DNA of 52,979 nucleotides, from sequence record PV660454; one strand, 5' to 3'. Below are positions 1 to 52,979 of this stretch, piece after piece (the first letter of the stretch is position 1; each line of letters starts with the position of its first letter). The notes under the pieces were generated by a model. That model was not told where the DNA came from and searched no databases. It saw nothing but the letters and a program-made list of their open reading frames with translations. Both the position numbers and the translations under genes were made by a program. The stretch comes from Escherichia phage LF82-11.

Positions 1-555
1 ATGTCACATGAAGAAGATAACGAATGGAAAAGCACGAGCGGCGCAGCCAATGAAGCGATCAAGAAAGGGAACTTTAAAGCACTGTATAACAAGAAGTATG
101 GCGACTTGTTTACGGTTTCAAAAAACCATGCTTTCACGCCTGAGCAGCTTTTTGATATGGCTGTTAAATACTTCACCTGGGCGGAAGAGAACGCGCTTAA
201 AGCAGCGGAAACGGCAAGCTTTCAGGGCATTGTGACTGAGAACCTCGTGCATAAGGTGCGCGTATTCACCCTTAACGGACTGTGCCTATTTTGCGGAATC
301 ACAGCCAACGCGATCCACAACTGGCGCAAGCAACCCGGATTTGGTGACGTGGTGGAGTTTATCGACAACGTGATCTATGAGCAGAAATTCCAGCTTGCGG
401 CTAACGGCATCATCAACGCCAGCTTTATTGGCAAGGAGATCGGCATTGATAAAGCGCCGGAAATTAACGTTGCAGCGACGGCGGCGGCTTCTGTTTCAGC
501 GCCAACCACTGAGGAAGTTAAAGACGCGGTGCGTGATATCCTGGGGGAATTATGA
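1..555 (+). CDS. putative terminase small subunit (start may lie upstream of window)
   Basis: 184-aa ORF immediately upstream of and overlapping (ATGA) the large terminase; position-based call. Confidence 0.4.
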   Translation: MSHEEDNEWKSTSGAANEAIKKGNFKALYNKKYGDLFTVSKNHAFTPEQLFDMAVKYFTWAEENALKAAETASFQGIVTENLVHKVRVFTLNGLCLFCGITANAIHNWRKQPGFGDVVEFIDNVIYEQKFQLAANGIINASFIGKEIGIDKAPEINVAATAAASVSAPTTEEVKDAVRDILGEL

Positions 556-2141
556 TCCAGTGGGAAGACTTGACGGCGGCGCATAAAGCCGCCATTAAAG
601 CGATGAGTGAAACATCGTTCGAGAAGATGCTGCGGATCTGGTTCCAGTTATGCCAGGCGCAGAAGTTCCAAAGCAACTGGCACTTTACCTATCTGTGCTG
701 GAAGGTTGAGCAGATCATCAAGGGTGAGGCTCAAAACGTGATATTCAACATCACGCCAGGATCGGGCAAAACTGAAATCTTCTCTATCCACATGCCTGTT
801 TACGGAATGCTGAAGAGTCCGAAGGTTAGAAACCTAAACCTTTCGTTTTCCGATAGCCTCGTGAAAGATAACGGCATTCGCACGCGTGAGATCATCGGCT
901 CTGACGAATTCCAGGAGCTATGGCCTTGCAAGATGGCGAAAGCCAGCGGTGGAGATATCACGGCGCTAAACGACAACCAGAAAGCGTGGCTTACGCTAAC
1001 CTCCCGCGCCATTGGTGGGCAGGTAACGGGTAAGCGTGGCGGTTACATGGATGATCCTAACAAGCCGTGGGAGTTTACCGGGATGTTGACGCTTGACGAC
1101 CCGGATAAGCCAAAGGATATGTTTTCCGCGATCAAGCGCAAGGCCGCGCACACCTTGCTGAAGAACACCGTGCGATCGCGGCGAATGACAGACCGCACGC
1201 CATGTGTTGTGGTTCAGCAGCGCCTACACGTCAACGATTCAACATGGTTCTTGATGAATGGCGGTATGGGCGGTATGAAGTTTGAGCAGGTTATTATTCC
1301 GGCTCTCGTAACTGAGGAATATAGAGACACGCTTCCTGACTGGTTGAAAGAAGAGTTTGACAATGACGTTTTATCGTCCGATCCGGTCTATATTGACGGC
1401 GTGGCGCATTACTCGTTTTGGCCTGCAAAGGAAAGCGCTGAAAGCCTGTTAGCTTTGCGCGAAGCTGATCTCTACACGTTTGAATCTCAGTACCAGCAGA
1501 AGCCGATCGCGCTTGGTGGTAACGCGTTTAAAGCGGAATGGTTCAAGTATTACGGAGAAAGCGAGAAAGCTGATTTTCCAGTGCCTGACCGCTTCGAATA
1601 CCTGTTTACAACGGCTGATACCGCTCAGAAGGCCGAAGAGATTCACGACTTTTCAGTTTTCGTGTTGTGGGGTAAATATCGCGATCGAATCTATTTCGTC
1701 GATGGGATTCGCGGGAAGTGGGAGGCACCTGATCTGGAAAAGGCCGCGCTGGGCTTCTACAACGAGTCATTCCTGAAGGCTAAGAAGATGAAGGTTGCGA
1801 TCAGAAAGGTTTACATCGAAGACAAGGCGAGCGGAACGGGATTGATTCAGTCGATTAACAAGAAATTGCCGATCGACATTACGCCAGTTCAGCGAAACAC
1901 GGATAAGGTAACGCGAGCTATGGATGCAGCGCCGATACTCAAGTCCGGGCGAGTTGTATTCCCTGATGATCACCCAATGCTTACAGAAATGGAGGCGGAG
2001 TTGGTGGGGTTCACCTTCGACGATAGTCACCCTCACGACGATATAGTTGATAACGTGGTTGACGCGGCAAACTTCGAAATGAACTTGCTTGATGATCCGG
2101 TAGAGCGCATGAAACGCTTAGCAGGAATGAAGAAACAGTGA
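552..2141 (+). CDS. terminase large subunit
   Basis: 529 aa; Walker A-like PGSGKT near N-terminus; directly upstream of portal. Confidence 0.8.
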   Translation: MIQWEDLTAAHKAAIKAMSETSFEKMLRIWFQLCQAQKFQSNWHFTYLCWKVEQIIKGEAQNVIFNITPGSGKTEIFSIHMPVYGMLKSPKVRNLNLSFSDSLVKDNGIRTREIIGSDEFQELWPCKMAKASGGDITALNDNQKAWLTLTSRAIGGQVTGKRGGYMDDPNKPWEFTGMLTLDDPDKPKDMFSAIKRKAAHTLLKNTVRSRRMTDRTPCVVVQQRLHVNDSTWFLMNGGMGGMKFEQVIIPALVTEEYRDTLPDWLKEEFDNDVLSSDPVYIDGVAHYSFWPAKESAESLLALREADLYTFESQYQQKPIALGGNAFKAEWFKYYGESEKADFPVPDRFEYLFTTADTAQKAEEIHDFSVFVLWGKYRDRIYFVDGIRGKWEAPDLEKAALGFYNESFLKAKKMKVAIRKVYIEDKASGTGLIQSINKKLPIDITPVQRNTDKVTRAMDAAPILKSGRVVFPDDHPMLTEMEAELVGFTFDDSHPHDDIVDNVVDAANFEMNLLDDPVERMKRLAGMKKQ

Positions 2142-2148
2142 TATAATC

Positions 2149-2176
2149 AGCCGGGCTAATAACCCGGCTTTTTTAT
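2149..2176 (+). terminator. rho-independent terminator after terminase
   Basis: GCCGGG/CCCGGC stem followed by T6. Confidence 0.5.
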
Positions 2177-2189
2177 TGAGGAAATCGCT

Positions 2190-3506
2190 ATGACTAAGCA
2201 GAAAAAGCCCGTCAAAATGGACTCGTACAACGAGACATTCAAGGGCGCAGGTACAGACCGCGCGCACAGCGGCCTAAACTATTATTACAACGTCACGCAG
2301 TTCTACATTGACAACCCGCTAGCCCGTAAGATTATCGACGTTATACCGGAGGAAATGGTTTTTCCTGGGTTCGGTATCGACGGCGAAACGGATGAGAAGG
2401 AATTTAAATCCCGATGGGATGCGCTGAAGATGAACGAGCAGATTGTTGAAGCGTTTGCGTGGGAACGCCTTTACGGTGGCTCAGCAATCGTGGCTGTGAT
2501 CAATGACCGCCGCGCGCTCACTTCGCCAGCCAAAGAGGGTGCCCCGCTTGAGTCTATCCGAGTGTACGAAAAGGAGCAGGTCAAGATCCAGACGCGAGAA
2601 ACCAACCCGCGTAATGTTCGCTACGGTATGCCGAAGACGTACACCATCAACCCTGGTGGCTCTATGCCTGAGTACGAGATCCACTATTCGCGAATCTACA
2701 TCAACGATGGTGATCGCGTGCCCGGTTCGGTTCGCCGTCAAAATGAGGGGTGGGGTGCTTCCGTTCTTTCTCGCGGAATGATTGATGCCATCACGGACTA
2801 TGACTACTGCGAAGAGCTTGCAACTCAGCTTTTACGCCGTAAGCAGCAAGCGGTGTGGAAGGCTCGCGGCCTGGCTGATTTATGCGATGATGATGAAGGG
2901 CGCTACGCGGCACGAATCAGGCTTGCTCAGGTTGACGATAACAGCGGCGTTGGGCGTGCGGTTGGTATTGATGCCACGGATGAAGAGTACGAAATCTTGA
3001 ACTCCGATATCAACGGCGTTGACGCTTTTCTTGATAAGAAAATGGATCGCATCGTGAACTATTCCGGCATCCATGAAATCATCCTGAAGAATAAGAACGT
3101 GGGCGGCGTTTCAGCGAGCCAAAACACGGCGCTTGAGACATTCTACAAGATGATTGACCGCCGCCGTAACGAGCGATACAGGCCGCTTCTGGAGTGGTTG
3201 TTGCCGTTCATGATTCAAGAGCAAGAATGGTCTATCCGGTTCGACCCTCTCTCTATGCCGTCAGAGAAAGAACAGGCTGAGACATTCGAGCGTTACACCA
3301 ATGCGGTTGACAAGCTGATCACGAATCAGGCTATTGACACCGAAGAGGCGCGCGATACACTTGAATCTGTTTCTGATGTGCTCAAGCTGAAATCCGGCTT
3401 GCCGAAGTTGCCGCCGCGCGATAAGACTGGCAAAGATCAGCAGGGTAAAGAGAAAGTAACCACACTGCCAAAAGGGGCTACAGATGAAGGTTCAGGGGAT
3501 AGCTAA
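2190..3506 (+). CDS. portal protein
   Basis: 438 aa, gene order terminase-portal-head morphogenesis. Confidence 0.7.
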   Translation: MTKQKKPVKMDSYNETFKGAGTDRAHSGLNYYYNVTQFYIDNPLARKIIDVIPEEMVFPGFGIDGETDEKEFKSRWDALKMNEQIVEAFAWERLYGGSAIVAVINDRRALTSPAKEGAPLESIRVYEKEQVKIQTRETNPRNVRYGMPKTYTINPGGSMPEYEIHYSRIYINDGDRVPGSVRRQNEGWGASVLSRGMIDAITDYDYCEELATQLLRRKQQAVWKARGLADLCDDDEGRYAARIRLAQVDDNSGVGRAVGIDATDEEYEILNSDINGVDAFLDKKMDRIVNYSGIHEIILKNKNVGGVSASQNTALETFYKMIDRRRNERYRPLLEWLLPFMIQEQEWSIRFDPLSMPSEKEQAETFERYTNAVDKLITNQAIDTEEARDTLESVSDVLKLKSGLPKLPPRDKTGKDQQGKEKVTTLPKGATDEGSGDS

Positions 3507-4248
3507 ACAGTGGCGCTATCCAGAAGCAAGCGAGCGGGAATTATCCCGCTCTCTGGCAACGTTCGCGGGTGAGCTTATCGTGTTTGCTCGCGATCAACTG
3601 GATAAGATGAAGTTTGACGCTAGCGCCGATGAGATAGATCAGGCAGAAAGCGAGCTTGAAGATTACGCCGCGTATCTGATCGCAGGTCTGATGGCCTTGC
3701 TTCCATCGCTGGCGCTGAAGATTTACCGCTTCAACTCGCAGCAGTTTATTGATGTTGCCAAATCTGCTGGCGGGAAAAAGAATCCGGTTGTGGTTCTGCT
3801 TATCGCTCTGGGATATAACGCTAACGAGCCGTGGTATCGTGAGAAAGAAGATAACTGGCTATCTCTCACAGAGGCAAGTTATCGTAAGCTGGCGAATGAT
3901 ATCATTGCTGACTGGTCTAACACCGTAAGGATGGAAAACGCCAAAGGCAAGAGCCGTGAGTATATCGACGATGTGATTGAGCAGCGTTACAAGGTGTATA
4001 CTGGCTGGACGGTAAACAGATCTCGTGGAATCGTTGCGACTTGGAATAGTTTACTGATGCGCGCGCGCCTGGAAGATTCAGGAGTGACGCATTATTTTTG
4101 GCATGGTAAACTTGACGAACGCGAGCGCCTTAAGCACTTGTTATGGGAGAACAAACGAATCGCCATAAACAGCGATCACGTATTCCCAGGTGAAGAATAC
4201 GGTTGCCGATGCTGGGCAACTCCTGACTTTTACAATATCGAGGAATGA
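3484..4248 (+). CDS. head morphogenesis / minor head protein
   Basis: 254 aa directly after portal; Mu F / SPP1 gp7-like position. Confidence 0.45.
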   Translation: MKVQGIAKQWRYPEASERELSRSLATFAGELIVFARDQLDKMKFDASADEIDQAESELEDYAAYLIAGLMALLPSLALKIYRFNSQQFIDVAKSAGGKKNPVVVLLIALGYNANEPWYREKEDNWLSLTEASYRKLANDIIADWSNTVRMENAKGKSREYIDDVIEQRYKVYTGWTVNRSRGIVATWNSLLMRARLEDSGVTHYFWHGKLDERERLKHLLWENKRIAINSDHVFPGEEYGCRCWATPDFYNIEE

Positions 4249-5375
4249 AAATGACCACTAAACAACGCTATGATAGCGCACCAATCAAGGCACGATTCGA
4301 TTCAAACGGATATCTTCATGATGAGCCAATCATCGCGCGAATCGGCATTCAATCGTACATGAAACCAGATGGAACCATGCAGCGTGAATTTCGCCCGGCT
4401 AGCGAGGTATTCAGCGAGAAGTCAATGAAGTCTTTTCAAGGGATGCCGATTGTTGAAGGTCACAAGGAGATCACCGTTAAGAACGCGCGAGGTGAGGTTG
4501 TTGGCGCGGTGAGCGGAGCGGCGCGCCGTGACGGAATCGGCTTGCTGTGCCCGATCGTAATTCACGATGGTGAATCAATCGAAAGCGCCAAACGAGGCGA
4601 TGCTGCTGAATTATCCGTAGGCTACAAAACAAACGATATTCATCGCGCCGGGTGGGGCAACGTGGTTACTGGTGAGTACGTATTCAAAGACGATGCGGAA
4701 ATGATGGAGAAGATTTTCCCCAGCGGAACCACGATGAGTGACGAATGGGAAGAGTTCGACGTGCTTCAAACAAACATCGTGCCCAACCACATCGCGAAGG
4801 TTCACAAAGGCCGCGCCGGAATCGCTCGTTTAAACCTTGACGGCTCCGAGGAAATCAAGTACGATTCAAGCGTTGACAATCAACCATCAAAGGAAAATGT
4901 TATGACCGTTAAAATTAAGATCGACTCCGCAGAAGTGGAAGTAACACAGGATGTGGCAAACCACATCGAAGCGCTGAAGGCAACCGCAACGGCAGCCAAA
5001 ACAAAGGCTGATACTCTGGAAGCAGAGCGCGACTCACTGAAAGTTAAGGTTGACGGCCTCCCGGCACTGATTGAAGCCGCGATCGCCGAAGCGAAAACAA
5101 AAGCCGATGCAGAAAACGAAATCAAAACTTTCGCCACTGAAATTGGCGTTAAGTGTGACGGCCTGGATAACAAAGCGATTAAAGTTGCAGTTATCAAAGA
5201 GGTGTTAGGTATCGACGCAGCAGAGAAAAGCGATGCTTATATTGATCAGTCATTTGAAATCGCGCGCGATTCTGATAAGATGGCGGCTAATCGCGTTAAA
5301 ATCTCCGGCTCTAACGGCAAGGAAGACGGCGCTGATACTGGCATCCCTGATGCTCAGGCTCGTTTCCGCAAGTAA
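4245..5375 (+). CDS. scaffolding protein / prohead protease-like
   Basis: 376 aa; C-terminal Ala/Lys/Glu-rich predicted coiled coil; precedes capsid genes; alternative ATG at 4251 has better RBS. Confidence 0.4.
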   Translation: MKMTTKQRYDSAPIKARFDSNGYLHDEPIIARIGIQSYMKPDGTMQREFRPASEVFSEKSMKSFQGMPIVEGHKEITVKNARGEVVGAVSGAARRDGIGLLCPIVIHDGESIESAKRGDAAELSVGYKTNDIHRAGWGNVVTGEYVFKDDAEMMEKIFPSGTTMSDEWEEFDVLQTNIVPNHIAKVHKGRAGIARLNLDGSEEIKYDSSVDNQPSKENVMTVKIKIDSAEVEVTQDVANHIEALKATATAAKTKADTLEAERDSLKVKVDGLPALIEAAIAEAKTKADAENEIKTFATEIGVKCDGLDNKAIKVAVIKEVLGIDAAEKSDAYIDQSFEIARDSDKMAANRVKISGSNGKEDGADTGIPDAQARFRK

Positions 5376-5433
5376 TAAAACAAGCGGCTGAAATATGCCG
5401 CTTCACTCTCTCTGAAGAAAAGGAAAAATAATC

Positions 5434-5967
5434 ATGGCACTTATTCAAGCAAGCTACACCGTTCACCGTTCAAAGGCATACGCTGGTATGCACGCCGACA
5501 CCTCAGCTTACAACATCGACGGCACTTGCTGCGCTGGTGTTGACAAACTCCCGGTTGGCGTATTCGTCGCACTCGATCCGGCTGGCGGCGTTGTTGACGG
5601 TCACAAGGTAGTAACCAACGTTATCGACACTGCGGCAAGCAACCCTAATCTGGTTGGCGCAACTCTGATGAGCCACGCTTATTCACCTGAAGGTGTTTAC
5701 GATGAAGGTTCAGCAGTGAACGTAATGACCGCCGGGCGCATTTGGGTGCTGTGTGCTAAGTCTTTGGCTGATGCAAACAAGGCATTCAACGTTCAGGTTA
5801 ACATTAACGCAAAAGGTGAAGTTGTTAACCCTGGCTCCGGCGCAATCGGCACTGTTTACACCACCACTGGCGAATGGCTGAAGACTGACGATCCGAATTA
5901 CGACCTGATCAAGGTTCAGCTTACACAGGCTCAGTTCCAGCTTCCGGCATCCGGTGGCGGCGCGTAA
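5434..5967 (+). CDS. head-associated structural protein (function unknown)
   Basis: 177 aa between scaffold and major capsid, followed by terminator. Confidence 0.25.
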   Translation: MALIQASYTVHRSKAYAGMHADTSAYNIDGTCCAGVDKLPVGVFVALDPAGGVVDGHKVVTNVIDTAASNPNLVGATLMSHAYSPEGVYDEGSAVNVMTAGRIWVLCAKSLADANKAFNVQVNINAKGEVVNPGSGAIGTVYTTTGEWLKTDDPNYDLIKVQLTQAQFQLPASGGGA

Positions 5968-5974
5968 TTAAACA

Positions 5975-5998
5975 GGGAGCTTCGGCTCCCTTTTTATT
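5975..5998 (+). terminator. rho-independent terminator
   Basis: GGGAGC-ttcg-GCTCCC stem then T5. Confidence 0.5.
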
Positions 5999-6019
5999 TA
6001 TGTCTACCACAAAAAGATA

Positions 6020-6047
6020 TTGACCGTTTAGCAAAAAGTGCTATTAT
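6020..6047 (+). promoter_or_regulatory. sigma70-like promoter for major capsid gene with an embedded inverted-repeat box
   Basis: TTGACC, 16-bp spacer, TATTAT; spacer contains TAGCAAAAAGTGCTA. Confidence 0.5.
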
Positions 6048-6090
6048 TGACGCGTGACCTAATCACGCATTCAATCAAAAGGAAAATGTT

Positions 6091-7044
6091 ATGACCATGA
6101 AACTTGATTCATTCGAGCAGAACGAAATTACGGTAGGCCTTCGCAAGATGGGTGTTGCGGCAAGCAAAGCGGATCGCCTGGGTATCTGGACTGTAGAGCA
6201 GATGAAGCAGACGCTTAAGCGTCAGTATGAAGCGGCTTATCCCGAAACATCAGCGCTGGCGCTCTTCCCGGTTACAACCGAAATTGCACCAACAACCCGC
6301 ATCTTCGAATACATGAAGATTGACGGCGTGACCATGGCGAAAATCATCGCGGATTATACTGACGATCTGCCTCTGGTTGATGCGACCCATAGCCTGGAAA
6401 CAGGCCGCGTACACCGCCTGGGTAACGCGTGGATGATTTCCATTGACGAAATCAAAACTGGTGCGGCGCTGGGTTCTTCCCTGTCTGACCGCAAGGCAAC
6501 ACTGGCGCGCGAAGCGCACGAAACGCTGGTGAATACTCTGGTGTTCCAGGGTTCCAAGCCTCACAAAATTCTGTCTGTGTTCGACAACCCGAACATCACC
6601 CGCGTAACTTCAGCGGCTGGCGCGTGGGCTGACCCTGAAAAGGCAAGCGACGAACTGACGGATCTGATTGAGAAAATGGAAACCCTGACCAAAGGCAAGC
6701 ACAAGATCACCGATATTGTGATCCCGCCTTCTCAGCGTAAGATCCTGGCTAAGCGCATGCCGGAAACCACGATGAGTTACTTGCAGTGGTTTGAGTCTCA
6801 GAACGGCGGTATCACAATTAGCTCAATCTCTGAGCTTGAAGATATCGACGGCATCGGTACCAAAGGCATTCTTGCCTACGAGAAAGACCCGATGAACATG
6901 AGCATCGAGATCCCGGAAGCATTCAACATGCTCCCAATGCAGCCTAAAGACCTGCATTTCAAAGTGCCTTGTACGTCCAAGACTACTGGCCTGATCGTTT
7001 ATCGTCCTCTGACGATTATCTTGCTGGTTGGCGTAGGTAAGTAA
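6091..7044 (+). CDS. major capsid protein
   Basis: 317 aa, own strong promoter and terminator, position in head module. Confidence 0.55.
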   Translation: MTMKLDSFEQNEITVGLRKMGVAASKADRLGIWTVEQMKQTLKRQYEAAYPETSALALFPVTTEIAPTTRIFEYMKIDGVTMAKIIADYTDDLPLVDATHSLETGRVHRLGNAWMISIDEIKTGAALGSSLSDRKATLAREAHETLVNTLVFQGSKPHKILSVFDNPNITRVTSAAGAWADPEKASDELTDLIEKMETLTKGKHKITDIVIPPSQRKILAKRMPETTMSYLQWFESQNGGITISSISELEDIDGIGTKGILAYEKDPMNMSIEIPEAFNMLPMQPKDLHFKVPCTSKTTGLIVYRPLTIILLVGVGK

Positions 7045-7048
7045 GACG

Positions 7049-7080
7049 AAGCCCCTGATTAATTTCAGGGGCTTTTTTGT
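7049..7080 (+). terminator. rho-independent terminator
   Basis: AGCCCCTGA-ttaatt-TCAGGGGCT then T6. Confidence 0.55.
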
Positions 7081-7109
7081 TGACACGCTGCCGGAAAGTT
7101 TTGTATATT
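7080..7109 (+). promoter_or_regulatory. sigma70-like promoter
   Basis: TTGACA, 18-bp spacer, TATATT. Confidence 0.45.
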
Positions 7110-7147
7110 GACGGCTCACAAACAAGTAAACCAAAAGGTGAATTATC

Positions 7148-7414
7148 ATGGCTGCAAAGAAAAACGTAATGAAGAACATTGGCGCTTGCCTGGTGCGTAT
7201 CGGCATGGTGGATGTTAAGCCGAACGAAACGATTGAGCTGACAGACGAACAGCTAAATTCACAGGGTGTTAAATCCCTGCTACACCGTGAGGTTTTGGAG
7301 TTCGAAGATGATCCGAAGCGCACGCGTGAACTTCTCGAAGTGATTCGCAAGAAGGCGAAACCAAAAGAAGAGAAGACCATTGAACAGCGTGAGAAAGCGC
7401 CGGATATCGAATAA
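7148..7414 (+). CDS. small Lys/Glu-rich protein with own promoter and terminator
   Basis: 88 aa, RBS AAAGGTG; bracketed by promoter and terminator. Confidence 0.35.
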   Translation: MAAKKNVMKNIGACLVRIGMVDVKPNETIELTDEQLNSQGVKSLLHREVLEFEDDPKRTRELLEVIRKKAKPKEEKTIEQREKAPDIE

Positions 7415-7460
7415 CCGAAAGGGGGCGTAATGCTCCCTTTTTTTATACCTGGAGGAAACC

Positions 7461-7868
7461 ATGAACGAAGATGAAATGAAGATCGCAGAGATTATGCGAA
7501 AGCTTGCGCCAGCGCTAAAGAACGTGCCAGATCAGACGATTGTTGTTTGGATTAACCTTGCGGAAATGTTCGTGTGTGCCAATAAGTTTGGCGACAAGTA
7601 TCACCAGGCCGTCGCACTCTATACGATGCACCTGATGTTCCTTGATGGCGCGATGAAGGGCGAGAAAGAAACTCTTGAGAGTTATTCACGTCGTGTAACG
7701 TCATTCACTCTGAGCGGTGAATTTTCCACGAGCTACGGGGCAGTGACCGCCAATAATACCGGGCGATCAATCCATGATACGCCATGGGGCAAAATGTACG
7801 ATATTCTCAACAAGAAAAAAGGCGGCGGGTTCGGCCTGATTTCAGGAATCAGAGGTTGTGGGCGATGA
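7461..7868 (+). CDS. head-tail connector / adaptor-like
   Basis: 135 aa, first of four translationally coupled neck genes. Confidence 0.35.
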   Translation: MNEDEMKIAEIMRKLAPALKNVPDQTIVVWINLAEMFVCANKFGDKYHQAVALYTMHLMFLDGAMKGEKETLESYSRRVTSFTLSGEFSTSYGAVTANNTGRSIHDTPWGKMYDILNKKKGGGFGLISGIRGCGR

Positions 7869-8245
7869 TAAATTATGCAGAGATTCAGAATCTGACCGAT
7901 CAGGGGATCAACGCTTTTGCTGGTGATGGCGGAGAGTTCGACGTGATCTTAACTGGTGGCGGCGTGCGGGTTGGCGACGATGGAAAGGAAATTGTCGTGC
8001 CGCCTCGGATGGGCAAAGTGCATGGCGCGGTTCGTGCGATCTCCTATCGCTACATCGACGGCGAAAACATACGGTTCGGTGACAAGCGCGCATTCTTCTC
8101 GAACGTCACGCCGCTTGAGAATGGAATGATCGTAATCATCGACGGCGAGCACTGGCGCATAGTTGACACGCGCCCGGTTAACCCTACACAAACGCACGTT
8201 ATCGCATATCGTCCTATACTGCGAAAGGTTGCGGCTCATGTCTAA
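7865..8245 (+). CDS. head closure / head-tail joining-like
   Basis: ATGA overlap with upstream gene; start moved to internal ATG at 7865. Confidence 0.3.
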   Translation: MINYAEIQNLTDQGINAFAGDGGEFDVILTGGGVRVGDDGKEIVVPPRMGKVHGAVRAISYRYIDGENIRFGDKRAFFSNVTPLENGMIVIIDGEHWRIVDTRPVNPTQTHVIAYRPILRKVAAHV

Positions 8246-8681
8246 TTACCAGGTGCGCAAGTTTCACGGTGATATTTCTCGTTGGATTCTGCGCACTCAG
8301 AAGGGGCTAGAGGACGTGGTTAGAGAGTTCGTTAAATCGGTTCACGCGGAGCTTGTAAAGACCTCACCAGTAGATACAGGGCGATTCCGAGCTAACTGGC
8401 AGATAACCTATAACCACGTACCGCTATACGCTCTCAATGAGTACGACAAAACCGGAGAGAAAACGATCGCGTCAGGGGTTCGAATTGCAAACGCGTTGCC
8501 GTTGGGCAGAGGTGGCGCGGTTACTTCAATCTACTTTTCGAACATGTTAATCTATGCCAACGCGCTCGAATACGGGCATTCACGGCAAGCGCCAGCGGGT
8601 GTGCTGGGGTTGGTGGCGATACGCTTACGATCTCACATGGCGGCGGCGATTAAACAATCAAGGATTAAAAATGGTTTATGA
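8238..8681 (+). CDS. HK97 gp10-like tail completion / neck protein
   Basis: contains DTGRFRANW resembling the HK97 gp10-family signature; start set to ATG 8238. Confidence 0.45.
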   Translation: MSNYQVRKFHGDISRWILRTQKGLEDVVREFVKSVHAELVKTSPVDTGRFRANWQITYNHVPLYALNEYDKTGEKTIASGVRIANALPLGRGGAVTSIYFSNMLIYANALEYGHSRQAPAGVLGLVAIRLRSHMAAAIKQSRIKNGL

Positions 8682-9081
8682 TGATCTGGATATGTCAGAG
8701 GCGGCGCGCTCCGCTCTCTTCGCTGAGTTCAGGCCGCGATTCGCCATCATGGCTGAAAACGTGGATTTCACAGAGCCTAGCCAGGGTCAGACCTGGCTAA
8801 AGTTCGACTACATCCCGGCTGATAAGATCTACCGCACTATTGACCGCAAGTGCATTTCTTTGCTTGCCATGGTTCAGATCGGCATAGTGTTTGCGCCGGG
8901 CAAGGGCATGACTGAGGCGCGCACCATTGCGAAAGAGATTGCAAACTTTTTCAGTGATGGTAAAATTCTCAACGTGGGTTATGTTTATGAGGGCGCAAGT
9001 TCTAAACCCGTACAGAAATCAGAGCGCGGCTGGATGTTACCAGTACGCTTCACAATGCGATACGATGAAAAGGAGCAGTAA
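8671..9081 (+). CDS. tail terminator-like protein
   Basis: 136 aa immediately upstream of major tail protein; RBS AAGGA. Confidence 0.3.
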   Translation: MVYDDLDMSEAARSALFAEFRPRFAIMAENVDFTEPSQGQTWLKFDYIPADKIYRTIDRKCISLLAMVQIGIVFAPGKGMTEARTIAKEIANFFSDGKILNVGYVYEGASSKPVQKSERGWMLPVRFTMRYDEKEQ

Positions 9082-9083
9082 TT

Positions 9084-9764
9084 ATGGCACTTCCTAACGG
9101 TTCACAGGTCTTCATTGAGCAGACACGATCCATAACCGAAGTTGAAGCAACGAGCATCACCAACTCGAAAGAGCCAGTTGCGACGGTTGCCGATATTGGC
9201 GATCTGGTAAATGGTGATTACGTGCTGGTTCTCGAATCAGTATGGGCAGGTCTGAAAAACCGCGTCCTTCGCGTCAAGTCTATTGATGCGCTGAAGGTAA
9301 CTCTTGAGGGTGACGGCAGCACGGACACGAGCAACATCAACAAGTTCCCGGCTGGCGGCGCATCAACGCTGGTGAAGATCACAAGCTGGATTGAAATCCC
9401 ATGTATCAGCGACATCGCCAAAACTGGTGGCGAACAGCAGTTTTACACCAAGCAGTGTTTAGCTGATGAGCGAGAGAAGCAAACGCCAACCTTCAAGTCT
9501 GCAACGTCGATCGGCTACACGTTCGATTTCGACTACGCAAACCCGATTACTCAACTCCTGATCGGTTACGACGAAGACGGCAAAACCCGCGCGATGCGTA
9601 TGTTCGTTCCAAAGGCGAGCTACCCGATCCGCACCTTCTCTGGCGTGCCATCGTTCGACGATGTGCCAAACACGGTGATGAACGAAGACGAAACAACCGT
9701 CCTCAACATTTCCCTTGATGGCAAGTATACGCACATGAAGGAATATGTTGCACCGACACCATAA
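9084..9764 (+). CDS. major tail (tube) protein
   Basis: 226 aa, upstream of chaperone and tape measure, followed by strong terminator. Confidence 0.55.
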   Translation: MALPNGSQVFIEQTRSITEVEATSITNSKEPVATVADIGDLVNGDYVLVLESVWAGLKNRVLRVKSIDALKVTLEGDGSTDTSNINKFPAGGASTLVKITSWIEIPCISDIAKTGGEQQFYTKQCLADEREKQTPTFKSATSIGYTFDFDYANPITQLLIGYDEDGKTRAMRMFVPKASYPIRTFSGVPSFDDVPNTVMNEDETTVLNISLDGKYTHMKEYVAPTP

Positions 9765-9768
9765 TCCG

Positions 9769-9796
9769 AAGGGGGGCTATTGCTCCCCTTTTTCTT
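9769..9796 (+). terminator. rho-independent terminator
   Basis: GGGGGGC-tatt-GCTCCCC stem then T-run. Confidence 0.5.
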
Positions 9797-9840
9797 TTGT
9801 GATTTAATACGCGAAACACAACCAATCAGAGGATTTAATT

Positions 9841-10158
9841 ATGTCATTCAAAGTTAAACTGTCCGAGCGCCTCCCTGACTTCCCGCTTGATGTGAAATTC
9901 AACCTTCCGAACGGCACCGAGGCCGAAATTAAATTCACCGTCAAATCACTGAAGGCAAGCGAAGTTCAGGAGCTTTACACCAAGGCTGGCGAGGGCACTG
10001 GCGCTGAGTTCATTACCGCGCTGGCTACCGGGTGGAACCTGGAGGATGAATTTAACGAAGCCAACCAGAACGAGCTGGTAGACAGCTACCCGGCTGTAGT
10101 TCTTGCGCTGGTTTCCGCATACATGGAAGCGCTAGCGGGGTATCGAGCAAAAAACTAA
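9841..10158 (+). CDS. tail assembly chaperone (lambda gpG analogue)
   Basis: 105 aa directly upstream of tape measure; ends 3 nt after a slippery heptamer. Confidence 0.6.
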   Translation: MSFKVKLSERLPDFPLDVKFNLPNGTEAEIKFTVKSLKASEVQELYTKAGEGTGAEFITALATGWNLEDEFNEANQNELVDSYPAVVLALVSAYMEALAGYRAKN

Positions 10159-10469
10159 AAAGGGCAGTCGAGCTAATGTATCGACGAGTGCCCACAGAAG
10201 CAGAGCTTGCCGATTACGGCCTGACAATGGAAGATTACCTAAATGAAGACCCTGAGATCTTAGAGTTTGATTCAGAGCTTTATGCGTCATGGGAAATGTT
10301 TTGCGCGATGCAAACACAGTGGCGATCTTCCGGCGTTGGCGCAATTGGCCTTGATTATAACGTGTTGCCTATGTTGTTCCGAATCTATAAAATAGAAGAC
10401 GAAGAACTAGCCTTAAACGACGTGCGAATCATGGAAGCGGAAGCGCTGAAACGTATGCACAAAAAATAA
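9841..10469 (+). CDS. tail assembly chaperone frameshift fusion (gpGT analogue)
   Basis: -1 shift at 10149-10155 joins G ORF to downstream ORF with no intervening stop. Confidence 0.5.
10149..10155 (+). other. -1 programmed ribosomal frameshift slippery site A_AAA_AAC
   Basis: X_XXY_YYZ heptamer in frame of 9841..10158; the -1 frame is open through to ORF 10176..10469. Confidence 0.55.
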
Positions 10470-10490
10470 GCGCCTTCGGGCGCTTTTCTT
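10468..10490 (+). terminator. terminator-like hairpin between chaperone and tape measure genes
   Basis: AAGCGCC-ttcg-GGCGCTT then TTTTCTT. Confidence 0.4.
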
Positions 10491-10503
10491 ATATGGGGGT
10501 TTT

Positions 10504-13203
10504 ATGACCGAACAGTATGCAGGTTTGAGCCTTGAAGTTGACGTGTCGCAGGTTGACAAAGCTGCGGTTTCGCTTGAGAACTTCGCGAAGGCGAATGACA
10601 CGGCTGCGAAGGGTGTTGATAAGTTTATCAACCAGGAGCAGGTTGCACGCCAGAAACAAAAGGAATACGTAGAGGAGATCAAGAAGGGTAACGCCGAGTT
10701 TGCCAGGATCGAGAAGGTCATTGACCCGGCAGTGTCAAAGATCAAGCAATTGCAAACCGCTGGCGCAGATCTCGAAAAGCTATGGCAGAAAGGGCTTGTG
10801 CCTGATGAGCGCTTTTTCCAGTTGGGTGACGTTATCGACACTCAGATCGGGGCGCTGAAGAAGTCACAGCAAGCACTGACTGAGGAAGGCCGCGCAGCAC
10901 TGGAAAACGCGAAGGCGAAAGCACAGGCGCAACGTGACGGCGATCGCTTCATCAAGCAGTTGCAGGAGCAAGCCAACGCCGCAACCATGACCAAGACCGA
11001 GATCTTAGAAATGAAGGCCGCGCAGTTGGGCGTTACGGCACAGGCCGCGCCACTGATCGCAGCCATGAACAAGCAGACTAGCGCCATCAATCTTGCTGGC
11101 ATTTCGGCTGGGCAGTACAACCAGGCAATGCGAATGCTTCCGGCGCAGATCACGGACGTTGTGACTTCATTAGCATCAGGGATGCCTGTTTGGCTTGTTG
11201 CCATCCAGCAGGGCGGCCAGATCAAGGACAGCTTCGGCGGAATCGGTAACACGTTCAAAGTGTTGTTGTCTTACCTCAATCCGCTTAATGTTGGCATTGG
11301 CCTGACGGTTGGCGCGCTGGGCGCTCTCATCTTCCAGGTTGTGAAGGCTCGCGGAGAGATTACGGCAGCGCAGAAAGCCGTTGCAGAGTCATTGGGCATG
11401 ACTGGTGATTACGCCGATAAGCTGGCGTTAAACCTTCGCAACATTGCTGACGCTTCAAAGCAGACAGCAGAGGAGGCGGCTAAGGCTTTCATTTCCACGA
11501 AAGATAAAGCGGCAGAGGCACAGGCCAAACTGATTGATGTTGGTTTCAGCTACGACGAAGCGCGCCAGATGGTTGAGAAGTACAAAGGATCGTCTGATTT
11601 CACTTTCCTTAACACGGAGATTGAGCGCCATCGCCTTGAGGTGCTGGGCATTAAAGATGCGTGGAGTGATGCGGCTGAGGAAGTCAAGAACTACTACACC
11701 GGGGCGAAGGAAGGCAAGCAAAGCGTAGCGCTGGGCGGCGCGATTGACCCTATCATCAAGATCATCGAGCGTGCCAAAAATCTCCAGGTTGAGACTAACA
11801 AGGCGCGAATCGAAGGTAACAAGATCGTAAATGATACCGTCAACCTCGTTGAAAAAGAGTACCTTGCAAGCAACCGCGTTGCTGCGGCTAAGAAGGCTCT
11901 TACTGAGGCCGAGAAGTACGCGAAAACAATCGCGGCATCCGGCAACGCTGAGGCGATCAAGCAGTCGAAAGAGCTGATTGAGATTCGCAAGAAGGAGATC
12001 AAGCAAGCTGAGGAGGCTGAAGCGAAGAAGAACAAGCCTAAGAAAGTTTCACAGGGCGCAATTGTTCGATCGCCTGAAGAGCAGCTTGACAAAGAGCTTT
12101 ACACGCTCAAAGCTCAGTTGAAGGTGTTGCAGGAGCATCAAAACATCGGTGAGCGCATTTCAAGCCAGCGTAAATCATTGTGGAGCGTTGAGGCTCAGAT
12201 CTCAATCCTTCAGGAAGCGCAGAGTAAGCGCCGATTGTCGAATGAGGAAAAGGCGTTGCTGACGAGCCAGCAAAAGGTGCTGGCGATGGCTCAGGAGAAA
12301 GCGGAGTTAGGCGATCAGATTTTGGCTCAAGAGAAGTTAAACGCTCTTAATGACAAATCGCTTGCCTTTGTGATCCAAATGAACCAGTCAGCACAAGCCC
12401 TCAACGAAACACGCGCCATGTGCAACCGTGAGGCAGAGCGTGCGGCGGCGAAGGCTAAGATCACCTCTGATTACATGGCGCAGGGTGGCGGCAAGGATGA
12501 TGCAGCGTTGCAGAAGATGATCAAAGCACAGGACGACTACTACGCGGCTGAAGATGCGAAGCGTGCAGACTGGTTAGCCGGGGCGAAAAACGCCTTTGCC
12601 AACTACGGTGACGCGGCAACGGATATGTACTCCAACGTTGGGCAGATTGCCAGCAGCGCGCTTAACGGAATGTCAGATATGATGGCGGAGTTTCTCATGA
12701 CGGGCAAAGCCAACTTTGAGGACTTCGCGAAGAGCATCATCAGCCAGATCATTAAGATGATCACACAGATGGTAATCTTTAACAGCATTTCCGGCATGAT
12801 GGGCGGCGGCGGTTGGTCATTCGCTGGTGCTGGTTTCTCTGGTGGTGGCTACACTGGCGACGGCGGGAAGTATCAGCCAGCCGGAACGGTTCACCGTGGC
12901 GAGTTTGTCATGACCAAGGAAGCAACAAAGAGGATTGGCGTTGACAACCTGTATCGACTGATGCGAGGCTATGCTAACGGCGGTTATGTTGGCGGCTCAT
13001 CTTCCGGCACTGGTGCTGGCGGTAGCTTCGGCGGCGGATTCTCTCTGACGATTGGCAGCATCCCGGTTGACGTGAACAACGGAGGCGATCCGAAAGGCAT
13101 GGAGCAGGGAATTAAGGCAATCTTCCAGCAGATGATTCAGGAGTCATGCGCGCAGGGAGGAGAGGTTTACAACTTCATTCAACAGAAAACAGGAGCGGGT
13201 TAA
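10504..13203 (+). CDS. tape measure protein
   Basis: 899 aa, long coiled-coil-rich central region, Gly-rich C-terminus, position after G/GT. Confidence 0.85.
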   Translation: MTEQYAGLSLEVDVSQVDKAAVSLENFAKANDTAAKGVDKFINQEQVARQKQKEYVEEIKKGNAEFARIEKVIDPAVSKIKQLQTAGADLEKLWQKGLVPDERFFQLGDVIDTQIGALKKSQQALTEEGRAALENAKAKAQAQRDGDRFIKQLQEQANAATMTKTEILEMKAAQLGVTAQAAPLIAAMNKQTSAINLAGISAGQYNQAMRMLPAQITDVVTSLASGMPVWLVAIQQGGQIKDSFGGIGNTFKVLLSYLNPLNVGIGLTVGALGALIFQVVKARGEITAAQKAVAESLGMTGDYADKLALNLRNIADASKQTAEEAAKAFISTKDKAAEAQAKLIDVGFSYDEARQMVEKYKGSSDFTFLNTEIERHRLEVLGIKDAWSDAAEEVKNYYTGAKEGKQSVALGGAIDPIIKIIERAKNLQVETNKARIEGNKIVNDTVNLVEKEYLASNRVAAAKKALTEAEKYAKTIAASGNAEAIKQSKELIEIRKKEIKQAEEAEAKKNKPKKVSQGAIVRSPEEQLDKELYTLKAQLKVLQEHQNIGERISSQRKSLWSVEAQISILQEAQSKRRLSNEEKALLTSQQKVLAMAQEKAELGDQILAQEKLNALNDKSLAFVIQMNQSAQALNETRAMCNREAERAAAKAKITSDYMAQGGGKDDAALQKMIKAQDDYYAAEDAKRADWLAGAKNAFANYGDAATDMYSNVGQIASSALNGMSDMMAEFLMTGKANFEDFAKSIISQIIKMITQMVIFNSISGMMGGGGWSFAGAGFSGGGYTGDGGKYQPAGTVHRGEFVMTKEATKRIGVDNLYRLMRGYANGGYVGGSSSGTGAGGSFGGGFSLTIGSIPVDVNNGGDPKGMEQGIKAIFQQMIQESCAQGGEVYNFIQQKTGAG

Positions 13204-13550
13204 TGGCACTTGATATTTTTAAATGGTGCGTGCAGTTGCAGAATGGCGGTGGCGTGATGAGCGTCACCAACAATGACAGGCAAGTGCAGTTTGGCAACGG
13301 TTTCCGGCAGGTAGGATCTGCTGGGTTCAACACGGAGCGGCGAGAGTATGCGATCGTCTATTTCGGTGAGGACTGGCGCGAGGTTCGGCAATTCCTGCGA
13401 GATCACCGATTGAAACCTTTCGCATTCACGCCACCAGAGGACACGATCGGAATATTCTTGCTGAAGCCTGACACTCTGGCAACCGCACCAAAGGGTAAAG
13501 GTTTGCTTGAGGTAACTTGCACACTTGTAGAACAATTCACAGCAGCGTAA
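13203..13550 (+). CDS. minor tail protein (lambda gpM-like)
   Basis: TAATG overlap with tape measure stop; start set to ATG 13203. Confidence 0.5.
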   Translation: MALDIFKWCVQLQNGGGVMSVTNNDRQVQFGNGFRQVGSAGFNTERREYAIVYFGEDWREVRQFLRDHRLKPFAFTPPEDTIGIFLLKPDTLATAPKGKGLLEVTCTLVEQFTAA

Positions 13551-13590
13551 AATAAAGCCTCCTAACGGGGGCTTTTTTATTGGGGGTAAT

Positions 13591-14337
13591 ATGTCACCAG
13601 CATTTGAGAACGCACTAGCCAGTTTATACCCTGGCGAAATCATCACATTGATAGAGGTTGACGGCACCAAGTTTGGCGCGCAGGTCTACCGCTTCCACGG
13701 CGAAAACATCGCCTTTACTCCTGAAGAGATTCTTGCGGCTACTCAGCCGGGCGGAAGTCTTCAGCCGAAAACAATCACGTTCCAGGGTAACGAATACGGC
13801 GCGCGCCCGTTCGGGATTTCTGGCGTTAACTTCAACGGCAACGGCAAGGCAGGAAAGGTCACGCTCACGCTGTCAAACATTGATAGCCAGGTATCGGCGC
13901 TTATCCGCTCGTATAACGGGATGATGCAAGCGAAGGTCACTATCTGGATAACTCAGAAAGATTTGCTTGCCGACGATGGCACCGTTTCGCCAGGTGACTT
14001 CAGAAAGCTTGTGTACTTCATCGAGCGACCAAATTTTGTGGATCAGAACGTGGCGCGGTTCGAGCTTACCAGCCCATACGATATGGATGGCATCATGATC
14101 CCGGCGCGAATCACTCAGAGCGTTTGCTATTGGGCGCAGCGCGGTTGGTATCGCTCAGGTAAGGGTTGCAGCTACAACGGCAACCGATATTTCGATAAAG
14201 ACAACAATCCGACAGACGACCCAAGCCAGGACGTTTGCGCAGGAACAGCAACGGCGTGCAAGCTTCGCTTCGGCTCAGATCAGGAACTTGATTTCGGCGG
14301 TTGCGCAGTGGCTTCACTTGACAGAAGGAATCAATGA
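13591..14337 (+). CDS. minor tail protein (lambda gpL-like)
   Basis: 248 aa; C-terminal Cys cluster; gene order M-L-K-I-J. Confidence 0.6.
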   Translation: MSPAFENALASLYPGEIITLIEVDGTKFGAQVYRFHGENIAFTPEEILAATQPGGSLQPKTITFQGNEYGARPFGISGVNFNGNGKAGKVTLTLSNIDSQVSALIRSYNGMMQAKVTIWITQKDLLADDGTVSPGDFRKLVYFIERPNFVDQNVARFELTSPYDMDGIMIPARITQSVCYWAQRGWYRSGKGCSYNGNRYFDKDNNPTDDPSQDVCAGTATACKLRFGSDQELDFGGCAVASLDRRNQ

Positions 14338-15062
14338 TGTTACAGCCAAAAATTAAGATGGCAATCTTCGAACATGCGAAAGAGGTTTACCCGCACGAGT
14401 GTTGCGGCGTGGTGACTCAAAAGGGGCGAGTGCAGAAATATTGGCGAGTGGATAACGTACACTCTGATCCTGAAAATCATTTCCAGATGCATCCTGTGCA
14501 ATACGCCGAAATCGAAGACGACGCGGAGCTAACCACGATCGCCATCGTTCACAGTCACACAGGAGACGGTGCAACAACGCTACCGAGCGCGCACGACAAG
14601 TGCATAATGAATGAAATGCAAGTGCCATGGGTTATCGTTAGCTTGCCGGAGGGTGATTTGAGGGTTGTTAATCCAGAGTCAATCCCTCTGATTGGTAGAC
14701 CCTGGGCGCTTGGATCGTATGATTGCTGGGGGCTGGTGATGGCGTGGCACCGTGAGCAGGGCGTGATCTTGAATGACTTCAGAAAGCCCTACGAGTGGTG
14801 GAAGCCGGAGCATGGAGAAAACCTCTATCAAGAAAACTATCTTGCGGAGGGGTTCGTTGAAACAGGTAAAGATCCAGAGCCAGGGGATATGGTAATATTC
14901 CAGCTACAGGCTAACGTATGGAACCATGCGGGAATCTACGTGGGCAACAACCAAATCCTTCATCACGCATTCGGAAAGCTGTCAAGGCACGATATTTATT
15001 CTGGATGGTATCAGGATCACGCGGTAATGATTTGCAGACATAAGGACTTAAAACCATGCTGA
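14334..15062 (+). CDS. tail tip protein (lambda gpK-like, MPN/JAB + NlpC/P60)
   Basis: HSHTGDGATTLPSAHD JAMM-like motif; C-terminal YDCWGLV Cys-His peptidase-like region. Confidence 0.7.
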   Translation: MMLQPKIKMAIFEHAKEVYPHECCGVVTQKGRVQKYWRVDNVHSDPENHFQMHPVQYAEIEDDAELTTIAIVHSHTGDGATTLPSAHDKCIMNEMQVPWVIVSLPEGDLRVVNPESIPLIGRPWALGSYDCWGLVMAWHREQGVILNDFRKPYEWWKPEHGENLYQENYLAEGFVETGKDPEPGDMVIFQLQANVWNHAGIYVGNNQILHHAFGKLSRHDIYSGWYQDHAVMICRHKDLKPC

Positions 15063-15649
15063 AGACGATTAAACTTTCAGGCTCGTTGGGCAAACGCTTT
15101 GGCGTATTCCACAAATTTTGCGTAGACAGCTACCCGGAGGCAATTCGGGCGCTTTCATCCCAGGTTGAAGGATTTAAGGAATACATGCAAAGCGAGGTTG
15201 GATCGCGAATGAGCTACGCAATTTTTGTGGACGGCAAGAACATTGGCGCTACGGATGAGCACGCCTTCGCCATCGCGAAAGAGATTCGCATCATCCCGGT
15301 TCCGACTGGCTCAAAATCTGGCGGACTGTTTCAGATTGTGGTTGGCGCTGTGATCATGGTTGCGGCATTCTATACTGGCGGAGCGTCGCTGGCGCTAATG
15401 GGAACGTTCGCAACGTCAGCTTTCATGATGGGCGGTGCAATGGTGCTGGGCGGCGTGATGCAGATGATCTCACCGCAGCAGGGCGGAATGAAGATGGAAA
15501 TGCAGAGCAGCAAGAACAAGCCATCATACGCATTCGGCGGAGCAGTAAATACCACGGCGGCTGGCTATCCTTTGCCGCTACCATACGGACGACGAACGAA
15601 CGGCGGCGCGGTGTATTCAGCCGCGAGTGTTGCCGAAGATATGAGCTAA
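15056..15649 (+). CDS. tail assembly protein (lambda gpI-like)
   Basis: 197 aa with hydrophobic Gly/Ala-rich C-terminal half, between K and J. Confidence 0.55.
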   Translation: MLKTIKLSGSLGKRFGVFHKFCVDSYPEAIRALSSQVEGFKEYMQSEVGSRMSYAIFVDGKNIGATDEHAFAIAKEIRIIPVPTGSKSGGLFQIVVGAVIMVAAFYTGGASLALMGTFATSAFMMGGAMVLGGVMQMISPQQGGMKMEMQSSKNKPSYAFGGAVNTTAAGYPLPLPYGRRTNGGAVYSAASVAEDMS

Positions 15650-15653
15650 CAGA

Positions 15654-15679
15654 AGCCCGCCTTGCGCGGGTTTTTTTTC
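15654..15679 (+). terminator. rho-independent terminator
   Basis: GC-rich stem then T8; TATAAT follows at about 15685. Confidence 0.5.
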
Positions 15680-15726
15680 GCCTGTATAATGGGTTCTTCT
15701 ATAAACCGCACGAAAAGGTAAACACA

Positions 15727-18700
15727 ATGAATAAAAAAGTGTTAGTGCATGGCTCAAAGGGTGGTTCACCAAAGCCGCACACGCCACAGGAAATGGAAGA
15801 CAACTTAATTTCAATCAACAAAATTAAGGTGCTTCTGGCTATTTCTGACGGTGAGATTGATCCTGATTTCAGCCTTAAAGATCTGTATCTCAATGACGTT
15901 CCTGTGCAGTCGAAAGAAGGAACGATGAACTACGATGGCGTGATTGCCGAGTTTAGACCGGGAACGCAAACGCAATCTTACATTCAGGGTTTTACTGACA
16001 CGGCAAGCGAGGTGACTGTAAACCGAGCGCTGAAGCAAGATAACCCTTTCATCTTCCCGGTAACGAACAAAAGCATTTCAGCGGTACGCGTTAAGATCTT
16101 CATGCCTCGCGGCGTAAAGACAGAATCAAATGGAGATATGGTTGGCGTTAGGGTTGAATACGCGATTGATTTCGCGGTTGATGGTGGATCATACCAGGAG
16201 GTTCTTAAGGACGTAATCGACGGTAAGACGATGAGCGGCTACGACAGAACCAAACGGATTAACCTTCCTGAATTCAACGATCAGGTATTGGTGCGCGTGC
16301 GTCGTGTAACGATGGATTCAACAGACGCAAGATTGATTGATGAGATCAGCGTGCAATCATATGCTCAAGTTGTCGATGCTAAATTCCGTTACCCCCTGAC
16401 CGGGCTGTTATACGTTGAGCTGAACAGCGCAATGTTCCCACAAATGCCAAATATCAGCGTCAAGAAAAAATGGAAGCTGGTGAAGGTTCCGAGCAACTAC
16501 GATCCAGTAGCGCGCGAGTATCACGGCACATGGGATGGCAGTTTTAAACAGGCATGGAGCAATAACCCTGCATGGGTGCTTTACGACTTGATCACCAATC
16601 AGAGATACGGACTCGACCAGCGCGAATTAGGGATTGATGTTGATAAGTGGAGCTTGTACGAAGCCGGGCAGTATTGCGATCAGCTCGTGCCGGACGGCAA
16701 AGGCGGAACAGAACCGCGCTACCTGTGCGACGTTGTGATTCAGTCTCAGATTGAAGCGTACACGCTAGTGCGTGATATTTGCTCTATCTTCCGTGGGATG
16801 AGCTTTTGGAACGGTGAAAGCCTATCTATCGTGATTGACAGGCCGCGTGATGCGTCTTACATCTTCACGAATGATAACGTGGTGGGCGGTTCATTCTCCT
16901 ACACGTTCGCCAGTGAAAAGAGCATGTACACAACATGCAACGTGACGTTTGACGATGAGCTGAACATGTACCAGCAGGACGTTGAAGCTGTGTTTGATCT
17001 GGATGCGTCTATTCGATTCGGGCACAACCCGACAAGCATAACGGCGATCGGATGCACGCGACGGAGTGAGGCAAACCGCCGAGGGCGCTGGATTCTGAAA
17101 ACGAACTTGCGCAGCACGACAGTTAGCTTTGCTACCGGGCTTGAAGGTATGATCCCAATGGTGGGCGATGTGATTGCGGTTGCGGATAACTTCTGGCAAA
17201 GCAATCTGACGCTTTCCCTTTCCGGGCGATTGATGGAGGTTTCAGGCATTCAGTGCTTCACTCACTTCCGAGTTGATGCGCGGCCAGGTGATTTCATTAT
17301 CGTTAACAAGCCTGATGGTAAGCCAGTGCGCCGCACGATTGCTAACGTATCAGCAGACGGAAAGACCATTGAACTAAATATCGGCTTCGGCTTTGCGGTT
17401 CAGCCAAACGCGGTATTCGCGATTGACCGTCAAGATCTGGCGCTTCAGCAGTATGTTGTTACCGGAATCAGCAAGGGTGATGGAGACGAGGAGTTTACTT
17501 ACTCGATCACGGCGGTTGAGTACGACCCGAACAAGTATGACGAGATTGATTACGGCGTTAACATCGACGACAGGCCGACGAGCATCATCGACCCTGACAA
17601 CATGCAGCCGCCAGAAAATATCAGCGTTTCGTCATATTCCAGGATCGTGCAGGGCATGAGCGTTGAGACGATGGTTATCGGGTGGGATAAGGCGCAGTAC
17701 GCGAGCACATACGATGTTCAATGGCGCAAGGATAATGGTAACTGGATTAACACTCCACGCACCGCAAACACAGAGGTTGAGGTTGAAGGCATCTATGCTG
17801 GCGTTTACCACGTCCGAGTAAGATCGACTTCAGCGGCTGGTAACTCTTCGCCATGGTCAAGCGTAGTGACGGTGAGCTTAACTGGCAAGGTTGGAAAGCC
17901 AGGAGCGCCGACGAGCATCACGGCGAGCACGGATGAGGTGTTTGGTATTCGCGTTAAGTGGGGTATGCCAGCAGGATCAGAGGACACGGCCTACATCGAG
18001 CTTCACCAGTCGAAAGACGGAACGCCGGACAATGCAAGCCTGTTAACGATGATTCCTTATCCTCAGTTTGAATACTGGCACGCGGTGCTCCCGGCTGGTT
18101 ATGTGAACTGGTATCGGGCGCGAGCAGTTGACCGAATCGGCAACGTCTCTGATTGGTCTGACTTCGCACGCGGCATGGCTTCGGATGATGTGGATCAGAT
18201 TTTGGACGTTATCAAGATTGACATTGAGGACAGCGAGATTTTCAAAGAGCTTGCCGAAAATGCAGTTGATACCGCCAACAAGATCAAAGACCAGGCGCAG
18301 ACGGATATTCAGAACGCATTAGCGAATGACTACAACCTGCAATGGACTCGCAAGCAGAACGGCGCACGTAAGGCCGAATACGGTCAAGCGGTGATTCTCA
18401 TTGCCAATGAGACAGAAGCTCGTGTAGCGGCGATTGAGGAGCTTAGAGCGTCAATCAATGACGATATCATTGCTCAAATCAAAACGATTCGAGAAGCGGT
18501 AGCAAATGAGGAGGAGGCACGAGTTAAGGCGGTTCAGGAGCTTGACGCTAAGTTTGCCGGGCAGATTGGAGACTTGCAGACAGCAACAGAGGCGAGCGTA
18601 TCGCGTCTGGATGAGGCGATCGCAAATGAGTCAGAGGCAAGAACTCAGGCAATTTCACAACTCGATGCGAAGTTCCAGGGCGTCATTGATGGAGTTAAGG

Positions 18701-19278
18701 CCGACACTGAAGCCAGCATTACGCGAGTTGATAAAGCCATTGCTAGCGAGACTCAAGCCAGGGTTGAGGCAGATACAGCGCTTGGTGTTCGGGTTGGTAA
18801 CACTGAATCCGCCATCACGCAAAAGCTTGATTCATGGATTCAGAACGGGCAGCCGGGAGCGTCGTATAACGTCAAGTTGGGTATCAAGTACAACGGGCAG
18901 GAGTATAGCGCAGGGATGGGGATGCAGTTGGTTAGCGATCAGTATGGCGTTAGATCGCAAATCCTGTTTGACGCTGACCGATTCGCAGTTGGCAAGATTG
19001 AGAATGGCTCTATTCGTCAGTTGCCGTTTGTGATTGAGGGTAATCAGGTATTCATTCGTGATGCGCTGATTAAAAACGGCTCCATCACTAACGCAATGAT
19101 CGGAAACGTCATTCAGTCAAACAACTATGTTGCTGGTTGGGCTGGTTGGAGAATGGACAAGAACGGAAACCTTGAGATTAACGGCAGCGCCGGAAACGGA
19201 AGGCTGACCATTAACAACAACATCATTGCCGTATATGATGGTAACGGTGTGTTAAGAGTTCGAATGGGATTGTTCTAA
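15727..19278 (+). CDS. central tail fibre / host specificity protein (lambda gpJ-like)
   Basis: 1183 aa, last gene of tail module. Confidence 0.8.
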   Translation: MNKKVLVHGSKGGSPKPHTPQEMEDNLISINKIKVLLAISDGEIDPDFSLKDLYLNDVPVQSKEGTMNYDGVIAEFRPGTQTQSYIQGFTDTASEVTVNRALKQDNPFIFPVTNKSISAVRVKIFMPRGVKTESNGDMVGVRVEYAIDFAVDGGSYQEVLKDVIDGKTMSGYDRTKRINLPEFNDQVLVRVRRVTMDSTDARLIDEISVQSYAQVVDAKFRYPLTGLLYVELNSAMFPQMPNISVKKKWKLVKVPSNYDPVAREYHGTWDGSFKQAWSNNPAWVLYDLITNQRYGLDQRELGIDVDKWSLYEAGQYCDQLVPDGKGGTEPRYLCDVVIQSQIEAYTLVRDICSIFRGMSFWNGESLSIVIDRPRDASYIFTNDNVVGGSFSYTFASEKSMYTTCNVTFDDELNMYQQDVEAVFDLDASIRFGHNPTSITAIGCTRRSEANRRGRWILKTNLRSTTVSFATGLEGMIPMVGDVIAVADNFWQSNLTLSLSGRLMEVSGIQCFTHFRVDARPGDFIIVNKPDGKPVRRTIANVSADGKTIELNIGFGFAVQPNAVFAIDRQDLALQQYVVTGISKGDGDEEFTYSITAVEYDPNKYDEIDYGVNIDDRPTSIIDPDNMQPPENISVSSYSRIVQGMSVETMVIGWDKAQYASTYDVQWRKDNGNWINTPRTANTEVEVEGIYAGVYHVRVRSTSAAGNSSPWSSVVTVSLTGKVGKPGAPTSITASTDEVFGIRVKWGMPAGSEDTAYIELHQSKDGTPDNASLLTMIPYPQFEYWHAVLPAGYVNWYRARAVDRIGNVSDWSDFARGMASDDVDQILDVIKIDIEDSEIFKELAENAVDTANKIKDQAQTDIQNALANDYNLQWTRKQNGARKAEYGQAVILIANETEARVAAIEELRASINDDIIAQIKTIREAVANEEEARVKAVQELDAKFAGQIGDLQTATEASVSRLDEAIANESEARTQAISQLDAKFQGVIDGVKADTEASITRVDKAIASETQARVEADTALGVRVGNTESAITQKLDSWIQNGQPGASYNVKLGIKYNGQEYSAGMGMQLVSDQYGVRSQILFDADRFAVGKIENGSIRQLPFVIEGNQVFIRDALIKNGSITNAMIGNVIQSNNYVAGWAGWRMDKNGNLEINGSAGNGRLTINNNIIAVYDGNGVLRVRMGLF

Positions 19279-19283
19279 TAGAA

Positions 19284-19312
19284 AAGGGAGCCTTGCGGCT
19301 CCCTCTTTTTTT
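19284..19312. terminator. bidirectional terminator
   Basis: GGGAGCC-ttgc-GGCTCCC flanked by T-runs on both strands; between convergent genes. Confidence 0.5.
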
Positions 19313-19643
19313 ACATCACTTTATTGTAGATAACCGGGCTTCGGCTGGTTTGCTGGGTAATCATGTCAAGCTTGTATTCAGCGCCGCGATTCCACTCGAA
19401 GCGTAGCGTATAAGTGTTTACGTCGCCGTAGCACATTACGTGTTTGAACTTGCGCAGGTGCTTATCAAATATCACGTTTGTGCTTTCTTCAATATTCACC
19501 GTCCGATCCTGGCAGTTTACAACCGCCACGGTTGAGCCAGTAAGAGACATTCTGGAAGCGTCAACCGGATATCCGATATTAACGTTCAAAGCCATAGCGT
19601 TTAAAGGAGCTAAGAGAGCCATAGCGAGCATGATTTTTTCCAT
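19311..19643 (-). CDS. secreted/periplasmic small protein (signal peptide)
   Basis: N-terminus MEKIMLAMALLAPLNAMA with AMA cleavage-type site; start moved to ATG 19643 with GAGGAA RBS (track start is TTG). Confidence 0.4.
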   Translation of the reverse strand: MEKIMLAMALLAPLNAMALNVNIGYPVDASRMSLTGSTVAVVNCQDRTVNIEESTNVIFDKHLRKFKHVMCYGDVNTYTLRFEWNRGAEYKLDMITQQTSRSPVIYNKVM

Positions 19644-19717
19644 TGGTGTTTCCTCGATTCGTTTATTTAAATTGATTATATCCACCAATCAGGGCGCGTG
19701 CTTAGCAATTCGTGCTA

Positions 19718-20368
19718 TTAGTTCCACCCAAGGAATCGAGCCATTGGAATCTTTAGGTTTCCGCGACCGTTGAAAATATCATTAAACCCTCGCTGATTTC
19801 GTCTGATCCATGTAGTCTGCAACTCCGAGCCAGTCCAGCGCATGAGGTTGCCAGAGTAACCAGAGGCAACGCCATCCGTTGACATTTCACCCATGCAGGA
19901 CTCCCACAGAAAGAATGGGTTGTAACCAGGTGATACGCTGGCAACGTTACCCTCAAGAGGCCAATTCCCGGCAACCTCAAGGAAGCCAGTTACACGAGGC
20001 ATTGAGGCAGCGCCCAAAGCAGACCAGATCAGTTGCCCGGAACCGTCGAACACGTCAAGCACGCCAGATGGAAAGTTTGCGTTTCTGGTTGTCCTGATCA
20101 CGCGGATTGAGTTTGGTAGGAACATATCAGATCCCGGAAACCCCCACGCGCCGTTAGAAAGAAATTGCACCCAATGCAAATATCCGTCTTGCTTCCTCGT
20201 GTTTTGGTTTAGGTAAGCCAGTGAGCTTATGTTGCCAAAAGGTGTGTTTAGGTTGTAGTCACCAGTATTTAAATATGACGGGTTGAAAGATGAGTGGTAG
20301 ATCGTGTGTTTCTGATCTGAGTTAATCATCATCGCCCCGGCGTTATTGTATACCTCAAAACCAGGCAT
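19718..20368 (-). CDS. Asn/Gly/Ser/aromatic-rich protein, paralogue of downstream gene
   Basis: 216 aa starting MPGFEVYNNAG; internal DGSGQLI; good RBS. Confidence 0.4.
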   Translation of the reverse strand: MPGFEVYNNAGAMMINSDQKHTIYHSSFNPSYLNTGDYNLNTPFGNISSLAYLNQNTRKQDGYLHWVQFLSNGAWGFPGSDMFLPNSIRVIRTTRNANFPSGVLDVFDGSGQLIWSALGAASMPRVTGFLEVAGNWPLEGNVASVSPGYNPFFLWESCMGEMSTDGVASGYSGNLMRWTGSELQTTWIRRNQRGFNDIFNGRGNLKIPMARFLGWN

Positions 20369-20377
20369 ATTGCCCCC

Positions 20378-20677
20378 TCAGTTAAATTTGTAAATTTCGA
20401 TATCCATCGTCACATCGTTAAACGGGTTGCTTGTTGGTAGGTAGATAACATCAACAGCATTCTCACGCGTTACGCAAGCGTAAGCACTCCCTATGTAGAT
20501 GTTTGCGTATTTGATGCAAGCAAACGAGTTGTAACCGTTTATTCCGACAACAGCAAAAGACACGATCGAAGTCGAGCGCGGGAACACGATTTGCTGACGA
20601 TGCACAAAGCGAGTGCTGAAATCTCCGAGATCCACAATCAGATTTCCCGACCCATCCCATGCTTGTAAACCAGGCAT
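20378..20677 (-). CDS. hypothetical protein, paralogous N-terminus
   Basis: 99 aa starting MPGLQAWDGSGNLI; near-identical RBS/start context to 19718..20368. Confidence 0.4.
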   Translation of the reverse strand: MPGLQAWDGSGNLIVDLGDFSTRFVHRQQIVFPRSTSIVSFAVVGINGYNSFACIKYANIYIGSAYACVTRENAVDVIYLPTSNPFNDVTMDIEIYKFN

Positions 20678-20795
20678 AATGCCACCTCGTGAGTTTGTTT
20701 GATTGAGTGCAAATAATACACCAGCGAGCAGACAAAATCAAAGTCAACATGTCGTTCCTGTAGTTAGCTGTTAAGAAAATCACTTTCCGGCGATT

Positions 20796-21031
20796 TCGAT
20801 ACACGCAACTACAGAAAACTACAGCGTTATACATTGCGTAAGTATATATATAATAAGGGTTTATCTAATATTATTATTATTACTATATTCATGTTGTAGT
20901 TAGTGTAACGGTATCGTTTGGTGATTCCCGGATATCTTTTCGAATAGTTGAGTTAATTGTGTGGTTATTAGGATGCCGATACCTGGCTACCCCTCCGCAA
21001 TCCGCGTTAAAATCGATACACGCAACTACAG
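20796..21031. repeat. iteron-like repeats in AT-rich intergenic region
   Basis: 19-bp direct repeat TCGATACACGCAACTACAG at about 20796 and 21013; AACTACAG/CTGTAGTT copies in both orientations. Confidence 0.5.
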
Positions 21032-21116
21032 TCAGCATTCATGCGGGTTTGAAGGGTGTTTTTTGTAACGAATGCCATTATCGACAAAAAATAACACTAA
21101 CGACACGTTATATATT

Positions 21117-21144
21117 TGACAAAGCGAATGAACCGCGTATACTC
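21117..21144 (+). promoter_or_regulatory. sigma70-like promoter for recombination genes
   Basis: TTGACA, 16-bp spacer, TATACT. Confidence 0.45.
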
Positions 21145-21176
21145 AGCCACATCAACCACAACTGAGGAATAAAGTG

Positions 21177-22232
21177 ATGAATCCAACAAGACCTGAATCA
21201 GATTTTTTCTGGTTCACCAGCGATGAAATGCCGAACGATTTTTACCACGACAAAGAGGCATGGACTTTTGATTTCGTATCAGGCTCCAGCCTTTGCGACA
21301 TTCACCAATCGTCACCCGCTTCATGGTTCTTCGCCAAAAACGAGATCACAAAGGCGCTTGAGTTTGGTACTCAGTCACACACCAACTTTGAATCGAAGTC
21401 GCTGTTTGATGCAACGTATCGACGCGCACCAGCCCCGGAAGACTTCGAAAACTTGATTACGTCTCAGGCAGCGCTGGCTACGAAGTTGAAATCATTCGGC
21501 CTGACTGGTACAAGCGGGAAGCAATATCCAGAGCTGATCAAAATGATGGTTGATTGCGGTGAAGATCTTAACGTGTTGTGGCTTATTGATATGATCGCAC
21601 AGTGCCAGGCTTGGGCTGATGGCGTTGAGTTGGTCAAGGCTGAGGATTACGACAAGTGCAAGATGATGCGCGCCGTTCTGGAATCAGTGCCGGAATACGC
21701 AATGATGATGGAAAGCCCAACGGCAATGCACGAGCTTTCATTGTTCGGAAAGATCAGCGGCGTTGACGTAAAAGTCAGACTTGACTACGTTGACACGGTT
21801 ACTGATCCAAACCTCATTCGTCATTTTGGGTACGATCCAGAGCTACACCCTGAAATCATTGTGATTATGGACTACAAAACGACGAGCAGCGCCAACCCGG
21901 CAGATTTTGACCGAAAGGCATTCGATCTTGGGTATTATCTGAAGATGGCATTGCAGCGTGATTTATTCGTCAAAGTGTACGATGAGAAGCGCCCCGTTTG
22001 CTTGGTTCTGCTTACACAGGAAAAGAAAGAGCCATTCTTGCCACTTGGAAGGCCAATGACGCGCGAGCAGCTTCTTTTAGGCCGCAAGCAGTATATGGGT
22101 GTCATTCACACTTACTCGATCTGCAAGGAATCAAACGTTTGGCCTGGCTATGCAAACGGCGCTCCTTTCGTTAGCCTTGAAACGCCTGACTACATCAAGC
22201 GCCAGCATAAGGATATTTTCGGCGGAGAGTAA
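21177..22232 (+). CDS. PD-(D/E)xK-type exonuclease (recombination)
   Basis: IVIMDYKTT D-x-K motif; ATG 21177 with GAGGAA RBS (track start 21174 is GTG). Confidence 0.5.
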   Translation: MNPTRPESDFFWFTSDEMPNDFYHDKEAWTFDFVSGSSLCDIHQSSPASWFFAKNEITKALEFGTQSHTNFESKSLFDATYRRAPAPEDFENLITSQAALATKLKSFGLTGTSGKQYPELIKMMVDCGEDLNVLWLIDMIAQCQAWADGVELVKAEDYDKCKMMRAVLESVPEYAMMMESPTAMHELSLFGKISGVDVKVRLDYVDTVTDPNLIRHFGYDPELHPEIIVIMDYKTTSSANPADFDRKAFDLGYYLKMALQRDLFVKVYDEKRPVCLVLLTQEKKEPFLPLGRPMTREQLLLGRKQYMGVIHTYSICKESNVWPGYANGAPFVSLETPDYIKRQHKDIFGGE

Positions 22233-22274
22233 TAGCACTAAAAGCTAAACAAAAGCGGTGATGTTTGGTATAAT
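22233..22274 (+). promoter_or_regulatory. box-promoter module
   Basis: TAGCACTAAAAGCTA, 21 bp, TGgTATAAT inside a hairpin loop. Confidence 0.5.
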
Positions 22275-22311
22275 CACCGCTCAATCAAACGAACGAAAAG
22301 AGGCATAAGCA

Positions 22312-22971
22312 ATGCGAACTTCAGAAAGTATTATCAATGTTTCAAAGGCTCTCATCGAGGCGAAAAAGAAATTTGCCATCGCCAAAAAATCCGGTTTTAA
22401 CAAACACCTCAACTCCCATTATTCAAACCTGACGGATGTATTGGAGGCGATCGAGCCAGCGCTGAAAGAGCTTGATTTGATGGTTATTCAGTCAAACCTT
22501 GAAAGCACGACAGATAAGGTTATGCACATCGAAACGCTGATCCTTCATACATCCGGCGAATGGCTTGCATTCCAGTACAACATGCCTATAGAGAAAATCC
22601 AGGCTCAGGCATACGGCTCAACAACATCATACGGGCGACGTTATGCACTTTGTGCCGCGCTCAGCATCACTCAGAGCGACGACGACGCAGAGATCGCGAA
22701 ACGCACCGCGTCGGATTACAAAAAGCTGGTAGCAGATTGCAACGATATCGAGGCGCTTGGAACCATTTACCAAAGTGCCAAGCAATCACTCGGAGCGGCA
22801 GAGTGGAAAATTGCAGAGGAGCATTTGCGCAAACGCAAAGCAGAATTGCAAGCCGGAACGGCGCGAGGATTTAACCCACCTCAAAAGCAGGAAGCGCCAA
22901 AGAAACAAAATCAGGTTGAAGAGAAGCCACAACATCCGGTAGACTCTCAAAACATCGAAGACTTTAACTAA
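22312..22971 (+). CDS. single-strand annealing protein (ERF-like)
   Basis: 219 aa between exonuclease and SSB; ERF-like by size, context and motifs recalled from memory. Confidence 0.45.
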   Translation: MRTSESIINVSKALIEAKKKFAIAKKSGFNKHLNSHYSNLTDVLEAIEPALKELDLMVIQSNLESTTDKVMHIETLILHTSGEWLAFQYNMPIEKIQAQAYGSTTSYGRRYALCAALSITQSDDDAEIAKRTASDYKKLVADCNDIEALGTIYQSAKQSLGAAEWKIAEEHLRKRKAELQAGTARGFNPPQKQEAPKKQNQVEEKPQHPVDSQNIEDFN

Positions 22972-23012
22972 ACCAAAGGGGGCGAAAGCCCCCTCACTAA
23001 CAGGAAATCAAA

Positions 23013-23498
23013 ATGCCGCACATCATCACAGGTGAGATCAAAAAAGCCCCGTACACCAAAGACGGAAGCAACAATAACGGGCGATGGAAAATGTACATTG
23101 TCGATCTGAGTGAGCGCATGAAAGTGCGCAACCCTGACACACAGGCCGATGAAGTTGTTTACACAAACTACAAGGCAACCTTCTTTGCAAAAGAAAACGT
23201 CATGCAGTGGTACGATGAAGCGTTCCAGGTTGGCAAGGTAATCAGCGTAACGTGTGACACGCTGCAAATCACCAGCCGAGATCACAACGGCAATACGTAT
23301 CTTACGGCTGAAATGATCCGGCCTCAACTGACCTTCAGCCAGCGAGAGGCTCAGCAGCAGGGATGGGGGCAACCACAGCAGCCGCAAGGCAATCAGCAAC
23401 AAAGCCAGCACAGACCACCACAGCAGCGACCACAGCAGCGACCACAGCAGCAACAGCCACAGCAGGGAAATCAGTTTGACGATGACATTCCATTCTGA
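23013..23498 (+). CDS. ssb: single-stranded DNA-binding protein
   Basis: C-terminal Gln/Pro-rich linker ending in acidic tip DDDIPF, as in bacterial SSB. Confidence 0.7.
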   Translation: MPHIITGEIKKAPYTKDGSNNNGRWKMYIVDLSERMKVRNPDTQADEVVYTNYKATFFAKENVMQWYDEAFQVGKVISVTCDTLQITSRDHNGNTYLTAEMIRPQLTFSQREAQQQGWGQPQQPQGNQQQSQHRPPQQRPQQRPQQQQPQQGNQFDDDIPF

Positions 23499-23507
23499 CG
23501 GGTAAAA

Positions 23508-23535
23508 ATAAAGGAGCCTTTCGGCTCCTTTTTTA
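23508..23535. terminator. bidirectional terminator
   Basis: GGAGCC-tttc-GGCTCC with T-runs on both strands; between convergent ssb and tail fibre. Confidence 0.5.
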
Positions 23536-25983
23536 TTTCAGCAATAACGACTCAAGTTTAGCAAGGCGCTCTTCCATTTCCTCCATTCTGTTACCCATGT
23601 AAACCATAGCACAGGCCATATCAGTAAGCATGACGTTTGAATCAAGAGCTAGCGTATCGTCCTTAAATCCAGTCTCGATCTGCCTGGCAACGTACTCCTC
23701 ACCATTCTCGTTGACTCCGATAACATCTTCAAAGATCGGAGCGCCAGGGACTACTTTCACATACTGACTATCAACTTTATTCAAGTCCTGAGCAATCAGA
23801 CCGAATCTCTGTGTGTCAGATCCCTTATACTTGAACATGGTTGGGAGCCACTGCATTACGCGATCATAGCTCTCCTTTCCTTCGGTGTATTTGATATCCC
23901 ACTTAAGATCCCGGTCAGACGTTGGCGCTTTCTGGAATGTATACCCCCCATCCCATCCTCCACCCTGACCCCATGAGATAATATCTGATGATGGTGCATG
24001 GAATTCAAATCCGCGATGGTACGCACCATCACCAAGCATCTTAATTACTGCGCGAGGCCATCCGTTGTTCCCGCTAGAAATCATACCAAGAGAGGTATTC
24101 ATTCGATACCCGCCAGTTGATGTGGTTGCCCCTGAGATCAATGAAGCATATCCGGCATCATTACCCGTTACATCACCAGCAAAGAACGTACTCCCCATGT
24201 AATCATTTGGCTGCGCCCAACCTCCTTGAGTTAACTTACCAAGAAACCCCCTTGGAGAAGATATGTGACCGCCGTATGAGTTTATGAATTTAAACTCCTT
24301 CCAGTCACTTCCTTGGTTGTTCACTCCGATCTTGAAGTGATCAATATCAGTGCCACTACCGCGAACCCCCCCAATCTGCCAGTAACCAGAGTACCAGTTA
24401 CCTTGAACCAGGTTAACCCAACTATTAACAGAGCCATCACCAGCAGCGTTTTGAATCAGGATGTTTTTGTTTCCGCCACTCTGAGTTGAAACAACGATCG
24501 ATTTACCCTGCTTTGCCTCTACGTTTCCGTTTGTTGCAACCAGAGCGCCGCCGCTAATCGTTCCGACGGCTGTCAGCGATGCAACTCCGGTAATGTTCCC
24601 CGCCTCATCAAACTGATAGTAGTTCCCCTTTCCTCCAGCCGTGTTTGCCGTGTGAATCGTTGTCTTTACAACGCCGCCTTGTAGTTCATTGTAAAATCTT
24701 GAGTTTGATTGCAGCGTTGCGCCGTCAGCAGAAAGCCTTTTACTCTCAATCAGCCCCCCACTAGTTGCTGAGCCAAGTGTTGTAGCCTCCACGCCTCCAA
24801 ATCTCACCGCTTGACCCGAGCCGATACCAAGATTGTTTCTTGCTCCGTCAGCAGTTGTTGATCCAGTGCCACCAGATCCGATAGGGATCGGGATTACATT
24901 TCCGTTACTATCCTGCCACTGGAAAATCCCATCATCGCCAATCGTCAGCCTTTTTGTTCTATCTGGCGTGCTAATGTAGTTACGCGTTCCAATGTGGCGC
25001 AGCCAGTCAAGATCAAGGTTCGTCCTCGCGGCTTGTACGTCAGTAAGATCAGATAGGTTATTTGCCTTCTTTAGCTGTTCGTCAGGGTTAGCCGTTGCTG
25101 CGCGGTCTGCTTCAGCCTTGGCTCGTGCTGCATCGTCACGAGCGGCGGCGGCAGATTGCCCGGCGCTGGTTTCGCTGTTTGCTGCATTCGTCTCGCTTAC
25201 CCTGGCGGCATCCTTGCTGGCTCCGGCTTGGGTTGCGGCAACTTCGGCGGCTTGACGATGCGCGGCAGCTTCGCCGTTAGATTGAGCGGCTGAGCTTGCG
25301 CTATTACCCGCATTTGTCTCGCTAGTCTTCGCATTGAATGCAGAATCGGCGGCAGCGTTCTTTGCGCTTGTTGCGGTTGCAGCGTCAGCGGCGGAGCTAG
25401 ATGCAGATGCGGCAGCGGCGTTTTTATCTTGCTGTGCAGACTGAGCAGATCCGGCGGCGGAGGTCGCAGCAGCCTCAGCGGCAACGCGTTGCTGATAAGC
25501 TTGCTGGTTCTGGCTTCCGGCCTCGCTTGCACTTTGTGCGGCGGCGTTCTTGCTTGCCTCAGCTTCGTTTGCGTTAACTTCAGTACGATCAGCATCAACG
25601 CGAACGGCAGACTGAAGATCTTTCAGCTCTTGCAGGTTAAAGTTCTTGAAGAAATCCATAGCCTCCTCGATCACAGTTTCCTTGCTTTGGTAGTAGCGCA
25701 GAGTTTCAGCCACATCTTGAGCAAGGCCATCAACAGTGATTGAGTCATGCAGCAGGATTACATAGTTCGTACCATCCGGCACAACTGCATCATCCGTTTG
25801 GATCGCTCGCATTTCCGTGTCACTCACGATCGCGGAAATAGTAACCAGCGTTAGTGGTTGAGTTAAAAACACCATCGTTGCCCCAACGCGAATCAGAGAC
25901 AGCTTGTCTTGCCATTTCGTATCAACGCCAGTTACAACGCCGTTAGCGGCCAATCCCGCCGTTCCTCTACGATAAATCGCCAT
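23533..25983 (-). CDS. tail fibre with C-terminal intramolecular chaperone (peptidase S74-like) domain
   Basis: long Ala/Ser-rich low-complexity stretch; C-terminal region typical of autoproteolytic chaperone domain; start at ATG 25983 with AGAGGTG RBS (track start GTG 25992). Confidence 0.65.
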   Translation of the reverse strand: MAIYRRGTAGLAANGVVTGVDTKWQDKLSLIRVGATMVFLTQPLTLVTISAIVSDTEMRAIQTDDAVVPDGTNYVILLHDSITVDGLAQDVAETLRYYQSKETVIEEAMDFFKNFNLQELKDLQSAVRVDADRTEVNANEAEASKNAAAQSASEAGSQNQQAYQQRVAAEAAATSAAGSAQSAQQDKNAAAASASSSAADAATATSAKNAAADSAFNAKTSETNAGNSASSAAQSNGEAAAHRQAAEVAATQAGASKDAARVSETNAANSETSAGQSAAAARDDAARAKAEADRAATANPDEQLKKANNLSDLTDVQAARTNLDLDWLRHIGTRNYISTPDRTKRLTIGDDGIFQWQDSNGNVIPIPIGSGGTGSTTADGARNNLGIGSGQAVRFGGVEATTLGSATSGGLIESKRLSADGATLQSNSRFYNELQGGVVKTTIHTANTAGGKGNYYQFDEAGNITGVASLTAVGTISGGALVATNGNVEAKQGKSIVVSTQSGGNKNILIQNAAGDGSVNSWVNLVQGNWYSGYWQIGGVRGSGTDIDHFKIGVNNQGSDWKEFKFINSYGGHISSPRGFLGKLTQGGWAQPNDYMGSTFFAGDVTGNDAGYASLISGATTSTGGYRMNTSLGMISSGNNGWPRAVIKMLGDGAYHRGFEFHAPSSDIISWGQGGGWDGGYTFQKAPTSDRDLKWDIKYTEGKESYDRVMQWLPTMFKYKGSDTQRFGLIAQDLNKVDSQYVKVVPGAPIFEDVIGVNENGEEYVARQIETGFKDDTLALDSNVMLTDMACAMVYMGNRMEEMEERLAKLESLLLK

Positions 25984-26006
25984 TGTCAACACCTCTTGTT
26001 AGTAAA

Positions 26007-26021
26007 TAGCACGAATTGCTA
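26007..26021 (+). promoter_or_regulatory. orphan inverted-repeat box
   Basis: TAGCACGAATTGCTA between primase terminator and tail-fibre start; no -10 at the usual spacing. Confidence 0.4.
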
Positions 26022-26044
26022 AAACGCATTATATCAGGCATTCA

Positions 26045-26071
26045 GGCAATAAAAAACCCTCCGAAGAGGGT
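26045..26071 (-). terminator. rho-independent terminator after primase gene
   Basis: minus-strand CCCTCTTCGGAGGG hairpin followed by T6. Confidence 0.5.
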
Positions 26072-26082
26072 TGTTGTTCGAT

Positions 26083-27018
26083 TTACTCCAGTCTGTCAAT
26101 AAGAGATTGCGGATCGTATAGCCTACGCTGCATCCCCTGGCGGAAATTGTCATTGTTCGGCAAGATTACCCTCAGATCCCGATCGTCAGCCATGCACAGG
26201 GTTTGGTAATCGGTAGACAGGCAAGCAACGCGAAGCTCACGATCTCCTTTGTATCGCCAAGCCACAATTTCAAGGTTCTCGGGCGTGAAAGTGACCCATA
26301 CTTCCTGATTGGTTGCCGTCGCTACGCGATGCCCTTCGATTATGTCGCACACCAGATAAATAGAGCCAGTGCCAGCACCAAGCTTAACAACTGAACCGCG
26401 AGAATGATCGCGAGCCATAAAAGAATATTCCCCACTTTCATTAACAAACAGGATATTACACATTTCATCATCCAATCCTTCCGGTTGAGCGAGATAGCAC
26501 GGATATGCATGAATAAGCGATTCTCCGCCATTCTCGCGAGGTTTTACGCCTACAATGAATGATTCATCCAATAGGCACTCATAAACGCTTAGAGGCGTGC
26601 TGGCTCGCAATTCAGTGCGCTCCATAACAGCCATACAGGCATCGTGATCAACTTGCTTGCCAATATTGGCATCGGTTGTTCTCGCTATGCGCTTGTAAGC
26701 CTTCACGCGGTACTCTTGCGGAACCTTGCCCAAGAAGCGCCCCAGGATGTTAACCGCCTCGCTGTATGGCTCACCAGTCAGCTTCATGACCCAGCCAATG
26801 CCTTTATCGTTACCGCATGCGTTACAGATCGCCCCGCCGTCACCCTTCGACTCAAGGTTATCAGTCCAGCGGAAGCGGTCATTGCCGCCACAGTTTGGGC
26901 ATGGCTGGTGTTTGCCATTGAATACGGTTGAGGGAAGAGCGCATATTGACTGCAACGCCTCGCGCCATAATCCTTTCATGTATGGCAAAACTTCCTCTTT
27001 CTGGTACATCATCGACAT
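26083..27018 (-). CDS. DNA primase (zinc-ribbon type)
   Basis: CPNCGGNDRFRW...CNACG zinc ribbon resembling primase zinc-binding domains. Confidence 0.6.
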   Translation of the reverse strand: MSMMYQKEEVLPYMKGLWREALQSICALPSTVFNGKHQPCPNCGGNDRFRWTDNLESKGDGGAICNACGNDKGIGWVMKLTGEPYSEAVNILGRFLGKVPQEYRVKAYKRIARTTDANIGKQVDHDACMAVMERTELRASTPLSVYECLLDESFIVGVKPRENGGESLIHAYPCYLAQPEGLDDEMCNILFVNESGEYSFMARDHSRGSVVKLGAGTGSIYLVCDIIEGHRVATATNQEVWVTFTPENLEIVAWRYKGDRELRVACLSTDYQTLCMADDRDLRVILPNNDNFRQGMQRRLYDPQSLIDRLE

Positions 27019-27073
27019 CGCAAAAACTCCAGTATAAAAAAGGGTTGCACCGATTATGGCACAACCCGCGAGA

Positions 27074-27532
27074 TCATTGATTAGCTTTTCGTGCTTTCAG
27101 TGTTTTCCAGGATGGTTGCTCCGGCTTGGTTTCTAACTCTTCCTTTCTCACCACGCGCAGCATGTGACGCTTTTTGCATCGGACTGTTAGCGGCTTGCCG
27201 TTGCCGTCGAATGACAGATCAGGGCGGCACCACGACGCGCGGAAACCTCCGCCATTTCGTTTATATGCGTTGTGCGCCAGTTGCGCGCCTCGCGCTGAAA
27301 TCATGCCGCGTTGCCGCCACTCATAAACAACCTGAAGCGAAACGCGCAATTCTTTCGCCAGCTTTGCAGGTGAGCCGTAGAATTCAAGGATGGTATCTAA
27401 TCTAGCCTTAAGCCCGGCCTTTACTTCGTCTCGTAAAACATAGTAACCTACTGGACGTTTTCGGCGCTTAGCGTCACTTCCGCGCTTCGTTCCATTGTTC
27501 CCATTAAGCGTGCGTTTATCTACGGTTTCCAT
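27074..27532 (-). CDS. basic HTH-type DNA-binding protein
   Basis: LAKELRVSLQVVYEWRQRG resembles a Cro/YdaS-like helix-turn-helix; Arg/Lys-rich. Confidence 0.35.
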   Translation of the reverse strand: METVDKRTLNGNNGTKRGSDAKRRKRPVGYYVLRDEVKAGLKARLDTILEFYGSPAKLAKELRVSLQVVYEWRQRGMISARGAQLAHNAYKRNGGGFRASWCRPDLSFDGNGKPLTVRCKKRHMLRVVRKEELETKPEQPSWKTLKARKANQ

Positions 27533-27545
27533 AATTATTCCTCAA

Positions 27546-27588
27546 TAGCATTTTTTGTTAAAACTGGATTGTTGAGGCGTGTATTATA
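27546..27588 (+). promoter_or_regulatory. box-promoter module upstream of helicase
   Basis: TAGCATTTTTTGTTA, about 21-22 bp, TATTAT. Confidence 0.45.
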
Positions 27589-27624
27589 TCAATCAAACGA
27601 ACGAACATCAAAGGCATTAACACG

Positions 27625-29694
27625 ATGAAAATCAAGAGCATCAAGAAGCAGATTGAGGAGTTAGGCGAGGATAAGATCGCAGAGCTTCAAAAGAAATTCA
27701 CTTTTGGTGACATTGTTCCTTATGCGTATCAGTGCGTCATGTACGACGAGATCGCAAAGCGCATTTCCGCATACAAACACCCATTCTTTGTTAAGGCTTC
27801 CGTGTCGGCTGGCAAAACAGTTGGGTTTGCCATGGTGGCGGCGCGGTGCAGGGAAATGACTAGCGCAAAGTTTCCAAAGGGTTTATCAATGGCAATCCTC
27901 GCTCGCCAGGGTGAGATCGTATCTCAGGATAGCCAGGAGCTAACAAACTTCGGCGTGCCGAATAGCGTTTACTGCGCCGGGCTTGGTACTAAATCTGCAT
28001 ACTTCCCGATCGTCGTTGGCTCTGAGGGTTCAGTTGCAAACGGGCTTTTCAAGGCTCTCGGAGACTTCGCGCCAATGGTTGTCGGCATCGACGAATGTCA
28101 CCAGGTGGATTGGGAAGACCTTGCAGACTCGATCGAGAAGAACGAAAGCTATGAGGAAATGAGCAGACCAAAGGATGAGGCTTACATGATCAATGGCGAA
28201 GTAGTCGATCGCGGGTTGAAGATATCAAGCCTCATGGAAACCCTGGGAACAGTTGCACCAGGTGCCGGGCGCTCTCAGTACACGATAATCATTCGTGAGT
28301 TGCAGCGTCGATGCCTGGAAGTTCACGGAAAGGAACTACGCATATTCGGCATGACTGGTTCAGAGTTTCGCGGCACAACTCCGATCCTTGTTGAGAATAT
28401 GAAACTCAAAGGCTTCTGGCGCGAGCAGGTAACGAACATTGATACGAACTACCTCATTGAGTTTGGCTCGGTTGTTCCAACCGTCTTCGGCTCAACTGGC
28501 GGGTTAGGCTACGATCTGGAAGAGTTCAAAGCGTCAAGCGAAGATGGAACAAAAGACTTTGACGCGAAAGTAATGAAGAAGATGGAGGAGAAGATCCACA
28601 AGGATGCTTCCATGACGGCAAGAATTATGGCGGCGGTTGTGGAGGAAGCGAAGAAGCGAAACGGCGTTCTAATTACTTGCTCAGGGCAACGACACTGTAA
28701 AGAGGCGGCTAGTTACCTGCCTGAAGGCTCAACGTATGCGATCATTACTGAGAAGACCGGAACGAAACAGCGCCAGCAAATCCTTGATGATGCAAACCAG
28801 GGAAAGATAAAGTACATCTTCCAGGTTGTGGCATTGACGACTGGCGTTAACGTGCCGTTTTGGGATTTCTCCGTGATACTCCGTAAGATTGGCTCTCTCA
28901 CATTGCTGATACAGTTGCTTGGGCGCGGAATGCGACTTTTAAAGGCGTGGCAAATCGCAATGGGGATGGTGAAGACAGATCACCTTGTTTGGGATTTTGC
29001 CGGAACTATGGACGAATTAGGCCAACTTTACTTTGACCCGATTCTTGAGGAAGCTCAGTATCAACGCCGTTTCGACTCGAAGAAGGAGCCTAAAAAATGC
29101 CCTATTTGCGGTCATGAAAACAGTTTCTTTGCTCGTCGCTGTATCAGTCGGGATTTGAACGGAAACAGATGTGAGTATTTCTGGAAGTCGAGAACGTGCG
29201 AGGATCAGGTTGACGATCGAACCGGGAAAGTTATTGTGAAGGGTTGCGGTGTTCAAAATGATGTTGTAGCTCGAATCTGTAGGGGTTGTGATGCTAGCCT
29301 AACAGATCCCAACGCCAACTTAACCGGGAAGGCGTACACAAAAAACGACTGGTGCCAGGTTCTCAGCTTTGAGGTTGGGCTTACCAAAAACCAGACCGGG
29401 ATCATTTATAAATATCGCTTGCGTGATATGCTCGGAGAGGAGTTTAACGCATACGAGAAGTTTTTCCCTGAGTCTCAGGCTCAGGTATGCCACACGATAT
29501 GGAAAACAAAAGGCGTGCTTCCACACGTTCACGATTCGAAAGTGGCAAAGCTTATGGCAGCATACAGGAGCGCGCGCCTGATCTTACAAAACGCGCACCA
29601 CATCGCGCACCCGGTACGGGTTACGCATCGCAAAAACGCAAAGGGCGAAGATATCATTTCGCGCAAGGACTTCGGTCTTAATGAGGGCTTATGA
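27625..29694 (+). CDS. SF2 DNA helicase (DEAH-like) with C-terminal zinc-ribbon region
   Basis: Walker A SAGKT, motif II DECH, C-terminal Cys clusters. Confidence 0.7.
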   Translation: MKIKSIKKQIEELGEDKIAELQKKFTFGDIVPYAYQCVMYDEIAKRISAYKHPFFVKASVSAGKTVGFAMVAARCREMTSAKFPKGLSMAILARQGEIVSQDSQELTNFGVPNSVYCAGLGTKSAYFPIVVGSEGSVANGLFKALGDFAPMVVGIDECHQVDWEDLADSIEKNESYEEMSRPKDEAYMINGEVVDRGLKISSLMETLGTVAPGAGRSQYTIIIRELQRRCLEVHGKELRIFGMTGSEFRGTTPILVENMKLKGFWREQVTNIDTNYLIEFGSVVPTVFGSTGGLGYDLEEFKASSEDGTKDFDAKVMKKMEEKIHKDASMTARIMAAVVEEAKKRNGVLITCSGQRHCKEAASYLPEGSTYAIITEKTGTKQRQQILDDANQGKIKYIFQVVALTTGVNVPFWDFSVILRKIGSLTLLIQLLGRGMRLLKAWQIAMGMVKTDHLVWDFAGTMDELGQLYFDPILEEAQYQRRFDSKKEPKKCPICGHENSFFARRCISRDLNGNRCEYFWKSRTCEDQVDDRTGKVIVKGCGVQNDVVARICRGCDASLTDPNANLTGKAYTKNDWCQVLSFEVGLTKNQTGIIYKYRLRDMLGEEFNAYEKFFPESQAQVCHTIWKTKGVLPHVHDSKVAKLMAAYRSARLILQNAHHIAHPVRVTHRKNAKGEDIISRKDFGLNEGL

Positions 29695-30110
29695 TTACTG
29701 ACAAGGGCGATTATCTTGAATATTACACCCCTGATAAGGGGTGTACCCTGAAGGAAGAGACTCACCAGGTTAACGGCGTTTCGTGGCTAAAGTACCACTA
29801 CCCAAACCTGATGTTTTGGCACACGGTCAACGAGGGGCAGAAGCACATAAACACAGCCCTAAAAGATGAGCAAGCCGGGCTTAAGAAAGGTGTCAGCGAC
29901 TTCGTATTTCTGATTGGTCATTTCGATCGGAAATATTGCTTTGGGGCTATTGAGCTGAAGCGCACCAACAAGAGCGGAAAGTACAAGGCATCACCAGTCA
30001 GTAAGGAGCAGAAAGCTTTCCTTCTCGGTGTGCGTGAACGTGGGGGGTTCGCGGCTGTGGCTTACGGATTCGAGGAGTTGAAGAAAGCCGTTGAGGACAT
30101 GATGAAATAG
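29691..30110 (+). CDS. VRR-NUC family nuclease
   Basis: 139 aa with D...ELK PD-(D/E)xK core; ATGA-coupled to helicase. Confidence 0.55.
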   Translation: MITDKGDYLEYYTPDKGCTLKEETHQVNGVSWLKYHYPNLMFWHTVNEGQKHINTALKDEQAGLKKGVSDFVFLIGHFDRKYCFGAIELKRTNKSGKYKASPVSKEQKAFLLGVRERGGFAAVAYGFEELKKAVEDMMK

Positions 30111-30150
30111 CACTATTTGCTAAACCTGTGCCGGAACAATCCGGCATAAT
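30108..30150 (+). promoter_or_regulatory. box-promoter module
   Basis: TAGCACTATTTGCTA, 22 bp with TGCCGG/CCGGCA hairpin, CATAAT. Confidence 0.5.
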
Positions 30151-30180
30151 GCAACTACACAAACAAACAGGAATGAGATC

Positions 30181-30894
30181 ATGATTGACGAGAACGATAA
30201 AGACACAATGACGTTTGAAGAAATGGAGCACGGCTTGTATTCAACTCGCGCACTGGTTGCCGGGTGCCACTACCAGCCAGTGAAGCCGGAAACGTACTAT
30301 CGCGTTTCAGGGCATCGTTACGTTGGCAGCAAAACGCCTGACGTTGTGCGTGACTTGTGGGCAACCGATCGCGAATTGATTTCGTGGATGGAAGAGCGTT
30401 ACGGAAAGTATGATATCGACGCAGCGGCAAGCGCGAATAATGCCGTGTGCGAAAAGTTCTACGACGAGCAACGTAACTGCCTGAAAATCTGGTGGGGAAA
30501 GAATAAGCACATCTGGCTTAACCCTCCGTACTCACATCCTGATCCATTCGTGAAGAAGGCCATTGAGCAGATGGAGCATGACAACCAGATTGATATGCTT
30601 CTTCCTGGCGACAACTCAACGGCATGGTTTGCAGAGGCGCGCAAAAACGCTGCTGAGATCATCTGGATTGAGGCTGAGATCACAGAGATTGACCAGCAGG
30701 AATATTGCCGAACCGGGCGACTCGCTTTTATTTCCGGCCTAACCGGAAAGCCAGTTGACGGCAACAACAAAGGGAGTGTGATTTTCATCATGCGCAAACT
30801 GAAAGAGGGTGAGACGCAACAAACACACTATGTGAGCGTTTCTGAGATCTGCCCAGGCGTAAGCCGCAAGAAACCACGTAAACGGAGCGTTTAA
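30181..30894 (+). CDS. dam: DNA N6-adenine methyltransferase (phage Dam family)
   Basis: 237 aa with NPPY motif (LNPPYS), as in T1-type Dam. Confidence 0.7.
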   Translation: MIDENDKDTMTFEEMEHGLYSTRALVAGCHYQPVKPETYYRVSGHRYVGSKTPDVVRDLWATDRELISWMEERYGKYDIDAAASANNAVCEKFYDEQRNCLKIWWGKNKHIWLNPPYSHPDPFVKKAIEQMEHDNQIDMLLPGDNSTAWFAEARKNAAEIIWIEAEITEIDQQEYCRTGRLAFISGLTGKPVDGNNKGSVIFIMRKLKEGETQQTHYVSVSEICPGVSRKKPRKRSV

Positions 30895-30896
30895 AA

Positions 30897-31109
30897 ATGG
30901 CTACTGCATTCGGACTGTATAAGGCAAAAGTTATTCGCGCTCTGATGGCGGCTGGATTCAAGCACAACGCGGAGGAATTCGCTGATTGCCTTGATATGAG
31001 CTTTGACGAGATCAAGCATCTTCACCACACGCAATGGGGAGAATCAATCAAGCGCGATCTCGAAGAGTACCGGAAAGAGAATCCGCACGAATTCGCAACA
31101 CAGCACTAA
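30897..31109 (+). CDS. hypothetical protein
   Basis: 70 aa, starts 3 nt after dam stop. Confidence 0.3.
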   Translation: MATAFGLYKAKVIRALMAAGFKHNAEEFADCLDMSFDEIKHLHHTQWGESIKRDLEEYRKENPHEFATQH

Positions 31110-31143
31110 TTGCTAAACGTACCCGGCGAAAGTCGGGTATTAT
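31101..31143 (+). promoter_or_regulatory. box-promoter module
   Basis: cAGCACTAATTGCTA, 22 bp hairpin, TATTAT. Confidence 0.5.
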
Positions 31144-31171
31144 TATTTTACACCAACAAGAGGAATCACCC

Positions 31172-31420
31172 ATGAAAACCAAACTCACCATCAAAGACAC
31201 CATGAGCACTTACAACTTTACTGAGTCTCGCGGTAAAGTGCTGATGCCTCACATGCTGAAGCTTGCACAGCAGACCGCGCGCGAGTCCATTGAGCTTGGA
31301 TCTGATGGCGGCCTTCATGAGGTGATTTCAGTTGTATACCTCCGCGCAGCGTATGGTCACTTGGAGGTTTCCACCCTTGAGCAAATGGCGGAGGCGTTCG
31401 ATCTGTATGGTAATAGTTGA
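31172..31420 (+). CDS. hypothetical protein
   Basis: 82 aa; RBS AGAGGAA; start moved to ATG 31172. Confidence 0.3.
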   Translation: MKTKLTIKDTMSTYNFTESRGKVLMPHMLKLAQQTARESIELGSDGGLHEVISVVYLRAAYGHLEVSTLEQMAEAFDLYGNS

Positions 31421-31640
31421 AGAGGGTAAACGCGCCGTTTGGGAGCACTGCAAAGAGGCTGGCATTGACGGCGACATAGCGCTAATCGCAAAGTATTTCG
31501 ATATCAAGGATATTTGCCTGATCTACAATGGCAAAATGACCTACATCGAAGATAGGCCGCGAAAGATGGTTAGGATCGCGGTAGCCACCAAGCCGGATAA
31601 AGACGTAGCGGCGTACATCAAGGAAACAAAGAAAAAATGA
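31407..31640 (+). CDS. hypothetical protein
   Basis: 77 aa overlapping upstream gene end; start uncertain. Confidence 0.25.
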   Translation: MVIVEEGKRAVWEHCKEAGIDGDIALIAKYFDIKDICLIYNGKMTYIEDRPRKMVRIAVATKPDKDVAAYIKETKKK

Positions 31641-31894
31641 ACCTCCCGCACCTGGATTTCAACCCGCATGATTACGATGAATACTCAGGGCAGGTAACAG
31701 ACGGCGATTACCGAATGATTCCGTTCGCTGACTGGTTGCCTCCTGACTTTGAAGACGTTCTATGCAGTCGAGGCGGCGCGTTCAAACTGATGTACTTTAG
31801 CCCGGCTACTGGTATGATGGTTCCCAGCGAAACAGAATGCGCAAGCGAAGCGCTTGAACCTTCACAGCTCACTATATGGTTGAAAAAGATTTGA
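31637..31894 (+). CDS. hypothetical acidic protein
   Basis: 85 aa, ATGA-coupled. Confidence 0.3.
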   Translation: MNLPHLDFNPHDYDEYSGQVTDGDYRMIPFADWLPPDFEDVLCSRGGAFKLMYFSPATGMMVPSETECASEALEPSQLTIWLKKI

Positions 31895-31977
31895 TGCGCT
31901 GTTTAATTCCTGTATTATTACCGCCGATTATCGGTTTTATTATTATCTATCAACTAATTATGAGTTAAGGATTTGTT

Positions 31978-33114
31978 ATGTCACTGAAGAAAATCACCGA
32001 CGAGCAGTTAAACGCCGAGCGAGAGTCGGGTAAAACTTACCGCCAGATCGCGGAAGAGTACGGAATGAACATACGCACCGTCGAGGCTCGCGGCGCACGC
32101 CTGGCTAAGAAAGGTTTCGGTCACGGTAACGGCGATGCATCGCGATTTGTTCCAGAAGGCTTCATGGTTAAGGGCACATCAACCATGCACCGCGCGAACG
32201 GAGAGGTTATCGTTAGCTGGACGAAAACCAATCAGGATCATGAGAAGTTAGCCGCCATGCTTGAGCACGCGATCGAGGCGTTTTGCGTTGAGCTTCCACG
32301 CGCAGCCGCTACACCTTCCAACGTTGGTGAGGTGATGGAGAACCAGCTCGCGCTTTATCCTGTATTCGATCTGCATATCGGTGCAATGGCTCATAAGCAT
32401 GAGTGCGGCGAGAACTACTCAACCGATATTGCCGAGAAGGTTTTGGGCGATTTCTTCAAGTACGCTGTGAACGTTGCGCCGAAGGCGAAGAAGGCGGTTG
32501 TGCTGGTTGGCGGTGACTACCTCCACTCTGACGGCCTGGACGCTGTAACACCCGCAAGCGGTCACGTTCTGGATCAGGACTCACGTTACGCTAAGCTGGT
32601 TCACGTTGCCATTCGCTCACTCCGTCGCGGCGTTGCGCTTCTGCTTGATAAGCATGAAGAGATTGAGATCCAGATTATCGAAGGCAACCACGATCAGGCG
32701 GGTATGATTTGGCTACGCGCTGCAATGGCGGCATACTTCGAAGATGAGCCGCGCGTCACGGTTGACACATCGCCTATGATCCTTCACCGTACCAAGTGGG
32801 GCAAAACGCTGTTAGGCTACACTCACGGTCACACGATGAAGAAAGCAGAAACCCGCCTCCAGGCGCTGGCTACTGACTTCCGTTCTGAGTTCGGCACGAG
32901 TGAATTCGTTTATACTCACTCAGGGCATTGGCATCACCAGACGCTTACAGAGCACACCTTAGGCATTGACGAGGTTCACGGTCAGTTAGGTGCCAAAGAT
33001 GCGTATGCGGCTCGCGGTGGATGGCGCTCATATCGCCAGGCGGCGGTAATTGTCTATGATAAAGAATTTGGCGAGGTAGGCCGATTCGTTTATCGTCCTC
33101 AGATGAGCAAATAG
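31978..33114 (+). CDS. calcineurin-like metallophosphoesterase with N-terminal HTH
   Basis: DLHIG, GGDYLHSDG and GNHD motifs; N-terminal GKTYRQIAEEYGMNIRTVEARGARL HTH-like segment. Confidence 0.55.
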   Translation: MSLKKITDEQLNAERESGKTYRQIAEEYGMNIRTVEARGARLAKKGFGHGNGDASRFVPEGFMVKGTSTMHRANGEVIVSWTKTNQDHEKLAAMLEHAIEAFCVELPRAAATPSNVGEVMENQLALYPVFDLHIGAMAHKHECGENYSTDIAEKVLGDFFKYAVNVAPKAKKAVVLVGGDYLHSDGLDAVTPASGHVLDQDSRYAKLVHVAIRSLRRGVALLLDKHEEIEIQIIEGNHDQAGMIWLRAAMAAYFEDEPRVTVDTSPMILHRTKWGKTLLGYTHGHTMKKAETRLQALATDFRSEFGTSEFVYTHSGHWHHQTLTEHTLGIDEVHGQLGAKDAYAARGGWRSYRQAAVIVYDKEFGEVGRFVYRPQMSK

Positions 33115-33154
33115 CACTTTTTGTTAAAAGCCGATCGCGTTGGTCGGCTATACT
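33112..33154 (+). promoter_or_regulatory. box-promoter module
   Basis: TAGCACTTTTTGTTA, 22 bp with GCCGA/TCGGC hairpin, TATACT. Confidence 0.5.
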
Positions 33155-33183
33155 CATTTCATCAACTCAGAGGAGTAACGGAA

Positions 33184-33288
33184 ATGAAATCTATCTTAAT
33201 CAACGTGGTCTGTTTTGCATTGGGCGCTGGCGTAGTTGCTTCCAGCCTTTGGGTTATCAATCTCGCTTCAGTATTCAAGGGCTTCTAA
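33184..33288 (+). CDS. small hydrophobic membrane peptide
   Basis: 34 aa, GAGGAG RBS, one predicted TM helix; not in ORF track (<60 aa). Confidence 0.3.
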   Translation: MKSILINVVCFALGAGVVASSLWVINLASVFKGF

Positions 33289-33462
33289 ATGAAAGTTAAA
33301 TGTATTCGCAATGACTCTAAATCGCTCCCGTTCCATGTGAACCAGTTTTACTCTATCGGGTTCGATCACGGCGGCGGGAACTTCGAAATTTATGACGGTT
33401 GCGGCTCCTGTATTATTGCCCCGCTAAATGGGCATTATCTGGAATTCGTTATCGTCAAATAA
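33289..33462 (+). CDS. small protein of the MKxKC paralogue family
   Basis: 57 aa starting MKVKCI; not in ORF track. Confidence 0.35.
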   Translation: MKVKCIRNDSKSLPFHVNQFYSIGFDHGGGNFEIYDGCGSCIIAPLNGHYLEFVIVK

Positions 33463-33488
33463 AGCAACACATTCATCACCTTACCTAT

Positions 33489-33516
33489 CGGGAGCCTTTT
33501 ACGGCTCCCTTTTTTG
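33489..33516 (+). terminator. rho-independent terminator
   Basis: GGGAGCC-ttttac-GGCTCCC then T6. Confidence 0.5.
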
Positions 33517-33594
33517 CTTCTTTTTTATTCCGAGCCGGGTTACAATCCTTTTACTAACTAAATATTGACATTCAAAGAGTTTAAGGATCTGATC

Positions 33595-33813
33595 ATGAGG
33601 GAAGTAATCAATGCAGTAACCAGCGCCACAGGCGGCGCGTCACTAACCGGAGCGGCTACAGGTCAGTTAGTTATTGCTGGCGCAACGTTCGTGCTATTCG
33701 TTGGCTTCGGTGTTTGGGGTGCTTACTGGAAATACCAGGACAGCAAAGCAATTCGTGAAGCCCTCAAATCCGGCAATCTGGAAGAGGCGATCAAACTAAA
33801 CGGGAAAAAGTAA
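33595..33813 (+). CDS. holin (single-TM, pinholin-like)
   Basis: 72 aa, one TM helix, immediately upstream of SAR endolysin; ATG 33595 with AAGGA RBS (track start is TTG). Confidence 0.5.
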
Positions 33814-33814
33814 C

Positions 33815-34300
33815 ATGAAGAGATTAGTAGCCGGGGCTGCATTCGGTGCAGCTCTCGCCTTAACGCCTCCCCTGGTGGAGCAGGTTGAAGGCATTCATTA
33901 CGATCCATACAAAGACATTGCCGGGATCTGGACGGTGTGCGCTGGCATTACCGGGAGCGATGTAGTGCTAGGGAAGCGATATACTCAGCGCGAGTGCGAT
34001 GCGTTGCTTTTCAAGCATATCGAGATCGCAAGGAAGGAAGTTGACAAGCGCGTAAACTATCCGATCCCGGACACGATGCGCGCAGCAATGTACAGCTTCA
34101 CGTTTAACGCTGGCACTGGCGCTTTTCGTGGCTCTACAATGCTGAAGCTTATCAATCAGGGCAAGTTGCCTGAGGCATGTAATCAGCTTTGGAGCTGGAC
34201 TTACTACACCAACCCGAAGACCGGGAAAAAAGAGAAGTCGAAGGGGTTGAAGAACCGCCGCGCCTTTGAATACAACTACTGCATGAAGGAATTAAAATGA
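33815..34300 (+). CDS. SAR endolysin (lysozyme, T4/P1 Lyz-like)
   Basis: N-terminal Gly/Ala-rich weakly hydrophobic SAR-like segment followed by E...D...T catalytic-triad spacing. Confidence 0.65.
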
Positions 34301-34728
34301 AACGCGTAAGCAACTCAATGCTGATCTTCGTAACCATCCTCGTGTTCGTTGCAGTGACTTCGCTATCTGGTTGCTCAACGGCTGGCGCTCTGACTGGTTT
34401 GATCGGCAGCAAGCCGGAAATCTCAGCACAGGCCGGAGCGGAAAACACGAAACAGACGGTTGGCCTAAACAACAAAGTGGATCAGTCAAGCGAGGTGGAA
34501 ACCACGATTCGTGATTCAAAGGTTGGAAAGGTTGACAGCTCTAACGGAAAGAAGACCAGCGCATCAAGCATCACGGCTGAAACCATCAAGGCCGACAAGA
34601 TCGAGATTCGCAATAGTGATGGAGAGGCGTTTGGTATTGCGGCTGGTTTCTTCGTCGCTGGTCTGATTGCAGGTTCAAGCGCCGTTGCATACTTAGCAAC
34701 GAGACGCAGAAACAACAAAGGAGCCTAA
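34297..34728 (+). CDS. unimolecular spanin (T1 gp11-like)
   Basis: N-terminal lipoprotein signal with lipobox LSGC plus C-terminal TM helix. Confidence 0.6.
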
Positions 34729-34743
34729 CGGCTCCTTTTTTAT
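34718..34743 (+). terminator. rho-independent terminator after lysis cassette
   Basis: AAGGAGCC-taac-GGCTCCTT then T6. Confidence 0.5.
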
Positions 34744-34934
34744 TTGTAACGCTTTGCCAGTATCAGAAGTTCACCAGCATCATTGCACAACGTGTGCTCA
34801 TCCTTCTTCCCGGCTCGCATCGAACTATTCAGCAGTGACAGCAGGGCGTAATTTAACTCGTCCTCCGTCACCCCTTGAGAGGCGCAAGCCTCAATAATCG
34901 CGTTGATTAGGTTTTGAGCAACCAAAAAGTTCAT
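34740..34934 (-). CDS. hypothetical protein (overlaps upstream gene)
   Basis: track ORF starts at TTG 34952; first ATG at 34934; may instead be part of a shifted gene. Confidence 0.2.
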   Translation of the reverse strand: MNFLVAQNLINAIIEACASQGVTEDELNYALLSLLNSSMRAGKKDEHTLCNDAGELLILAKRYK

Positions 34935-35253
34935 CGTCGCTGAGCTTGTCAATATTCATCATCTCCCATGTGTAACGATCCTCTTCACCGCCGTAACAGT
35001 TGAAATCAAATTCAAAGGGGCGCTTCTGCGCCCCCTTGCTCCAGTACCAGAGGTTTACGCCGTCAAGGTAGCCCAACCCCATCATCCTTGCAACAAACTC
35101 CTTAGAAGCGCTTGAGGCGAAGTAACGAGGGGTTACGTTAGCGGCCTTTGCAAGCCGCTCGCACTCGTGATGCTTGAAAATGAATTGCGCCAAGTGTTGG
35201 CGGTTGAATTTCGTGTAACTCTCACAGAACTTATACAGATCCAGAAGGAACAT
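34891..35253 (-). CDS. hypothetical protein
   Basis: 120 aa, starts 3 nt after upstream gene stop. Confidence 0.3.
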   Translation of the reverse strand: MFLLDLYKFCESYTKFNRQHLAQFIFKHHECERLAKAANVTPRYFASSASKEFVARMMGLGYLDGVNLWYWSKGAQKRPFEFDFNCYGGEEDRYTWEMMNIDKLSDDELFGCSKPNQRDY

Positions 35254-35255
35254 GA

Positions 35256-36842
35256 TTACCCCAGCAAGCGTGGATTAACGTAAATCTTATCACCGATCAG
35301 GCAAGTGTAATTCTTCTCGTCAAGCATCGGCAGCAAGTGATCTTTGATTCGTGTCATTGTTCCGGCCTGGCCTTCGAATGGTCGAACCTTGCGCGCGGCC
35401 TCGTAAAGCGCCCGAAGACCAACAACGCCCTTCCCCTGCTTTCCGCTCTTGATCAGCAAGTCAATAAGCTTGTTCATTTCTGCTGAATCGCCAGCGTGCC
35501 CGGCAGACGACGCGGAAGAAAGATAGGTCTTGCTCAGCTCGTTAAACATGATCACGGCCTCCTGCATTGTGTCAAGCTCAATCTCTCGACTCTTCGGCGC
35601 ATTGCTTCCGTTTGGTGAGAACCAGTTACGGATCACATGCAGAACCGACGCGATACGAATCGCCTGTTTATCGAACTTGCCCAGCGCACCGCGTAACATG
35701 GTGTGCGAGTATTTCCCGCCGTCTGCCAAGTGTGGCTCCATCGCCTGGCGTGCGTTGTTAAGGTACTTCATCGCGCTCTTGCTCACCGTGAGCTTAACGT
35801 CAACCTCACTCATGATGGCGTGTATCAGCTTGAAGTAATCAGCTTTCAGGCCGCCGTCAATAGGCTCGTAAGTTGACTCGCCATTGTCATTCACGAAAAC
35901 ACGCTCACCAAGGAATGACTTCTCACGAACCAGCAAGAAACGCTCAGAAACACCGATACCGCGCGCACCTGCATTCATGATCGCGTTGATTGTCTCGTCC
36001 TGCGCGATAACCGAAATACAACCCATAGCCACGAATGACATGTTGTTATCAGCGTTCGCACGAGCGATAGACACGTTCCCTGCATCCCATGCTTTCAGCA
36101 CAAGCTCGCTGTTTGTCTTCTTCGAACCGTCACCATACGTCATGCCCAACAGGCTGTTAACGGATGTCGCTTCGTCCGAGATCACAGCGAAGTTGCCTTG
36201 ACGGTTGTTAATGCGTGCCAAGCCTTCAGGCGTGGTATCTGAAACAGGGAAAACGATATCGCAAAGGCGCTCAAGCTTCTCTTCAAGATCCTCTTTCTCC
36301 TCAAACAGCGAGGCCATTTCAGATGGCGCTTTCTCCTGTTTCATTTCCTTCGCCAGCGCAGACAGTTTGGCGAGAATCTTTTTACGCTCACGCTTACGAG
36401 CCTCGTTGAGTCGCTCAGTCTCCGCGATCATTGGCGCGATGGATAGCGAGTTGATTGCGGATTTCCCCGTTGATGGTGGCTGACTGGTTACAACGTAGAG
36501 CGCAGTTGGTTGTTGCGTTCCGTGATAGTCAACCGTGAACCTACCCAGCATGGCGGCAGACACGCAACCTACAAAGTGCATATAGGCTGAAGACTCAGGG
36601 AATTGAACCGATCTCGCGGCGTTGCGTGAGAGCTTGCCGACCACATCACTATCGTTGCCCAGGGAAATAACAGGATATTTATCATTACCTGAATCAATCT
36701 CTACCGGAGCCTTCCAGAAGGATTGGGATTGACGATATCCATTCGCATTTATGGCAACGCGGAGCGGCGGCAACCCTTCGGCCTTTGCAACCTCGATCAC
36801 TTGTTCCGGCGAAAGTTTATCATCATTGAAAATATCGAACAT
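35256..36842 (-). CDS. P-loop NTPase, putative replication ATPase/helicase
   Basis: Walker A-like PPSTGKS and Walker B-like FAVISDE; RBS AAGGAG. Confidence 0.45.
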   Translation of the reverse strand: MFDIFNDDKLSPEQVIEVAKAEGLPPLRVAINANGYRQSQSFWKAPVEIDSGNDKYPVISLGNDSDVVGKLSRNAARSVQFPESSAYMHFVGCVSAAMLGRFTVDYHGTQQPTALYVVTSQPPSTGKSAINSLSIAPMIAETERLNEARKRERKKILAKLSALAKEMKQEKAPSEMASLFEEKEDLEEKLERLCDIVFPVSDTTPEGLARINNRQGNFAVISDEATSVNSLLGMTYGDGSKKTNSELVLKAWDAGNVSIARANADNNMSFVAMGCISVIAQDETINAIMNAGARGIGVSERFLLVREKSFLGERVFVNDNGESTYEPIDGGLKADYFKLIHAIMSEVDVKLTVSKSAMKYLNNARQAMEPHLADGGKYSHTMLRGALGKFDKQAIRIASVLHVIRNWFSPNGSNAPKSREIELDTMQEAVIMFNELSKTYLSSASSAGHAGDSAEMNKLIDLLIKSGKQGKGVVGLRALYEAARKVRPFEGQAGTMTRIKDHLLPMLDEKNYTCLIGDKIYVNPRLLG

Positions 36843-36870
36843 GTTAAAAACTCCTTGTTTGGTTGCTCAA

Positions 36871-36913
36871 TGATAGAGCAACCAATGATAGTGCGTTTTG
36901 GCAAAAAGTGCTA
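36871..36913 (-). promoter_or_regulatory. box-promoter module (minus)
   Basis: box read on minus strand, hairpin, TATCAT-like -10 at about 23 bp. Confidence 0.4.
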
Positions 36914-36917
36914 TTGG

Positions 36918-37334
36918 TTATAAATATTTTGCTTCAAATGTTGTGCCGTCTGCGATCGAAAATCCAACCTCCTCGCGGTAAAGGTTCCACGGTGAGCCGT
37001 CCTCGTCAAAGATAAGCCCGGCAACCCCACCAAGCGCCCTGCCTGAATCCACCTGGTAGCGCTTGCCAACCTTAAAGGATTTCTTCATTGGGTTCTTGTG
37101 ATCCAGCGTCATGCACTTCAGGGTTTTAGTTTTCATCTCAACGAATGTTGCAGCAACGACGCCATCCGATGAAACGAAAATATCACCGCTTACGCCAACC
37201 GAAAGCACGATCTTAGCCTTGCCCTTGCCGATTGAAATGTTGCCTTCATCGTCAACTTTCGCCTTATACATGTGGTTAGCGTTGAAGGTTTTAGTTAATG
37301 ACATGGTGCATTTGATCTTGATTGACTTTGACAT
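36918..37334 (-). CDS. tandem-duplicated small-domain protein (paralogue family)
   Basis: two internal copies of the K-x-K-C ... F-K-V-G-K-R-Y module; start moved to ATG 37334 with GAGGAA RBS. Confidence 0.35.
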   Translation of the reverse strand: MSKSIKIKCTMSLTKTFNANHMYKAKVDDEGNISIGKGKAKIVLSVGVSGDIFVSSDGVVAATFVEMKTKTLKCMTLDHKNPMKKSFKVGKRYQVDSGRALGGVAGLIFDEDGSPWNLYREEVGFSIADGTTFEAKYL

Positions 37335-37363
37335 TTTTAGTTCCTCGTTGTTGGTGTGAATGA

Positions 37364-37406
37364 ATAATAACAAAACCCGCCGAAGCGGGTTTAACAAAAA
37401 GTGCTA
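37364..37406 (-). promoter_or_regulatory. box-promoter module (minus)
   Basis: TAGCACTTTTTGTTA on minus strand, 22 bp, TATTAT; box starts at stop of upstream gene. Confidence 0.5.
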
Positions 37407-38096
37407 TTTGTAACGGTTGTACTGGAAGACGGCGCGAGCGAATCCGCGCGGAGTTAGGGAGCGGAGTTGCTTAGTCTTCGCAGACTTTCCGCCGAGGAAC
37501 TTCCAGCCCCAAAAGAAATGCAAGCCTTCCTCTTTTGGTAATGGTGCCTTCTCTGGCTCGCGGAAACCGTTGCCATGCCAGATGCAAGTTTTTTTCGTGT
37601 AGCCGTCTCGCAGTGGCATTTTGGGGTGCCAGGAGCCTTCACGCGCATCGACGTATTGCCCGAAGTCACGAGGATGGAAATAGAATTTAGGCTTGCCCAG
37701 GTTTTCCGGCTTTGACATTGCCCCTACCGGGTTTTCAATCATCCACGGGATCTGGTAGCGTTCGCCAATCTCAATGACAACCTTTGCACACTCAAGCGCA
37801 TATTTCATTTCGGCGTCGTCTCTCTCGTGCTGCGCGCCAGATTGGGCAAACAGAGTGCAATCCGGGAAGCCAAAAACGATATCAGGCTTGGGCAACCCCA
37901 GGATCTCAGCCTTTGTGATGAAATCCTTATCAATCCACGTATTCACATATCGGATATTTGGGTGATTCATCTTCACGGCGTACTCGCCATGATTGCCGGA
38001 GTCAGCGTTGAAGCATATCACCTGACAACCAACCTCAGCCCAAGGCAATCCCATAATGCCGGAGCCGTCAAACAGCGACCATACAACACGCTTCAT
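37404..38096 (-). CDS. compact C5-cytosine methyltransferase-fold protein
   Basis: FDGSG (motif I-like), GFPDC (IV-like), ENP (VI-like), RSLTPRGFARA (IX/X-like); only 230 aa so little room for a target-recognition domain. Confidence 0.5.
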   Translation of the reverse strand: MKRVVWSLFDGSGIMGLPWAEVGCQVICFNADSGNHGEYAVKMNHPNIRYVNTWIDKDFITKAEILGLPKPDIVFGFPDCTLFAQSGAQHERDDAEMKYALECAKVVIEIGERYQIPWMIENPVGAMSKPENLGKPKFYFHPRDFGQYVDAREGSWHPKMPLRDGYTKKTCIWHGNGFREPEKAPLPKEEGLHFFWGWKFLGGKSAKTKQLRSLTPRGFARAVFQYNRYK

Positions 38097-38314
38097 TCTG
38101 CCACCTCTTCAAATTTAGCCACGCCCAGGATTACCCATCCTTTATGGTGCATAGTAACCGCTTGCCACTCGAATGAGCCGTTGCGGCGCTTCTCATCGCC
38201 AGTGATCACAGCATCACCGCCAACCTTCACGGCATCGTAGATTTTACCTTTCGTGAAGTGTGGCTTTTGCTTCTTATCGGTTGGCGAAACAGCGCCAGTA
38301 CATTTCAGTTTCAT
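38093..38314 (-). CDS. small protein of the MKxKC paralogue family
   Basis: MKLKCT...FTKGKIYDA; ATGA-coupled to methyltransferase-like gene. Confidence 0.35.
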   Translation of the reverse strand: MKLKCTGAVSPTDKKQKPHFTKGKIYDAVKVGGDAVITGDEKRRNGSFEWQAVTMHHKGWVILGVAKFEEVAE

Positions 38315-38323
38315 TGCAGATCC

Positions 38324-38563
38324 TTAAAATGGAATTTCATCTTTGCAAGCTTGACATACTTTCTCAGGCGTGCATGAGCAGTTATAAGCGCAAACAGAAA
38401 CCGGATTATTGCCGATAACCTTGCTTTCTGATTGGTGATCCATTCCACCAAGAGCATCATCAAGCTCTATGCACCCATAGGCAACCATCATTGCCCACTC
38501 GTCGTTAAGCCCGGCATCCTTAGCCGCGCGGTGGCGGCTCCAGAAGTTATTGACGTTCTTCAT
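38324..38563 (-). CDS. Cys-rich small protein
   Basis: 80 aa, C-terminal C-x-n-C cluster; start moved to internal ATG 38563 (5' part of track ORF looks spurious). Confidence 0.3.
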   Translation of the reverse strand: MKNVNNFWSRHRAAKDAGLNDEWAMMVAYGCIELDDALGGMDHQSESKVIGNNPVSVCAYNCSCTPEKVCQACKDEIPF

Positions 38564-38789
38564 TCTCGCGCTCCCGATCCTGATAGCCGATTTCAACGAG
38601 CGCGGAGCCAGCAGCCTCGACGAATTCCATGTTGCAGCACATAAAGAAAAGTTCCTTGTATTGCTGAGGAACATCAAGCGCATCGATAATCTCTCTTGCG
38701 CGATCTTCATCGATATCGTTGCGATATAGCCCGATCTGGCGCGAATGCATACGGAACGTCGCGCCAGCTTCAATCTTGTTGATAGCCAT
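38547..38789 (-). CDS. hypothetical acidic protein
   Basis: 80 aa, protein-like composition, overlaps downstream start. Confidence 0.3.
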   Translation of the reverse strand: MAINKIEAGATFRMHSRQIGLYRNDIDEDRAREIIDALDVPQQYKELFFMCCNMEFVEAAGSALVEIGYQDRERENEERQ

Positions 38790-38792
38790 TTA

Positions 38793-39017
38793 TTAGCTCC
38801 AGGAGTTGATAAACATTGCGTTACCTTCAAGAACCTGAATAACTTCAAACTCACTGTATTTCGTCAGGCCGGAACCTGGGGTTTTGCCAACCACAAAGGA
38901 GCCATCACGGCGAGCGGTAATGCAAATCTGAGTCAGGCCGGATGCGCGATCCAATTTCACGCGAACGGAGCCAGTTTTATCCAGGTGTGCCATGATATTT
39001 GCGGTTTTAACTTTCAT
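38793..39017 (-). CDS. hypothetical protein (MKVK start)
   Basis: 74 aa from ATG 39017 with AAGGAA RBS. Confidence 0.3.
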   Translation of the reverse strand: MKVKTANIMAHLDKTGSVRVKLDRASGLTQICITARRDGSFVVGKTPGSGLTKYSEFEVIQVLEGNAMFINSWS

Positions 39018-39047
39018 CTTCATTTCCTTGTTTGTTGGTGTAACTGC

Positions 39048-39090
39048 ATTATTGCAGATCACGCCGATTTAGTTTTAACAAAAAGTGCTA
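39048..39090 (-). promoter_or_regulatory. box-promoter module (minus)
   Basis: TAGCACTTTTTGTTA on minus strand starting at stop of 39088..39435, then AATAAT-like -10. Confidence 0.45.
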
Positions 39091-39435
39091 TTTGATGCCG
39101 TCAAAGGTTGTGTATTTCAGGTTCACACTGACCTTGCCATCATCGAAATGGAAAGCGGGAGCCTCAAAGCGGATGATGTTATTCATCGTTCCGGCCTCTA
39201 CGTAGCGTCGTGCGCCATTTCTCATGGGGATAACGCTGACTCTCTTTGCCGCATCGAATGGATTTGAAACGCCAAAGTATCGACATACAGCGCCGCGCAA
39301 CGCCTCATCTTCATGCTTATGCATATCACGGATGAGGCGATTTTTAGCGTCCATCATCACATCATAGCTTGCACAGCTAGAGCCGATGTTGCTATATTCG
39401 CGCATTCCGCCAACCTTGAATTGATTGTTGTTCAT
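39088..39435 (-). CDS. hypothetical protein
   Basis: 115 aa, ATGA-coupled to upstream gene. Confidence 0.3.
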   Translation of the reverse strand: MNNNQFKVGGMREYSNIGSSCASYDVMMDAKNRLIRDMHKHEDEALRGAVCRYFGVSNPFDAAKRVSVIPMRNGARRYVEAGTMNNIIRFEAPAFHFDDGKVSVNLKYTTFDGIK

Positions 39436-39680
39436 GGTAACTTTACCTCGTTGTATTCACAGAATTCGATTACATATTCACAGCTATCGGTTGACTCAGT
39501 GCCGCGCAGAACATCACAGCCGCCATCACTACCCAAGAAGGCCGGGCATGAAGCGCACAGCGCGCCGCCGCAATTCGATTCGACGATTGACATTCCGTTA
39601 CACCTTCCGCCGCCGAATCGGTGCGGAAAGTCATAGGCGCGGCAGTCGCACGTAACCTGGTGTCGCTTACGCTTTTGCAT
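39432..39680 (-). CDS. Cys-rich small protein (putative metal-binding)
   Basis: 82 aa with more than 10 Cys in C-x2-C-like spacing. Confidence 0.3.
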   Translation of the reverse strand: MQKRKRHQVTCDCRAYDFPHRFGGGRCNGMSIVESNCGGALCASCPAFLGSDGGCDVLRGTESTDSCEYVIEFCEYNEVKLP

Positions 39681-39891
39681 CTGCCAGCCACTTAGCGTAT
39701 TTTGCGCGCTGATTCATTGAGCAGGTGATCCCCTCTTCCTTCATGTTGCTCGCGCGGTAGATCTCAACCTGTGATTCCGTGTTTAACTTGCCATCACGAA
39801 CGTAAACGGAGCCACGGAAGGTGTGGAAAACTACATCTTTCATGGTTGCAGCCAGCGCCAGGAATTCAGACTTTTTCATCATATGTGCCAT
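39667..39891 (-). CDS. hypothetical protein
   Basis: 74 aa, first gene after box module. Confidence 0.3.
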   Translation of the reverse strand: MAHMMKKSEFLALAATMKDVVFHTFRGSVYVRDGKLNTESQVEIYRASNMKEEGITCSMNQRAKYAKWLADAKA

Positions 39892-39922
39892 TTGCTTATC
39901 TCCGTTTCGTTTTAGTGGTTAC

Positions 39923-39965
39923 ATTATGCCGGGTTTCCGCCCGGCACGTTTAGCAATTAGTGCTA
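39923..39965 (-). promoter_or_regulatory. box-promoter module (minus)
   Basis: TAGCACTAATTGCTA on minus strand, 22 bp with GCCGGG hairpin, CATAAT. Confidence 0.5.
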
Positions 39966-40172
39966 TCAGATTGATTCGATTACCGCGTGGAAATCTTTGC
40001 GGGTTTTGCAGTCTGCCAGGCGTGCATAACATGCTTTAGCGTAGTCAGTATCGGCCTGAGTTTCGAAGATGCCACACTCTTTGGCGATAGCTTTTAATGT
40101 ACGCTTTCCGCTTTCGATATCAGCCTTGATGCCGTTGATGGTGTTGATGTCGATGATGTTAAGAGTTGTCAT
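39966..40172 (-). CDS. hypothetical protein
   Basis: 68 aa ORF. Confidence 0.3.
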   Translation of the reverse strand: MTTLNIIDINTINGIKADIESGKRTLKAIAKECGIFETQADTDYAKACYARLADCKTRKDFHAVIESI

Positions 40173-40209
40173 TTTGCTATCCTTTTGTGTGCTTCGTTTC
40201 GATGGAGTA

Positions 40210-40252
40210 ATAATAGCAAAAGCCAGATCGGGAGTTTTAGCAAAAAGTGCTA
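40210..40252 (-). promoter_or_regulatory. box-promoter module (minus)
   Basis: TAGCACTTTTTGCTA on minus strand, 22 bp, TATTAT. Confidence 0.5.
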
Positions 40253-40314
40253 TTTTCCCGATCCGGCGCGCGGAACATCTGCCCCATGGTTTGGGGTGTT
40301 AACCAGTCAGAGCG

Positions 40315-40743
40315 TCATGCGTAATAAAGCCCTGATGTTAGTTTCTCAACGTCAACCTTCGCCTTGTACGGCTTATCACACCCAAGGCACCAGGCTATAT
40401 AATCAGCGCCATGATCACAAGACGAAATCCAGACGCGCCATTGCTTTGACCCGGCGTGCCAGCGATACAGAACCTTGTAATCCTCACTATGGAAGTAAAC
40501 GCCATCATCATCATCGCGGATGATATGCCCACGCTCAAACAGCTTGAAGCGCTTCACGGTTTCGATGATGTAGCGCGCCTGAGGGTTAGCGCTCCCGGTT
40601 TTGTACACGCGCCCGGCTGACATTTTGCCTTCACTATCACTGATGCGAACCATCGTCATTCCACCATCGACGTGCTGACGGGTAACAGTGGCACCACGGC
40701 TTTTGGCGAACTCCAGCGCCTTGATCAGATGTTTGTTTTTCAC
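40315..40743 (-). CDS. hypothetical protein
   Basis: 142 aa ORF. Confidence 0.3.
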   Translation of the reverse strand: MKNKHLIKALEFAKSRGATVTRQHVDGGMTMVRISDSEGKMSAGRVYKTGSANPQARYIIETVKRFKLFERGHIIRDDDDGVYFHSEDYKVLYRWHAGSKQWRVWISSCDHGADYIAWCLGCDKPYKAKVDVEKLTSGLYYA

Positions 40744-40955
40744 GCTTTATTCCTCGTTAATTTGAAAGTCAATTCAACCTCGCCCACAACCTCCGCCATC
40801 CCATGATTTACCATGTAACGAAACTCTTCATAGGTAAATGCGGTTTGCGCTGGCAGGCCATCCATGATGCGCATACAAGGCAACTCACTGTAGCGCGTCA
40901 TTGGGATCGCGTACTCGCGCCCGGTTGTCTTAATGCGGATAAGTTTCATTTTCAT
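40740..40955 (-). CDS. hypothetical protein
   Basis: 71 aa, ATGA-coupled. Confidence 0.3.
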   Translation of the reverse strand: MKMKLIRIKTTGREYAIPMTRYSELPCMRIMDGLPAQTAFTYEEFRYMVNHGMAEVVGEVELTFKLTRNKA

Positions 40956-41110
40956 TGCGCCTCCATCTCCTCAACTGAACCACAGTACCCTTTCTCATTG
41001 TTGATCTCATCCTCACGAGCAACCGCATCACTCTCTTTAAGCCATACGCTATCAACCTCTGAGTCTCCGCCACTAAAGAACTCGTGACGCATCACAACGT
41101 ATACGATCAT
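40952..41110 (-). CDS. hypothetical acidic protein
   Basis: start moved to internal ATG 41110 overlapping upstream stop. Confidence 0.25.
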   Translation of the reverse strand: MIVYVVMRHEFFSGGDSEVDSVWLKESDAVAREDEINNEKGYCGSVEEMEAQ

Positions 41111-41355
41111 AACCACTCCATTGCTTTGATGATGCACTCTGCCTGTGAGCCGATAAACGAGTTGTCTTTGGTATCAGCTCTCCACTGACGCGATCCTTTT
41201 GCCACCTGGGTGCACGTAATCATAACGCCACCACGATAACCAACCTTGAACGCGTTTGATGTCTTGCCATTACTGCGCTTACGGAAATGGTCAGTAACGA
41301 TTACTCCGTTGTCAGTTGCAGCGTCGATTGCTTGCTGAATGGTTAACTTGCTCAT
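41107..41355 (-). CDS. hypothetical protein
   Basis: 82 aa ORF. Confidence 0.3.
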   Translation of the reverse strand: MSKLTIQQAIDAATDNGVIVTDHFRKRSNGKTSNAFKVGYRGGVMITCTQVAKGSRQWRADTKDNSFIGSQAECIIKAMEWL

Positions 41356-41358
41356 AAA

Positions 41359-41598
41359 TTACCCCTTGATAGTCAGGCCGAAAGCCTCAACCAGAATGTC
41401 ACTTGCAGCGTGCATTTCGCAACGAGCAACCTCACGGTCATCAAAATTCTCTACAGCGTACATCACAACACCACGAGCCTGATCAGCTTCTACAAACTGG
41501 TTGCAACGGTCATTCAGTTCTTTCGCTAACTCAGCGTCAAAATCAGCCGTTACGCCTTCGATAAACTCCGCCTCGGTGATGATGTTCATGTAGCGCAT
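41359..41598 (-). CDS. strongly acidic small protein, first gene of leftward early operon
   Basis: 79 aa with about 19 Asp/Glu versus about 7 Lys/Arg; RBS GAGGAAA. Confidence 0.35.
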   Translation of the reverse strand: MRYMNIITEAEFIEGVTADFDAELAKELNDRCNQFVEADQARGVVMYAVENFDDREVARCEMHAASDILVEAFGLTIKG

Positions 41599-41629
41599 TG
41601 CTGTTTCCTCAGTTCGTTTCGTTGAGATA

Positions 41630-41672
41630 ACTATAGCCGAAACATCCTGAGTGGTTTTAGCAAAAAGTGCTA
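41630..41672 (-). promoter_or_regulatory. box-promoter module (minus), leftward early promoter
   Basis: TAGCACTTTTTGCTA on minus strand, 22 bp, TATAGT. Confidence 0.5.
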
Positions 41673-41690
41673 TTGATTCGATTTATCCAA

Positions 41691-41748
41691 TTATTCCATT
41701 ATTCCAACTATTCTGGAATATTCCTGAATAACCGAATATCTGGAATAG
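41691..41748. repeat. GGAATA/TATTCC iteron cluster including 10-bp palindrome GGAATATTCC
   Basis: TTATTCCA x2 direct, GGAATATTCC palindrome, further GGAATA copies. Confidence 0.55.
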
Positions 41749-41793
41749 TCAAAATGACTATGGCTCTCCGTTCGTTTTAGCGAACAAACGTTC

Positions 41794-41818
41794 GATGTGA
41801 TGTGATGTGATGTGAATG
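41794..41818. repeat. tandem pentamer repeat (GATGT)x4 plus one imperfect copy
   Basis: four perfect tandem GATGT then GAATG. Confidence 0.6.
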
Positions 41819-41831
41819 AGGGTGAGGAGGC

Positions 41832-41845
41832 GATCAGATCTGATC
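41832..41845. promoter_or_regulatory. 14-bp perfect palindrome GATCAGATCTGATC with three GATC sites
   Basis: perfect palindrome, flanked by GGTGAGG/CCTCACC inverted repeat. Confidence 0.6.
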
Positions 41846-41954
41846 CCGAAACTTTTTCCCTCACCGCACGATTTGCTAATGAATTGTCGTGCCTGTAGTT
41901 GTATGTTGTGTTTTACGTTTTCCGTGGAAATCGGTACGCGCTACTACGCGGAAT

Positions 41955-42060
41955 AACAATGTTATGCTTTATATATAGATATATAAGTATATATAAAATA
42001 AAGGTTTTTTATTATATATATTATCTAATTTCATAACACTTTATAACGTGTTGTGTTTGT
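41955..42060. other. AT-rich tract (possible DNA unwinding element)
   Basis: about 100 bp of TATATA-rich sequence in the divergent intergenic region. Confidence 0.4.
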
Positions 42061-42247
42061 TCCGCCGGACGCGGAGTGATTGATATGTTTCGCGGCCTAT
42101 TTATGCCTATATTGTGAAATATGGGTAGGGGGATATATACCCCTCCGAAATCCGCAACAAACGCTTAATACGCACTACAACCCAGCAGGAATGCACCATG
42201 TAGAGGAGATTTTGTTGATAATGGCAATAATCGACACAAATTAATCT

Positions 42248-42276
42248 TGACTACAATTAAGCTTTTCCGCATTATG
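42248..42276 (+). promoter_or_regulatory. sigma70-like rightward early promoter
   Basis: TTGACT, 17-bp spacer, CATTAT. Confidence 0.45.
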
Positions 42277-42307
42277 GCGGCTCAACCAATCAGATGAGGT
42301 ATCACCC

Positions 42308-42805
42308 ATGACACTTGCAGAAGTATTGCGCTATATGGCAACCGAAGCCATGAAATCCCCTGAGAAGGAGATCACCGTGCCAGTGTGGCAAATCCTGGTT
42401 CAGGCACACAATCTGGACGCTGACGAGCGCCGCGCATTACAGGCAGACTTTGACAAGCGCGTTGAGCTGGTAGCAAGTGAGAAGCGCCTGACCAACTCGT
42501 ACATCACCAACACCTGCAACCGCATGAAGGAAATGATCGCGGCTGACCTATCCATCACCACAAAGCGTGGCGAGGACGACGGCGGGAATCGGACGCTCAC
42601 CCTGGGCGTTAAGCCCGGCGCAATGAAGCTGGGCAGTCGGAGCAAGTCGGAGAACATCGCGGCGAAGAATGCAGTGCAGGATTTTGCCCGGCGCATCATG
42701 GAGATTGCCCCAGCACTAGATAGCCTGAGCGATGATCGCGTTGCTGGTGCCGTCGATGGCGTGCGCATGATGAAAGAGCTGATTGCCAGGGAGGCCGGAC
42801 TATGA
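42308..42805 (+). CDS. hypothetical protein, first gene of rightward early operon
   Basis: 165 aa, RBS GAGG; flanked upstream and downstream by GGAATA iterons. Confidence 0.35.
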   Translation: MTLAEVLRYMATEAMKSPEKEITVPVWQILVQAHNLDADERRALQADFDKRVELVASEKRLTNSYITNTCNRMKEMIAADLSITTKRGEDDGGNRTLTLGVKPGAMKLGSRSKSENIAAKNAVQDFARRIMEIAPALDSLSDDRVAGAVDGVRMMKELIAREAGL

Positions 42806-43014
42806 AGCTTCGAATAGCTATCGTTTCCGTTGTGCTGCCATTCAGCGGCGAGCGCAAAAACACATACGCCGTTCAAAAGCGGATCGGCTTCTTCTGGTGG
42901 CAGACGCTTACCCTGTGTGACAGCTTGCCCCAGGCGCGCCACTATGTACGCCACACCCTGGAAGATCGCAGTGGTGAAAAGCTGGTCAAGGTTCTGAATC
43001 GTTATTCCTCTTGA
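42802..43014 (+). CDS. hypothetical protein
   Basis: 70 aa, ATGA-coupled. Confidence 0.25.
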   Translation: MKLRIAIVSVVLPFSGERKNTYAVQKRIGFFWWQTLTLCDSLPQARHYVRHTLEDRSGEKLVKVLNRYSS

Positions 43015-43029
43015 ATGGAATAATTGGAA

Positions 43030-43072
43030 TAGCACGAACTGCTAAAACACCAGATCGGGGCTATGCCATAAT
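43030..43072 (+). promoter_or_regulatory. box-promoter module
   Basis: TAGCACGAACTGCTA preceded by GGAATA x2, 22 bp with GGGGCTAT/ATAGCCC hairpin, CATAAT. Confidence 0.5.
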
Positions 43073-43103
43073 AGCCCTACACCAACAAAACGAGGTTAGC
43101 ACA

Positions 43104-43319
43104 ATGGAAACTGTAACAATCGGCGCTAAGCCGCCATCATTTGACAACTTCCCGTCGCAATTCGTTGAGGATGAATACGGTGACGAAACAGAGGTGTCTT
43201 TAATTCACTCGTCAGGCAACAAGTCTGTACTCATGGAAAGCGGCAACATGATTTTCACGCCAGATCAGGCGCGCGAACTGGCTGCGGCTCTCATCAAGGC
43301 GGCTGAGGTGTGCGAATGA
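43104..43319 (+). CDS. hypothetical acidic protein
   Basis: 71 aa from ATG 43104, RBS GAGG. Confidence 0.3.
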   Translation: METVTIGAKPPSFDNFPSQFVEDEYGDETEVSLIHSSGNKSVLMESGNMIFTPDQARELAAALIKAAEVCE

Positions 43320-43525
43320 AGTTCAAAACTACATACGTATCACCGCGCGCTCGCGTTGCATTCAACCTGCGCAAGGGTATGACATACGACGCTGAGAAGA
43401 TTGGCAATCAGATTTCGGTGCGCGTGCCTATCGGTAGGCTCATCATCAAGCTCCAGGGAGAGAGGTTCATGAGTCGCTCAATGACGGGCGAATTACTCGC
43501 GGCATGGGAGGAAGTGAAAAAATGA
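43316..43525 (+). CDS. hypothetical protein (weak paralogue-family member)
   Basis: MKFKTT...KGMTYDA; ATGA-coupled. Confidence 0.3.
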   Translation: MKFKTTYVSPRARVAFNLRKGMTYDAEKIGNQISVRVPIGRLIIKLQGERFMSRSMTGELLAAWEEVKK

Positions 43526-43830
43526 TGATTTTGAATGACCGAGAGGAGCTACAGGAAGCCGTGAGACTGGCGCTAAAATCAGACGTGCCATTTATCGAAG
43601 TTGTGCTTTGCGTGGCTGCCAGCCTCGATGTACGGCCCCGTGTGGCTGCTTTCATGGTTCACTCTAACACCTTCGATATGGCTGGCACATTCCAGGGTGA
43701 TAAATTCCTTGAATTCTTGATGCAGCTAACCGATAAGTTCGAAGCCATGCATCCTGACCGGATAAGCGCCAGTGGGCAGATCCTGATCGAGGAGTTCACC
43801 AACTTTGTGATTCGCGGTACATGGCGATAG
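43522..43830 (+). CDS. hypothetical protein
   Basis: 102 aa, ATGA-coupled. Confidence 0.3.
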   Translation: MMILNDREELQEAVRLALKSDVPFIEVVLCVAASLDVRPRVAAFMVHSNTFDMAGTFQGDKFLEFLMQLTDKFEAMHPDRISASGQILIEEFTNFVIRGTWR

Positions 43831-43870
43831 CACTTTTTGTTAAACGTGTGCCGGGCTAATCCGGCATACT
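43828..43870 (+). promoter_or_regulatory. box-promoter module
   Basis: TAGCACTTTTTGTTA starting at stop codon, 22 bp hairpin, CATACT. Confidence 0.5.
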
Positions 43871-43900
43871 GTCACCACACCAACCAATCAAGAAGTCAAC

Positions 43901-44179
43901 ATGAAGACGTTAAAAGAGATTTTGGCAGAAATTGACGAGGCTGCGCTCAAGGATAATGACGACGAGGCCACAACAAGCAAGAAGATCCTGACTTGCGGAG
44001 CCACTCACATTGCGCAAGATGCAGACGGCGCAGTATTCGCATTCAGGGGTAAGCCAACCGCCACGAAAATTGAGGATATGACGGAGTGGTTTAGCGGCGA
44101 AAAAGGTGAAGTGCTGTTATTCTGCGCAGACCTGGAAAAGCCAGAAGATTGGACGCAGTGCATTTGGGAGCTGCCATAA
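43901..44179 (+). CDS. hypothetical acidic protein
   Basis: 92 aa ORF. Confidence 0.3.
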   Translation: MKTLKEILAEIDEAALKDNDDEATTSKKILTCGATHIAQDADGAVFAFRGKPTATKIEDMTEWFSGEKGEVLLFCADLEKPEDWTQCIWELP

Positions 44180-44499
44180 TGAAAAAGTTTGTCGGATCGT
44201 GTTTGCTGGTTTCTGTCCTGGCGCTGGCGTTCATCGCTCTCGCAGGGTGTGACGACTCAACCCGCGTGCCTCGTGAGCAGCGTAGCAAGGTGCGGGTCAC
44301 AACGGCTGAATCCGGGCGCGTGCAGGTGCGCAAGATCAGCGAATTCCGTGACGACCTGGCTTATGACAGCTATCGAGGCGTGTACATCATCACGGACACT
44401 GAAACCGGGCAGGAGTTCATAGGCGTTAGCGGTGTTGGTATCAGTGCTATCGGGCAACACAATTGCGGCAAAAACTGCTGGAAGAAAGATGAGAGATAG
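44179..44499 (+). CDS. lipoprotein (Asp at +2, +3)
   Basis: MKKFVGSCLLVSVLALAFIALAGC lipobox then CDD...; start at ATG 44179 overlapping upstream stop. Confidence 0.5.
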   Translation: MKKFVGSCLLVSVLALAFIALAGCDDSTRVPREQRSKVRVTTAESGRVQVRKISEFRDDLAYDSYRGVYIITDTETGQEFIGVSGVGISAIGQHNCGKNCWKKDER

Positions 44500-44539
44500 C
44501 ACTTTTTGTTAAAACTGCCCGGAGCGATTCGGGCATAAT
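44497..44539 (+). promoter_or_regulatory. box-promoter module
   Basis: TAGCACTTTTTGTTA, 22 bp with GCCCG/CGGGC hairpin, CATAAT. Confidence 0.5.
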
Positions 44540-44562
44540 GATTTCACACCAAACGAGAGGAA

Positions 44563-45183
44563 GTGAAAATGTTTAAATTAGTTCGCGGCGTAACAACTCC
44601 AAATGACATTCTTATCCATGTTGCATCCGGCGCACGCTATGACGTTCCTGACAACACCAAACAGGTTGCAGTAGATCAGGATGGAGAAATATACGCCTAT
44701 GAATCCGGCATGGCTAAAGTAGAGCACGGGCACACCGGATGGAGTGATAACGGATATGATGGTTTTGTCAAGTGCATCGGTAAGATTCCGAGCGATCAGG
44801 AAAACATGCCGAAAGGTGTATTCCCTGGATGGCTGGACTCATTGACAAGCATCGACGCGCTTAAGCTTTCGCCGGAATACGCCCCGCTAGGCAGTAAGAA
44901 AAAGATTGAGATCGCAACACCCGTTCGCATTGGCGGCTCACAACTCCGCGCTCGTGTCACGGAATATCTTGACCGCAAGATGAAGGATAACGTTGTCGGA
45001 TCTGTTCGGGCGCGCCACTTCCTTTCTGACATTCGAAGCGAGGGCTTCACGTTCGAGAACTACCGCACAGCCGATCTCGTCCTGGCTCTGGTTACTATCG
45101 GGTGCGATCTCAAGCTGGCTCGTGACTATGCAGCATTCCGCGCCATTGATGATGCGGTTCACTTTGTGCGAGGTGAGGCATGA
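44563..45183 (+). CDS. hypothetical protein
   Basis: 206 aa, RBS GAGAGGAAG. Confidence 0.35.
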   Translation: MKMFKLVRGVTTPNDILIHVASGARYDVPDNTKQVAVDQDGEIYAYESGMAKVEHGHTGWSDNGYDGFVKCIGKIPSDQENMPKGVFPGWLDSLTSIDALKLSPEYAPLGSKKKIEIATPVRIGGSQLRARVTEYLDRKMKDNVVGSVRARHFLSDIRSEGFTFENYRTADLVLALVTIGCDLKLARDYAAFRAIDDAVHFVRGEA

Positions 45184-45311
45184 ACCTAACAACTCTTGAG
45201 GCGATCATTGTCGCTACCGCTGGCTTACTCGTTGCTGGCATCATCATTGAGCAAATTGCCTATACCTGGTTGCAGATTGTTAAGCGCCGGAAGGAGAAAG
45301 GTGATGATTAA
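45180..45311 (+). CDS. small single-TM membrane peptide
   Basis: 43 aa, hydrophobic core then basic tail KRRKEK; not in ORF track. Confidence 0.3.
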   Translation: MNLTTLEAIIVATAGLLVAGIIIEQIAYTWLQIVKRRKEKGDD

Positions 45312-45408
45312 TGCAATCGGCGCGGCATGTCTTCTTGCTTCCGTCACTGTGGTTGCGGTTGGCGCTGTTTGGCTAATGGCAAAAATATTGCGTGAGATTG
45401 ACGAATAG
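45304..45408 (+). CDS. small single-TM membrane peptide
   Basis: 34 aa from ATG 45304 within track ORF 45196..45408. Confidence 0.3.
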   Translation: MINAIGAACLLASVTVVAVGAVWLMAKILREIDE

Positions 45409-45448
45409 CACGAATTGCTAAAACGGCATGGCTCCTGAGTGGTATCAT
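45406..45448 (+). promoter_or_regulatory. box-promoter module
   Basis: TAGCACGAATTGCTA, 22 bp with CGGCATG/CATGCCG hairpin, TGgTATCAT. Confidence 0.5.
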
Positions 45449-45480
45449 GCCGTTACACCAAACAAACAGGAGTCACCCAA

Positions 45481-45846
45481 ATGAAAGTTAAATGCATTAG
45501 TTCAGACGTTTTGCTTGATGGTTACTACACCCCAGGTAGAGTCTACCGATTAAGGCGAGAAAGGGGCAAAAGCTATAGAACCGTTAAATCAAACAGAGGC
45601 GTTGATCTTGGTGTTATCCACGACCCATTAAAAAGAGGTCGGTTTTTCGTTGCTGGATTTGAACGTTGTGTGTTTGATTCGGCTCCGCACCGATTCGTGA
45701 AGCGCAACCAAAGCGCCGCGCTGGGGCAGATTGAGATCGACTATACGCGATGCAAGCGCAGCATTCGCAATCAGGCTCGCAACATCGCAAAAGAGCACTT
45801 CTCGTGCGGCAAGCTTGAGAAGATTGCGCGAGGCTATAAGCGATAG
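45481..45846 (+). CDS. paralogue-family protein (MKVKC)
   Basis: start moved to ATG 45481 with GGAG RBS; MKVKCISS...YTPGRVYRL. Confidence 0.4.
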   Translation: MKVKCISSDVLLDGYYTPGRVYRLRRERGKSYRTVKSNRGVDLGVIHDPLKRGRFFVAGFERCVFDSAPHRFVKRNQSAALGQIEIDYTRCKRSIRNQARNIAKEHFSCGKLEKIARGYKR

Positions 45847-45886
45847 CACTTTTTGCTAAAACTTCCGCAAGGGCATTTGATATAGT
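45844..45886 (+). promoter_or_regulatory. box-promoter module
   Basis: TAGCACTTTTTGCTA, 22 bp, TGaTATAGT in loop of AAGGGCA/TGCCCTT hairpin. Confidence 0.5.
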
Positions 45887-45926
45887 GCCCTTATTGAAGC
45901 AGAGCAAACCAATCAGAGGATTCAAC

Positions 45927-46136
45927 ATGGCAATACCAACATTTACCCGTAAGCAGTTTACCGAGTTCTTCCGCCTGGTTAACATGAGCGGCAGCCCGCA
46001 CCAGATGGATCGCATCACTAGCCGCCTTGAAATGCCCAAGTTCGTTGAGGCAGTCGGGCGCAAGAATTGCAATAGCATGTGGGCGCTGATTAATGGCGGC
46101 GTTACACCATCAACCTTAGACCCGGAGATCAAATAA
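45927..46136 (+). CDS. hypothetical protein
   Basis: 69 aa from ATG 45927, RBS GAGGA. Confidence 0.3.
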   Translation: MAIPTFTRKQFTEFFRLVNMSGSPHQMDRITSRLEMPKFVEAVGRKNCNSMWALINGGVTPSTLDPEIK

Positions 46137-46501
46137 TGCGCATTCGTTTATTAAACCCGTCAATCTATACCGGAATGGAGCTGAGCAAATACAACTCAGA
46201 TCCTATGCACGACGAAAGCAACTACCCGGTTATTGTTGAAGCGTCAGAGAAGGATCACAACGGCTTTGAATTCACAGGCCGGGCGCATGTAAGCTACAAG
46301 GAGCTTGATCGCGTATTCCCATACGGATTCGAGCGCGACAAGTGCGAACCTGGGAAGGGCATTGGCTGGTGGAATAACCCGGTAAAACGAGACGCTAAAA
46401 CGCCTCAAATCTCATGGGAGCCAGTATCACCGTTTGACTACTGGAACAAGCTGAAATCATCCCGCCCGGTTGGTGACGTGGTTCCGGCGGGGTACTTATG
46501 A
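46136..46501 (+). CDS. hypothetical protein
   Basis: 121 aa, overlapping start. Confidence 0.3.
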   Translation: MRIRLLNPSIYTGMELSKYNSDPMHDESNYPVIVEASEKDHNGFEFTGRAHVSYKELDRVFPYGFERDKCEPGKGIGWWNNPVKRDAKTPQISWEPVSPFDYWNKLKSSRPVGDVVPAGYL

Positions 46502-46749
46502 GAAAATTAACCCGCGATGAGGAGCGTTTTAAATCGTGCCTCAAGAAGTCAAAGCAGAAGGCTATCATCATGGATCGCAACTCATCCGGTCAAGCCTTCT
46601 GGCATTTCCCGGACGTTGAGCAAACGGGATGGCACCCGGACACTATACGAGATCTCATGCGTGATGATCTTGTTGAGTTCGGGTTAATGGATAGTGGGCA
46701 CCCTAACGGACAGCCGCGATACAGTAACGCAAAGTGGATAGGGGGTTGA
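46498..46749 (+). CDS. hypothetical protein
   Basis: 83 aa, ATGA-coupled. Confidence 0.3.
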   Translation: MRKLTRDEERFKSCLKKSKQKAIIMDRNSSGQAFWHFPDVEQTGWHPDTIRDLMRDDLVEFGLMDSGHPNGQPRYSNAKWIGG

Positions 46750-46750
46750 T

Positions 46751-46939
46751 ATGCAGATCTACAAATCGCCAGGCGGAGCAAGATATGTCGTTGTTGATGG
46801 CGTTGTTTACTGCAAGCCAGCAGATGGAAGCATGGTTTACAGGCCGCGCATGACGGTTGAGCGATATCTTGAGCTTATCGCTGGCGGTCTTCTGACATTC
46901 CATTGCGTTATTCGCCCGGTAATGTTCAAAAAGCACTAA
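46751..46939 (+). CDS. hypothetical protein
   Basis: 62 aa, RBS GGGGG. Confidence 0.3.
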   Translation: MQIYKSPGGARYVVVDGVVYCKPADGSMVYRPRMTVERYLELIAGGLLTFHCVIRPVMFKKH

Positions 46940-46973
46940 TTGCTAAAACTTGCTAAGAGGCATTTGTTATAGT
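46931..46973 (+). promoter_or_regulatory. box-promoter module
   Basis: aAGCACTAATTGCTA, 22 bp, TGtTATAGT in loop of AGAGGCA/TGCCTCT hairpin. Confidence 0.5.
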
Positions 46974-47011
46974 GCCTCTTGTCGAGTTAACACAAATACA
47001 GAGGATTTGAA

Positions 47012-47716
47012 ATGAGCATTCAACGCTACTACCCTGAAGTGAAGTACACAGTGCGGGAAACTCGCGTTAATATGGCTCCACACGAGCGCGGAAGCTATGT
47101 GACCTATGAATCACACATCGAAGAATTGCGCCGCGTACAGGCCGAATTAGACGCCTTAAAAGCGATGCAAAAAAGCGATTTTTTCTATCACCTAAAGCCA
47201 GTCTTCGAAAAGGCGCTTGAAGAGGCGATTGCTATCGTCGTGAAGCAAGCCAGCCAATCAGTTTTCAAGGTTGACGCTGAGGCGCTAATTGCTGCTGACG
47301 TTGGCCGTTGGATGGAGAAGCACATGAACGAGCGCGCCGGATTTGCAACTGGCAGCCTGTTTGTGGGTGATGTAGAGGTTGATTTCGACAACAACAAAGT
47401 CAAGATCACCGATGCGCTAATCAAGAGCGGCGTTGTGACTGAAAGCGAATTATTCTCTTTCCCTAAGGCACGAAAGAACATTGTCGTTTGCACAAGCGCC
47501 GATGAAGGTAGCGGTTTCACTATTGGAAAGAAATACGCATTCGATCGCAATGAAGGGAACATTATCCGAATCTGCCAGGATGATTTTGTTTCAGATCTCG
47601 CAGAGGATGATTGCTGGATTGCAAGCCGCCGCCGAAACCTGGTAAGCGGTGAATTCAGATACTTCTTACAGGGGCATACAGAAGGCAAGCGCGCATCTTT
47701 CGAGATCGTTGAATAG
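47012..47716 (+). CDS. hypothetical protein with C-terminal paralogue-family domain
   Basis: 234 aa; C-terminal NIVVCTSADEGSGFTIGKKYAFD matches family motif. Confidence 0.35.
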   Translation: MSIQRYYPEVKYTVRETRVNMAPHERGSYVTYESHIEELRRVQAELDALKAMQKSDFFYHLKPVFEKALEEAIAIVVKQASQSVFKVDAEALIAADVGRWMEKHMNERAGFATGSLFVGDVEVDFDNNKVKITDALIKSGVVTESELFSFPKARKNIVVCTSADEGSGFTIGKKYAFDRNEGNIIRICQDDFVSDLAEDDCWIASRRRNLVSGEFRYFLQGHTEGKRASFEIVE

Positions 47717-47756
47717 CACGAATTGTTAAACGGGCATGTGTTCCGACTGGTATCAT
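47714..47756 (+). promoter_or_regulatory. box-promoter module
   Basis: TAGCACGAATTGTTA, 22 bp, TGgTATCAT. Confidence 0.5.
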
Positions 47757-47786
47757 GTGCCAACACAAACAAGCAAGGGGCTTTAA

Positions 47787-47954
47787 ATGTTCGAAGAAAA
47801 GAAACACAGGCCGGAACAAGCTTACTCAAGGGTATCACGCACCGTTAAAGAGCGTAGGCGCTGGGTTAAGTATTTCATGAATCAAGGCCACACCAGATCG
47901 GTTGCGATTGGCCTGGCTAAGTGGGCAACAAACAACTACAACGGGAAAAACTGA
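47787..47954 (+). CDS. small basic protein
   Basis: 55 aa, RBS AAGGGG; not in ORF track. Confidence 0.25.
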   Translation: MFEEKKHRPEQAYSRVSRTVKERRRWVKYFMNQGHTRSVAIGLAKWATNNYNGKN

Positions 47955-48586
47955 TGAACTTTCAAATGTACACTATGATCAAGCATCACTTACTTACTCA
48001 TCCAGATCAGCCAGTCTACATCTTCGACTATGACGGCACGCTTTCGGATGGCTCTCACCGACTGGACAAGTTGCCAACAAAAGATTTGCACCTCACCGAA
48101 AGCTGGGAAGAGTTCAATCGCCTTGCTTCATTCGATGAGCCGATCGAAACAACCATTCAGGTGATGAATTCACTTTATAAGGCTGGCGCTTTCGTTATCG
48201 TGTTAACCGGGCGCGCCGATAGCGTTGTTGAAGAGTCAACACAATGGCTGCATGATGCTGGGGCGAAATATACAGTGATGGTGATGCGTGGGCGTGACGA
48301 CAATCGCAAGGACACGATCATCAAGGAGGAATTCTTGCGCTACATCGGACTTGAGCGAATTACAGCGGCGTGGGATGATAGCCCAAAAGTGATCGAGCAT
48401 TTCCGATCGCTGGGCATCACAACCTACCAGGTTTGTGATTATGGCGATAAGACTCACGCGCATCTACAGTCACACGGCGTGAAAGATGCTGGCGGAGAGT
48501 GTGAGCATATTTGGGAGCGTCACAGTATTGGTGACGATTATTATGAATGCTGTGTTTCATGCGGCAGATCAAGAGGCATTAAGTAA
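47954..48586 (+). CDS. HAD-superfamily phosphatase with C-terminal Cys cluster
   Basis: IFDYDGTL (DxDGT) HAD motif I; ATGA-coupled; C-terminal C-x-n-C cluster. Confidence 0.5.
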   Translation: MNFQMYTMIKHHLLTHPDQPVYIFDYDGTLSDGSHRLDKLPTKDLHLTESWEEFNRLASFDEPIETTIQVMNSLYKAGAFVIVLTGRADSVVEESTQWLHDAGAKYTVMVMRGRDDNRKDTIIKEEFLRYIGLERITAAWDDSPKVIEHFRSLGITTYQVCDYGDKTHAHLQSHGVKDAGGECEHIWERHSIGDDYYECCVSCGRSRGIK

Positions 48587-49194
48587 TGGCAACTATCATC
48601 ATTCTGAATGCGCCGCCGCGCGCCGGGAAAGACACGATCGCGAAAATCATCGACGAGCAATACGGCTTGCCAGTTGTGAGCTTCAAAACTCCGATGTTCA
48701 ACATTGCTCGCGGCATCTTGGGCGAAGCGGATTTTAAAGAGTTCATGGCGGTTTACGAAACAGACCGCAAGGACACACAGCCGTTAAGTATTCTGCATGG
48801 CAGCACTTGCCGCGAGTTTATGATCTGGATTAGCGAATCCGTGATTAAGCCTCATTTCGGCAAGAAGCATTTCGGCTGGCTTATGGCTGATTTGCTCAGC
48901 GAAATGGAGGATGATGTTGATCTCACAATTTGCAGCGATGGCGGGTTCCCGGATGAGGTAGAGGCGTTGATTGACTTCGGGCACCGTGTCAAGCTGGTTC
49001 GTATGCACCGTGAAGGCTTCGACTTCTCGAAAGATAGCCGTGACTACATCTACCTTTCCGAAGAGTACAAGAGCAAGCCTGGTGTTGTTGAGTTCGATCT
49101 GACATTGCAGGACGGTTGCCCTAATCTGGCTGCTGAGACTATCGCGTCATTGTTCATTGCCCATCATAAACCAGATAACGAGATCCCTTGGTAA
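48586..49194 (+). CDS. P-loop (deoxy)nucleotide kinase-like protein
   Basis: N-terminal LNAPPRAGKDT Walker A resembling phage dNMP kinase P-loops. Confidence 0.45.
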   Translation: MATIIILNAPPRAGKDTIAKIIDEQYGLPVVSFKTPMFNIARGILGEADFKEFMAVYETDRKDTQPLSILHGSTCREFMIWISESVIKPHFGKKHFGWLMADLLSEMEDDVDLTICSDGGFPDEVEALIDFGHRVKLVRMHREGFDFSKDSRDYIYLSEEYKSKPGVVEFDLTLQDGCPNLAAETIASLFIAHHKPDNEIPW

Positions 49195-49195
49195 A

Positions 49196-49238
49196 TAGCA
49201 CTTTTTGTTAAACCCGCTTCGGCGGGTTTTGTTATTCT
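49196..49238 (+). promoter_or_regulatory. box-promoter module with terminator-like hairpin
   Basis: TAGCACTTTTTGTTA, CCCGC-ttcg-GCGGG plus TTTTG, TATTCT. Confidence 0.45.
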
Positions 49239-49267
49239 TGCTTTAACGAAACGAAATGGAGTGAAGA

Positions 49268-49498
49268 ATGAAAACTTTATCAGAGCTGAAGTCGATCGCG
49301 GCTGACTTGCAGGAGCGAATGAAGCCACTAAACCACAAGCTGGAAAACTCGCGCATTACTATAGCCTCAAGAATGTCTATCGAGTGCTCACTGCGCGAAC
49401 TTAAAATCATGTGGCATGATGCCATGTGCGACGTTCACGCTCACCCTGAGTACGAAGGTGAGTTTAAATTCCAGAAAGAAAACAACCCATACCGATAA
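49268..49498 (+). CDS. hypothetical protein
   Basis: 76 aa, RBS GGAG. Confidence 0.3.
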   Translation: MKTLSELKSIAADLQERMKPLNHKLENSRITIASRMSIECSLRELKIMWHDAMCDVHAHPEYEGEFKFQKENNPYR

Positions 49499-49508
49499 GG
49501 ATTCAATA

Positions 49509-49805
49509 ATGAACACTATCAAAAAGTTGACTCCAAACATGGCAACCAAAATCAAGTACGAGATCCCGGAGGATGGCACATTCTTAGCCGTCTGGACTTA
49601 TCGCGAGATCCCGTACTCCGGTACTTATCAATGGCGAAACGGCGAGCTTGCCGTGTGGGTTGATGGCGTTGGCTGGGAAATTGCCGGGCATGGAGCGGCG
49701 GAGGACTATTACGATTTCAACTGCCTCGTGTCTATGGCTAGTGGTGAGAATTACGGCGGTGCTTGTCACTTTGTTGCGGTTGTAGTGGTTGAGGAAACAG
49801 CGTGA
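49509..49805 (+). CDS. hypothetical protein
   Basis: 98 aa from ATG 49509, RBS AAGGA. Confidence 0.3.
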   Translation: MNTIKKLTPNMATKIKYEIPEDGTFLAVWTYREIPYSGTYQWRNGELAVWVDGVGWEIAGHGAAEDYYDFNCLVSMASGENYGGACHFVAVVVVEETA

Positions 49806-49975
49806 AGACTTTTATTATTTTCCTAGTTGGCGCTTGCATGGTTAGCGTTTCTGATAACTTCACAGTTTTCGTTGGCGCTGCGATGGTGTCGTGGGCTTAC
49901 TACCGATGCGGAAAGGCTGACGGAATAGCGGAAGGTAAACGCCAGGCGCTGGCATCCGGCACTAAGTTAAAGTAG
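49802..49975 (+). CDS. possible small membrane protein (GTG start)
   Basis: 57 aa with two hydrophobic segments; ends in TAG that begins next box; not in ORF track. Confidence 0.2.
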   Translation: MKTFIIFLVGACMVSVSDNFTVFVGAAMVSWAYYRCGKADGIAEGKRQALASGTKLK

Positions 49976-50015
49976 CACGATTTGTTAAAAGGGGATTCGT
50001 CCTGACTGGTATAAT
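49973..50015 (+). promoter_or_regulatory. box-promoter module
   Basis: TAGCACGATTTGTTA, 22 bp, TGgTATAAT inside GGGGATT/AATCCCC hairpin. Confidence 0.55.
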
Positions 50016-50045
50016 CCCCACATCAACCAAGCAGAGGAAACGATC

Positions 50046-50498
50046 ATGAAATTAGTTTGCACATCATCACGCGTCAAAAGCTTCACCGTTGGAAAGAAAT
50101 ATGAAAGCCGCACAGTCGAGCATTACGGAATTGTTACGCACGAGGTGGACGGAGACACCGCTTGCGGCTGGGTGATTAACGATGGCCTGAGCATTTGCGG
50201 AGCTGATCACTCAAACCCAATGGCAACTTTCCGCAAGGATAAGAGCATGATGAAGATGCTTGTTCGCGCATTCGTATTGGTTGCAAAGGCTCGCGGTTGG
50301 GGTGATAGCAAGAGCGGGGCTTACAAATCCTGGAGCGGCACACCTTACAAAAACTCCAGAGATTGGGCGCGAGCTATTGCCTTCAGCTACGATGTTGGGA
50401 GTGTTGCGCGCGAGATAATTGATGAAGATCCTAACGTGAAACTCATCGACCAGGAAGCGGTAAACCTGTTTGCCGAAAACGAGATCGACAACTGGTAA
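50046..50498 (+). CDS. paralogue-family protein (MKLVC)
   Basis: MKLVCTSSRVKSFTVGKKYESRT. Confidence 0.4.
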   Translation: MKLVCTSSRVKSFTVGKKYESRTVEHYGIVTHEVDGDTACGWVINDGLSICGADHSNPMATFRKDKSMMKMLVRAFVLVAKARGWGDSKSGAYKSWSGTPYKNSRDWARAIAFSYDVGSVAREIIDEDPNVKLIDQEAVNLFAENEIDNW

Positions 50499-50560
50499 TT
50501 TGCGCAAGGCCGTTTATAATAGCGGCCTTACTCAGACAAACCAATCAGAAGGAAATCACC

Positions 50561-50989
50561 ATGAAATTACGTTGCACATTCCTTGAGCCAGCTTTCGCAA
50601 AAGCTCTGGCTGAGTTCTACACCATCGGCAAAACTTACGCCGCATCCATCAAGCCGGGATCAAAGGTTGGCGCTGTGCTGGTGGAGTCAAACGAAGGCAA
50701 TGAAGGCGATCAGCTTGCAGCAGTTCCGAGCCGCTCAGGGTTCGAGGTTCAAATTAAGAACCAAATTCCGATCGCAAAGTTCGAGGTTGTTGGCAAGCGT
50801 GCGGTGAAGCTTGTTAAGACTGAGAAGCGCGTAACGCTGAAACTTGATGGCGTGGGGAAATCAGATAAGCGCCGATTCCGCCGTGTTTGCCGCCAGTATC
50901 GAAAGTTGAAATTCATCAACCCTGGATTCTATTATGATCTGGAATCCGATCGCCACATGGCTAAACTTGCGCGACATCACCGCCGATAG
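50561..50989 (+). CDS. paralogue-family protein (MKLRC), basic C-terminus
   Basis: MKLRCTF...FYTIGKTYAAS; Arg/Lys-rich C-terminal tail. Confidence 0.4.
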   Translation: MKLRCTFLEPAFAKALAEFYTIGKTYAASIKPGSKVGAVLVESNEGNEGDQLAAVPSRSGFEVQIKNQIPIAKFEVVGKRAVKLVKTEKRVTLKLDGVGKSDKRRFRRVCRQYRKLKFINPGFYYDLESDRHMAKLARHHRR

Positions 50990-51029
50990 CACTTTTTGCT
51001 AAAACTCGAAATCGGGGTTGCGATATAGT
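50987..51029 (+). promoter_or_regulatory. box-promoter module
   Basis: TAGCACTTTTTGCTA, 22 bp, TATAGT in loop of GGGGTT/AACCCC hairpin. Confidence 0.5.
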
Positions 51030-51062
51030 AACCCCATCGAAACGCAACGGAGCAAACGAAAA

Positions 51063-51293
51063 ATGAAAAAGTACCCAACTGCGATGATTATCCGCACCAC
51101 TAACCGCGTAGAAGCCGATGCACTCACCCTGGCCGAATGTGGTTTCAAGGTTGGTGATATCATCGAGCTTGACGGATGCTACTGCGACGGCACAGCAAGT
51201 GCAAAAGCGATTCGCGAAGGGCTTGGGATTCGCGTAGGCGATAACGTCAGCCTTGAGGCTTGCGAATATGTTGTTGTGGAGGGTTCTATATGA
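51063..51293 (+). CDS. hypothetical protein (weak paralogue-family member)
   Basis: 76 aa from ATG 51063; CGFKVGDIIE. Confidence 0.3.
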   Translation: MKKYPTAMIIRTTNRVEADALTLAECGFKVGDIIELDGCYCDGTASAKAIREGLGIRVGDNVSLEACEYVVVEGSI

Positions 51294-51595
51294 TTTGGGT
51301 TCACACTTACGGCGTGGGCAAGTTCGGCAAGCGCATTATAAAAACCATCCACGAGAGCGCCGAAAGCGCTGAGGACTCACAAAAAGTCCTTGGTGGAACG
51401 GTTGAGCAGTTCATGAGCACAGAAGAGGTTGCGATCGAGAAATACCATATCGCCAACGCTGCGCGCCAGGAAGTTAGCGATATCATTGACGACTTCAGCA
51501 AGCACGATCCGGCATCCTACGGTTCGCCGGGATGGGATGCGAAAAAGCTGAAGGCGTGCAACATGATCAACCAGATTATCGAAGGGGATTTTTGA
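51290..51595 (+). CDS. hypothetical protein
   Basis: 101 aa, ATGA-coupled. Confidence 0.3.
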   Translation: MIWVHTYGVGKFGKRIIKTIHESAESAEDSQKVLGGTVEQFMSTEEVAIEKYHIANAARQEVSDIIDDFSKHDPASYGSPGWDAKKLKACNMINQIIEGDF

Positions 51596-51829
51596 ATGTT
51601 CGGACTGAGTGAGCCGCACTGGAACATAGTTAAGAGCCAGGCGCGAAAGCTGAATGAAGCGGTTAAAGCAATGCCGGAGAAAGATCGCAAAAATGACCGC
51701 CTGATGATTCAGGTTATCGACAAGCATCACCAGCCGATCGCCACCATCATTGAGCGCTTGAAATTCACTTGGACGGCTGGATATTTAGCCGGGCGCGTGG
51801 GAAATAAAACTAACGGAGATTATGAGTAA
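51596..51829 (+). CDS. hypothetical protein
   Basis: 77 aa, overlapping start. Confidence 0.3.
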   Translation: MFGLSEPHWNIVKSQARKLNEAVKAMPEKDRKNDRLMIQVIDKHHQPIATIIERLKFTWTAGYLAGRVGNKTNGDYE

Positions 51830-52011
51830 TGGCAGGATTTGACAGCACGAAAAAAGACGCTACGCAAGAAGAGTGGAAGGAACAGCTTGATTGCATCGTC
51901 GAACTAAACGGCTACAACCCTGATTTCATCCCTGATTCATGGCTTGATGCATATGATGGCGGCGCTGAAGTGGCTGATTTCTTTTACGATAACTATGACT
52001 CGGAGGAATAA
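51829..52011 (+). CDS. strongly acidic small protein
   Basis: 60 aa, about one third Asp/Glu with aromatic residues. Confidence 0.3.
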   Translation: MAGFDSTKKDATQEEWKEQLDCIVELNGYNPDFIPDSWLDAYDGGAEVADFFYDNYDSEE

Positions 52012-52217
52012 TGTTTAAGCATCTGCCAAAGAAAGGCGAAATCATTCGCTGTGATTCAGTAGTTGGAGCCGCGCCGTTTATGGTTGGCGTTGAGTACACC
52101 GTTGAACATGTTGATCGCAAAGTTGGTCACATCTACGTTTACGGTGACGAAGGCAACCTCGAGGCGATCGACTACCCGCAAGACGCTGTACACGGAAAGT
52201 TTTCAAAAGTTGATTGA
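52011..52217 (+). CDS. hypothetical protein (weak paralogue-family member)
   Basis: 68 aa; IIRCDS...FMVGVEYTV. Confidence 0.3.
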   Translation: MFKHLPKKGEIIRCDSVVGAAPFMVGVEYTVEHVDRKVGHIYVYGDEGNLEAIDYPQDAVHGKFSKVD

Positions 52218-52381
52218 CGACACCTTCGCTGAGTGGTAAATTAAAAAGCGTAGACAGAAGAGGCGCTTAGAGCGCAACGGGCATCACGTTTGATGCAACT
52301 TAGTTTACAGCGTCATTGATGGCGCTTTCATTCGGTGCATAGTGGTAAGCACGCCGTAGACCCGTAAGCGGCACAAATTCA

Positions 52382-52469
52382 GGAAGGTTGGCAGAGTGGA
52401 CGATCGCGCACGGTTGCTAACCGTCAAGCCGGAAACGGCTCAAGGGTTCGAATCCCTTACCTTCCACCA
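52382..52469 (+). tRNA. tRNA-Ser (anticodon GCU), type II with long variable arm
   Basis: 7-bp acceptor stem GGAAGGT/ACCTTCC, TTGCTAA anticodon loop, GCCG-gaaa-CGGC variable arm, AAGGG-TTCGAAT-CCCTT T-arm, 3' ACCA; D-stem and anticodon stem each carry a mismatch. Confidence 0.6.
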
Positions 52470-52484
52470 ATCAAAGAGGTTTGC

Positions 52485-52664
52485 ATGTTTGATGTTAAAC
52501 TCACTATCTTGTTAATGGGGCGCTCATGCGCATCATGCAAGCAACACTTCGAGTGCACCGTTGAGGCGGAAACATCCGAAGATGCCGTGTCAAAGGCAAA
52601 GGCAATGGCGGGAGCCGATCCCACTACTCACAAGTTTTTAGTTAACTACGTAAGGAAAAAGTAA
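52485..52664 (+). CDS. small hypothetical protein
   Basis: 59 aa, RBS AGAGG; not in ORF track. Confidence 0.25.
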   Translation: MFDVKLTILLMGRSCASCKQHFECTVEAETSEDAVSKAKAMAGADPTTHKFLVNYVRKK

Positions 52665-52665
52665 A

Positions 52666-52899
52666 ATGCTGAATTCAATTTTGTTTATCGTCCTGGGTGT
52701 GATTATTGGCGTTATCGTCGTTGTTGCGTGGGCTGGCCTGTGGTCGCGAAAGCTACTGGCAAAGAACCAATTCGCCTCAGCGCGCTTCGATACGAAATCA
52801 AAAGAATGGCGCATTTGCGGCAAGTACGCAAAGATCGCACAGGAGTTGGTAGACATTCGCGAAGGACGAAAGCCTGGCGCGATTAAGTACATCGACTGA
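52666..52899 (+). CDS. N-terminally membrane-anchored small protein
   Basis: 77 aa, N-terminal hydrophobic helix ILFIVLGVIIGVIVVVAWAGLW. Confidence 0.3.
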   Translation: MLNSILFIVLGVIIGVIVVVAWAGLWSRKLLAKNQFASARFDTKSKEWRICGKYAKIAQELVDIREGRKPGAIKYID

Positions 52900-52904
52900 T
52901 AAAC

Positions 52905-52928
52905 AACCCGCTTCGGCGGGTTTTTTTG
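52905..52928 (+). terminator. rho-independent terminator
   Basis: CCCGC-ttcg-GCGGG then T7. Confidence 0.55.
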
Positions 52929-52936
52929 CGTCTGCA

Positions 52937-52979
52937 ATCTGGTATAATCGAACCTCATCAACAAAGGAGGGAAGGAACA
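52937..52979 (+). promoter_or_regulatory. extended -10 promoter and RBS for a gene beyond the window end
   Basis: cTGgTATAAT then AAGGAGGG near the window end. Confidence 0.4.

What the first reader, a model, noticed from the sequence alone, without database searches (positions are those of the whole stretch)
47954..49194. Adjacent HAD phosphatase and P-loop nucleotide kinase: nucleotide pool remodelling or end-healing pair
47954..48586 has the HAD motif DxDGT plus a C-terminal Cys cluster, and 48586..49194 has an N-terminal P-loop resembling phage dNMP kinases. Phosphatase plus kinase in tandem could be a split polynucleotide kinase-phosphatase (nucleic-acid end repair, for example against tRNA- or DNA-nicking defences) or a 5' nucleotidase/dNMP kinase pair. 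The order phosphatase-then-kinase as separate genes differs from the fused T4 Pnk arrangement.
Basis: partly seen in the sequence, partly recalled or inferred. Interest (0 to 1): 0.35.

Follow-up and report, generated by a model that had tools for sequence, protein, structure and literature searches.

The report
Phage 3'-phosphatase plus dNMP-kinase-like gene pair
Two back-to-back genes of a T1-like coliphage encode a stand-alone T4-Pnkp-type phosphatase and a kinase related to the T4/T5 deoxynucleotide kinases; the pair is widespread, already annotated and biochemically untested, so it is a fairly ordinary finding with one open question.

Summary
The window is the complete genome of Escherichia phage LF82-12/-40, a T1-like siphovirus. 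ORF 47954..48586 is a HAD phosphatase with a DYDGT motif and a C-terminal CxH...CxxC cluster. ORF 48586..49194 is a P-loop kinase. The two genes overlap by one base (TAATG) and a strong terminator follows.

The phosphatase is a genuine Pnkp-type HAD domain by Pfam, by its catalytic residues and by predicted fold. It has no kinase domain, so its GenBank label 'polynucleotide kinase' is a misnomer. The kinase is not of the T4 Pnk type. It falls in the same PHROG as the two characterised phage dNMP kinases (T4 gp1, T5 Dnk), and T4 gp1 is its best structural match. It lacks one key dNMP-binding arginine of T4 gp1.

The pair is conserved in at least four phage lineages. Two metagenomic proteins fuse phosphatase to kinase, and one fuses the kinase to a dUTPase.

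Most likely reading (confidence 0.5): a nucleotide-supply and DNA-end clean-up module, not a split T4-type Pnkp. A true end-healing role with a recruited kinase is not excluded (about 0.2). The pair is already annotated and was noted in a 2026 paper. No biochemistry was found.

The parts
47954..48586 (+). Stand-alone Pnkp-type HAD phosphomonoesterase (210 aa). The catalytic core covers residues about 20-162.
   Evidence: Pfam PF25109 HAD_PNKP scores 63 bits against a cut-off of 27.6, and phrog_415 gives E 2.8e-62. PDB sequence hits are T4 Pnkp and Pnkp1. The AF2 model (pLDDT 80) has Foldseek top hits 5uj0, 4xrp and 1ltq. D25, D27, R36, R87, D120, D141 and D142 are invariant in 35 homologues and align with T4 D165, D167, R176, R213, D254, D277 and D278.
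48026..48040 (+). HAD motif I, D25-Y-D27-G-T29 (nucleophile and acid/base aspartates)
   Evidence: Read directly from the translation. Invariant in alignment A2. Aligned to T4 D165-V-D167-G-T.
48500..48562 (+). C-terminal CxH...CCxxC module, a putative zinc ribbon, joined to the core by a disordered linker (residues 163-182)
   Evidence: Translation. The AF2 model shows three short strands at 187-209 with pLDDT 63-70, and the linker has pLDDT below 50. About 32 of 120 homologues carry at least part of the CxH/CxxC signature, 30 of them with both motifs in one or two copies; 88 of 120 have neither. No Pfam match.
48571..48588 (+). Translational-coupling junction: Shine-Dalgarno AAGAGG (48571-48576), then stop/start overlap TAATG (48584-48588)
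   Evidence: Sequence read.
48586..49194 (+). P-loop kinase of the T4 gp1 / T5 Dnk (dNMP-kinase) PHROG, in a distinct 'LNxPxGxGKDT ... D(G/S)GFxxE ... DSRxY' subfamily (202 aa)
   Evidence: phrog_139 gives E 2.7e-42, and T4 gp1 and T5 Dnk hit the same span of that profile. The AF2 model has pLDDT 92.7. Its best TM-score in the PDB is 1DEK at 0.66. BFVD neighbours are annotated dNMP or phosphomevalonate kinases.
48607..48636 (+). Walker A / P-loop, N8-A-P-P-R-A-G-K-D-T17 (GKDT as in T4 gp1 and T5 Dnk)
49171..49191 (+). Disordered C-terminal tail ending P-D-N-E-I-P-W, which resembles the SSB C-terminal tip
   Evidence: 67 of 120 homologues end in [IL]PW, mostly DDIPW. pLDDT is 53-66 over this stretch. 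The phage SSB ends in DDDIPF.
49210..49239 (+). Intrinsic-terminator-like hairpin (AAACCCGC-TTCG-GCGGGTTT plus a T-rich tail) that closes the transcription unit just after the kinase
31978..33114 (+). Calcineurin-like metallophosphoesterase ('DNA repair exonuclease', phrog_704). In other phages it sits immediately upstream of the phosphatase-kinase pair; here it is detached.
   Evidence: phrog_704 gives E 4.8e-149. The order MPE-HAD-kinase is seen in K1ind2, LAh3 and vB_YenM_534. The KanT1 paper reports it for Drexlerviridae.

Best explanation
This is a translationally coupled two-gene module at the end of an early transcription unit.

Gene 1 is a stand-alone phosphomonoesterase of the T4-Pnkp HAD type, with no kinase domain. 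In this clade it carries an accessory zinc-ribbon-like tail. Gene 2 is a P-loop kinase from the same remote-homology family as the T4 gp1 and T5 Dnk deoxynucleoside-monophosphate kinases.

Most likely mechanism (inferred, not shown): while host DNA is broken down and phage DNA is replicated by the host polymerase, the kinase converts 5'-dNMPs to dNDPs, which host Ndk then takes to dNTPs. The phosphatase removes 3'-phosphates from DNA ends, oligonucleotides or 3'-nucleotides. That would let nucleases, polymerase and ligase act, and let the products enter the 5'-nucleotide pool. The phosphatase is unlikely to attack 5'-dNMPs, because it is coupled to the kinase and in some relatives fused to it.

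Shown here: the family and fold assignments, conservation of the catalytic residues, the coupling, the synteny and the fusions. Inferred: the substrates and the biological role.
For: Phosphatase identity: Pfam HAD_PNKP scores above its cut-off, all T4 Pnkp phosphatase catalytic residues are invariant, and the Foldseek top hits are T4 Pnkp phosphatase and Pnkp1.

Kinase identity: it shares phrog_139 with T4 gp1 and T5 Dnk. 1DEK gives the best TM-score, 0.66, against 0.53 or less for the other top-50 PDB hits (adenylate, gluconate and shikimate kinases), and T4 Pnkp is absent from that top 50. Collinear motifs match, and counterparts exist for 1DEK R132, R68, M135, W152, D175 and E181. There is no AAA_33 (Pnk-type) signal.

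Nucleotide-metabolism context of the kinase family where the phosphatase is absent: a fusion to dUTPase inside a module of ThyX, primase-helicase, PolA and ligase; adjacency to dUTPase and DNA ligase in phage Navette; proximity to ThyX and RNR in PVP-SE1; and proximity to DNA polymerase and exonuclease in PM75.

Functional linkage of the two genes: 63 of 80 kinase loci have the phosphatase upstream and 79 of 80 phosphatase loci have the kinase downstream. They are adjacent, with overlapping or nearly abutting stop and start codons, in Kagunavirus, Ahphunavirus and a PY100-like phage. P0261 and P0267 are HAD_PNKP-kinase fusions.

A metallophosphoesterase nuclease often precedes the pair. In Ahphunavirus it follows the exonuclease and endonuclease genes.

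No ligase or polymerase is annotated in this genome. An independent paper proposes 'enhancing nucleotide supply' for the same pair (PMC13164509).
Against: No member of this kinase subfamily or of the T1-like phosphatase group has been assayed, as far as the searchable literature shows.

The kinase scores below the Pfam DNMK threshold (12.2 versus 27.1). Profile matches to T4 gp1 and T5 Dnk cover only the N-terminal 36-47 columns by hhalign.

The arginine that binds the dNMP phosphate and base in T4 gp1 (R177, also present in T5 Dnk) is an invariant glycine here (G120; 258 of 267 family members have D-x-G-F). K37 has no direct counterpart. The acceptor substrate could therefore differ from a dNMP.

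Pairing a Pnkp-type phosphatase with a P-loop kinase, including as a fusion, is the hallmark architecture of end-healing enzymes. The zinc-ribbon tail hints at polynucleotide rather than mononucleotide substrates for the phosphatase.
Confidence: 0.5

Rival explanations
1. A true two-subunit (sometimes fused) end-healing enzyme. The HAD protein removes 3'-phosphate or 2',3'-cyclic phosphate, and the dNMP-kinase-like protein has been recruited as the 5'-OH polynucleotide kinase. The healed DNA nicks or RNA breaks are then sealed by host LigA or another ligase, for example to counter defence nucleases that leave 3'-P/5'-OH ends.
For: The phosphatase's closest characterised relatives are polynucleotide 3'-phosphatases. 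The phosphatase-kinase fusions P0261 and P0267 mirror Pnkp architecture. The kinase lacks the dNMP-binding R177 of T4 gp1. The zinc-ribbon-like tail on the phosphatase could bind nucleic acid. The pair is often adjacent to a metallophosphoesterase labelled 'DNA repair exonuclease'.
Against: The kinase fold and family are dNMP-kinase-like. There is no AAA_33 signal, and no T4 Pnkp hit among the top 50 Foldseek matches. The Gly-for-Arg change also occurs in family members that are not linked to the phosphatase but are linked or fused to dUTPase. No RNA or DNA ligase is annotated in the genome. No invariant acidic residue follows strand 2, where hydroxyl-phosphorylating P-loop kinases usually carry their catalytic base; the motif there is SFKxPMF (inference from my own knowledge).
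Confidence: 0.2
2. A T5-like Dmp/Dnk pair: a 5'-deoxynucleotidase plus a dNMP kinase, both acting on free 5'-dNMPs to reshape the pool. For example, selected or non-canonical dNMPs would be dephosphorylated while the others are phosphorylated.
For: T5 Dmp, annotated as a deoxynucleoside-5'-monophosphatase, matches phrog_415 over its full length (E 3.6e-57), the same PHROG as this phosphatase. It keeps the same catalytic core: DxDGT, HR, TxR, KD and DD. T5 also encodes Dnk in phrog_139.
Against: The T1-like phosphatase HMM scores T5 Dmp at only 13.3 bits, against 41.4 for T2 Pnkp. Direct BLASTP gives E 0.026 over 17 residues. In T5 the two genes are far apart and in different temporal classes, whereas here they are translationally coupled and in relatives fused. 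With opposing activities on one substrate, that would be an ATP-wasting futile cycle (inference).
Confidence: 0.15
3. The pair acts on some other phosphorylated small molecule, such as an immune signalling nucleotide, a cofactor precursor or a modified nucleotide. It would then be a counter-defence or auxiliary metabolic module.
For: The substrate-defining residues differ from the characterised relatives: R177 becomes Gly in the kinase, and the phosphatase has a highly conserved insert LPTKDLHLTESWxEFN between HAD motifs I and II. BFVD neighbours include proteins annotated as phosphomevalonate or dephospho-CoA kinase.
Against: No positive evidence was found. No defence-related or pathway-specific partner gene is conserved next to the pair. 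The variable small ORFs between the two genes differ from locus to locus.
Confidence: 0.1

Closest known systems
Bacteriophage T4 polynucleotide kinase-phosphatase (Pnkp/PseT; PDB 1LTQ, 5UJ0)
   Same: The phosphatase shares the HAD_PNKP domain and all catalytic residues, namely DxDGT, R176, R213, D254 and D277/D278 or their equivalents. It is also the top structural match.
   Different: The phosphatase is a separate protein with no kinase domain. The neighbouring kinase is not of the Pnk (AAA_33) type. The order is phosphatase then kinase. No partner RNA ligase is present. A conserved insert of about 14 residues lies between motifs I and II, and there is an optional zinc-ribbon tail.
Bacteriophage T4 gp1 and T5 Dnk deoxynucleoside monophosphate kinases (PDB 1DEK/1DEL; T5.043)
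   Same: They share phrog_139, the GKDT P-loop and collinear motifs. 1DEK gives the best TM-score (0.66). Counterparts exist for 1DEK R132, R68, M135, W152, D175 and E181.
   Different: Identity is only about 16%, and the Pfam DNMK score is below threshold. The protein is shorter (202 versus 241-250 aa). R177 is replaced by an invariant Gly within a D(G/S)GFxxE motif, K37 is not conserved, and an SSB-like C-terminal tail is present.
Bacteriophage T5 Dmp (deoxynucleoside-5'-monophosphatase, T5.001)
   Same: It shares phrog_415 with the phosphatase and has the same HAD catalytic core. T5 likewise has a phrog_139 kinase.
   Different: It is a very distant relative (13 bits with the T1-like HMM). 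The T5 genes are not adjacent and are expressed at different times.
Capnocytophaga gingivalis Pnkp1 of the Pnkp1-Rnl-Hen1 RNA repair complex (PDB 4XRP/4XRU)
   Same: It is the best PDB sequence match for the phosphatase profile (E 2.2e-15) and a top fold match.
   Different: Pnkp1 is a fused kinase-phosphatase that works with a ligase and Hen1. None of those partners is present here.
Stand-alone eukaryotic DNA 3'-phosphatases of the PNKP HAD family: yeast Tpp1 and plant ZDP, which has zinc fingers (own knowledge, not tested here)
   Same: The concept is the same: a Pnkp-type phosphatase without a kinase domain. In ZDP it is combined with zinc fingers and acts on 3'-phosphate DNA ends.
   Different: The zinc modules are unrelated in position and type. 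No sequence comparison was run here.

Membership tests
Pnkp-type HAD phosphatase (Pfam PF25109 HAD_PNKP) | Profile score above the curated gathering threshold | tested here: met
   63 bits against a cut-off of 27.6, covering residues 21-161 and profile positions 3-139 of 143.
Pnkp-type HAD phosphatase (Pfam PF25109 HAD_PNKP) | Catalytic residues of the T4 Pnkp phosphatase: D165, D167, R176, R213, D254, D277 and D278 (list of essential residues from my own knowledge of the mutational literature) | tested here: met
   D25, D27, R36, R87, D120, D141 and D142 align to them. All are invariant in 35 homologues.
Pnkp-type HAD phosphatase (Pfam PF25109 HAD_PNKP) | Fold closest to solved Pnkp phosphatase domains | tested here: met
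   Foldseek ranks 1-17 are 5uj0, 4xrp/4xru, 1ltq, 2ia5, 1rpz and 1rc8. TM-score normalised to 5uj0 is 0.76-0.78.
Pnkp-type HAD phosphatase (Pfam PF25109 HAD_PNKP) | 3'-phosphatase activity on polynucleotide ends | not testable with these tools
   This needs an enzyme assay. The same PHROG also contains T5 Dmp, which acts on 5'-dNMPs, so specificity cannot be read from family membership.
Bifunctional T4-type Pnkp (end-healing enzyme) | Pnk-type P-loop kinase domain (Pfam AAA_33), either in the same protein or in the partner | tested here: not met
   T2 Pnkp residues 5-147 score 84 bits against AAA_33. ORF1 has no kinase domain. ORF2 gives no AAA_33 hit at E <= 1, and hhalign against T2 Pnkp aligns only 24 P-loop columns.
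Bifunctional T4-type Pnkp (end-healing enzyme) | Partner ligase encoded by the same genome | tested here: not met
   No ligase appears among the annotated CDSs at 1-50000. No ORF longer than 150 aa lies in 50-53 kb. This check is at annotation level only.
Bifunctional T4-type Pnkp (end-healing enzyme) | 5'-OH polynucleotide kinase activity | not testable with these tools
   This needs an enzyme assay.
Phage dNMP kinase (T4 gp1 / T5 Dnk; PHROG 139, Pfam PF21448 DNMK) | Same remote-homology family as the characterised enzymes | tested here: met
   Against phrog_139 the window kinase gives E 2.7e-42 (profile 82-258), T4 gp1 gives 1.8e-65 (83-261) and T5 Dnk gives 1.4e-51 (82-266).
Phage dNMP kinase (T4 gp1 / T5 Dnk; PHROG 139, Pfam PF21448 DNMK) | Pfam DNMK score above the gathering threshold | tested here: not met
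   12.2 bits against 27.1, from the P-loop only. For comparison, T5 Dnk scores 43.4 and T4 gp1 scores 357.9.
Phage dNMP kinase (T4 gp1 / T5 Dnk; PHROG 139, Pfam PF21448 DNMK) | Fold closest to 1DEK | tested here: met
   The model has pLDDT 92.7. 1DEK gives TMq 0.66, TMt 0.57 and rmsd 4.2, the highest TM-score among the PDB hits listed.
Phage dNMP kinase (T4 gp1 / T5 Dnk; PHROG 139, Pfam PF21448 DNMK) | dNMP-phosphate ligands of 1DEK: K37, R68, R132 and R177 (Table 2 of PMC10653934) | tested here: inconclusive
   R132 maps to R76 (49 of 49 sequences). R68 maps to an Arg in 41 of 49. K37 maps to F38, though an invariant K34 lies nearby. R177 maps to G120 (Gly in 48 of 49).
Phage dNMP kinase (T4 gp1 / T5 Dnk; PHROG 139, Pfam PF21448 DNMK) | ATP-dependent phosphorylation of dNMPs | not testable with these tools
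   This needs an enzyme assay.
T5 Dmp-type 5'-deoxynucleotidase | Close sequence relationship to T5 Dmp | tested here: not met
   Both fall in phrog_415. However, the T1-like HMM gives T5 Dmp 13.3 bits against 41.4 for T2 Pnkp, BLASTP gives E 0.026, and hhalign probability is 57.6%.

The most novel reading that the evidence does not exclude
The phosphatase and the dNMP-kinase-like protein together form a previously unrecognised class of nucleic-acid end-healing enzyme, split in most phages and fused in some. In it, the 5'-kinase module was recruited from the dNMP-kinase family instead of the Pnk family. Ligase-less phages would use it to repair 3'-P/5'-OH breaks made by host defence nucleases, with the SSB-like tail bringing the kinase to ssDNA and replication sites.
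Probability: 0.2. Interest if true: 0.6.

Novelty: new member of a known kind. Interest (0 to 1): 0.3.

Why it matters
If the likely reading holds, these are the only nucleotide-metabolism enzymes annotated in a phage that has no annotated DNA polymerase, ribonucleotide reductase or thymidylate synthase of its own. They would then help explain how T1-like phages turn host DNA into precursors so efficiently.

There is also a practical point. The widespread database label 'polynucleotide kinase' for phrog_415 proteins is misleading, because these proteins have no kinase domain and the family also contains a 5'-nucleotidase.

If the minority reading holds, the pair would be a new architecture of end-healing enzyme and a candidate counter-defence system present in more than a thousand sequenced phages. 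One cheap pair of enzyme assays would decide between the readings.

Tried and rejected
Sequence searches of the kinase against the PDB, with the single sequence and with a 30-sequence profile, returned only P-loop matches to AAA+ ATPases and adenylate kinases. They never found 1DEK.

hhalign of the family profile against single T4 gp1, T5 Dnk and T2 Pnkp sequences aligned only 24-47 N-terminal columns. On its own it could not discriminate between them. A broader home-made HMM gave a weak ranking: T5 Dnk 21 bits, T4 gp1 17 bits, Pnkp 13 bits.

I tested whether the Arg-to-Gly change in the kinase tracks association with the phosphatase. It does not; it is found across the whole subfamily.

I tested whether the IPW tail tracks presence of the phosphatase. 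Only 2 of 80 IMG/VR loci carry the tail, so nothing could be concluded.

The genes lying between phosphatase and kinase in other phages are unrelated small ORFs and an HNH-like protein, not a conserved third component.

Literature searches for biochemical or anti-defence work on this pair found only genome-description papers. One paper search failed on a syntax error.

Pfam found nothing for the zinc-ribbon tail, for the flanking small ORFs or for T5 Dmp.

A complex prediction of the two proteins was not possible with the tools.
Full report
**What the window is.** Megablast shows the window is identical over the 5-kb query and equal in length (52,979 bp) to the complete genomes of Escherichia phages LF82-12 and LF82-40 (PV660455.1 and PV660462.1). 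These are T1-like siphoviruses isolated on E. coli LF82. The annotated genome has a terminase, structural genes, RecE-like exonuclease, Erf, SSB, primase, helicase and two DNA methyltransferases. It has no DNA polymerase, ligase, ribonucleotide reductase or thymidylate synthase. The two ORFs of the finding are annotated there as 'polynucleotide kinase' (47954..48586) and 'deoxynucleoside monophosphate kinase' (48586..49194).

**Observation.**
- ORF1 has the HAD motif F-D25-Y-D27-G-T29 and a C-terminal cluster C183-x-H185...C199-C200-x-x-C203.
- ORF2 has the P-loop N-A-P-P-R-A-G-K-D-T at residues 8-17.
- The upstream ORF, ORF1 and ORF2 are joined by one-base stop/start overlaps: TGATG at 47952-47956 and TAATG at 48584-48588.
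- A Shine-Dalgarno AAGAGG lies 10 nt before the kinase ATG.
- A strong hairpin plus T-tract at 49210-49239 ends the transcription unit.

**The phosphatase.** ORF1 passes the Pfam HAD_PNKP threshold (63 versus 27.6 bits) and matches phrog_415 at E 2.8e-62. By sequence it finds only Pnkp phosphatase domains in the PDB: T4 5uj0 and 1ltq, and Capnocytophaga Pnkp1 4xrp. With a 35-sequence profile the E-values reach 2e-15. hhalign against T2 Pnkp gives 97.4% probability over 131 columns.

The alignments place D25, D27, R36, R87, D120, D141 and D142 on T4 D165, D167, R176, R213, D254, D277 and D278. All seven are invariant in 35 homologues. The AlphaFold model has pLDDT 80 overall and above 90 in the core. 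Its top 17 Foldseek PDB hits are all T4 Pnkp or Pnkp1.

Three features differ from T4:
- There is no kinase domain at all.
- A strongly conserved insert, LPTKDLHLTESWxEFN, lies between motifs I and II.
- After a disordered linker comes the CxH...CxxC module, predicted as three short strands. About 32 of 120 homologues carry at least part of this signature, 30 of them with both motifs, and some carry it twice.

**A caveat on specificity.** T5 Dmp is annotated as a deoxynucleoside-5'-monophosphatase. It matches phrog_415 over its full length (E 3.6e-57) and keeps the same catalytic core. The catalytic residues therefore do not say whether the substrate is a 3'-phosphate end or a 5'-nucleotide. 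Even so, the T1-like family HMM scores T2 Pnkp at 41.4 bits and T5 Dmp at only 13.3 bits. Direct BLASTP against Dmp aligns 17 residues. ORF1 is thus much closer to Pnkp.

**The kinase.** Pfam gives only sub-threshold P-loop hits: AAA_17, CPT, and DNMK at 12.2 versus 27.1 bits. PDB sequence searches give nothing useful.

ORF2 does match phrog_139 at E 2.7e-42. The two biochemically characterised phage dNMP kinases, T4 gp1 and T5 Dnk, match the same span of that profile at 1.8e-65 and 1.4e-51.

The AlphaFold model is confident (pLDDT 92.7). Among PDB structures, 1DEK (T4 dNMP kinase) has the highest TM-score at 0.66. The other top-50 hits, including adenylate, gluconate and shikimate kinases, reach 0.53 or less. 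T4 Pnkp does not appear in the top 50. Viral structural neighbours are mostly annotated as dNMP kinases. By contrast, the kinase domain of T2 Pnkp is a clear Pfam AAA_33 domain (84 bits). ORF2 has no AAA_33 signal.

I mapped the 1DEK ligand residues tabulated in PMC10653934 through an L-INS-i alignment.
- Conserved: the GKDT P-loop, R132 (R76, 49 of 49 sequences), R68 (Arg in 41 of 49), M135 (M79), W152 (F96), D175 (D118) and E181 (E124).
- Not conserved: R177, which binds the dNMP phosphate and base, is an invariant Gly. The motif D(G/S)GFxxE occurs in 258 of 267 family members. K37 has no direct counterpart, although an invariant K34 lies nearby.

ORF2 therefore belongs to a large, uncharacterised subfamily of the dNMP-kinase-like fold. 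That subfamily has 3,692 clusters at 50% identity with E <= 1e-3. Its acceptor site is not identical to that of T4 gp1.

**Linkage of the two genes.**
- In IMG/VR, 63 of 80 kinase loci have the phosphatase upstream on the same strand, 6 to 2,141 bp away. Conversely, 79 of 80 phosphatase loci have the kinase downstream, and about half are directly adjacent.
- The intervening DNA holds unrelated small ORFs and an HNH-like gene, so these look like insertions.
- Most of those loci are Drexlerviridae and are not independent of one another. However, the same adjacent, overlapping or nearly abutting pair occurs in Kagunavirus K1ind2 (Guernseyvirinae), Ahphunavirus LAh3 (Autographiviridae) and the PY100-like phage vB_YenM_534.
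- In each of these three phages the pair follows a calcineurin-like metallophosphoesterase, phrog_704 ('DNA repair exonuclease') or phrog_221. In this window the phrog_704 gene is detached, at 31978..33114.
- Two metagenomic proteins, P0261 (403 aa) and P0267 (461 aa, confirmed on its contig), are fusions of HAD_PNKP at the N-terminus and this kinase at the C-terminus. Both carry the family signatures.

**Context of the kinase without the phosphatase.**
- P0373 fuses the kinase to a dUTPase. It sits in a module of ThyX, primase-helicase, PolA, 5'-3' exonuclease and ligase.
- In Erwinia phage Navette the kinase lies between DNA ligase and dUTPase.
- In PVP-SE1 it lies near ThyX and RNR.
- In PM75 it follows DNA polymerase and a phrog_221 metallophosphoesterase.

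These are deoxynucleotide and replication contexts.

**Interpretation.** The kinase's family, fold and contexts favour deoxynucleotide phosphorylation. The phosphatase's family and fold favour removal of 3'-phosphates. Coupling or fusing a 5'-dNMPase to a dNMP kinase would create a futile cycle. That argues against the pure T5-Dmp-like reading and for a 3'-specific phosphatase.

I therefore favour, at confidence 0.5, a module for nucleotide supply and DNA-end clean-up. It would serve host-DNA recycling and replication in a phage that brings no other nucleotide-metabolism genes. The only paper found that comments on the pair proposes the same thing (PMC13164509).

The end-healing reading keeps about 0.2. 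The reasons are that the phosphatase-plus-kinase architecture is the hallmark of Pnkp enzymes, that the kinase lacks R177, and that the phosphatase carries a possible nucleic-acid-binding zinc ribbon. Against it stand the absence of a ligase, the kinase's non-Pnk family, and the presence of the Gly variant in dUTPase-linked members. The T5 Dmp/Dnk-like reading gets about 0.15 and an unrelated small-molecule substrate about 0.1.

**Novelty.** Both genes are already annotated in GenBank, their pairing in Drexlerviridae has been noted in print, and each belongs to a known family. This analysis adds five things:
- the annotation 'polynucleotide kinase' is wrong for ORF1;
- the partner kinase is not Pnk-type;
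- natural phosphatase-kinase and kinase-dUTPase fusions exist;
- the kinase subfamily has lost a key dNMP-binding arginine;
- T5 Dmp shares the phosphatase's PHROG.

I rate it a new member of a known kind, of modest interest. It has a cheap and decisive biochemical test.

Noticed in passing
window 49171..49191 (kinase C-terminus), 23013..23498 (SSB), 38324..38563 (- strand): Exactly three ORFs of 40 aa or more in the genome end in acidic-I-P-aromatic: the kinase (..PDNEIPW), the phage SSB (..FDDDIPF, the canonical SSB-Ct tip) and a 79-aa Cys-rich hypothetical protein (..CQACKDEIPF). 67 of 120 kinase homologues end in [IL]PW, mostly DDIPW, and the tail is predicted to be disordered. This looks like mimicry of the SSB C-terminal tip, which could dock these proteins onto SSB-Ct-binding replication or repair proteins. 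No precedent was found in one literature search.
   Followed up: partly
window 52382..52469 (+): A tRNA-Ser gene (anticodon GCT) predicted by ARAGORN. It is the only tRNA in the genome.
   Followed up: no
PHROG phrog_415; T5 locus L082:124..858 (-): phrog_415 is labelled 'polynucleotide kinase'. Its members examined here are phosphatase-only proteins, and T5 Dmp, a 5'-deoxynucleotidase, matches it over its full length (E 3.6e-57). T5 Dmp itself has no Pfam match at E <= 1. The label propagates into many GenBank phage records.
   Followed up: yes
L085:498..1883 (P0267), P0261, L086:8001..9122 (P0373): These are natural domain fusions. P0267 and P0261 have HAD_PNKP at the N-terminus and the dNMP-kinase-like domain at the C-terminus. 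P0373 has the kinase at the N-terminus and a dUTPase at the C-terminus, inside a replication module.
   Followed up: yes
window 31978..33114 (+); L083:1389..2519; L084:1482..2456; L090:2293..3483; L089:3019..4008: A calcineurin-like metallophosphoesterase (phrog_704 'DNA repair exonuclease' or phrog_221) sits immediately upstream of the phosphatase-kinase pair, or of the kinase alone, in several unrelated phage lineages. In this window it is about 15 kb away. A weak Pfam Sigma70_r4_2 hit and another phage's wHTH annotation hint at an N-terminal wHTH-like region.
   Followed up: partly
alignment A2 (homologues of window 47954..48586): The C-terminal CxH...CxxC module of the phosphatase is accessory and modular. 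It is absent from most homologues (for example Rtp), present once in this phage, and duplicated in P0124, P0126, P0161 and P0177. Some relatives (P0233, P0240) carry an unrelated C-terminal extension instead.
   Followed up: partly
BFVD hit A0A7S6HV70 (Escherichia phage JEP1, 518 aa): A kinase homologue annotated as 'DOD-type homing endonuclease domain-containing protein'. It is more than twice the usual length, which suggests an intein or homing-endonuclease insertion in the kinase gene.
   Followed up: no
L091:3689..4582 (Escherichia phage EcP-vB); P0248, P0283, P0285, P0298: Some kinase homologues carry an N-terminal extension of about 40-100 residues. In EcP-vB that extension matches phrog_26149, which is also labelled dNMP kinase. 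Others (P0266, P0271) carry low-complexity C-terminal extensions of about 120 residues.
   Followed up: no
window 30181..30894 (+) and 37404..38096 (-): Two separate DNA methyltransferase genes are annotated in this small genome.
   Followed up: no

Follow-up and report, generated by a model that had tools for sequence, protein, structure and literature searches.

A phage tRNA-Ser(GCU) gene and its predicted structured leader RNA in Escherichia phage LF82-11

The 52,979-nt sequence of Escherichia phage LF82-11 (PV660454), analysed at its full length and referred to below as the window, contains a single tRNA gene called by ARAGORN, a tRNA-Ser with anticodon GCT located on the + strand at positions 52382–52469. 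The Rfam tRNA family RF00005 matches positions 52382–52466 over the full model (positions 1–71) with a score of 44.9 bits, the gathering score being 29, and an E-value of 2.1e-6, computed for the whole window, both strands and all Rfam families. Both tools confirm the tRNA-Ser(GCU) gene reported in the initial annotation. The gene is 88 nt long and encodes a class II tRNA with the anticodon at 52416–52418 and the discriminator base A73. All elements previously read from the sequence are present: a perfect 7-bp acceptor stem (GGAAGGU/ACCUUCC), a canonical T-arm (AAGGG-UUCGAAU-CCCUU), a long variable arm, 16 nt in length, whose 5-bp stem carries a GAAA loop, and an encoded CCA end. The 7-bp acceptor, the GG of the D-loop, the UUCGAAU T loop and a score above the covariance model threshold correspond to a bacterial-type class II tRNA-Ser. 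The anticodon loop UUGCUAA (52414–52420) carries U33 and A37, and the GCU anticodon reads AGC and AGU.

Two small genes had been described 3' of the tRNA, and both are found there, followed by a terminator. The Shine-Dalgarno sequence AAAGAGG of the first gene (52473–52479, + strand) is located 4 nt past the 3' end of the tRNA; the equivalent Shine-Dalgarno sequence comes directly after the leader in T1, Ec_L1, and Stevie. This gene (52485–52664, + strand), the conserved gene served by the leader described below, encodes a 59-aa CxxC protein, a homologue of T1 ST56 (39% identity) assigned to phrog_2919, a PHROG match of unknown function. In a tblastn search the ST56-like protein matched 792 phage records, the majority of them from Klebsiella phages and from coliphages of Drexlerviridae type. 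The last gene of the unit (52666–52899, + strand) encodes a 77-aa predicted membrane protein (DUF7299, phrog_5976). The terminator scan detected, at 52905–52929 (+ strand), a hairpin resembling an intrinsic terminator, AACCCGCTTCGGCGGGTT, with a T run behind it; in T1 a terminator is annotated at the corresponding site. This hairpin is likely the 3' end of a leader-tRNA-mRNA transcript. The location of the tRNA had been given as the end of the early region; as the record is circular and terS lies at position 1, this boundary is retained here as the one just upstream of the packaging genes.

Positions 51000–52979 of the window are 100% identical, over the full length, to the sequences of Escherichia phages LF82-10, -12, -19, and -40 (megablast). 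The tRNA-Ser is already annotated at 52382–52469 in the circular GenBank record PV660455 of LF82-12, a T1-like siphovirus close to the genus Vilniusvirus, which was recovered from compost soil (Ames, Iowa) with E. coli LF82 as the isolation host. According to the genome announcement, each 53-kb LF82 phage has one tRNA gene, and these phages form a new genus-level cluster; in ICTV they are matched best by NBD2 (KX130668), the Vilniusvirus type within Drexlerviridae (PMC12509680). The tRNA of phage KLB19 is annotated in GenBank and mentioned in the literature (PMC11845039). The tRNA is, therefore, already known, being annotated for LF82-12 and its relatives and published for LF82-12, NBD2, and KLB19. 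In the Vilniusvirus phages vB_EcoS_NBD2 (KX130668), KLB19 (PP526029), and HazelMika (OL539457), from which the LF82 phages are set apart as a separate genus-level cluster, the same gene occupies the same locus. It is 92% identical to the LF82 gene, differing by seven substitutions, and has the same anticodon, the same A73, the same leader upstream and the same ST56-like gene downstream. The ST56-like CDS is annotated as starting inside the tRNA in KLB19 (MVRG_087, positions 3395–3643 of locus L003) and HazelMika (gp86, positions 433–690 of locus L127); these start codons were probably called too far upstream. The earlier remark that small siphoviruses rarely carry tRNAs is overstated, since at least three other Drexlerviridae lineages have a tRNA at the same site and many siphoviruses of 45–60 kb carry a related tRNA-Ser(GCU).

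Sequence and alignment reveal several elements used by SerRS in the phage tRNA: G1-C72, G2-C71, C11-G24, and the 5-bp variable stem. The C11-G24 pair was reportedly described as a SerRS determinant by Normanly in 1992. The long variable arm is the main SerRS identity element, and G1-C72 and G2-C71 are conserved across bacterial tRNA-Ser (PMC9976931). The discriminator, however, is A73 in the LF82 tRNA and not G73 as in E. coli serV, a difference missed in the initial annotation; A73 is also present in NBD2, KLB19, and HazelMika. In E. coli, G73 is a moderate SerRS determinant in vivo, dispensable in vitro, and it serves as an antideterminant against LeuRS and TyrRS (PMC9976931). Since the contribution of G73 is moderate and dispensable in vitro, its replacement by A73 lowers confidence in efficient or exclusive serylation, not in the identity of the gene. 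Position 73 varies between A, U, and G among the phage tRNA-Ser homologues, with G73 found only in Sf11 and Bas81 of those aligned, which suggests that this position seems to be unconstrained in this phage tRNA lineage.

Two stem mismatches had likewise escaped notice. The A12·C23 mismatch in the D stem is shared with homologues from Aeromonas, Vibrio, and Salmonella phages, and its presence in such distant phages indicates that it is tolerated. The C27·C43 mismatch at the top of the anticodon stem is limited to the LF82 phages. NBD2 pairs normally at both sites, with A-U at 12/23 and C-G at 27/43. Because of the two mismatches the LF82 copy has the lowest tRNA covariance model score, 44.9 bits, compared with 50.6 for NBD2, 56.8 for serV, and 57.2 for Sf11.

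Nucleotide identity between LF82-12 and NBD2 is 81% in the upstream ORF (58% at third codon positions), 92% in the tRNA, 70% in the ST56-like ORF, and 58% in the last ORF; for flanking ORFs in general, values of 58–84% were obtained. The tRNA carries 7 changes in 88 nt, including one compensatory change (U7-A66 to A7-U66), and none of them falls in the anticodon loop, T arm or variable arm. Such an excess of identity in the tRNA over third codon positions, together with the compensatory change, is the pattern expected under purifying selection and supports the view that this is a genuine phage-encoded type II tRNA-Ser(GCU) that has been maintained.

Compared with host serV the LF82 tRNA has 54% identity, and with the tRNA-Ser(GCU) of other, unrelated phages of Aeromonas, Vibrio, Shigella, and Escherichia (Sf11 and Bas81 among them) it has 76–78%, which on sequence grounds places it in a tRNA-Ser(GCU) lineage circulating among phages rather than as a recent host copy. 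It shares with serV the anticodon and predicted decoding, G1-C72, G2-C71, C11-G24, and an identical T loop; serV differs by G73, a longer variable arm, C32 in place of U32, and by its other stems and D loop. The phage tRNA-Ser(GCU) of Sf11 and Bas81 (Cedarrivervirus, in a Ser-Arg pair), Ahp1 (Aeromonas), R29Z (Vibrio), and T5 have the same class II fold, GAAA-capped short variable arm and UUGCUAA anticodon loop, with 76–78% identity. Unlike the LF82 gene, they are located in tRNA clusters or pairs in unrelated contexts, without the Drexlerviridae leader upstream, and their discriminator is U or G. With the tRNA as query, blastn retrieved nothing from 5,426 E. coli genomes, an outcome that reflects database size and divergence, and the serV sequence was then obtained directly for comparison. 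When IMG/VR was scanned with leader or tRNA patterns, the sole matches were NBD2 and an unrelated host-like tRNA-Ser carrying G73.

The upstream ORF and the tRNA are separated by 164 non-coding bases. The promoter scan predicted a sigma-70-type promoter at 52214–52242 (+ strand), consisting of TTGACG, a 17-nt spacer and the extended -10 TGG-TAAATT; this element, TTGACG-17-TGGTAAATT, overlaps the end of the upstream ORF. The layout TTGAC-N17/18-TGnTAnnAT is kept in most genera examined, the -35 of Braunvirinae being TTGCAT, and the predicted promoter is presumably active. The predicted 5' part of the transcript is a structured leader RNA of about 134 nt (52248–52381, + strand). It starts with the 5' box GCGUAGAC (52248–52255), which reads (C/G)CGUAGAC across relatives, and continues with the hairpins HP1 (52263–52275), HP2 (52281–52296), HP3 (52309–52326, present in Vilniusvirus only), HP4 (52335–52352), and HP5 (52353–52372), all on the + strand. 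The loop of HP5, AGACCCGUAA, ends in CGUAA. The tail ACAAAUUCA (52373–52381, + strand) ends in AUUCA, and the tRNA begins one base after the leader end.

The 3' half of the leader is 96% identical to that of NBD2, above both the tRNA (92%) and third codon positions (58%). It was found by blastn at 89–92% identity in T1, Shfl1, SH6, Sfin phages, and others, in about 75–79 records, none of which is annotated in the leader region and none of which has a tRNA-Ser. A hand-registered alignment comprising 13 sequences from Tunavirinae and Vilniusvirus has 96.9% of its cells paired and seven pairs changed on both sides, compared with 0–1 double-changed pairs in a control where the partner was slid by 1–3 columns. 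In ten phages of nine genera, two of them Vilniusvirus-like, 97.7% of the cells pair and 13 of the 15 pairs are double-changed, values attained in none of 500 shuffles. Both alignments were registered to the structure, which favours the structure. An independent check was provided by a covariance model (R1) built from an automatic alignment of Tunavirinae and Vilniusvirus only. This model lacks the HP4 helix, and HP4 is unrecognisable by eye in several distant genera. It gives exactly one match in the window (52248–52381) and one in the T1 genome (7622–7741). Single, correctly placed matches were also obtained in Stevie (Tlsvirus, E 8e-11), Ec_L1 (Eclunavirus, E 2e-9), BEK1-23 (Hanrivervirus, E 2e-5), Opt-79 (Rogunavirinae, E 2e-4), 2005III (Veterinaerplatzvirus, E 1.5e-3), Alina (Webervirus, E 0.02), and IME253 (Rtpvirus, E 0.5). 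Judging by these comparisons, the leader is a conserved structured RNA of the Drexlerviridae genera examined that matches no Rfam family.

In the Rfam search of the whole window only the tRNA reaches the gathering score, and nothing is reported over 52248–52381 at E <= 10. No family reaches the gathering score in the T1 leader, and none appears at E <= 0.1 in the leaders of four other genera. No description of the leader was found in the literature searched. A scan of IMG/VR with the 5' box pattern returned mostly chance matches. Scans of bacterial genome contigs with leader patterns gave zero matches and then 120 chance matches in GC-rich bacteria, with no bacterial counterpart of the leader. 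A search for related loci with the upstream ORF retrieved NBD2 alone. The possibility that HP4 is a common tRNA D arm was rejected by a metagenome scan with its 14-mer, which produced 120 chance matches and neither tRNA nor leader among the 44 scanned. The interpretation of HP4-HP5 as a half-tRNA, with D-arm-like and anticodon-arm-like parts, is unsupported, as there is no T arm, no acceptor stem and no ARAGORN or Rfam call.

Several additional features of the leader were observed. The CGUAGAC motif occurs twice, once at the 5' end (52248–52255) and once within HP5, where it spans the 5' strand and the loop (52353–52361). In the RNAalifold prediction the 5' box pairs at long range with the HP5 3' strand, hinting at two alternative folds; by visual inspection, this pairing is not kept in Eclunavirus and Tlsvirus. 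In Hanrivervirus BEK1-23 (about positions 540–600 of locus L394), the last leader hairpin is GGCGAUA...UAUCGCC with CCGUAAG in the loop, followed by UUUUUAU. The arrangement resembles intrinsic termination, and the leader might therefore function in attenuation or terminate as a small RNA. In the T1-like sequence IMGVR_UViG_2974611450_000001 (about positions 4735–4855 of locus L231) HP2 is disrupted in its 5' strand and HP5 in its 3' strand, either as a natural variant in which loss of these helices is tolerated or through sequence error. The equivalent of the promoter and leader in T1 is located at 7580–7741 of NC_005833 and is unannotated.

The content of the slot between the leader and the ST56-like gene varies among genera. 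It holds the tRNA-Ser(GCU) in the LF82 phages and Vilniusvirus, tRNA-Arg(UCU) in Veterinaerplatzvirus and Rtpvirus, and tRNA-Arg(CCU) with an atypical tRNA-like gene in the Rogunavirinae phage Opt-79. In T1 and Tlsvirus it is occupied by a small ORF (ST57), and in Eclunavirus, Hanrivervirus, and Webervirus it contains nothing. The leader covariance model match stops 1–3 nt 5' of the tRNA in all four tRNA-bearing phages examined, which represent Vilniusvirus, Braunvirinae (two genera), and Rogunavirinae. The tRNA-Arg(UCU) of Braunvirinae and the tRNA-Arg(CCU) of Opt-79 thus share with the LF82 tRNA the junction after a homologous leader and before the Shine-Dalgarno sequence of the ST56-like gene, and they are likewise AGN readers; they differ in being other tRNAs for another amino acid, in Opt-79 with a second tRNA-like gene. 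The finding of different tRNAs right after one leader in several lineages indicates that the same junction received different tRNAs, all of them AGN-reading. The slot between the AUUCA tail and the ST56-like Shine-Dalgarno sequence is recurrent, and the position of the tRNA is probably not accidental.

The tRNA-Arg genes of the slot are located at 508–585 of locus L391 (MK907243), 501–578 of L396 (NC_047810), and, together with the second tRNA-like gene, 472–654 of L395 (OL539453). The tRNA-Arg of the slot is not closely related to the tRNA-Arg paired with tRNA-Ser in Sf11. The atypical tRNA-like gene of Klebsiella phage Opt-79 (L395, 553–654) is about 95–100 nt long and has a long extra arm; ARAGORN calls it "tRNA-???", its Rfam tRNA score is 42.7 bits, and the record has no feature there.

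The gene and fold of the tRNA, its conservation and its phage ancestry are established, as are the leader structure and the shared junction. Its transcription, processing, charging and selective benefit we infer as follows. Host RNA polymerase would start near 52248 from the conserved sigma-70 promoter (52214–52242), producing a precursor in which the structured leader is followed by the tRNA, the two small ORFs, and the terminator (52905–52929). RNase P would cut at the 5' end of the tRNA, freeing the leader, and 3' trimming would halt at the encoded CCA, so that the mRNA is left with a short leader. The tRNA would be charged by host SerRS via the long variable arm, G1-C72, G2-C71, and C11-G24. 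In E. coli K-12 the AGY decoder is encoded by the single serV gene. The likeliest benefit would be an extra, phage-controlled AGY decoder, making translation robust to host variation or depletion, with no correction of codon bias. A working AGC/AGU-reading phage tRNA, co-transcribed with the leader and the ORFs and adding to a phage-controlled supply of AGY decoder, is thus the reading we favour, with moderate confidence. It is consistent with the promoter and terminator found by the scans, which bracket the leader-tRNA-ORF unit, and with AGC as the serine codon that LF82-12 uses most. Against it stand an AGY usage that does not exceed that of tRNA-less T1 or the host, A73 in place of G73, the two stem mismatches with the lowest covariance model score among relatives, and the fact that most Drexlerviridae manage without a tRNA. 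Co-transcribed tRNA-mRNA units with RNase P-type processing are established in the E. coli tufB operon and in T4. The thrU-tufB operon and the T4 tRNA cluster with its species 1 and 2 RNAs also place a tRNA inside a longer transcript beside a structured RNA and ORFs; they have no sequence relationship to the LF82 unit, for which such processing is predicted.

Another role, put forward in the initial annotation, was compensation of a codon-usage mismatch, the tRNA supplementing codons that the phage, especially in its late genes, uses more than the host. Codons were counted in annotated CDSs, and the host values derive from a single 50-kb K-12 sample. The frequency of AGC and AGU per 1000 codons is 22.6 in all genes of LF82-12, 22.5 in its structural and packaging genes, and 22.7 in the others, compared with 22.4 in T1, which has no tRNA, 26.7 in 31 ordinary E. 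coli K-12 genes, and 12.4 in E. coli ribosomal-protein and elongation-factor genes. The cognate codons are, therefore, used no more often than in T1 or ordinary host genes, and late genes do not differ from the rest. The over-used serine codon in LF82-12 is UCA (26% of Ser), which tRNA-Ser(GCU) cannot read. AGC is the commonest serine codon in LF82-12 (28.8% of Ser vs. 20.9% in T1), and AGY accounts for 12 of 37 serine codons in the major capsid and tail proteins, compared with 7 of 39 in T1, as compensation would have it, but the latter gap consists of very small counts. For this tRNA, which KLB19 shares, the authors describing that phage likewise saw no correlation with codons (PMC11845039). 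Codon compensation is largely contradicted by these data and must be considered improbable; the useful outcome on the tRNA is a negative one, namely that codon bias does not account for it. The lack of a codon-bias rationale speaks for a further proposal of the initial annotation, a response to host tRNA-cleaving defences. Here the phage tRNA would replace host tRNA-Ser(GCU) destroyed by an immune nuclease or a tRNA-modifying toxin and would itself escape through sequence divergence, its stems, D loop, variable arm and discriminator being unlike those of the host. At 54% identity to serV, the anticodon loop differs only at position 32, while the stems, D loop and variable arm all differ, and G73 is often absent from phage tRNA-Ser homologues, only Sf11 and Bas81 having it. 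A suitable nuclease exists in E. coli: when a phage infects, the four tRNA-Ser species are all depleted by the HNH enzyme of the FORC82 type I-A retron (PMC12475279). However, the tRNA-Ser(GCU) of T5 was itself cleaved in that study, with no rescue (PMC12475279). A lone AGY reader also could not serve UCN, 63% of the LF82-12 serine codons, if all isoacceptors are cut. We know of no defence specific to tRNA-Ser(GCU). With defence-evading phage tRNAs such as the T5 tRNA-Tyr, acting against retron Ec78, and the T5 tRNA-Lys, acting against PARIS, a host effector cleaves the cognate host tRNA and the phage copy resists and restores growth; such a role for the LF82 tRNA-Ser appears rather unlikely.

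The location of the tRNA, 1 nt after the leader and 4 nt before the Shine-Dalgarno sequence, could also mean that it is kept mainly as a cis-acting RNase P signal that detaches the leader from the mRNA and sets the ends of both, decoding being incidental. The occurrence of unrelated tRNAs at the same junction in other lineages and the precedent of tRNA-mRNA co-processing in the tufB operon and T4 agree with this, but many genera join the leader straight to the Shine-Dalgarno sequence without a tRNA, so that no processing signal is required, and the retained anticodon loop and SerRS elements exceed the needs of an RNase P substrate; we regard this explanation as quite improbable. The two non-canonical stem pairs, with C27·C43 unique to the LF82 phages, the score 6 bits under that of NBD2, and the absence of a tRNA from most relatives would be compatible with a passenger gained by recombination, now useless and drifting in the LF82 lineage. 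That the gene is such a decaying or neutral remnant is very improbable given 7 changes in 88 nt against about 42% divergence at near-neutral sites, intact loops, a compensatory stem change, and the tolerance of A12·C23 in distant phage homologues. Finally, every Vilniusvirus-like copy has A73 and so lacks G73, the antideterminant of E. coli tRNA-Ser against LeuRS and TyrRS (PMC9976931); combined with the long variable arm, A73 could permit partial charging with leucine or tyrosine and low-level recoding of AGY. However, G2-C71 and C11-G24 are Ser-type, the Leu-type element being C2-G71 (PMC9976931), the G15/C48 core reads as Ser-type, and TyrRS needs its own anticodon. The occurrence of A, U or G at position 73 in phage homologues further suggests that SerRS imposes no constraint there, and misacylation is the most doubtful of the explanations considered.

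Beyond the favoured reading of the gene as a working AGY decoder, the tRNA may be one recognisable part of a larger RNA module, so far undescribed, that is conserved in most Drexlerviridae, including T1, and consists of a strong promoter, a structured leader of about 90–175 nt, the universally conserved small CxxC gene and a landing pad for AGN-reading tRNAs; this broader interpretation is tentative. The leader, with its 5' CGUAGAC box, covarying hairpins, CGUAA-ending loop, and AUUCA tail, may control the CxxC gene or be cut from it, and its 3' boundary may serve as the landing pad for repeated installation of AGN-reading tRNAs (Ser-GCU, Arg-UCU, and Arg-CCU). If the leader is a regulatory RNA or a stable small RNA and, in lineages with a tRNA, RNase P defines its 3' end, the leader and the tRNA would be functionally coupled, beyond mere adjacency. 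The tRNA alone adds little, being an annotated gene of a published genome and of a type common in phages. The new point is its setting, right after an undescribed conserved leader and at a recurrent tRNA slot, which provides a concrete model of expression from promoter through leader, tRNA, and mRNA to terminator. This conserved structured RNA is without annotation in any phage record examined, including that of T1, among the oldest model phages. Phages that are otherwise collinear differ in having a tRNA, a small ORF or nothing in the slot, and comparing them is a natural way to ask why small lytic phages retain single tRNAs; the tRNA-Ser-cleaving retron makes the idea of defence evasion directly testable with LF82-type phages.

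Two further observations concern the surroundings of the unit. The region 47954–49194 encodes two proteins, the first with a polynucleotide-kinase phosphatase domain of HAD type (PF25109) and the second P-loop kinase-like. The polynucleotide kinase/phosphatase gene (47954–48586) was considered as a tRNA-repair partner and rejected, since T1 has a homologue, ST64, without a tRNA; the kinase pair is not tied to the tRNA, and no RNA ligase is annotated in the window. Positions 52940–52948, located just past the terminator and ahead of terS (position 1), read TGGTATAAT, an extended -10 element that is perfect but has no good -35; it is a candidate for the promoter that serves the packaging genes beyond the circular junction.
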